From Salpingoeca rosetta (lineage: Eukaryota > Protista > Choanoflagellata): a stretch of DNA of 64,000 nt. Made by a program: the position numbers and the translations under genes. Location: NCBI GenBank assembly GCA_033442325.1, contig JAWQFM010000003.1, positions 2,202,665-2,266,664 on the forward strand, read 5' to 3'. Under the pieces are notes generated by a model. That model was not told the DNA's origin and did no database searches. It worked only from the letters and a program-made list of their open reading frames with translations. Below, piece by piece: positions 1 to 64,000 of this stretch; position 1 is the first letter of the stretch; every line of letters starts with the position of its first letter.

Positions 1-16033: not shown

Positions 16034-17123
16034 ATTATAACGATAACAGCTCACCAAGCTCACCATCACATCACCGCCGCCCTCTGCCACATCACCGCCT
16101 TCTTCATCATCATCATCATTGTCACAATCGCACAGGGCAACATCTGCATTGAGTTTGACAGCTCACATCACGCAAACCGCCCTGCGGACGCATCTGTGGG
16201 CACATTCTCCATGTTTAAGGTTTGAATCCCACACTACTTTCCGAGCGTTGCTGCTGGTGGTTGTGGTGTTGAAGGTGCTCTGGTTGTTCTTGTTGTCGAG
16301 CTTGTTTGAGTGTGTGGCGTGCGTGCGTGTGTGAAGCCATCGACCTCTCAACGCAAATTGACATGTGCGTCGACTGTTTTCACTGTGATATTCGATGAAC
16401 CAACGCAGGAAACGGCCACAAATCGATTGCATTCCACCAAGCTTCCAAAGTGATTTGTGTGTGCGCGATCCAATTTGCTTGCTTGTTTGGATTGATGTAC
16501 TGCGTCTTGTTCTCAGTGTGTGTCTGCTTCCGTGTTGTCGTGCATGCCCAGATGATTGATGTTATCTGCGCACGTCGTGTTGAATTGTGCTTGTCCATAC
16601 ATTGTGGTGTTGTTTGCTGTTCAACACCTGCCTGTCAAAGCATTAGTGTGAACGAGTGTGTTCATTGTGACTGCAACCCCAAGACACACGCTTTTCACAA
16701 AAGAATGTGGCGCGTGAGAGCTACGTTGCTTGTTCTTTAACTGTGATGTTGTGGTTGTTTTTGTCGCCTGCTTCTCATCTTGCCACGCCGTGCCATACTT
16801 ATGTGTGTGTCCCTTCCTCACTGCGCTTTGTTCCACAACAGAGAGACTCGTGACAGTTGCCCTGCTTTGCTCGCCTTGATTGAAAGATGAAAGATTAAGC
16901 CGCAATCAATAATGTGTCAGCGGCTCGCGCCGTACGTTGGGCTTGCTTGCGTGAAAGCAACGCGAATGGGGACTTCTTGCTGTTGTTTATCGGTCGGCTG
17001 CTGGTCACGCTTAGCAGCAGACCAGAGGACTTGAATGGGGAAATGCACAGTGCAGGCACAACAACACCGAGGCTCAGCACATGACAGGAACAAGGAAAAG
17101 GGAAAGAAGGATGCAGCACGACG

Positions 17124-17164
<41 letters not shown>

Positions 17165-17248
17165 TATCGTCACTGGACAGTGATCCCTCCTACACACACA
17201 CACACACGCGCGCGCGCGCATGGGGAAGCTACCGATGGCTGCGCAGGG

Positions 17249-17599
17249 CTATTCTTGTGGTGCTGCGGCCTCTGAGAAGCAGAGATCCCAATAGTGCGCT
17301 GCATTCTTCTTGTCCAACCATTCCCTCGCAAGCGTCTTCCCAAACAGTGTGTGTGCATACATGTGAGATGGATGAGACCACAACCACACCAAGCATCATC
17401 TGATCGTGATAACGACCCCTCTCCCAGTATCTGTCTCCCCACCACATCCCAACCCCTCGAGCTGTCCCCCCTACCCCGTCTCCAGTGCCAAACACAACTC
17501 TAACCTCTGATCTGAAGAGCTTCATGCCAAAGTCCTTGAAGTTGCGCTTGGTCACAAGACCCTGACAGCGCATAGAGCGACGTAAGTAGCAGATGAGCA

Positions 17600-17679
<80 letters not shown>

Positions 17680-17954
17680 AGCAGCATGGAGGAGCGGTCC
17701 ACAATGCAGCTCTCTAGCGTGCAAATCGGCAATAGCACGCCACATGCAAACATCAACAGTGGGCTCACCTCCCACACGAGATCGCAGGAGTTGCGCTTCT
17801 TCGTCTCTTCTCCTTCCTCCTCCTCCTCGCTCTCATCGTCGGCCGCGTCTGAAGACAGAGAAGGGACACATGCACACACAAGAGAAAACCCCAAATGCAA
17901 GTATTCGTGAGAACCACGAATGAATCACAGAGAACAAGAACAAAATTGAGCAAA

Positions 17955-18007
<53 letters not shown>

Positions 18008-18011
18008 CACA

Positions 18012-18054
<43 letters not shown>

Positions 18055-18056
18055 AC

Positions 18057-18090
<34 letters not shown>

Positions 18091-18602
18091 CACACGCACA
18101 AAGACACACACGCACGCACACAACCCCCCCCTTTGTTCCGCCCTCATGTGTCCGCGTGCGTGCACGCACCTTGGCCGGCCCACTTGATGCGATGGGTCAT
18201 AAGCCGCTTGTAGCGCTTAATGCCGCGTGGTCCACCCTCAACCACGACAATGTTCATGTCAGCGGTCATGACAGCGGCGCCGGTGAGGTTGTACTGCTGC
18301 GCGTTCATCTGCACTTTGAACTTGTGGCGCTCGTCGCGCAGGCTGCCCACCCGGAACAGCGCAACGTGCACGGCCTCCGTCGTGTCCTCCTTCAGTTTCC
18401 TGTTGCGGTTGGTCATGACAGCAGGAATAAAAGGAGGAGGAGCAGCAGCGAGGTTGCATACATCTTGTCATGAGAAAAACAACATGCGAGCAATGGGAGG
18501 ACACAAGGATCCTCACACAGACACGGACATAGACACAGACAGACAGACAAACACAAACACACACACACACAGAGGGACACAGACACAGACAGACAGATGC
18601 AC

Positions 18603-18641
<39 letters not shown>

Positions 18642-20204
18642 ACCACCACCACCACCACCACCACCACCGGCAGAGCAGGGGATGACGTACGCGGCCTTCT
18701 TTGCGCTGCGCTCCTCCTTGGAGAGCTGCATTGCCTCGTTGTGCTCCTTGTGCTGCTTCTGCCGCAAATCCATTTGCGCCTTCACAATCGCCTCAACCTG
18801 ACGTGGTGTTGGTGTAGGTGGTGTCAATGGTGCGACAATGGATAATACGTGCGGTGAGTTGAATGGGTCGGGCAGCGCGTCAAATGCAACCCCCTCCCCC
18901 GGAGCCAACCGCATGGAAGGGAATGCCAACGCAAATACCCATATCACCACCACCGTCACCATCATCACTATCAGTACGACCATGACACCACCACTACCAC
19001 CATTCATGCATCACCACTGCCCGCACCTTTGTTGGGTCTGCCACGGCCTCTGTGCCGAGCACGCGCATGAGGTTGCTGATCTTGACTTTGGGCGCGGGCG
19101 CCTCCATCTGCCCAAGACGGATCTTCTCCGTCTTCTCCTCGTTCTCCGCCCGCCGCCGCTGCCGCCGCATCTTCTTCCTGCAGTCACAGTCACAGTCACA
19201 CACACACACACATCACGTGGCAGGGATGGTGGTGGTGGGGTTGTGAATTGCTTGGCGCGGTGTGTGTGTGTTTGTTTGTTTGGGTGTTTGTAGTTGTGTG
19301 TGTGTATTTGTGTGTGTGTGTGTTTTGTGTGTGTGTGTGTTTGTGTTTTGTGTGTGTGTGTGTGTGTTGGTGGAAAAAACCAAAACTAAACAAGGGACGA
19401 TATCGCAAGAGCTACGCCTGGCGTGCTTGTGTGCGCTGCGCAGTGCCGACGTACTGTTCTTTCTTTGTGAGGTAGACCGGTGTTGCCACGACCTTGTTTG
19501 CGTCTTGCGGCTCAAACGTAATCGGATGTTGCACTGCAGCAGAGATAAAATTAGGTGATGGCGGAGGACGTGAGGTGTCGGTTACAGGCGGAGGGAGAGT
19601 GAAGATGAAGGGGAGCACTGCATCGTACCAACAACTCAACAGTACATCTGACGCTTGTGCGCCCATGCGCTGAACCACAACAAGAACAACAACGACAAGA
19701 ACAAGAACAAGAACAAGAGCAACAACAACAACAACAAGAACAACAACAACAACAACAACAAGAGCAACAAGAACAAGAACAAGAACAAGAACAAGAACAA
19801 GAACAAGAACAAGAACAAGAACAAGAACAACAACAACAACAACAACAAGTACAGCAGCGGCAGCAATGGTGGCTCGCTCACCGAGATTGGTGATGTCGTT
19901 GAACTCGGGATCGCCCGAGTCAAGCTTCTCATATCTGCACAGCGAACAATGGCAAGAGTGCAGGGCAGAACAGACCACAGTGAGGCGCACCTGCATGCAC
20001 ACACGTGCAACACATTCAGCAAGAATGCCACATGCCACAAAGAACGACGAAGGAGGCAGCCACCGCATGCAAATCACCACGTGTACACCACCACCACCGC
20101 AATTGATTGGATGACGCACCCGCCGTTGAGGATGACCTGGTCCCACCACTCGACATCTGGCACACTTGACACCTCAAGCTCCTCCTTCTTCGGCGCAACA
20201 ACAG

Positions 20205-20281
<77 letters not shown>

Positions 20282-20850
20282 ACGACACGACACACCACAC
20301 ATACAGTCATGTGCATGTGTGCACCGTTTAGGCGAGCATGGGTGGTGTCAGACACAACGACGCCGATGCAATGAACAACGCAGCCGCAACCAACCGCATC
20401 AACATCACCACCGTTGCACCACTGATTGGCTGCAGCCGTTCCGCGCCCTTTCCACACCCGCACACAAGCATACATACACACAAACAAACAAACAAACATA
20501 CATACATACATACATACATACATACACACATACATACATACATACATACATACACACATACATACACACATACATACACACATACATACACACATACATA
20601 CACACATACATACATACATATATACATACATACATACATACATACATACATACATACATACATACATACATGCATACATACATACATACACACATACATA
20701 CGTGCGTTCACCTCCTCCACACCAACGCCACCGGGACTGACCCATCTTTGAGATGCCGGTCTTTTGCGCTGCGGACGCAATTTCCGCCTGAAGTTTCTCC
20801 AACTTGGCCTTTGCTCGCTCCCGATCCGCTTGCTGGTGTTTGGATGGCGC

Positions 20851-20916
<66 letters not shown>

Positions 20917-21502
20917 GTGTGAGAGTGCGCATGTTCGATGTGCGAGAGAGAGTGTATGTGAGCGGATGGCAACGCCGGTAGCACCTCAGACCAGAGCGCA
21001 AGGACGCACACTCGCGAACACCCATGAGTGCACCAACAGCACAGCAAACAAACACGAAAATGCACGTGATTGCGGCACGCACGTCAAGGTAGTAGCCCTT
21101 TTCCTTGAAGCGGAAGGCACGACGTTTTCTCTGCAAAATGAACACTCAACCATAGTGTGAGAACACCACCGCTGGCTGAGCAAGTGCACACGCACAAGCA
21201 TGAACGCACGGCAATGACAATACATACACACACGCTTACACATACGCACATTAACACACGCACACACGCACATAAACACACGCACGCAGTCACACCTCCT
21301 TTGGCTTCATCTCCAGTCGCTCGTCGTAGTACGGATTATCGGCAATGTCTTCCTCCTGCTGCGCCTCAACCATCTTCGTCAGCTCTTCGCGTTTCTTCGC
21401 GCGCTTGTTCACCGACAACTCAGGAACACGCCGCTCCATGTGAATCACCTGTTGCGTTGTGCGTCGTGCGTTGTGTGTTGTGTGCGTTGTGTGTTGTGTG
21501 TG

Positions 21503-21546
<44 letters not shown>

Positions 21547-21738
21547 ATACGCGTTATTTGTTTGTGTGTGGATACGCGTTATTTGTTTGTGTGTGTGGCG
21601 ATTTGAGTGGTGGTTCCCAATGGGCGTCGAAACAGCTGCCACTTTCCCAACCCCGAGCCAGTGGCTGTCTTACGTTGCCTGATGCGTCGACCATGCGCCC
21701 AGACGCGTCCATCATAATACTGCGCGGCTTCTTCACGC

Positions 21739-21776
<38 letters not shown>

Positions 21777-22968
21777 CACGTGCACCACGGTAAGACGAGG
21801 GCTGTCAATATCACAAAAATACCGAACCAATCTCTTGCTCCTTCAACCACATACACATACACACACATACACACGTGTCAGCATGCCGTGCGGTACTTGC
21901 CTTCGTCTGCTGCGCGCTTCTGCAGACTTGCAAGCTGCTCCTTCACCTTTGCTTGCAGGTCGCCGAGCTGGCCATTTGGAAGCGGCAGCAATGGCTTTGG
22001 TGTTTGTACGCCAGCTGTTGTTTCGACGGGAAAACACATGGGAGGGCCGGGAAGCGTACGTGTCAGGCACGTATGCGCACACATGAGTTGAGGATGACAT
22101 GTCTAGGACGGAGATCAGGTCAACAACGAACAGCCAAGCTCGCACACACACACACACTCACACACACACTCACACACACATGCACGAAAACATACACGCA
22201 TCTCTCTCTCTTTGCTGACCTGGGAGAGGAGTTGTGACACCTCCTGGCATGCCGTGGGGCGCTGGCGTGGTGATGCCGCCCGGCAGTGGAGTTGCAACGC
22301 CATGTGGCATGGGCGTGCGCAGCCCAGCGGGCATGGGCGTGTGTGCACCTGTAGGCAGAGGAGTCTGTGCGCCACCAGGCAAAGGTGTGCGGGCGCCAGC
22401 CTGCATCCCTGCCGGGGTCGGCGTGGCTACGCCAGCCACCTGACGGATGCAATGGCAACATGACATCACGACAGTGTGGTCAGCAAAGCGACAACAACGA
22501 CGACGACACCAACAATGACCACGACGGTAACAACAACGACGACGTCGTCAACAACAGTGACGACGACGACGACAGTGATGACAACGACGACAGTGACGAC
22601 AACGACGACAGTGACGACGACGCCAACAAAGGCATGTCACAATCAAACACACACACTCAAACACACACACACCATTTGTTTGCGCTGCTCAATCTCGCGC
22701 TTCTTCTGCTCGATGAGCGCCCGGATCTAGACACAAGGGCCAACAAGGAAAAGCAAGGCACGCAACGACATGTGATTAGCGACACCATGTCTTCCAGAAT
22801 CACACACATGCACACATGCACACATACGCACGCACACGTACATGCACTCACACATGCACACACACGGGCACGCACACGTACATGCACTCACACATGCACA
22901 TACACACATGCACATACATACACTCGCTCCCCTATGCGTACCTGGTCCGGGTTGAGGTTTTGCGCCAT
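17249..22968 (-). CDS. PRPF3: U4/U6 snRNP protein Prp3
   Basis: [13 protein letters not shown]; VPDVEWWD; VQHPI; [17 protein letters not shown]; [27 protein letters not shown]; [16 protein letters not shown]...[23 protein letters not shown]; C-terminal NAAHYWDLC. Stop TAG at 17249-17251. Start inferred at MAQNLNPDQ. Confidence 0.93.
19678..19848. repeat. (AAC/AAG)n compound microsatellite in a PRPF3 intron
   Basis: Directly visible AACAAG and AAC arrays. Confidence 0.9.
20470..20700. repeat. (CATA)n tetranucleotide microsatellite in a PRPF3 intron
   Basis: Directly visible. Confidence 0.95.
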
Positions 22969-23278
22969 CCTTGCTCCGTCCTTGCTCCGTCCTTGCTCCG
23001 TCCTTGTCTCGCTTTGCTCGTGTGCCTTCCCTTGGTTGTCCGTGATCGTCACTGGCTCAGCTCAGCAGGAAATGTGGTGGGTGCAGCGACTCTCGTTGTC
23101 TTCGTCTTGTTCGTCTGTCGCGTTCGCAGGCCACAGCTTTGCCTCAAGTTGCGAAAATCCGACAAAAATATTAACAATTATTCTTGTATGTCAAATTTGA
23201 CAGCCACCGCCGCTCAAAATTCAAATCACACAACGACAGCAACCACCCACCCACAGCCCATCCAGGCGTTGCTCTCCT

Positions 23279-23398
<120 letters not shown>

Positions 23399-23448
23399 GT
23401 GAAGACAGTCAGGACAACAGCAAGCCAATCGACGCCAGGCTTGTCGTC

Positions 23449-25720
23449 ATGGCTGATCACCAGCAGCAGCAGCAGCAACATATTCCCCAGGATTGGGAAA
23501 CCTGCAAGGAGAACTTCAAACCACGCCGCCAGGGCTACAGCGCAGAATCCGTCATGAACGCAGCCGTGGCAACACCATTCGAGAGGCTCGCAGAACAGGA
23601 ACGGTAAGGCATGCTCGTATGCGTGTGCGTGAACATGTGGTGGTGTGGACGGTGCTCGTCAGCAAATCTACTCGTGCATATGATGTGAGAAGCGCTATCT
23701 TGCACACACACACACACACACGCACGCACGCACGCACACACACACACACACACACACGCACACACACACACACACGCACACACACACACACCAACCCCCG
23801 CCACACCCCCTTAAAACCCATGCACAATCTGAACACCATGTTGACAGTGCCTTTGAAGAGGCTGTGTTCACGAGCGGCGGCAGCGACCCTCTCGACATCT
23901 GGAAGCGGTGAGACGAGCAGTGTGTTGTCGCGCATGATGTTTGTCTGCTGTCAAACAACCCACTGCCTCACAGCTTCGTATTCTTCTCACACTCGTTTTC
24001 CCATGTGATTACGTTCTCTTGTCCAATCATTTCACAGATACATTGCTTGGGCAGAAGAGCGCGAGAACAGCGCCGACTATCAGGTGTGTGCTCTCTCGGA
24101 GCAGCTGCAATACGGGCGGAGAAGCTGGCTTGCGTTCGTGCAACAGTGTCGCCTGCGTGGTTGTCGTTTGTGCGTATCGTGCTGCCCGTGCTCTAATCTA
24201 AGCATGCCCGCGCTTGAAGCTTGTTATTGCACTGGGGCGAGCAGTAACCCTCCTTTCATCTGTGCTCTCTGCGAACATAATTATTGCAGATTGACGTTGC
24301 TCGCCTCCTGGAGCGCTGCATCAAGCGTTTTGAGCGCGATGAAACCGTCAGGAACGATGAGCGCTTTCTCAAGATTTGCCTCAAATACGTACGTGCCCAT
24401 GAGCCATTGTACCTTGTACATGTGCGCACATGTCTGTGTGCGTACGGGCATGTGTGTGTATGAGAATGCCTGCGTCCGTTGAATAAAGGCAAGTGCACGT
24501 GCTCGTGTATTTCTACACCGCATCTCAATCCTGAATTGCCGTCGTGTCTCGTGCATGTTCAGGCGGACCGCTGCGACGAACCGTTTCAGATCTTCACCTT
24601 CCTGTTTGATCGCCGCATTGGCATCCAAACGCCTCTCTTCTGGCTGGTGAGGAGTGGTGCGCACGAAACTCTGCATGCCAAATTGTTTCACACAGGCATT
24701 GTTTTCGGAATCGCAAGCATGTGAAGTACTCGCATTCACACATGTACATACGTATTCACTTGCTTCTTCTCCACACACACACACACACTGCCGTCACTTG
24801 CACATTCACATACACACACACACACCAACGCACACACACACACACAGACGTGGTCGGTGATGTACGAGAGCATCAAGAACTACGATGAGGCCGTGGAGAA
24901 GCTTGAGCGAGGCATCATCACCATGACAGAGCCGGAACCCAAGACGTTTCTGCAGCGAAAGCTCACAGCACTGCAGCAGCGTGCGTCCTACCACCGTGAA
25001 AAGCAAGAGGCAGCCTCTCCCGTCGACAGCCCAGCTGCCAACGCTGATGAAGACAAGTGAGTGTGCGCATGCCGGGATGCAGACGTCTCAGTGTGCAATT
25101 GTTGTGATGTGCATTGTCCTTGAACTCGCAAGCCAGGTATACTCACGGTCACGTGTTTTCACTGCATCTGTTTGCGTGGTTGCTGTTGTGCACCGCAGGC
25201 GCATTACCTTTGGTGAGCTGCCACAGACGCGAAGTGGCCGTCTGCCCGTCAACCGTGGAAAGTTCGCACGCCAAGGGTACGCTGTGCATGTGACCGTGTT
25301 TCCGTTATTTCGTAATGCTGATGTGATTCTGCGTTTGCACTTGTTGTAGCGTGCGTGTGGGCGACTTTTCCTGCATGCACAGCAGCAATGCGCGGGCTCC
25401 ATCGCTCTCTTGTGCTCTCTCACACATGCGCTGCTGTTTTCTGTCTCCGTCCCTCCCCCTGCCTCCATCGCATGTGTTTACAGCGGGCGTGGTCTGAAGA
25501 ACGTTGTCAACGGCCGACCGGGTCTTGGTCTCGGTGCGCGCTCATCCGGGAACAACGGCGCCCTCAGCATTTACCAGGACTCTGCCGAGGACACGCAGGA
25601 GCGGTGTGTGTGTGTGTGTGTGTGTGTATGCGTGCGTGTGCGTGCGATTGTGTGAGGTGGGAGGAGACTGTGTGAGTGAGTGTGTGTGTGAATGCCTGTG
25701 ATTGGGGGAGGTGGGAGGGA

Positions 25721-25781
<61 letters not shown>

Positions 25782-28527
25782 AAATGAGATGATGTGAACT
25801 GAAAAAGTGTGAGCAGCAGAACAATGCTCGCCACATGTATTCACATGCCTTGCCTCACATTCCCCATTTCTTTGTAAAATGTCGCATTGTGAGCAGGCAC
25901 CGTCCGGTCGTGCTGCTCTCACGTCCTCAAATTCGCAGTTTCCCAGACGCCAGCGCCACCGCCAAGGAAAACTCACGGGTAAGGAGCTCAGCGCAGTCCT
26001 TGCTCTCCTGTACCTCCTACTGTGCTCATGTGTGCGTGTACGTCTGAAAATGCGCGCACGCGTGTGTGTGTGTGTGTGGTTTTGGAAACATGCTGACCTT
26101 GGTCACGCCCATTTCTTGCACCTCTTCCAACTTCCCATTCACCAGGACCCCTCGGGCTGGCACGGCACTGGTGGGCTGCGTACGCGACCAACAGCAGCCG
26201 CAACTGCTGAGCCCCTCGACGTGTATGAGGATGAAGATGTCAAGGCTACAACCGGCGACAAGTCGCCAGCGCCAAAACGTGCGTGTTGTCTGCGTTTGTG
26301 TGTGTCTGCGTTTGTGTGTGTGTGTGCGTGTGCGTGTGTGTGCGTGTGCGTGCGCGCGCGCGTGTGTGTGCATTTGTGCTTGTAGCCATGCGCGTGTGCC
26401 TCTGTCAGTGTGTGTGGAAATGTGTTTCGTGCTCACTGCTCATTGCACTCCTCCTGGCTGGCGGGCGTCCTTACAGTGCCGAAGGCATCCCGCAAGAAAG
26501 TGCTGCAGCCCAAGAAGCCGGCCGCGCCCGTTCGCATCTTCCACGACTATGCACGCGAGCGTGGGCTTGAGCGCGAGGTGTGTGTGTGCGCGCCTGCGTG
26601 TGCCTGTGGTTGTGGATGCCTGTGTATGTATGTGTGTCTATGCCTTGCAGCTTGTGCCAGTATTTGCGTCTCTGTCTCTGTTCACGGTTGCATTCTCCTC
26701 TGAATTATGTCTCATCCCTTCTACGCTCCCACGCGCGAGCGTGCACACACACACACACATACACACATACACACACACACATACCGCCACCACCACCACC
26801 ACCACCACCACCAGCTGCCTGGCCAGTACCTGATGTACGACCCACGGCCGCTGCTGGAGGATCCGGCAACCGAGTACTGCTTTGAAGAGATGCGCGCGTC
26901 GCACTGGCTCGCCGCCAACCATCTCACGGCAGACCACTTTCCAATCGAGGTGTGTGTGTGTGTGACTCTGTGTGTATCTGTGTGCGTGTGTGCATGTGTG
27001 AATCTGTGTGTATCTGTGTGCGTATGTGCATGTGTGTGTGTGTGTCTATTTGCCTACCTTCAGTCTGTCAGTCTGCCAGGCTGTCGTTGGTGGCTGTTTG
27101 TGCCCATCGCGTTCGATCATCACACGCTGCCCCAACTCTCTGCATTATCGCGAACGCATCGTTTTGTGACTTCCCTCAAATTGCACGCGCGTTTATCTTA
27201 CACGCCCCTTGTGTTGCAACAGCACGACTACGACAATGACCTCGACGTGTCGATGGGCGGTGATGAGTATGGCCAGAACCTCGACACCGAGGATCACCAA
27301 TACAGCGGCGACCATTCACACAAGCATATGCTGCCAACGCGGACTCCAGCCGCTGCCATGGTGAATGCACAAGGCGCCAACGACACACGTCAGGTGATGA
27401 TTGCATGCGAATTGCTCTGAGTTTGTGGTGTGTGTGTATGAGTGTGTGTGTGTGTGTGTGACACAGGTGTATGTGTGGTGTGAACGTTCTTGCCTCATGG
27501 ATACAATTGTGATTGGATGCAAGACGCCTTCACGCACGCCGCTTCATCGTGGTTGCACTGTACGTGCCGCCTTCACCTGTTGACTTTGATTGCTCCTTGC
27601 GTGTGGTTTAGGCTGATGCCGCATTTACAGCGCCAGAGGCAAACAGGCGTGAGCGCCGCGCACTGCGCGCTCTCCCCAATGCCGGCGAGGAGTCGGAGGT
27701 GAGATGTTCGTGCTTGCTACCGCCTGAAAGAACTGAAATGTGCGGCTTTCGGGTTGTGAACACGCTTGAAATTGACCCACTGTACGTCGCACACTCACAC
27801 ACACGTACACACACACACGCACACACACACACACTCTCTCTCTCTCACATATTCGCACATGCGCATAACAGCCGGAGAACACGGTGACCAAGCGGCTGCA
27901 TTTCAGTGTTCTTGACCATGAAGAACAAGAGGAGCAGCGTGACGAGGTGAGATGCAGTTGCATTGCATTCAAGTGTACTTGTACACGCCTTAACCCCTTC
28001 ACTTGTCACATTGCTTGCGGACGCTGTGATGTTCACGCTCACCGATCGCATCATTGCATGTACGCGCGCTATTGCTTGCGTGCCAGGCGCCATCGCCCAC
28101 AATCAACACCAAGGCAGCAATGGCTGACGTGATGGCCATGTTTGGTGAGTGTGCGTGCGTGTTTGTGGGTGTCGACACTGCATTGGATGCGAGCAACTTT
28201 GCTACAAGGCACTGTTGTATTGCCCACGACTGCAGGCATTTCAATCACTGCCCAACGTGCGCTCACATTCAACTGGGACGATTCTCTCTCTTGGTGTGTG
28301 TCAATGAAACAGGCGGCGCCCTCAACTCTCCTACAACAGAGAGCGGCAGTGCTGGTGTTTCGGCGGTGTCGCCTCGCCCATCACAGCCGCTGTCTGTGTT
28401 TCAGGACGTGAACACGAGTACAGGTGCACACGCCGATGATGAAGCAGAAGACGTGGACAGTGAGAACAAAGAAAACTGTGCTCCCCTCGAAGCAAAGAAG
28501 GTGTGTGCGTCAGTGTGTGTGAGAGTG

Positions 28528-28575
<48 letters not shown>

Positions 28576-30397
28576 TTGTTGGAGCTTGTTTGCACAAACT
28601 CAGAGTGGGGATGACATTGAACATGTCCACGCACTGATGTCCAGGTCTCATTTCCTAGCGCTCACAACCCAATGCTCTCTCCACACTTTCCTTTGCATTC
28701 GGTTCCCTCTGCCTCCACACAACAACACCGATGACAACACACAATGCAGCCCAAGATGAGTGCTGCACAAGAGGCATGCCAGCGCACCGGCCAGTCTCGC
28801 AGCGTGCTCGGTGAGCTGAAAGGCTTTGACCTGTGCAGCCCGGAAGAGCTTGCTGCTGCCCGCGCATACTCGGGTGATGACGACGATGGTGATGATGAGG
28901 ACGATGACCAGGGCAACGGTCGCAATCATGGCGACATTCACGGCTTCGGCAGCAACAAAATTGGCGGCAACAAACACTTGAGCGTCTTTGGTGGAAAAGG
29001 TGATGATGACGATGATGATGATGGTGGTGATGGCGAGAACAATGACGAGTACAACCACCATCGTGGTGCTGCAAAGCCCAACACACAACGCCGCCCGCTG
29101 GGAGAGCGCCAAATGCCGTCACTGCTGAACGACAGCCATGATGCGGACGAGCGTCATACAAGCAACGGCCCAGGCTTTGCACAACAACACCACCACCACC
29201 CGCACCGTGCAACCATGCTCAGCCCCATTCTGGAGGCTAGCCATGAGATTTCCTCCTCTGCGTCGTTCCTGTCAACCAGGAGCTCCAGGTGTGTGTGTGT
29301 GTGTATCCGTGAATGCTCGTTTGTTCGCCTTTGTCACTTCTGTGTTTACAATGCGTGAGCACATTGTTGTGGCTGAACTGTTTTCATTGTCATCCAACAA
29401 CTCACATCAAGTCTGCGCGTGTGTTCGCTGCTGATTTGCAGAACGCCCTCTGCCGCCGGCTCTGGTCCACAGTCCACGCTGACGACACCATCCGCAGAGT
29501 GCACCACGGTCACCGAGCTTGCCCGCGCACTCGCCAGCAAGGTGCACACATGCCTGCACATGCACTCTCGCGCTCATGCACATCGTTTCTGGTATATATT
29601 TTTTTTTCGCGCCTGCCTTGCCTGTTGAGTTTGATTTCAACAATGATACATCAAAGGGTTCGGGTGAGCACTACATACACCATGCTGCTGCGTTCACGCT
29701 CAATACTTTGTTATTGTGTATTTTACTGTTTGTTTCGACTGCGCTCAGTGCCAGGACGCGATTGAGGCCTCGTCCATGACAGTTGTGCAGCCAACAAATG
29801 TGCCAGCCCTCAAACCTGGTCAAGGTGCGATTGAACTAGAGTGCAAATTAGTGCTCCGCGAGAGAGACAGAGAGAGAGTGTGTGTGTGTGTGTGTGCGTG
29901 TGTGTGTGTGTGTGTGTTCTTCCGTTGTGCTCCCCGTCTCACTCGTGGTTCGCCTTGTCGCGGTTACTCATCATTGACACAACACGCATGTCTGCCTGCT
30001 GCCGTGACGCGCCCTCCCACAGTGCTGCAGAAGATCGTTCCTGACTGCACCCTGTCCGTGTGGCGTCAAAGTGACCCCCGTGCGTATCTTGCCGTTGAGT
30101 ACGCGATCGAGGACTATGACAGCTCAGACGTCGAGTACCTGCGTTGCTTCCAGCTCAAGGTGCGCACCAGTACACATACATGTTGTGTGTGTGTGTGTGT
30201 GCGTGGTTGTGACCAGATGTACAATATGACTTCAAGGAATGCGCATTCATTTGTTCTAATGTGATGCTGAGTTAAACACATGACCCATTTTTCTCTCTGC
30301 TGCCGTTGAACAGGTGGTGGAGCATCTCTATGAAGCGCGCATGTCGCTGCTTGTTCTGGATCGTCTGAAGCAGCTCGAAGACGTAAGCGGGCAGCGG

Positions 30398-30438
<41 letters not shown>

Positions 30439-32109
30439 TGTGTGTCAGGTGTGTGTGTGTGTGTGTGTGTGTCGGTTGTTTGTTCTTGTTGATTGTATGA
30501 CAGAGGCTTTTCGAGGTTGACTACGAGTGGCATCGGCGTCTTTTGCCTCCATTCCTCACGCGCACTCACAAACACAAACATGCATGCACGCACACACCCT
30601 CTGCTCCTTTTGCTGTTGTTGGCATGAACAGGCGCAGCTGCGTGCCCGTGCCATGGCGAGTGTGAGCGTGCCGGTTGCCTTCCACGTGTTTAACAACGGG
30701 CTTGTCATGTGCTCCACCTACTCAAGCAAGGCCAGTCTGGCAGACCTCGTTGCCTCCAACGCAGACAAGGGCGTGGCGTGTGACGAGACGCTTGTCATGT
30801 TCTATGCCATTGAGCTCCTGCGCACCATGGAGGCGCTGCACTCCTGCGGCTTTGTCGCAGGCAACTTCCAACGTGGGTGGTCTTGTGTCATGATGTGTGT
30901 GTGTGTTTGTGTGCTTGTGCTTGTGTGTGTATATGTGTGTTTGCTCTCTGTTTGCGAGTTTCTCCATGCGCGCGTGCATATGTACATGCGTGTGTTTGCT
31001 CTGAGAGCTTGCTTCTCTGTCTGTCTCTCTGTCTGTCTGTCTGTCTGTCTCGGTTTGTTTCACTCCGCAAGCATTGCTCCTGCAATCCACTTGTTGCCCA
31101 CGCGACTTGGCAAGCTCTTGTAACCAACTCACGTGCGTGGATGTGTGCTTGTTTCGCCTTCAGCCGAAAACATTCTCCTCCGCTGCGATCTCTTTGCTCT
31201 CGAGGCCGAAGAGGAGCAGGAGGCGACGGCACCCTGGAACGCACGGGGCGCCAACGGCTGGAAGCACTACGGTGTTGTGCTCACCAACTTTGCCCGCGCT
31301 GCGGACATGCAAGAGTTGCCCAGGCAGACGTTTGAGGACCACCAGCTGCTCGCAAGCCTTGGTCGCACCGCGGGCGCATTTGAGGTGATCGGCACGCATG
31401 ATGACTTGCATGTGTGTGTGTGCGTGTGCGCGTGTTAGCGTGTTACGTGTTAGTGTTGGTGTGTGTGTGTGTGTGTGTGTGTTTCAGTGCGTACTCGTGC
31501 TCGGAACCAAACACAGTTCCACTCCACGGACATGCCTCTCACAACCTCCACACGCACACACACACACACACACACACGCACACATACATACTCAACACGA
31601 TACAACACACCACAGCGGGATTATGTGGACGTGGCGGATGTGCTGCACCAACTGCTGTTTGGATCCGCCCTAGCTGTGGAGCAAGACGCAGACACGAGCC
31701 AATTCAAGCTGCAACAGCCCATCAAGTGCGTGCGCAATACGGCATTTTGTCTTGGCTCAACTTGGATGTGCTTGCTGCACATGCCACGCGTGGCACTCTG
31801 CCCGCTGGTGTTTGCTGTCTTGATTGTGATGTGCTGCGTTTCCTGCCGACTGATGGTGCACAGACCATTCTGCTCATTCTGCTCATTCTGCTCATTTGCT
31901 GTGTGTGTCGTGTTTGGATTGCTTACAGGCCGTATTGGCAACGCGAGTTGTGGCACAACATGTTCACGACGCTGCTGAACAACACCACAGGTTCATGCGA
32001 CCTGAGTTCTCTGCGCCGGGATTTCGAGGGCTACTTGGAGAGCAACAGCTACAAGAGCAGCTCGCTCCATGGCCTGCTCATCCGCCAAGACCTGCAGCTT
32101 TCTGACTGA
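23449..32109 (+). CDS. BUB1: MadBub spindle-checkpoint protein (BUB1/BUBR1/Mad3 family) with a degenerate C-terminal kinase domain
   Basis: KEN1 (WETCKENFKPRRQG); TPR (DPLDIWKRYIAWAE...LLERC...RNDERFLKICLKY); ABBA-KEN-ABBA (LSIYQD, AKENS, LDVYED); GLEBS (EYCFEEMRA); CD1 (PSPTINTKAAMADVMAMF); KARD (LSPILEAS); Bub1-type C-lobe (LVMFYAIELLRTMEALHSC...YWQRELWHNMFTTLLN). Stop TGA at 32107-32109. Confidence 0.92.
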
Positions 32110-32811
32110 AGGCGTGTTGTCCTTGCTGTTGTTGTTGGACTGTTGGCCGGGTGGTTGTGTCTTTGTGTCTTTGGCGTTGCCTCTTGCTGGTGTTTGTTCT
32201 CGTAGCGTTGCCACTTGCTGGCGTTTCTTCTTGTGGCATTGTTTGTTTGTTTGTTTGCTTGCCTACCCATGCGTGCACACATGTATGGCGGCATCATCAT
32301 CTTTGAAGTGGCAGCGTGGCAGCTCCTTGTTGTGTCGTACCATGTCTTGCTTTGTTCCTTCGTGGTGAACATTGCCTCAGTTGTCTTGTTGCTCTTTCAG
32401 AAAACCAAAGGGTCTTTGTGTGTGCGTGTTGCTGCCATTGTTGTTGTGTTTCATAAACGCGCTGTTATATTGCACTGGCACTTAGGCTTGCAAGCGAGCT
32501 CAGCTGCTGTGCCGTAAGTGCTGTGGCGTGGAGGAGAGCAAGCTGCACCGCAGCGGACTCTTGGGTCTCACCAAACCGCTGGAAGGCACTGGTGCGTTCT
32601 GGGCCGCAGCCAGCACGTTCGAGGCGCATTCAGCCCCGAACGAAACAAAGCAACCAGCCAATTTGTGCACACCGAGATGGGGCCGAGTTCATTTTCCAAA
32701 GCTTCATTCTTCTTGCCGCACAAGCAGGCTCTCACTCCAACAACAACCCCCCCCCCCAAGGCGGAACTCCTGCACCTCCACACACACACAAACAGTCACT
32801 CTCCTGGCAAG

Positions 32812-33185
32812 ATGTGCTTCCGGATGACATGCAACAAGTGCAGCAAGCCCACGTGGGGCGGCTGCGGCAGCCACATCGACAGCGCATTGCGTGGTGTTCC
32901 CGTCGAGGAACGCTGCAAGTGCAAACCATACACCAGCAGCGGTATGTGTGTGCTCTGGAGTGAGGGAGCTGTTGTGTTGGGTGGTTGGTGTGTCGGGTGG
33001 TTGGTGTGTGCATCTTGAGGCGTAGTGAGGCGTGGTGTACCTTGTTCGCCGTTGCGTGTGACGTGACGACTTCGTTTCTGCTGTGCTGCAGCCACTTCTG
33101 CTTCACACCCACAACGCCGTGTCGCTCACGATGTTCTCTCCCATGTTCTTCTTCTCTTGCTTGCGTTTATCCAGCGAGGTATTGA
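32812..33185 (+). CDS. Cys/His-rich microprotein copy A, 46 aa, two exons
   Basis: Exon 32812-32941, GTATGT...CCAG intron, exon 33175-33185 give MCFRMTCNKCSKPTWGGCGSHIDSALRGVPVEERCKCKPYTSSARY. Supported by the closely similar tandem paralogue. The second exon is inferred. Confidence 0.75.
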
Positions 33186-33746
33186 TGGCCATCGGGACGT
33201 TGTGAGCCGGCCTCCTGACAGAGGCATGGACACATACAGCTAGCTAGCCACAGCCAAGCAACGAAGAATCAAGAACCATGGACCAAGAAGGCCTCCTGCT
33301 AGCTTCTCGCCGCCCTTTGATCGTATTCCAAGCTCGTTCTACCTTGTCGTTGTTACATTATTCCCCTTGCTTCCATTCCTTTGTATGCCACGGCTCTCTT
33401 TGGCTGTCGCACCACCCTGCCCGGCTTATCTGCACTGTGTGCCACTGCCATAAACGAAAGCAAACCCAAAAACACACAGCGTGAACGAGAAGGCAGGAGA
33501 AGCAAAGCAAAGCATGGAGCGAGTTGTTGCGTTCTGGGAAAACGGCAACAACAGCCATGATGATGCTGATGATGAAAAGAAAAGCCTTGTGCACAACGCA
33601 TTCACCCCACCATCGCAACAACAAGCCACAAGCAAAGCCACAAGCAAAGCCACAAGCAAGCGACGACAGTCCCCTTCTCCCAGGCCCGTTCCCTAACCCC
33701 CTACCCACGCCTCGCCCCGCCTCGCCTCGCATCCCAACCCTCCAGC

Positions 33747-33902
33747 ATGTGCCACAGGACGACGTGCAGCAAATGTCACAAGCCCACCTGGGCAGGTTGT
33801 GGTCGCCACATTGACGCTGCCCTCCGCGGCGTTCCCATGGATGAGCGGTGCAAGTGCAAAGCACACACGGGCACAGCACCTCCCTCATGCAGCATCATGT
33901 AG
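33747..33902 (+). CDS. Cys/His-rich microprotein copy B, 51 aa, intronless, C-terminal CaaX (CSIM)
   Basis: ATG to TAG reads MCHRTTCSKCHKPTWAGCGRHIDAALRGVPMDERCKCKAHTGTAPPSCSIM. All core Cys, His and Trp residues are shared with copy A. Confidence 0.78.
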   Translation: MCHRTTCSKCHKPTWAGCGRHIDAALRGVPMDERCKCKAHTGTAPPSCSIM

Positions 33903-34423
33903 TTGTGTGTGTGTGTGGGTGTGTGTGTCTGGGTGGGTGTGTCGGTTAGCTACACTGGCTTCCTTTTTTGCCTGTGCTGTGATGACGTTCACTGGTCGCT
34001 GCCCACTTCCCATCCCCAAGCTGCTGTTCAACCTCCCCTCTTCCTGATGCACACCCTTGTTTGTCCAAGGATTGACAGCGCTTGCGTCTTCCTCTAACCT
34101 GCGCACCATTCCCCCACCTCCCCAAACATGTGTGGCCGACGACTGCCCGCTGCACCTTGTCAATCGCTTCCCCTGCCGTGCGTGTGGCCCTCTTCCCATA
34201 TAACCCTCCTTCCACCTCGACTGTAGGGTGTTGGCACCCTTCATCACCATGTACCGCTTTGTAATTAAATGACCCCAATGGCAACTCTGCACAATGAGAA
34301 AGAAGCGAGCAACTGCGCACTCAAACGCTATCACAACATGCCATGCATTATGCACAAGACGATTGGATGGAAAGTACATAGATCAACAAGAGAGGAACGA
34401 AAGGGCACAAGGTGTCAGTGTGG

Positions 34424-34715
34424 TTATGACGAGCTTTGTTGAGCGTGTGACTGCTGCCCAATCTCCGCGCGCAGTTTCTTCAGTGCGTTGTCCACCAGTC
34501 TCGCCTTTCGTCTGTCTTCCCCAGACCGAAACAGGCCCTGCCGGCTCGTGTCGTCAAACCTGAAAAGCGAGATGCGCAAGGGGGGCGCGTGAGGTGAGCG
34601 TACGCGGCGATTGGCAGGGGGGGGGGGTTGGCGAAATAGTGTGTGGAGTTCGCTCGCTCGCACGCAAGACAGGCCCACACACACACGCACACACACGCAC
34701 ACACACGCACACGCA

Positions 34716-34794
<79 letters not shown>

Positions 34795-35738
34795 TGGTAC
34801 ACACTTTTCGAGCCACATGAGGACAATGTGAGGCTTGAGGTGCGCGTATGTCTGTGTGCGCTGCTCAGGATCAAGATACACGGCCCAGTCCTCCTTCAAG
34901 AACACATCCACAAGCTAAACAGAGGCAAGCGGCAACCAACGTGAGCAGAAACTCACATCTCCGCGAAAGGTAGGGTAGAGAGCAAAAAAGTATACACCAC
35001 GCACACTATCCGACAAGCAACACTCGTGCTCCCGCATTAGGACCACACACAAACAACACACATCGCCACGTTCACCACACCGTCCTTCCATTGACAACAG
35101 CACCTCGCGAAGAGAGACGAAGAGCCCTTGCAAGAGCTGATCGCCAGCGTCAATCACGGGACACGAGTCCGCATAATCCTCGCACAACTGGTGTATGGTG
35201 TGTGTGTGCGTGCGTGTGTGTGTGTGTGAGGAAAAGGAAGATCGCCCGAGACGAGCACGGTGATTCAGTGTTCCCATCATGTGAGTTGCAATCACGTGAT
35301 GGCGGTGAACGCTGCAGCAACGTACCCGCACGTCGAGCTCAAACGATTTGATGCCGTTGAGATTCACCTTCTTAATCTGTGCGTGTGTGCATGGTACAGA
35401 TGGTTGTGTGCGTGTGTAGTTGCGCGTGGGCTCACATAGCCATATCCGAGTGCGCTCCAATTGCCAGCTTGGCGAAGCAGTCGATGGGTGACACGCGCAC
35501 ACATACGCACTCGCATACAACTCTCACGCAAAAGCACGAACATATACACACGCACTCACACACTCACGCACTCACGCACACACCTCTGGACTTTGGACGA
35601 GTTCCATGAGTTTCGAGCACAGGTGCTTGCACGTCATAAAGTATGCATGCGTCGCCACCTCTTTCTGCAAACCCGACAAGTGTGCAAGTAAACATCACAT
35701 TGTGAGCGAGTGAGCGCGCGCGCGCACACACACACACA

Positions 35739-35783
<45 letters not shown>

Positions 35784-36624
35784 ACACGAGAAGCACCAGA
35801 TACAGAAACGAGCAGCAGCAGCAGCAGCAGCAGTGCCATCACACGCATTGCACGCGTCACTCACGGGGAGGTTGGTTAACGACGCAAACATGGTGGTGAG
35901 GTAAGCAAGGAGATCGTACATGTACGAGCTCGAAGTTGTCCTGTAAACAGCACAACACACACACGCGCGCGCGCGACACCAGAAACACATCCAAAAGGTG
36001 AATGGTATCATCCTTGAAAGGCAGGACGTGGCATGTCCGCACCCAGCCATCTTGTACACACCACTCAATCCCTACACCGCCATCATTTGATGTCGCAAAA
36101 CTGCACGACCAAGACTACCATATTCGCGATGCCAACACCAGCACGTCACATGGCCACGCAACACCACCACCACACCGACATCATCATCACGACAGCATGA
36201 TTGCGTGACCGTGACAGCAGCAGCACCTTGGCTCTGCTGGCGCCCAGTCGTAATCTGCGAGATCAAGGCACTCGTCAATCTGTTCGCTCAACAGCTCAAC
36301 CATCCGATACTCAGCAGCGGAGCGTGCGTCTGGTGGTGGTGTGAGGTGGTGACGGAATGTATGAATGCATTCCAAGTGCGAGTGTCCAGACGGCTATCAA
36401 AGCACACGAAAACCCACGCACACCAAGTACACACGCACACCCAAGCACACACACACCCAAGCAACACACAACATGCACACACACACACACAAAACACGCT
36501 GAGCAACCGACCCTTGAAGTCTGATGCTGCGTAGAGGCGCGTGATGTGAATGTCATCGCCAACGGTTTTCGTCAGCGATGAAATGTAGCGCTCCAACTTC
36601 TCACACGCGCGCTGCCACGCATGA

Positions 36625-36700
<76 letters not shown>

Positions 36701-37279
36701 CAATGTGCATGTGTGAGGAAGACGTTCACGTGAGCGTGCGTGATCGCCAACAACCCGCCACATCTCAGCACAACACAATGTCAACAATTCAGGCGAAGCC
36801 GCACCGCACCTCGAGGTATTGCGTGTTGACGGAGATTTGTGTCAGCTGCGGCAGCGTCAGCGTTCGCTCCCTGACAATACGGGCCATTGTTCCTGTCGAG
36901 TGGTGGTGGTGGTGGTGGGGGTTAGTAGTTGTGAGGATGATGGAGTGGGGTTGGTGGTGAGGCAGTGGAGATCCAGAAGGGGTCAGGGTGGAGCGCATTG
37001 GTCGAAACACACGCATGCACGCACACGCACACGCACACGCACACACGCACACGCACACGCACACACCTACCGCTGAGGACTTTGGAGAGGAGCTGGTTTG
37101 TCGATTGGCGAACAGTTTCATCCACTTCCGTGTTGCTGAATAAAATGAACGCAACAATGAGCAGAGCCGTGTGTGTGCGCGTTTGTGAGCATTGTGCGTT
37201 TGTGGGCATTGTGCGTTTGTGGGCATTTGCGCGCGCGCGCGTGTGTGTGTGTGTGTGTGCGCGCGCGCGTTTGTGGGCA

Positions 37280-37359
<80 letters not shown>

Positions 37360-40300
37360 TGTTGGCAGATGTGCAACCTTGTGAACCATACAACGAAGCG
37401 AACTCAGCACGATCATGTCGTTCATGCACGCGCTGACCTGAGGCCGATGTTGTGGATGTAGAGCCACGTGAGAAAGATAAACTGCTTCACCTCCACGTAT
37501 ATGTTCGGCACCGCGTCCGAAAACTCGAGCGAGTGCGGCAGCTCGGCCTGACGTGCCGTATATACGACGAGTGTTGCTGACGTGAGAGGACATGGTGACG
37601 AAGCAGAGGCATGTGCACAGTCGAACGCGAGAGACGCATGCACGTGTGTATGTACGCGTGCGTGCATGTATGTTAGCGGCATGCACACACATGCACACAT
37701 GCACACATCCACGCGTAAGGAGCACATGTGCGCACCTCATCAGCTGGCACGTCGCTAAACGGATATTTCGCCCGCAGCGCCCGGTACTCCTCCTTCACAC
37801 ACACACATGCAAAAGAGCGGCAGTCAACGAGCGGTTGTGATGACGCACACGCAAGAGAACACACACACACACACAAGAGAGAACACACACACACAAAAGA
37901 AAAGGCACGCACACATACACACACAAAGAGAAACAGACCTCTGTGTCCACATGGAGCGGAGTGTAGTTGTCGGAGAAGAGAATTCCGCGCAGAACTTCCC
38001 CCGAGCTCGTGAGAAGCACAGACTGCAGGGCGCAATGTGTGCGTGTGCGTGTGTGTTGTGCTGTGAGGCGAGGGTGGACGGGGAAGCAAACAGCGCACAT
38101 AGACACGCGGACAGACACGGCGTAGAGGCAAGGACCAAGGCCGAAGCCAACACCATTCAACATGCAACTGACACCCTCACGCCAAGGCGCGCAGCAAGAC
38201 ACGACTGCAGCAGCAGCAGCAGCGGGACCTGATATCGTTCGCGAATGTCGAGCAGGACGTCCACGAGGCGGCCGATGCTGTAGTCGTGATCCTGATGGTG
38301 AAGATGGCGGTGAAGATGGTGATGGTTGTGGTGGTTGAGGATGGTGGTGGTGAGAATGGTGATGGGTTGGCAGACATGGGAGCATACGTGACGCTCGTCT
38401 GTCTCTTGGAAGAGCAAACACAACGAAACCCAAACAAAACAACGCCCACAACAACACACGAATCAAACAACCTCCACAACAACACAAGTAAAGCAAGAAC
38501 TGAGATCAACAGGACACGGTCGTGTTACCTGCAGGACACGGTTGAACGTGACAATGATCGTTTTGACGGATCGAATCATAGACGCAGTGGTGCAGTTGGA
38601 CTGGTGGTGGTGGTGATGGTGACGGCGAGGGATTGAGGATGATGGTTGGTGGAGTACGAAAAGATGGTGGTAAGCATGGGTGGGGAGCATGAGAGATGAC
38701 CTCAACACTCGAGTCACACCGTGCACGCATGGTGAATGAATGTGGTGTACAGGTACAGACGTACGCACGCTCGTACGCAACAGCAACACGAAGCACCGAA
38801 ACGAGACGCACAATGGCAGTTTGCATCGCGGTGGCAATCTTGTTCTGCGCGTGATGCCACATTTCATCAAGATACTGCTTGGAGATGAGGCCTGTTGTCG
38901 TTTGAGGAGGAACGTGAGACAATGACGACGGCCGAACGTGGAAGAAACTGTACAGGCTATGTCCGACGTACACACGTACACACAGACACACACATAGACA
39001 CAGACAGACACGCATACACAAACACACACACACACACGCACACACACAGACAGGCGCGCACACATCGCACATACACATGTACACCCGCACTCTCTCACCC
39101 TCTGTGGTGGAGAGTACGGTCTCCTCGACAAGGAAGAAACCCGCCAGCCGCGCAAAGTAGTCCTGAAAATCGTGCACCGATGTCTGGCGACGCAATGCAT
39201 GCAGGCACATGTGACATGAGGGGTGGGGTGTAGGTTGAGTTGACGTGGGAGGGTGTGGCTGGATGGACACAGACGCCCGTCTGAGGAGGTGGCTGTTATG
39301 AACGAAGGATGACAATCACGTACAGTCACGCACTGCAGAATTCAATTACATGCACCATCGCATCCATGGTGCATTTTCTGTGCGTGTTACCAGTGGGCTT
39401 GGTGGGTTGATGACCAGCTCCCCTTGCTTCTTCCGCTCCGTCTTGTAATACAAAATGCATGCACTCGTCGAGTTCTGACAGTACATGTGTGTGTGTGCGT
39501 GTGTGCGTGCGTGTGTGTGTGTTGAGCAAGAAAGTCAGGCTAGCCTTCATACACACGCAAAATCCACACACGCATACACACACACAATACACACACGCAC
39601 ACACACACACTCTCTCTCTTCCTTCCTAGCGTGTCTCTAATGTTTGCGTGCGCACCAGGACTTGGCAGATGTGCCAGCAGCTGTAGATTGGGCCAAAGTC
39701 GACATCGAGTGCAGCCGCGTGCGCCGTCATGTCCTCAAGCGCTGTTGATCGGATTGGAGGAGAGATGAGATGGATGCAGCCGATGAGATGCTGAACTCTT
39801 CGCGCACTCGTAGGGCGCAGGCAGCAACAACATGCAAACTGCACGTGAACACGCACACACGCGCACACACGCACACACGCACACACACACTCTTTCTCAC
39901 CTGCGAGGGAAGCGCTGCTTGCGCTCGGCTGCGCACCGACAGCTGCGTCTGGATCCATCCCCTCTGTGTCAATCGCATGCACCTTCTGTGCACGCGCCAT
40001 CGCCGTCTCGCCAACAGCCTTGGCCTTCATCCTCGCCTCCTCGAGAAACCGCCGCATGTCGCCAAACGCCTCCTGCCGCACCTGTGCGCGTATGTGCGGG
40101 ATGCGCGCTTGGATCGCCTGCCCAAACCGGAACCTGAACACACACGCACGCGTTGGAGAGAGGCAGGGAGAGACACAGACAGAGAGACACAGACAGACAG
40201 ACAGACAGAGTATGTGGTATGTGTGTGTGTGTGAGTGGAGATGATGGAAGGGAAAACGGCACATTGGCCTCGCCACAAAACCATTTGTATCGATCTTCCC

Positions 40301-40455
40301 TCATGCCCTCATCCCCCTCCAATTCCTTGTACATCTCTGCACGTACTGTGTGACGTGTGCAAGATGCTGTGCCTCCAACTCCTCCAACGTCTTGATAACA
40401 GAGTAGAACCGGCCAGCCTGCAGCTGCACCTGCACCTTGCAGAACAAGCGCAGCG

Positions 40456-40495
<40 letters not shown>

Positions 40496-41767
40496 TGTGT
40501 TTGTGTGTTTGTGTGTCGTGTGTGTCACATGTGCGTCACATGTGTGAGCGTTTACATGCGTGACATGTGAGTTGTGTGCGATGTGAGCTGCACGGGTTGC
40601 TGATGGGCCAGTAGCAAGTGGTTACAGTCAGGGTGTGGTTTAGTCGGCACATTGTCGTTGATTCAGGCTAGGGTCGCGCAACAACGACGGCGAGTGTACC
40701 TGGCACGCAGACGTTGAGCGTCTCGATGGTGCGAAGAATGTTGCACTGTCGTCTTCTCTCGCGCGCGAGCGATTCCGTCATCGCCTGCAGCCCAGTGCCT
40801 GGATGGTGAACGGCAACGAGCACAAGGTGGGTGAGACACGCATGATCGCTTGCCAACAAGGTCGAGTGGGAACACAGGTCAGAGAAGGGAAAAATGAAGC
40901 ACGGCGTGCACATGTACGGCTGGCGGTGCTGCTGACCTGCATCTGAGATCAAGCCCTTAACGCGATCGATCCTCGTCTGCAAAAGTTCACCACACGTGCA
41001 TGAACAAGAGTGAGGACGTGGAACAATTAAATACGGGTGAGTCAACAAGACAGGCGACCCCAATAGTGCAGACATACACACCTGTAGTTTGAGGGCGTGG
41101 TCCTTGAGCTTGAGCAGGCGATCAATGGAGTCGATAAACCCTTGGTAGTGGGTGCTGCACAACCGTTCAATATCGCCGTCCAGCTTGGTGGTCTGTGTCT
41201 CCAGTGCTTTCACGAACGTTGGGATGTCGGATTGCGAGGAATCGTACACAGCTCTGCATCAGAGAGACAGAGAGAGACAGAGAGAGAGCGCGCGCGAGCG
41301 CGCGCGGGGGGTCAGTGCGGGTTCAAGCTCAGCACACGCCTCCTTCGTGGTCGTTGTTGAAAAAAGGAAGGAGGGAAGAGAGGGAGGGAGAAGGAGAGGC
41401 ACAGTACGTACACACACACACACACCAACACTCTCTAACATTCACACCTACACGCACGCACACGCACACGCACACGCACACGCACACGCAAACACAAGCT
41501 GCCCAACACACATTCACATACGCACCGCAGAGTTGGGGCAATGTTGCCTTCGGAGTTGATGACCTCTGAGAGCAGCATGGAGTAGTTTCGGCCATGGCCC
41601 ATGTTGCCGTCGTCTCCGGCAGCAAGGCTACCAACGCTGCCAGCGCTGCTCTTCCGCGTCGCAGCTCCCTCGTCATGCACAGCACCATCGCCGTGCACGG
41701 TATCGGTGCTGGCAGTGTCCTCCCTCCTGCTGCTTCCTCCTCCCTCGCCATCGTCGTTATCCATCAT
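34424..41767 (-). CDS. EXOC6: Exocyst complex component 6 (Sec15)
   Basis: IAPTLR/AVYD; DGDIERLCSTHYQGFIDSID; RFYSVIKTLEELE; LDVDFGPIYSCWHI; YFARLAGFFLVEETVL; EQIDECLDLADYDW; SSYMYDLLAYL; IKKVNLNGIKSFELDV; EDWAVYLD. Stop at 34424. Confidence 0.93.
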
Positions 41768-42020
41768 CTTCAGCTTCTTTCAGTTTGTTTGGTTGCTGAA
41801 AATTATTGAAAGATTGCGTCCAGTTTTCCACAAAGCACATCACCACCAACGCAACAACGCGAACGTCTCGTTCATCTGCTGTGGTGCTCGTGTGTCTGTG
41901 TGTGCTCGTGTGTGTGTGTGCTTCCTGACTGCCCTTCCCCTGTGTCGTGCACAACCGCATCCATTCATCTGTCTGTTCATTTCCCGCATCACCGGGCTGG
42001 AGTAAGCGCTGTTTGGCACC

Positions 42021-42344
42021 ATGTCGAACGCGACGCGAAAGATCAAGACGCGTGAAGAGATCCGCAAGGAGAAGGAGCTCGATGAGGCACGAAAGCGCGG
42101 TACCATCCCTGCAGAGGTTGATGAGGAAGGTCGCGACATCAACCCGCACATCCCGCAGTACATCAAGGATGCCCCATGGTACTACAAGACAGACAAGTAA
42201 GTTAAGCACAGACTATGGTTAGCCCTGCGCGTTGCTTCGTATTGTTCGTTGGTCTATGTTTTTGGCTGTGGGTGATCTTGTCTGTCGTGCCAAGATTCAC
42301 ACGCCACAGCAGCCCGCTCACAAACGATCTGCCCGCTGCTGCTG

Positions 42345-42386
<42 letters not shown>

Positions 42387-58962: not shown

Positions 58963-61043
58963 GCCAGCACCACCACGACGCATTTCAAGGGCAGCCCGCC
59001 AACGCAACGGCATACGGATATCAACCCCTGTACCTGATCCCAGGCCATCACCAGCGTGAGCCACACTCACACAATGCCCAAGGCGGCGCAAACATGCGTC
59101 ATCAAGGACCTCCTCCTTCTCGACAACAGGCAGCCCCGTATGCCCACCAACACCAACACCAACACCACCATCACCACCAGCCAACGCAGCAGCGACTGGA
59201 GCATCGCTTCCAGCTCCAGCCTCCACAGCAACAGCACACTCATGATGCGCGTCACCAACGCCAGCAAGCGCATTCGCAACCGCAGCAGGCGTACTCGCAA
59301 TCGGTTCAAGCGCCGCACTTTGCATCTCACCCTTCATCCCACAATCCAATGCCGCCTCTGCATGGCCTCGTGGATCCTGCGACAGGCGGGCAGGCCATGC
59401 CCATGTATGTCCCGCCACCAACTTGGCACCACCAGCACCAGCAAGGCAGTTTCCGTGATGGTGGTGGTGGTGGTGGTGGTGGGAGCTTCAGCTTCAACAG
59501 CCACAGCCACAGCCACAACCACAACCACAACGACGCCGCCACCACCAACAACTCCAACAACAACGCGGCAAGCATTCATGGATCGACTCGAGCTGCGCCT
59601 GCTGTCTCCATGCACAGCTGGCGCCTGCGGGGGCAGAACAAGAAGAGCATGTCGCGGACAGTTGATTGGGACTCTGCGCACACCACCGTGCAGCGTGTGT
59701 GCACCGTTGATGGGCCAGCAGTTCCTGCCTCCCCAGCGCCTGTCGCAACCTCCGACGCGCAGCGACCCGACCAGATGAAGCTGGAGTTGGCCGTGGAGGA
59801 GGAGCAGGCGTACAAGAAGGCGTATGCCAAGGCCACCAACGCCGCACCGTACCCACCAACCGTGAACCCTTTGCTGCACTGTCGTGGCATTGCGGCCATT
59901 CGCCTCCTTGCCTCCCACTTCAGCAAGGACGCCATCACGCGCGACTCTGCCTTCTTCCTCTTCCAGCGCGCCCTCACTTTGGAGCGCGTGCAGCTCTCTT
60001 GCCCCCTCGTCACTGCCATGGCCGCCTTTATGCTCGCTTGTGAGTTCAACGACTGGTGGTGCGGGGGAGTTGTGGTGGTAGTGTTTTTGTTTTGTGTTGT
60101 TGGTTTCTTGTGGTGTGTGCTCGCTTTGCTCGTGTCACTTCGCACTAGCACTTGCTCCTCCCTCACGGTGTGCACCCCCCTCCTCCCCCAACTTGATGTC
60201 TCCACCTTCCATCCTCCAGGCAAGACGCGCGAGCAAGAGATTAACGTTGAGCCGTGCGATTGGATGATTGCGGCGCTTGGCGCAGCAGATGTCACCAAGC
60301 AGGATATCGTGAGCATGGAACTGCACCTTCTCCTCAGCTTTGAATGGCACATTCACCCGTTTGTTCCTTCTGAGCTCCTCTACCCAATGCTCGTCAAGAC
60401 CCTCAGCGTCGCAGGTGTGTGTGTGTGTGTGTGTGTGTGTGTTGTCGTCGTCGTCGTCGACAAGAGATGGGATGTGCACACTGCGGGTCCTGTCGACAAA
60501 ACGCTCTCTCTTCCTTGGATTGCTGCTTTGCCTTGATGTCTCTAGCAACTCCCCAGCCACGCTGGTACTCTTTCCACTCACCTTTTTCACCCCCACCTTG
60601 CACACACACTCTCACTCACTCACTCACACACACACACACACACTCACTCACTCACACACTCACACACACACACACTCACTCACTCACACACACACACACA
60701 CTCACTCACTCACTCACTCACTCACACACACGCCCAGAATACACGCTGCTGCAAGTGCGGCACCCGACTGTGGACACGGTTGCCATGCTGCTTCGGCTGG
60801 CCGACGCGTGCGTCTCGCACTTCTTCACCGGCATGTACGAGCAAGAGCAGTCGCACACGAGCATGCGCAGCATCGCCATCCTGGCCATGGTGTGTGCGCG
60901 GGCGTGCCTTGGGCTTGGCGAGCAGGGCTGGTCCGCCACACTCCGCGCATGGGCTGAAGAGGAGGAGCAGCACAACCGCGCACCAAGGCCAAGCTTTGAC
61001 GCGCACGTTGCACGCGTCACAGAGTGAGTACCGGGACTTGAGC

Positions 61044-61083
<40 letters not shown>

Positions 61084-61680
61084 ATGACCCAAGCGTTCCT
61101 GTGGTTGCTCCGGCTGTGTGTGTTTGTTCGAATTAATCACTCAATCGCTCCTCCCACTCGCTCTTCCCACTGTGCCTGCATGTTGACAGGCTGTTTAAGG
61201 ATGTGGGTGGCGATGTGCGTGTTGGTCTGGAGGCAAAACCATCCGCCAACGACGACAGCGGCATCATGAGCGCGCCGCACACGCCTATGCCCTTGCAAGG
61301 GGCGCGTAAAGAGCCCAACAGCAGCAGCAGCAATGCACAGTCACAACCGCATGCGCATTTCCGGGCGATGCGTGGGTCTCCGCTGCTTCCGATGCAGTCT
61401 TCCCAGCGCACACACGACAGCAGCAGCCAAGACGACGATGCCGATGATGATAGTGATGAGAATACAACGGCAGGAGTGATGCTGACACGACGAGAGAGCA
61501 TGGAGCCATTGAGGCCGCGGCACGGTTATCACAGACAGCCTATTGCGTTTGACAGTGACGAGGATGATGATGGTGATGGTGGTGTTGATGACGACGAGAA
61601 GGAGAACGGGGTTGCATGTGCGGGTCGACATTGGGCAGCAAGAGCGCCGCTGTTTGCGCTCACTGCAGCGCGGCCCTCAT

Positions 61681-61737
<57 letters not shown>

Positions 61738-62324
61738 GCACGGAGCAGCACCGGCGTGCATTCGGGCTCGGGAGCTCACGGCAGGGTGCAGTGGTGATGG
61801 CGGCCCCTCGCCAGCCGCTGCAGCCCATCGACCTTGATCACGGCTGGGACGACGACGATGATGATCACGACGACGAGAACTTTGTGGTGCACAGCATACA
61901 GATGGATGCTGGTGTCGGTGAGCCTGCGCGTGGCAGTGTACCCGCATCGCAATCGCATGCTGGCAGTGCTGGCCGTGGCTTGGTGTGGAGCCCTGGCAAC
62001 ACGTTGGCCATGGGCGTGCGTGGCCTCTCCACGCAATCGCCATCGTGTCCGCTCAGGACTGACACGATGCCGTGGCCTGGCACAGGCATCACGCCCCGTG
62101 ATGGTGGCGACGATGACACCTACGACAGCGATACGCATCCCCATGAACTGCAACCTCGTCATAGCCACAGTCACAGCCACCACCACCACCACCACCACCA
62201 GAGCAGCATTGATGAGGACGCGGCGGTGGCTGTTCGTGCGCGCCCTTCGCGACAGAACTCGCAACGCCACCGACGACGACGGCGGCGGGCCACCACGGCG
62301 CCCCGGTCGGCAGCCAGGAAATGA
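58809..62324 (+). CDS. Atypical cyclin-fold protein with a Q/H-rich N-terminus and an acidic C-terminal tail
   Basis: Cyclin box: AIRLLASHFSKDAITRDSAFFLFQRAL...TAMAAFMLAC/KTREQE...TKQDIVSMELHLLLSFEWHIHPFVPSELL. Second repeat: LADACV...RSIAILAMVCARACL. Four exons join in frame at GT-AG sites. The start codon is uncertain. Confidence 0.75.
61682..61737 (+). repeat. Coding (GAT)n repeat giving poly-Asp in the cyclin-like last exon
   Basis: Directly visible, in frame with ORF 61203..62324. Confidence 0.9.
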
Positions 62325-62893
62325 GATGGAGCAAGCACGCACGTGCAGCTGCAGGAGGGAGCAGCAAGAAATCTGATGGCTTGCATGTGTATGTGAGTGT
62401 ATGTATGTATGTATCTTAATGAAGGAGAGCCGTGCATTGAAGCTGCTGGTCAGCGTTGGTTGGTTTTGTTTTTGTTTGGTTTTTCTTGCTTGCTTGTGTT
62501 CGCCCGCTCTGGTTGCAACGTAATGTAACGATATCATGACTGTGACTTTCACGCCCTTTTGGTGAAGGTGAAAACGGTTGGTATTGAGGGTGGTGACAGA
62601 ATGTGTAATGAATGATGAAGCACCAAACACATCATGGTGTGGTTATTGTCACTTGCAAATGGTCGAGAACAGTGCATGAGGGTTGGAAAACATGCAGGTG
62701 TTGGTGAGAGGGTTGCTGTGGAAGGTGTCACATCACATGGTCACTGTCAGAGTGCACGACACACAAAAAAAAACACACAAGAAGCAAGCACACCACAACA
62801 ACAACAAGACGGGCACTCCTTTGTGCATCGAATCAAATTTTTGTTGGCCCACGAACAGCCGCCAAAAGAAGAGAAAAGGGACAGACAAGCACG

Positions 62894-62934
<41 letters not shown>

Positions 62935-64000
62935 AGAGAAAGAGAGACAAGCAGACAGAGACGACAGGGGAAGAGACAAGAGGCAGCGTGAAGGGCACGA
63001 TCAGGTGCAGTCGGCGAGGGTGACAGTCGGCAAATCCAGAGTCCAAGTAGAAACGAAGAAACGAGGAACCAATGTGCATGCGTGGTGTGTCTGTGAGTAA
63101 GTGTGGGTGCAAGCATGTGCATGTGCATGTGCATGTGTGTGTGTGTGTGTGTGTGTGATCATTTGAGTGAGAGGAGTTGGTGTTGTTGCAAGGTAGCAAG
63201 GTGCTTACCTTCCTCGCCGAGGCGAGGATGGCTCGTTGGTTGGGACGCCAAAAATGGCACCATACCAACTCACCAAAACAAAAAAAGGAGGGGAAAAAAG
63301 TGAGTGTCAGCCGTCCACTTCCGGGACTGACTGGTACCTAAGAGAGAGAAAAAAGTGTGAGGGTGTGGGGGGCTTAGTACATGTGCATGTGACCGAATGT
63401 ACATGTGTGTGGTGGGGGTTGTGTGCGTGTGTCTTACCTTAATCAGTGCTGAAAGCACTTTTGGGAGGCCCGCGATGTGTTGCCACCACCACCACAGCGG
63501 TGGTGGTGGTGTGTGTGTATGTGTGTGTGTCTGGGGTGGTGTTGGTGTTGGTGGTGAGGGAGAAATGACAACGGCCCTCTTTTCTCCGAGAAGAGCAAAC
63601 ACAACAGGCTCATCTAAGCAGATCAAATAAAGACAAACAAATAAACTAATATAACCACCCTGTTGAAGAGGCGGGCCATGCTAACCACGGATTGGCACCG
63701 GATCTGATGTGTAGTAGAGAAAGAGGTGTGTTGTTGTTGGCCAGACCACAATGACTTCTTCGTTGTCGTTCGAGGTGGAATAGGAGCATCAAAACAATCT
63801 CTGCGATATATCCAACTAGCCGGGGTGTACCAGAAATGTTCATGTCTGCGAGGGTCGGTGCATCCATGACTTATCAGTTGATCAATCTATTAATATCTGA
63901 TGCGCCAATAGGAGAAGAGGTGAAATGTCCGTGGTCATGCAATGTTTGGACGTTCTCTCATACTGGTTAATTCAACCGGCATCGACCAGATAGGTATTTT

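What the first reader, a model, noticed from the sequence alone, without database searches (positions are those of the whole stretch)
29990..32109. MadBub kinase domain is degenerate: a likely pseudokinase
Seen: after joining 30872/31164 the catalytic loop reads HSCGFVAGNFQPENILL (Bub1-type: IIHGDIKPDNF), so the His, catalytic Asp and Lys are replaced. The DFG/DLG position reads LTNFARAADM (31286-31294). No Gly-rich loop is evident and the activation segment is short, yet the C-lobe (LVMFYAIELL, YWQRELW...FTTLLN) is well preserved. Established: vertebrate BUBR1 is regarded as a pseudokinase and Mad3 proteins lost the domain, typically after gene duplication. Inference: an independent inactivation in a unicellular holozoan, implying a structural role for the domain and either a second active paralogue or another kinase for H2A phosphorylation and shugoshin recruitment.
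Basis: partly seen in the sequence, partly recalled or inferred. Interest (0 to 1): 0.75.

Follow-up and report, generated by a model that had tools for sequence, protein, structure and literature searches.

The report
Dead kinase domain in choanoflagellate MadBub
The only Bub1/BubR1-type checkpoint gene of the choanoflagellate Salpingoeca rosetta ends in a well-folded, conserved kinase domain that has lost the residues needed for catalysis, and at least two other choanoflagellates share the loss, so animals' closest relatives probably divide without Bub1 kinase activity.

Summary
Observation confirmed. The window holds the single MadBub gene of Salpingoeca rosetta (23449-32109, + strand). RNA from four studies supports all six kinase-domain exons and every junction, including 30872/31164, with no sequence differences.

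The domain is Bub1-type by sequence (Drosophila BubR1 kinase E 7e-10) and by predicted fold (pLDDT 88; the top six PDB matches are BubR1/Bub1). HGD reads AGN, the catalytic-loop Lys is Gln, DFG reads NFA, and there is no Gly-rich loop. The beta3 Lys, alphaC Glu and loop Asn remain. By the standard definition it is a pseudokinase.

- **Not species-specific:** Monosiga brevicollis (HGS/ANF) and Salpingoeca infusionum (HGN/TDFS) also lack the catalytic Asp. Capsaspora and early animals keep HxD, DFG and GxGxxG.
- **Under constraint:** exon 3 against an uncultured close relative gives dN/dS 0.17.
- **No second Bub1:** no other TPR, kinase exon or Bub1 C-terminal signature exists in the 55 Mb assembly.
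- **Substrate site:** S. rosetta H2A has no Ser/Thr at the T120 position.

The sequences are public and were filed as 'kinase' (NCBI name; Tromer 2016 supplement). I found no paper describing the inactivation. It is a new member of a known kind, the Bub-family pseudokinases. The domain's non-catalytic role is inferred.

The parts
23449..32109 (+). Whole MadBub gene (ATG to TGA): KEN1, TPR, KEN2, GLEBS, CMI, KARD and a C-terminal pseudokinase
   Evidence: tblastn of public protein P0001 on the window. Pfam Mad3_BUB1_I at residues 50-171, E 1.9e-34. Motif list of SROS_MADBUB in the Tromer 2016 supplement.
24296..24646 (+). Exons of the Mad3/BUB1 TPR domain, the only copy in the genome
   Evidence: the genome search PF08311 on the own genome: one locus only, G000:C3:2226960-2227310.
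30023..30159 (+). Kinase exon 1: beta1-beta3. The Gly-rich-loop place reads RQSDPRAY (30064-30087, no Gly); beta3 Lys is retained (FQLK, AAG 30157-30159)
   Evidence: Sequence; joints 29822/30021 and 30157/30312 in RNA; alignments.
30314..30382 (+). Kinase exon 2: alphaC helix (VVEHLYEARMSLLVLDRLKQLED); candidate alphaC Glu at 30332-30334
   Evidence: Sequence; RNA contigs run through it and reads end-join 30382 to 30632; the orthologous exon lies in the environmental relative L026.
30632..30872 (+). Kinase exon 3: beta4-alphaE and the start of the catalytic loop. HSCGFVAGNFQ, with AGN (30857-30865) in place of HGD and Gln (30869-30871) in place of Lys
   Evidence: Sequence; RNA joint 30872/31164 in 4 runs; only BUB1 chains hit in PDB; alignment to HGD/HAD; dN/dS 0.17 against L026.
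31164..31384 (+). Kinase exon 4: rest of the catalytic loop (PENILL, Asn kept at 31169-31171), an acidic insert, the DFG place as NFA (31286-31294), and a short activation segment
   Evidence: Sequence; RNA; alignments.
31616..31725 (+). Kinase exon 5: alphaF (RDYVDVADVLHQLLFG) and the following strands
   Evidence: RNA contigs; the Bub1 C-terminal profile A2 hits here.
31929..32109 (+). Kinase exon 6: Bub1-specific C-terminal helices (PYWQRELWHNMFTTLLN ... LRRDFEGYLESN ... LLIRQDL) and the stop codon
   Evidence: RNA joint 31725/31929; profile A2 hit at E 1.8e-15, the only locus in the genome.

Best explanation
The C-terminal domain of the single S. rosetta MadBub protein (residues about 860-1185) is a Bub1-fold pseudokinase. 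It keeps the bilobal kinase fold, the beta3 Lys-alphaC Glu pair, the catalytic-loop Asn and the Bub1-specific C-terminal helices. It has lost the catalytic base (HGD to AGN), the loop Lys (to Gln), the Mg-binding DFG Asp (to Asn) and the Gly-rich loop, so it should not transfer phosphate.

The catalytic Asp and the Gly-rich loop were most likely lost in a common ancestor of at least the craspedid choanoflagellates S. infusionum, M. brevicollis and S. rosetta, after the split from animals. The DFG Asp decayed later (S. rosetta and M. brevicollis), and the His later still (S. rosetta and one close uncultured relative).

The domain is kept by purifying selection for a non-catalytic job. By analogy with vertebrate BUBR1, that job is most likely to stabilise the protein and support the adjacent KARD motif that recruits PP2A-B56. 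This last step is inferred, not shown.

S. rosetta has no second Bub1, and its H2A lacks the T120-type acceptor. The Bub1 to H2A-phosphate to shugoshin route is therefore probably absent or rewired in this species.
For: - **Splicing and sequence:** fixed by RNA from four studies and identical to public protein P0001.
- **Family by sequence:** best PDB matches are Drosophila BubR1 kinase (E 7.4e-10), human BUB1 (3.5e-6) and human BUBR1 (1e-3). Pfam Pkinase scores only 19 bits against a cut-off of 31.7.
- **Family by fold:** AlphaFold model pLDDT 87.9, pTM 0.88. Foldseek ranks 1-6 are BubR1/Bub1 kinase (E 4e-17 to 2e-13, TM 0.72); the next kinase scores 3e-9.
- **Motif states:** read in HMMER and MAFFT alignments.
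- **Relatives:** M. brevicollis XP_001745123 has HGSLQPSN/ANF; S. infusionum (EukProt) has HGNLNGDS/TDFS; an environmental fragment at 76% identity has AGN.
- **Outgroups:** active-type, e.g. Capsaspora GEGIYG, HADIKPDN, IDFG (Tromer 2016 supplement).
- **Constraint:** exon 3 against genomic contig L026, 79 codons, dN 0.156, dS 0.91, ratio 0.17, with the same intron positions.
- **Single gene:** PF08311 has one locus. Exon 3 matches only itself at E<=10. The Bub1 C-terminal profile A2 hits only this locus. For the active-type profile A3 the best hits are this locus, and the next is an AGC/Greatwall-like kinase.
- **H2A tail:** LIPKGKGGKKAASQSQEY in both genes.
- **KARD:** present just upstream (SROS KARD 781-802). 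The role of the BUBR1 pseudokinase in KARD/PP2A-B56 function is from bioRxiv 10.1101/733378.
Against: - No biochemical test exists. HER3 lacks the catalytic Asp yet has weak activity (my own knowledge), and beta3 Lys, alphaC Glu and the loop Asn are kept here, so nucleotide binding or trace activity is not excluded.
- M. brevicollis and the acanthoecid Stephanoeca keep a Ser/Thr at the H2A T120 place. The H2A loss therefore does not track the kinase loss across choanoflagellates.
- The kinase tree is poorly resolved, with long branches. It neither shows nor rules out a single origin.
- Only three named choanoflagellates were reached, and none was an acanthoecid.
- The KARD/PP2A scaffold role is an analogy only.
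Confidence: 0.82

Rival explanations
1. It is an atypical but active kinase that uses other residues for catalysis, as WNK uses a displaced Lys and HER3 keeps weak activity without the catalytic Asp.
For: Beta3 Lys (FQLK), alphaC Glu (LYEARM) and the catalytic-loop Asn (PEN) are retained. The fold is predicted with confidence in a compact kinase shape. The domain is under purifying selection.
Against: Four separate catalytic elements are missing together: the Gly-rich loop, the HxD Asp, the loop Lys and the DFG Asp. The residue at the catalytic-base place differs among choanoflagellates (N, S, N; also G, K and A in environmental relatives). That variation is not expected of a re-invented active site. 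Pfam Pkinase falls below its threshold.
Confidence: 0.07
2. The domain is decaying neutrally: a relic on its way to being lost, as in Mad3, with no function of its own.
For: Kinase domains were lost outright many times in MadBub history (Tromer 2016). The choanoflagellate branches in the tree are long.
Against: dN/dS is 0.17 over exon 3 against a relative with dS about 0.9. Many invariant C-lobe and C-terminal residues are shared by three choanoflagellates that are only about 33% identical overall. There are no frameshifts or stops, all six exons are spliced and expressed, and the fold prediction is high-confidence.
Confidence: 0.05
3. An active Bub1 paralogue exists but lies in an unassembled part of the genome or is too divergent for the searches, so the organism still has Bub1 kinase activity.
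For: Six-frame exon-by-exon searches score only the best candidates. The tool states that no match does not prove absence.
Against: Four independent probes found only this locus: the TPR Pfam model, exon 3, a Bub1-specific C-terminal profile and an active-type kinase profile. The assembly is 55.4 Mb in 68 contigs. Tromer 2016 and van Hooff 2017 each list one MadBub for S. rosetta and one for M. brevicollis.
Confidence: 0.04
4. The degenerate motifs are an artefact of wrong splicing or assembly error.
For: None was found.
Against: All junctions are seen in raw RNA reads and in contigs of three further studies, with zero mismatches in the exons. The orthologous exon of an independent environmental genome also reads AGN and has the same exon end.
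Confidence: 0.01

Closest known systems
Vertebrate BUBR1 (BUB1B) pseudokinase domain
   Same: A C-terminal Bub1-fold domain in a KEN-box, TPR, GLEBS and KARD-bearing checkpoint protein. It has a degenerate Gly-rich loop, is catalytically silent, and is kept for non-catalytic reasons (stability, KARD/PP2A-B56 support). Some vertebrate BUBR1s also read HGN at the catalytic base (anole, gar).
   Different: BUBR1 arose after a gene duplication that left an active BUB1 paralogue, and human BUBR1 keeps the catalytic triad. Here the gene is unduplicated, two of the three triad residues are gone, and the same protein also carries the Bub1-type CMI motif (NCBI name; motifs).
Kinetoplastid KKT14 (divergent Bub1/BubR1 pseudokinase; PMC11286163)
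   Same: A lone Bub1-like protein whose C-terminal domain has a Bub1-type fold but lacks key catalytic residues, in an organism with no active Bub1.
   Different: KKT14 is so divergent that sequence searches miss it. It lacks the TPR domain and the beta3 Lys, and its DFG reads HWE/CWD. The choanoflagellate protein is a plainly recognisable MadBub that keeps the beta3 Lys.
Active Bub1 kinase (human BUB1, yeast Bub1, Capsaspora MadBub)
   Same: Same fold, same C-terminal extension and the same domain order. Closest PDB structures by fold are human BUB1 at TM 0.72-0.73.
   Different: The active enzymes have GxGxxG, HGD/HAD-IKPDN and D[FL]G and phosphorylate H2A T120/S121. The S. rosetta domain has none of these three motifs, and its H2A lacks the acceptor.
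Mad3 (yeast, plants, nematodes): MadBub paralogues without any kinase domain
   Same: A checkpoint protein that works without Bub1-type catalysis.
   Different: Mad3 lost the whole domain and coexists with a kinase-bearing Bub1. Here the domain is kept intact as a fold, and there is no partner paralogue.

Membership tests
MadBub (Bub1/BubR1/Mad3) family | N-terminal Mad3/BUB1 homology region 1 (TPR) | tested here: met
   Pfam PF08311 E 1.9e-34, residues 50-171 of P0001; genome locus.
MadBub (Bub1/BubR1/Mad3) family | KEN box(es) and a GLEBS (Bub3-binding) motif | tested here: met
   WETCKENFKPRRQG and EYCFEEMRASHW are read in the translation. Both are listed as SROS KEN1, KEN2 and GLEBS in the Tromer 2016 supplement. 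Bub3 binding itself was not tested.
MadBub (Bub1/BubR1/Mad3) family | C-terminal domain of the Bub1 kinase fold with the Bub1-specific C-terminal helices | tested here: met
   PDB sequence search; Foldseek ranks 1-6 are BubR1/Bub1; profile A2.
Catalytically active protein kinase (Bub1 type) | Gly-rich loop GxGxxG | tested here: not met
   The beta1-beta2 turn reads RQSDPRAY; active relatives read GxGxFA.
Catalytically active protein kinase (Bub1 type) | Beta3 Lys and alphaC Glu | tested here: met
   FQLK and LYEARM align to ALK and WEFY of active Bub1s. The salt bridge itself was not examined.
Catalytically active protein kinase (Bub1 type) | Catalytic-loop Asp (HxD) and Lys (HGDIKPDN) | tested here: not met
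   AGNFQPEN: Asp to Asn, Lys to Gln, His to Ala. Only the final Asn is kept.
Catalytically active protein kinase (Bub1 type) | DFG/DLG Asp | tested here: not met
   NFA at 31286-31294 aligns to DFG/DLG.
Catalytically active protein kinase (Bub1 type) | Measured phosphotransfer | not testable with these tools
   Needs a recombinant protein assay.
Pseudokinase (Manning definition: kinase fold lacking at least one of beta3 Lys, HRD Asp, DFG Asp) | Kinase fold plus loss of at least one of the three residues | tested here: met
   Fold. Two of the three residues are replaced.
Vertebrate-type BUBR1 pseudokinase | Origin by duplication with an active BUB1 paralogue retained | tested here: not met
   Single MadBub locus and no second Bub1-like kinase.
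Vertebrate-type BUBR1 pseudokinase | KARD motif next to the pseudokinase, recruiting PP2A-B56 | tested here: inconclusive
   The motif LSPILEASHE is present at residues 781-802. B56 binding was not tested.

The most novel reading that the evidence does not exclude
Choanoflagellates as a group run mitosis with no Bub1 kinase activity at all. Their unduplicated MadBub became a BUBR1-like scaffold (KEN, KARD/PP2A and a dead kinase) without any gene duplication.

Other unduplicated protist MadBubs also lack the catalytic Asp: Dictyostelium HGN, Naegleria HNN/NFS, Thecamonas, and a chytrid. Together these would show that the non-catalytic role of the domain is its older, more indispensable function. 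Bub1 to H2A to shugoshin signalling would then be dispensable and repeatedly dismantled.
Probability: 0.3. Interest if true: 0.7.

Novelty: new member of a known kind. Interest (0 to 1): 0.55.

Why it matters
Bub1 kinase marks centromeres (H2A-T120 phosphate, then shugoshin and the chromosomal passenger complex). The field's picture is that a MadBub gene either keeps an active kinase or, after duplication, one copy loses or silences it. Here the sister group of animals holds an unduplicated MadBub whose kinase is dead yet conserved. This is a natural separation-of-function allele.

It bears on an open question stated in PMC10155811: how the ancestral MadBub kept or separated kinase and phosphatase activities. 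S. rosetta can be edited with CRISPR (my own knowledge), so the non-catalytic role of the domain can be tested in a one-gene system without paralogue compensation.

It also corrects database labels: 'BUB protein kinase' in NCBI and 'kinase' in the Tromer 2016 feature file.

Tried and rejected
- **Single exons:** exon-by-exon Pfam and PDB searches were too short to be significant. Exon 3 hit only BUB1 chains, at E 0.56. Exon 6 gave a chance hit to a bacteriocin immunity protein, which I disregard.
- **Word-based homologue searches:** the kinase region of P0001 and a three-species alignment returned almost nothing, swamped by low-complexity words. A full survey of choanoflagellate transcriptomes was therefore not possible.
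- **Shugoshin co-loss marker:** rejected. No Pfam Shugoshin_C hit and only chance-level Shugoshin_N hits turned up. The van Hooff 2017 Sgo set lacks S. rosetta and M. brevicollis, but it also lacks Capsaspora, Nematostella, Trichoplax, Amphimedon, Dictyostelium and Thecamonas, so its absence discriminates nothing.
- **H2A T120 loss as a clade-wide correlate:** rejected. S. rosetta and Choanoeca lack the residue; M. brevicollis and Stephanoeca keep it.
- **Kinase tree:** too poorly resolved to count the origins of the loss.
- **DNA search of the region in the genome:** found only (TG)n microsatellites.
- **Papers not held:** Suijkerbuijk 2012 and Kwon 2019 could not be read, so I cannot exclude that one of them mentions the choanoflagellate case.
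- **Joined model:** The joined protein used after one search is the public record P0001 returned by the search.
Full report
**What is there.** The window is G000:C3:2202665-2266664 of a 55.4 Mb, 68-contig assembly. I confirmed this: the protein encoded here is the NCBI/UniProt entry 'BUB protein kinase [Salpingoeca rosetta]', 1185 aa (P0001). The gene runs from the ATG at 23449 to the TGA at 32107-32109 on the + strand.

P0001 carries the Mad3/BUB1 TPR domain (Pfam E 1.9e-34). It also has the KEN1, KEN2, GLEBS, CMI and KARD motifs listed for SROS_MADBUB in the supplement of Tromer et al. 2016 (PMC5204127).

**Checking the observation.** I read the sequence and phased six exons:
- E1 30023-30159
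- E2 30314-30382
- E3 30632-30872
- E4 31164-31384
- E5 31616-31725
- E6 31929-32109

The joined sequence used later is the public record P0001, which the representative search returned.

- GT..AG joints appear at 29822/30021, 30157/30312, 30872/31164 and 31725/31929.
- Contigs of 4201 and 2639 letters pass without a break through 30382/30632 and 31383/31615.
- No base differences or indels were reported in any kinase exon.
- First mates lie on the minus strand, as expected for a + strand mRNA in a stranded library.

The only correction is that 29990 lies in an intron.

**What the domain is.** P0001:860-1185 finds Drosophila BubR1 kinase (6jkk, E 7.4e-10), human BUB1 kinase (3.5e-6) and human BUBR1 (1e-3) ahead of all other kinases in the PDB. 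The general Pfam Pkinase model reaches only 19 bits against a cut-off of 31.7.

An AlphaFold2 model built on a 26-sequence alignment is confident (pLDDT 87.9, pTM 0.88). Its six best Foldseek matches in the PDB are BubR1 and Bub1 kinase domains (E 4e-17 to 2e-13, TM 0.72-0.73). The next kinase stands at 3e-9. It is a Bub1-fold domain.

**State of the catalytic machinery.**

| Element | Active Bub1 | S. rosetta | State |
|---|---|---|---|
| Gly-rich loop | GxGxFA | RQSDPRAY | lost |
| Beta3 Lys | ALK | FQLK | kept |
| AlphaC Glu | WEFY | LYEARM | kept |
| HxD | HGD/HAD | AGN | His and Asp lost |
| Loop Lys | IKPDN | FQPEN | Lys lost, Asn kept |
| DFG | DFG/DLG | NFA | Asp and Gly lost |

The activation segment is about seven residues shorter than in human BUB1. 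Two of the three residues that define an active kinase are gone, so the domain meets the usual definition of a pseudokinase. Catalysis itself cannot be tested here.

**How old the loss is.** A HMMER scan of 1.84 billion representatives with exon 3, with source look-ups, gave these relatives:

| Protein | Source | Catalytic loop | DFG place |
|---|---|---|---|
| P0006 | Monosiga brevicollis XP_001745123 | HGSLQPSN | ANF |
| P0007 | Salpingoeca infusionum (EukProt) | HGNLNGDS | TDFS |
| P0002 | environmental fragment, 76% identical | AGN | not covered |
| P0003, P0005, P0013, P0017, P0026, P0028 | uncultured | HGN, HCG, HGK or HMA | varies |

None of the three named choanoflagellates has a Gly-rich loop.

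In the Tromer 2016 feature file, Capsaspora (GEGIYG, HADIKPDN, IDFG), Trichoplax, Nematostella, sea urchin and others are of the active type. The simplest reading is stepwise decay. The catalytic Asp and Gly-rich loop were lost after the split from animals, in an ancestor of these three craspedids. The DFG Asp was lost later, and the His only in the S. rosetta lineage. The position of S. infusionum outside the S. rosetta/Monosiga group is from my memory of published trees.

The kinase-domain tree I built is too poorly resolved, and its branches too long, to count events. No acanthoecid sequence was reached.

**Is it still doing something?** A 691-bp environmental genomic contig (L026, ENA ERZ27287572) carries the orthologous exons 2 and 3 with the same intron positions. 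Over 79 codons of exon 3, amino-acid identity is 75%, dN is 0.156 and dS is 0.91, giving a ratio of 0.17. The AGN is conserved.

Three choanoflagellate proteins that are only about 33% identical overall share many invariant residues in the C-lobe and the C-terminal helices. With the intact reading frame, expression and confident fold, this argues for purifying selection on a non-catalytic function.

Which function is inferred only. In vertebrate BUBR1 the pseudokinase stabilises the protein and is needed in cis for KARD phosphorylation and PP2A-B56 recruitment (bioRxiv 10.1101/733378). S. rosetta MadBub has a KARD motif (LSPILEASHE, residues 781-802) just upstream.

**Is there another Bub1?** Four probes of the whole assembly found only this locus:
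- the TPR Pfam model;
- exon 3 at E<=10;
- a profile of the Bub1-specific C-terminal region from 21 sequences;
- a profile built only from active-type Bub1 kinase domains, whose three best exon hits are this locus. The next hit is an AGC/Greatwall-like kinase with HRDLKPDN and DFG and a Ser-rich insert.

**The H2A-shugoshin axis.** Both canonical S. rosetta H2A genes end ...GGVLPHIHSNLIPKGKGGKKAASQSQEY, with Gly/Lys where most eukaryotes have LLPKK[S/T]. The best-known Bub1 substrate site is thus absent in this species.

This does not track the kinase loss across the group. Choanoeca also lacks the residue, while M. brevicollis (LLPKKSSS) and Stephanoeca (LLPKKTGK) keep it.

Shugoshin motifs were not detected, and S. 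rosetta and M. brevicollis are absent from van Hooff's Sgo set. So are Capsaspora, Nematostella and Trichoplax, so this says nothing.

**What is known.** Bub-family pseudokinases are established: vertebrate BUBR1 and kinetoplastid KKT14 (PMC11286163). The S. rosetta and M. brevicollis sequences are public. In Tromer 2016 they are tagged 'kinase', while vertebrate BUBR1s are tagged 'pseudo_kinase'.

Full-text searches for MadBub, pseudokinase and choanoflagellate found no description of this inactivation. Suijkerbuijk 2012 and Kwon 2019 were not available.

Several other protist entries in the same file also lack the catalytic Asp: Dictyostelium HGN, Polysphondylium HAN, Naegleria HNN/NFS, Thecamonas and Plasmodiophora. 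So does a chytrid (P0012). Silent conversion of unduplicated MadBub kinases may therefore be recurrent.

**Verdict.** The inactivation is independent of vertebrates but shared among choanoflagellates. I found no second paralogue. The scaffold role is inferred. It is a new member of a known kind, of moderate interest, and directly testable in a tractable organism.

Noticed in passing
L023:1477-1875 (- strand) and L024; not in the window: Both canonical H2A genes of S. rosetta (H2A.X-type, ending SQEY) lack a Ser/Thr at the place of human T120 / yeast S121 (LIPKGKGGKK instead of LLPKK[ST]). Choanoeca perplexa and C. flexa H2A also lack it; Monosiga brevicollis and Stephanoeca diplocostata keep it. 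A natural H2A variant lacking the Bub1 site is described in Candida albicans (PMC6613695, seen).
   Followed up: partly
Tromer 2016 supplementary file 3; P0012: Other unduplicated protist MadBub/Bub entries labelled 'kinase' also lack the catalytic Asp: Dictyostelium HGNICANN, Polysphondylium HANISPQN with GGF, Naegleria HNNISPSN with TNFS, Thecamonas HTHIATDK, and Plasmodiophora HRAIQPRH. So does the chytrid Chytriomyces sp. MP71 (HGN/TGF).
   Followed up: no
L026:1-691 (ENA ERZ27287572): This environmental genomic contig comes from an uncultured close relative of S. rosetta. It holds MadBub exons 2 and 3 with identical intron positions and 77% nucleotide identity in exon 3.
   Followed up: partly
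window 28144-28311, base 28163: Inside an intron of the MadBub gene, every RNA read and contig of three runs shows G where the assembly has T (28163). Reads lie on both strands there, with odd joints to 29289/29306 through (GT)n. This may be a strain difference plus microsatellite mis-joins, or a small separate transcript.
   Followed up: no
window 29880-29920, 30185-30205, 30395-30470, 30890-30940, 31420-31480, 31550-31580: Nearly every intron of the gene holds (TG)n/(CA)n microsatellites. The same repeats account for all 236+ other DNA matches of this region in the genome.
   Followed up: no
L016:1351-2400 (G000:C1:2409861-2410199): An AGC kinase resembling Greatwall/MAST (HRDLKPDN, DFG) has a very long poly-Ser insert after the DFG motif. 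It was the best non-MadBub hit of the Bub1 kinase profile.
   Followed up: partly
window 31200-31225 (protein residues about 1026-1035): An acidic insert (LEAEEEQEATAPW) lies between the catalytic loop and the DFG place, where fungal and choanoflagellate relatives have a conserved W..Y.P.G..GW element. Its role is unknown.
   Followed up: no

What the first reader, a model, noticed from the sequence alone, without database searches (positions are those of the whole stretch)
32812..33902. Hidden tandem pair of zinc-finger-like microproteins, one with a CaaX prenylation box
Seen: two short same-strand ORFs about 0.9 kb apart share MC-x-R-x-TC-x-KC-x-KPTW-x-GCG-x-HID-x-ALRGVP-x-[ED]ERCKCK, while their flanks are unrelated and many codons differ synonymously, as expected for a real duplicated gene. 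Copy A ends TSSARY via a tiny second exon. Copy B is intronless and ends CSIM. Established: CaaX with X=M is a farnesyltransferase substrate. Inference: six Cys plus His could bind one or two metal ions, giving one soluble and one membrane-anchored paralogue of a metal/redox-sensing module. From memory, the CxxC...TW-x-GCG-x-H...RC pattern resembles uncharacterised small proteins of fungi and actinobacteria (unverified). Copy B is absent from the ORF track and copy A is buried in a longer spurious ORF, so gene callers would probably miss them.
Basis: partly seen in the sequence, partly recalled or inferred. Interest (0 to 1): 0.82.

Follow-up and report, generated by a model that had tools for sequence, protein, structure and literature searches.

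The report
Soluble plus prenylated Cys-rich microprotein pair
Two neighbouring, transcribed mini-genes of the choanoflagellate Salpingoeca rosetta encode about 50-residue cysteine-rich proteins of a widespread family that has no name or described function, and whose bacterial members sit in sulfide/persulfide-detoxification operons, again as one free and one membrane-tagged copy.

Summary
Copy A (32812-32941 + 33175-33185, 46 aa) and copy B (33747-33902, 51 aa, ends CSIM) are 70% identical. dN/dS is 0.08 and the flanks are unrelated.

Stranded RNA-seq shows two separate + strand transcripts. It confirms the 32941|33175 splice with 146 reads. No reads join either gene to a larger gene.

The genome is Salpingoeca rosetta. 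Copy A is already annotated as hypothetical protein PTSG_09353, with an N-terminal extension the reads do not support. Copy B appears unannotated.

A profile search found 925 cluster representatives. All start Met-Cys and share C-x4-C-x2-C...G-C-G-x-H...R-C-x-C. They come from green algae, chytrids, ascomycetes, a diatom, a haptophyte, a rotifer, a giant virus and many bacteria. There is no Pfam, NCBIfam or PDB relative.

New here:
- In Actinomycetota the gene lies beside CstR-type repressor, rhodanese, CoA-persulfide-reductase-like or persulfide-dioxygenase genes (45/80 loci, and 15/28 loci of an independent sample).
- All 24 two-copy bacterial loci pair a tail-less copy with one carrying a MinD-like membrane-targeting tail. 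This mirrors A (no anchor) and B (CaaX).
- CaaX-like ends recur in eukaryotic members.

Metal binding, prenylation and a role in reactive-sulfur handling remain inferred. The scan noted this same stretch twice before, not on other DNA.

The parts
32735..33469 (+). Transcript of copy A (about 500 nt after splicing); first AUG is the Met-Cys start
   Evidence: depth 100-265 with first mates on the - strand (RNA on +). The X6 503-nt contig covers 32735-32940 + 33174-33469. Depth is zero at 32505-32605, so it is separate from the upstream gene; no ATG in 32700-32811.
32812..32941 (+). Copy A coding exon 1 (Met1 to first base of Ala44 codon); holds the whole Cys6His core
   Evidence: identical to residues 71-114 of PTSG_09353.
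32942..33174 (+). Copy A intron, GT..AG, 233 nt
   Evidence: table 5: the joint 32940/33174 (cut +1) is seen in 108 reads (X21), 38 reads (X22) and in contigs of X4 and X6.
33175..33185 (+). Copy A coding exon 2: completes Ala44, then Arg, Tyr, TGA stop
   Evidence: translation ends ...TSSARY*.
33616..34220 (+). Transcript of copy B (approximate ends), intronless, about 10-20 times less abundant than A
   Evidence: depth 6-40 on the same strand. Molecule ends pile up at 33616. Contigs of X4 and X6 cover 33596-34557 without a gap. No joint was reported; no ATG in 33590-33746.
33747..33902 (+). Copy B CDS, 51 aa plus TAG stop
33888..33899 (+). CaaX box Cys48-Ser-Ile-Met51 of copy B
   Evidence: Sequence. 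Cys at -4 is enriched among relatives. Prenylation machinery genes are present in the genome.

Best explanation
Shown: the two ORFs are a lineage-specific tandem duplicate pair of real, separately transcribed genes under strong purifying selection. They belong to a large, unnamed family found in bacteria, many eukaryotes and a giant virus. Family members are 40-60 residues long and begin at Met-Cys. They share the core MC-x4-C-x2-C-x-K-P-T-W-x-G-C-G-x-H-[IV]-[DE]...[VI]-P-x3-R-C-x-C, in which the last Cys is sometimes replaced by G-H. Inferred from the ligand pattern and the AF2 model: a CxxC knuckle in a beta-hairpin plus GCGxH at the start of a helix bind a structural metal, probably zinc. 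Cys2 (the N-terminal residue once Met is removed), Cys35 and Cys37 would then form a second, exposed thiol site. Inferred from context: in bacteria the gene is part of CstR-type persulfide-responsive operons with rhodanese, CoA-persulfide-reductase-like or persulfide-dioxygenase-rhodanese genes. It often occurs there as a tail-less copy plus a copy with a MinD-like amphipathic membrane-targeting tail. The most likely job is therefore thiol-based handling of reactive sulfur (accepting, carrying or sensing sulfane sulfur, or protecting a metal site from sulfide), split between cytosol and membrane. In S. rosetta, copy A (no anchor, highly expressed) would be the soluble form. Copy B (CSIM, expected to be farnesylated, clipped and methylated) would be the membrane form.
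For: Gene reality: RNA-seq depth, strand, splice junction and separation from neighbours; dN/dS 0.08; A and B are sisters in a quick tree, SH-aLRT 92. Family: 925 representatives at E<=1e-3 and 126 at E<=1e-10. The Met-Cys start and Cys/His spacing are present in 152/159 retrieved proteins; the seven exceptions are broken by long insertions, several of which look like unspliced introns, are N-terminally truncated, or carry a substitution in the core. Named members are all 'hypothetical'. At least 597 bacterial species match. In an even sample, 25 of 300 Actinomycetota species carry the family. Ligand role: C37 alternates with G-H or G-x-H. The model core has pLDDT about 85, with a hairpin at 3-6/13-16 and a helix from 22. 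Context: 45/80 loci have a CsoR-family repressor (38), rhodanese (36), Pyr_redox_2+rhodanese (27) or MBL+rhodanese (10), mostly directly adjacent on the same strand. An independent sample gave 15/28. The repressors have two Cys and no His at the Y position, which is the x-C-x-C persulfide-sensor signature of PMC8643695. Membrane/soluble split: 60/104 bacterial proteins end in G-F-F-x-R-L-F-G-R-like tails resembling the E. coli MinD MTS KGFLKRLFGG. All 24 two-copy loci pair one tailed with one tail-less copy. Cys at -4 is enriched in the top 150 family hits, most of them of unrecorded origin, and absent in 78 bacterial ones. S. rosetta has three prenyltransferase-beta loci and an ICMT-like locus. 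From general knowledge, CSIM is also the CaaX box of human prelamin A, a proven farnesylation substrate.
Against: There is no biochemical evidence for metal binding, prenylation, membrane binding or sulfur transfer. No translation evidence (Ribo-seq or peptides) was available. No solved structure or known zinc-finger fold matches the model, and the model coordinates could not be inspected for Cys geometry. About half of the bacterial loci, most Acidobacteriota ones included, lack cst-type neighbours, so the family may have a more general role. Operon context in bacteria need not carry over to a choanoflagellate. Seven conserved ligands fit neither one nor two canonical four-ligand sites.
Confidence: 0.55

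Rival explanations
1. The domain carries an iron-sulfur cluster, or is otherwise an electron-transfer or Fe-S-trafficking module, rather than a zinc-stabilised thiol relay.
For: There are seven conserved Cys/His ligands in 37 residues. One lineage has the domain fused in a continuous ORF to a WD40 protein that looks like CIAO1/Cia1 of the cytosolic Fe-S assembly machinery; the Cia1 assignment is by eye. The sulfide-rich operon context also fits. Weak Pfam 'FeS' and RnfB-type hits occur in a few members.
Against: The fusion is seen in one organism only and could be a gene-call artefact. The Fe-S-like family hits are all above E 0.02. The CxxC hairpin plus CxxH helix-start layout is more typical of zinc knuckles. 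There is no spectroscopic evidence either way.
Confidence: 0.15
2. The invariant Met-Cys start makes these proteins N-degron substrates. After Met removal the N-terminal Cys would be oxidised by a thiol dioxygenase (ADO/PCO type) and arginylated, so that protein level reports O2 or NO.
For: Every retrieved protein that keeps its N-terminus starts Met-Cys; where gene models add upstream residues, the M of MC is still there. From general knowledge, Met-Cys proteins such as plant ERF-VII and animal RGS4/5 are the classic substrates.
Against: The Met-Cys start is equally invariant in bacteria, which lack the Arg/N-degron arginylation branch. Cys2 therefore more likely has a structural or chemical role in the domain itself. 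No ADO/PCO or ATE1 test was done here.
Confidence: 0.08
3. They are metallochaperone or metallothionein-like buffers for Cu(I) or Zn, and the neighbouring CsoR-family repressors are copper sensors.
For: The proteins are Cys-rich and small, and they sit next to PF02583 'metal-sensitive repressor' genes. Weak HMA hits occur in 5 members.
Against: The repressors lack the His of the x-C-H-C copper motif (PMC8643695). The other neighbours are rhodanese, persulfide-reductase and dioxygenase genes. CopA or CopZ were not looked for by name; no other neighbour cluster recurred in more than 5 of the loci. The sequence has a conserved Trp, Lys, Arg and a fixed fold, unlike metallothioneins.
Confidence: 0.08
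4. The ORFs are not translated: the RNAs are non-coding, or the similarity is a duplicated non-coding segment.
For: There is no direct translation evidence. Copy B is short and weakly expressed.
Against: dN/dS is 0.08 with saturated synonymous sites. Hundreds of homologues across domains keep the same frame, start and ligands. The first AUG of each transcript is the Met-Cys start.
Confidence: 0.03

Closest known systems
cst (CstR-regulated) sulfide/persulfide detoxification operons of Gram-positive bacteria (S. aureus cstAB-sqr; E. faecalis cstR-rhdA-coaP-rhdB; S. coelicolor csoR-pdo-tauE-rhod, PMC7533328)
   Same: Bacterial homologues lie inside or directly beside operons with an x-C-x-C CsoR-family repressor, rhodanese, CoADR-rhodanese or MBL-rhodanese genes.
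   Different: The papers read here do not mention a small Cys-rich component. The network analysis in PMC8643695 was seeded with Pfam PF02583, and a gene with no Pfam family may go unlabelled in such analyses (my inference). The S. rosetta genes themselves have no operon context.
CaaX-prenylated proteins (Ras, lamins; human prelamin A also ends CSIM, from general knowledge)
   Same: Copy B ends Cys-Ser-Ile-Met. Distant eukaryotic relatives end CSVM, CNIM, CTVQ, CTIS, CIMA, CVLL.
   Different: The cargo is a 40-residue Cys/His module, not a GTPase or lamin. Prenylation has not been demonstrated.
MinD-type C-terminal amphipathic membrane-targeting sequence (E. coli KGFLKRLFGG, PMC5471200)
   Same: 60/104 bacterial family members end in G-[FL]-[FL]-x-[RK]-[LIM]-F-G-[RK] at the extreme C-terminus, with a comparable or higher hydrophobic moment.
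   Different: This is a resemblance of a 10-residue motif only. There is no homology to MinD and no membrane-binding test. The S. rosetta copies do not carry it.
Treble-clef / zinc-ribbon zinc fingers
   Same: A CxxC knuckle sits between two short strands, and a C-x2-H lies at the start of a helix.
   Different: There is no significant structural match in the PDB by Foldseek or VIA-align. There is no sequence match to any zinc-finger Pfam family below E 0.01. Three further conserved Cys, including the N-terminal one, are not part of that template.
Small sulfur-carrier proteins of sulfur relay systems (TusA, DsrE-type domains of CstA)
   Same: They are small, depend on cysteine and are encoded with rhodaneses in sulfide-responsive operons. 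This resemblance in function is inferred.
   Different: There is no sequence or fold similarity. TusA uses one catalytic Cys in a CPxP motif, whereas this family has six or seven conserved Cys/His.

Membership tests
Unnamed Met-Cys Cys6His microprotein family (defined here by alignment A3) | Protein starts Met-Cys, with the core at the extreme N-terminus | tested here: met
   Both copies start MC. There is no upstream ATG in either 5' UTR. 152/159 relatives share the motif.
Unnamed Met-Cys Cys6His microprotein family (defined here by alignment A3) | Spacing C2-x4-C7-x2-C10-x7-C18-x2-H21-x13-C35-x-C37, with K12, G17, G19, L26, V29 and R34 | tested here: met
   All of these residues are present in A and B. 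Profile scores are 110.9 bits for PTSG_09353 and 114 bits for B against itself.
Unnamed Met-Cys Cys6His microprotein family (defined here by alignment A3) | Small size (about 37-120 aa) with a variable C-terminal tail | tested here: met
   A is 46 aa and B is 51 aa.
CaaX farnesylated proteins (copy B only) | Cys at -4, aliphatic a2, X = Met/Ser/Gln/Ala for farnesyltransferase | tested here: met
   Copy B ends C-S-I-M. Copy A ends SARY, so it does not meet the feature.
CaaX farnesylated proteins (copy B only) | Host encodes prenyltransferase and CaaX-processing enzymes | tested here: met
   PF00432 matches at three loci, all above cut-off. An ICMT-like locus scores just above cut-off. Rce1 or Ste24 was not searched.
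CaaX farnesylated proteins (copy B only) | Covalent isoprenoid on the Cys, and membrane localisation | not testable with these tools
   This needs metabolic labelling, mass spectrometry or imaging.
Zinc fingers of treble-clef / zinc-ribbon type | Fold similarity to solved zinc fingers | tested here: not met
   Foldseek against the PDB gave a best E of 4.8. VIA-align over 48,161 chains gave no Z >= 2. The model is short and of moderate confidence, so this is weak negative evidence.
Zinc fingers of treble-clef / zinc-ribbon type | Stoichiometric zinc bound by four Cys/His | not testable with these tools
   Only the ligand pattern and the Cys-to-His swaps at position 37 are seen.
CstR-regulon (cst-like) operon components | Encoded in an operon with an x-C-x-C CsoR-family repressor and sulfurtransferase, persulfide reductase or dioxygenase genes | tested here: inconclusive
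   The feature is met for about half of the actinobacterial homologues. It cannot apply to the eukaryotic S. rosetta genes. Sulfide induction was not tested.
Metallothioneins | Very high Cys content in C-C, C-x-C clusters, few aromatic residues, no fixed fold without metal | tested here: not met
   Cys makes up 7/51 residues. There is a conserved Trp, and the positions and spacing are fixed with predicted secondary structure.
Cys2 N-degron substrates | N-terminal Cys exposed after Met removal and oxidised/arginylated | not tested
   Only the Met-Cys start is shown. The same start in bacteria argues for another reason.

The most novel reading that the evidence does not exclude
The family is an ancient two-part thiol relay for reactive sulfur species. 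It would be conserved from Actinomycetota to eukaryotes and giant viruses. A membrane-tethered copy (MinD-like helix in bacteria, farnesyl-Cys in eukaryotes) would pick up sulfane sulfur at the membrane, where sulfide:quinone oxidoreductase acts. It would pass the sulfur, using the free N-terminal cysteine, to a soluble copy that feeds rhodanese, persulfide reductase or dioxygenase. The S. rosetta A/B pair would be the first eukaryotic example of this division of labour.
Probability: 0.25. Interest if true: 0.85.

Novelty: new variant of a known kind. Interest (0 to 1): 0.62.

Why it matters
Hydrogen sulfide and persulfide signalling and detoxification are active fields, and the bacterial cst and related operons are considered well inventoried. 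This work points to a conserved component that has no Pfam or NCBIfam family. It is present in roughly 8% of sampled actinobacterial species and in many eukaryotic lineages, which would add an untested player to these pathways.

The repeated, independently evolved pairing of a free copy with a membrane-targeted copy gives a concrete, testable hypothesis about where the protein acts. The membrane tag is an amphipathic helix in bacteria and a CaaX box in eukaryotes.

For S. rosetta it yields a corrected gene model for PTSG_09353 and one new gene. The invariant N-terminal cysteine is a chemically unusual feature that deserves structural study.

Tried and rejected
- Pfam and NCBIfam scans of both copies and of 130 relatives gave no consistent family.
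- The word-index protein search with copy B found nothing.
- The ESM Atlas feature search returned only unnamed clusters.
- The PDB sequence profile search gave only a chance hit at E 0.53.
- Foldseek against the PDB and VIA-align wide gave no fold match.
- The Atlas fold search returned same-family actinobacterial clusters plus one thioredoxin-domain cluster at TM 0.59, which I did not interpret.
A 12-row alignment worked.
It gives no verdict and is no evidence.
- SCO0619 of S. coelicolor, which I suspected to be a homologue between csoR and pdo, is TauE instead.
- Literature searches for PTSG_09353 and for a small Cys-rich cst-operon protein found nothing.
- 'Exons of a larger gene' is rejected. 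Depth is zero between the upstream gene and copy A, there are no joints into either ORF, and the annotated N-terminal extension of PTSG_09353 has no read support.
- 'Copper CsoR context' is rejected on the x-C-x-C motif and the sulfur-enzyme neighbours.
- The careful ML tree did not finish, so only the quick tree is cited.
Full report
**1. What is in the sequence**

The window region 32500-34300 holds two short + strand ORFs.

- Copy A starts at ATG 32812 and runs to 32941. There a GT begins a 233-nt intron ending in AG at 33174.
- Copy A's second exon (33175-33185) supplies the rest of Ala44, then Arg, Tyr and TGA. This gives a 46-residue protein ending TSSARY.
- Copy B is an uninterrupted ORF at 33747-33902, 51 residues, ending CSIM.
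- The two proteins are 30/43 identical (E 5e-24).
- At the DNA level the similarity is limited to the coding part (71% identity). The 100 nt upstream are 30% identical, which is the random level.
- Over the 43 shared codons pS is 0.72 (saturated) and pN is 0.175, so dN/dS is 0.08 (Fisher p 1.6e-7). This is an old duplication kept under strong purifying selection.
- A six-frame search of the whole 55.4-Mb assembly finds only these two copies.

**2. Whether they are expressed, and whether they are separate genes**

One read-laying run on window 32000-35000 used two stranded raw-read RNA runs and two assembled runs. It gave the following picture.

- Copy A is covered at depth 100-265, almost only by pairs whose first mate lies on the - strand, so the RNA is on the + strand.
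- The joint 32940/33174 (GT..AG, cut +1) is seen in 108 and 38 reads and in contigs of two further runs.
- A 503-nt contig (32735-32940 + 33174-33469) gives the approximate mRNA.
- Depth is zero at 32505-32605, between the 3' end of the upstream gene (about 32460) and copy A.
- No joint or loose end links upstream sequence to the ORF.
- Copy B is covered at depth 6-40 on the same strand from about 33616 to about 34220. Contigs run through the ORF without a gap and no joint is reported.
- The gap between A and B (33515-33615) has depth 0.3-3.4, so B has its own start, with perhaps a little read-through from A.
- From about 34222 a convergent gene on the - strand takes over.
- Neither 5' UTR has an upstream ATG.

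Translation itself was not testable.

**3. Whose genome, and whether the genes are 'hidden'**

The best hit of the profile search (P0001, 116 aa) is Salpingoeca rosetta hypothetical protein PTSG_09353 / XP_004989610.1.

- Its last 46 residues are copy A, including TSSARY.
- Its first 70 residues come from upstream exons that have no read support. They also conflict with the family-wide N-terminal Met-Cys. I consider that extension spurious.
- Copy B shares no 5-residue words with any 28-89-aa protein in the 5.8-billion-cluster collection, and no second S. rosetta protein appears in the profile hits. It appears to be unannotated.

**4. The family**

A two-sequence profile searched against 1.84 billion representatives gave 925 proteins at E <= 1e-3 and 126 at E <= 1e-10.

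- Of the 159 retrieved sequences, 152 carry MC-x4-C-x2-C-x7-C-x2-3-H.
- The seven exceptions are broken by long insertions, several of which look like unspliced introns (often just after 'HID/ES'), are N-terminally truncated, or carry a substitution in the core.
- Where a gene model adds residues upstream, the Met of Met-Cys is still there. The true start is therefore Met-Cys throughout.
- A 130-row alignment (A3) has M1, C2, C7, C10, G17, C18, G19, H21 and C35 invariant. K12, L26, V29 and R34 are at least 90% conserved. These rows were chosen with a spacing pattern, so one search is the less biased figure.
- The last Cys (C37) alternates with G-H or G-x-H, as expected for a metal ligand.
- Named members are all 'hypothetical' or 'uncharacterized'. 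They are Tetrabaena socialis, Chlamydomonas sp. UWO241, the chytrids Obelidium mucronatum and Cladochytrium replicatum, Colletotrichum navitas, Pavlovales sp., Attheya sp., the rotifer Adineta ricciae and Yasminevirus.
- One peptide pattern alone matched at least 597 bacterial species genomes. These were mostly Actinomycetota (Microbacterium, Leucobacter, Agrococcus, Tessaracoccus, Arachnia, Buchananella, Propionibacteriaceae), plus Acidobacteriota, Myxococcota and Gemmatimonadota.
- In an even sample of 300 Actinomycetota species, 25 carried the family.
- No Pfam or NCBIfam model and no PDB sequence matches.

**5. Structure**

AlphaFold2 with the 130-row alignment gives mean pLDDT 75.5, about 85 over residues 1-30.

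- It predicts a hairpin (strands 3-6 and 13-16) that places C7 and C10 in the turn.
- A short helix starts right after C18-G-x-H21.
- This layout resembles a zinc knuckle plus helix-start ligand pair, but no solved structure matches.
- The ESM Atlas shape search returns only same-family actinobacterial clusters.

**6. Bacterial gene context, the main new lead**

I clustered the ORFs in 80 bacterial loci and named the recurrent neighbours with Pfam. They are:

- a 95-aa PF02583 CsoR-family repressor;
- a 129-aa rhodanese;
- a roughly 550-aa Pyr_redox_2 + Pyr_redox_dim + rhodanese protein, the architecture of CoA-disulfide/persulfide reductases;
- a roughly 470-aa metallo-beta-lactamase + rhodanese protein, the architecture of CstB-type persulfide dioxygenases.

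By tblastn, 45 of 80 loci have at least one of these within 5 kb (repressor 38, rhodanese 36, reductase 27, dioxygenase 10). They are usually 2-100 bp away on the same strand.

In the independent even sample, 15 of 28 loci have them within 1.5 kb.

The repressors have two Cys and no His four residues before the second Cys. This is the x-C-x-C signature that PMC8643695 assigns to persulfide-sensing CstR, as opposed to x-C-H-C copper sensors.

Described operons of this type, for example in S. coelicolor (PMC7533328), do not mention such a small gene. The network analysis in PMC8643695 was seeded with Pfam PF02583, and a gene with no Pfam family may go unlabelled in such analyses (my inference). 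Most Acidobacteriota loci lack this context.

**7. A recurring pair of a free and a membrane-tagged copy**

- Of 104 bacterial proteins in the 80 loci, 60 end in a motif like G-G-F-F-[AS]-R-L-F-G-R at the very C-terminus (median length 55). The rest stop just after R-C-x-C (median 39).
- The motif closely resembles the E. coli MinD membrane-targeting sequence KGFLKRLFGG (PMC5471200). Its helical hydrophobic moment is similar or higher.
- Twenty-four loci carry two copies, and all 24 pair one tailed copy with one tail-less copy.
- Other members in the profile hits end in predicted transmembrane tails.
- Among the top hits, Cys sits at position -4 from the end in 9 of 105 proteins, against at most 2 at neighbouring positions and a 1.4% Cys background (p 1.8e-5). 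It does so in 0 of 78 bacterial proteins.
- Examples are CSVM, CNIM (Obelidium), CTVQ (Pavlovales), CTIS (Attheya), CIMA and CVLL.
- S. rosetta has three prenyltransferase-beta-type loci and an ICMT-like locus.
- From general knowledge, CaaX with X = Met is a farnesyltransferase signal, and CSIM is the box of human prelamin A.
- In a quick ML tree, A and B are sisters (SH-aLRT 92). They sit inside a 19-row clade (SH-aLRT 95) that holds the green-algal members and most of the CaaX-like ends.
- The simplest reading is that B keeps the ancestral anchor and that A lost it, with its tiny second exon. A is also on the longer branch and is the more highly expressed copy.

**8. Mechanism, with shown and inferred steps marked**

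Shown:
- two expressed, selected paralogues of a pan-domain family;
- a conserved Met-Cys start and Cys6His pattern;
- bacterial linkage to CstR-type sulfur operons;
- a tail dichotomy.

Inferred:
- One set of ligands (C7, C10, C18, H21) holds zinc.
- C2, C35 and C37 form a reactive or second-metal site.
- The protein handles sulfane sulfur, or senses or protects against sulfide.
- The tailed or CaaX copy works at the membrane and the bare copy in the cytosol.

Rivals are an Fe-S cluster role, N-degron oxygen sensing, and copper/zinc buffering. The Fe-S idea draws on one fusion to a WD40 protein that looks like CIAO1. The N-degron idea is weakened by the same start in bacteria. The metal-buffering idea is contradicted by the repressor motif and the neighbours.

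**9. Verdict**

These are not unique hidden genes. They are S. rosetta's two members of a large family that has no model in Pfam or NCBIfam, and the bacterial context points to reactive-sulfur biology. The soluble/anchored split recurs independently. Function remains untested.

The earlier scan notes on this place (s1-438706, s1-434648) are the same stretch read again. They agree with the observation and add nothing independent.

Noticed in passing
window 32215-32811 (annotated upstream exons of PTSG_09353): The 70-residue N-terminal extension of the annotated 116-aa PTSG_09353 has no RNA-seq support. Depth is zero at 32505-32605 and there are no joints into 32797. UniRef's name 'Secreted protein' for it may stem from this extension (my guess).
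   Followed up: partly
window 32737-32757: The poly-C tract in the 5' UTR of copy A varies in length. One C is missing in 23/90 and 5/34 reads, and G/C-rich loose ends occur at 32757. This may be sequencing slippage or heterogeneity.
   Followed up: no
window 34024: A C>G difference in the 3' UTR of copy B appears in 2/30 and 5/43 RNA reads. It could be an allele, a strain difference or an error.
   Followed up: no
window 34222-34928, - strand: A convergent gene on the - strand abuts the 3' end of copy B's transcript. Contigs skip 34558-34802 (a CA-repeat region, probably an intron) and splice onward from 34916 to sequence outside the stretch.
   Followed up: no
L006:1479-2798 (Logan contigs, 9 samples of one study): A continuous 439-aa ORF fuses the Met-Cys domain to a WD40 propeller that looks like CIAO1/Cia1 of cytosolic Fe-S assembly. 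It is either a true fusion or a gene-call artefact in an unknown eukaryote.
   Followed up: partly
L010:4789-5114, L029:4805-5129, L069:5001-7614 and 21 other loci: Bacterial operons carry two paralogues. In Microbacteriaceae the tailed copy also has a distinct core variant (…V-P-x3-W-C-x-G-x-H…) and lies directly upstream of the short copy.
   Followed up: yes
P0073 (Yasminevirus sp. GU-2018, VBB17685.1) and P0077 (Adineta ricciae): Family members occur in a giant virus and in a bdelloid rotifer, so horizontal transfer may have shaped the patchy eukaryotic distribution. No other animal or choanoflagellate member turned up among the 150 best hits.
   Followed up: no
L003:3550-7679 (Acidobacteria-like metagenome contigs); P0166: Outside Actinomycetota the gene sits between Aminotran_5, a PF04199 cyclase/kynurenine-formamidase-like gene and an Amidohydro_1 gene. 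One cluster member (P0166) is called as a fusion with the amidohydrolase.
   Followed up: partly
fold search, row 4: An ESM Atlas cluster of 101-aa thioredoxin-domain proteins aligns to model residues 1-43 at TM 0.59. This may be chance, or a hint of a thiol-redox relative.
   Followed up: no
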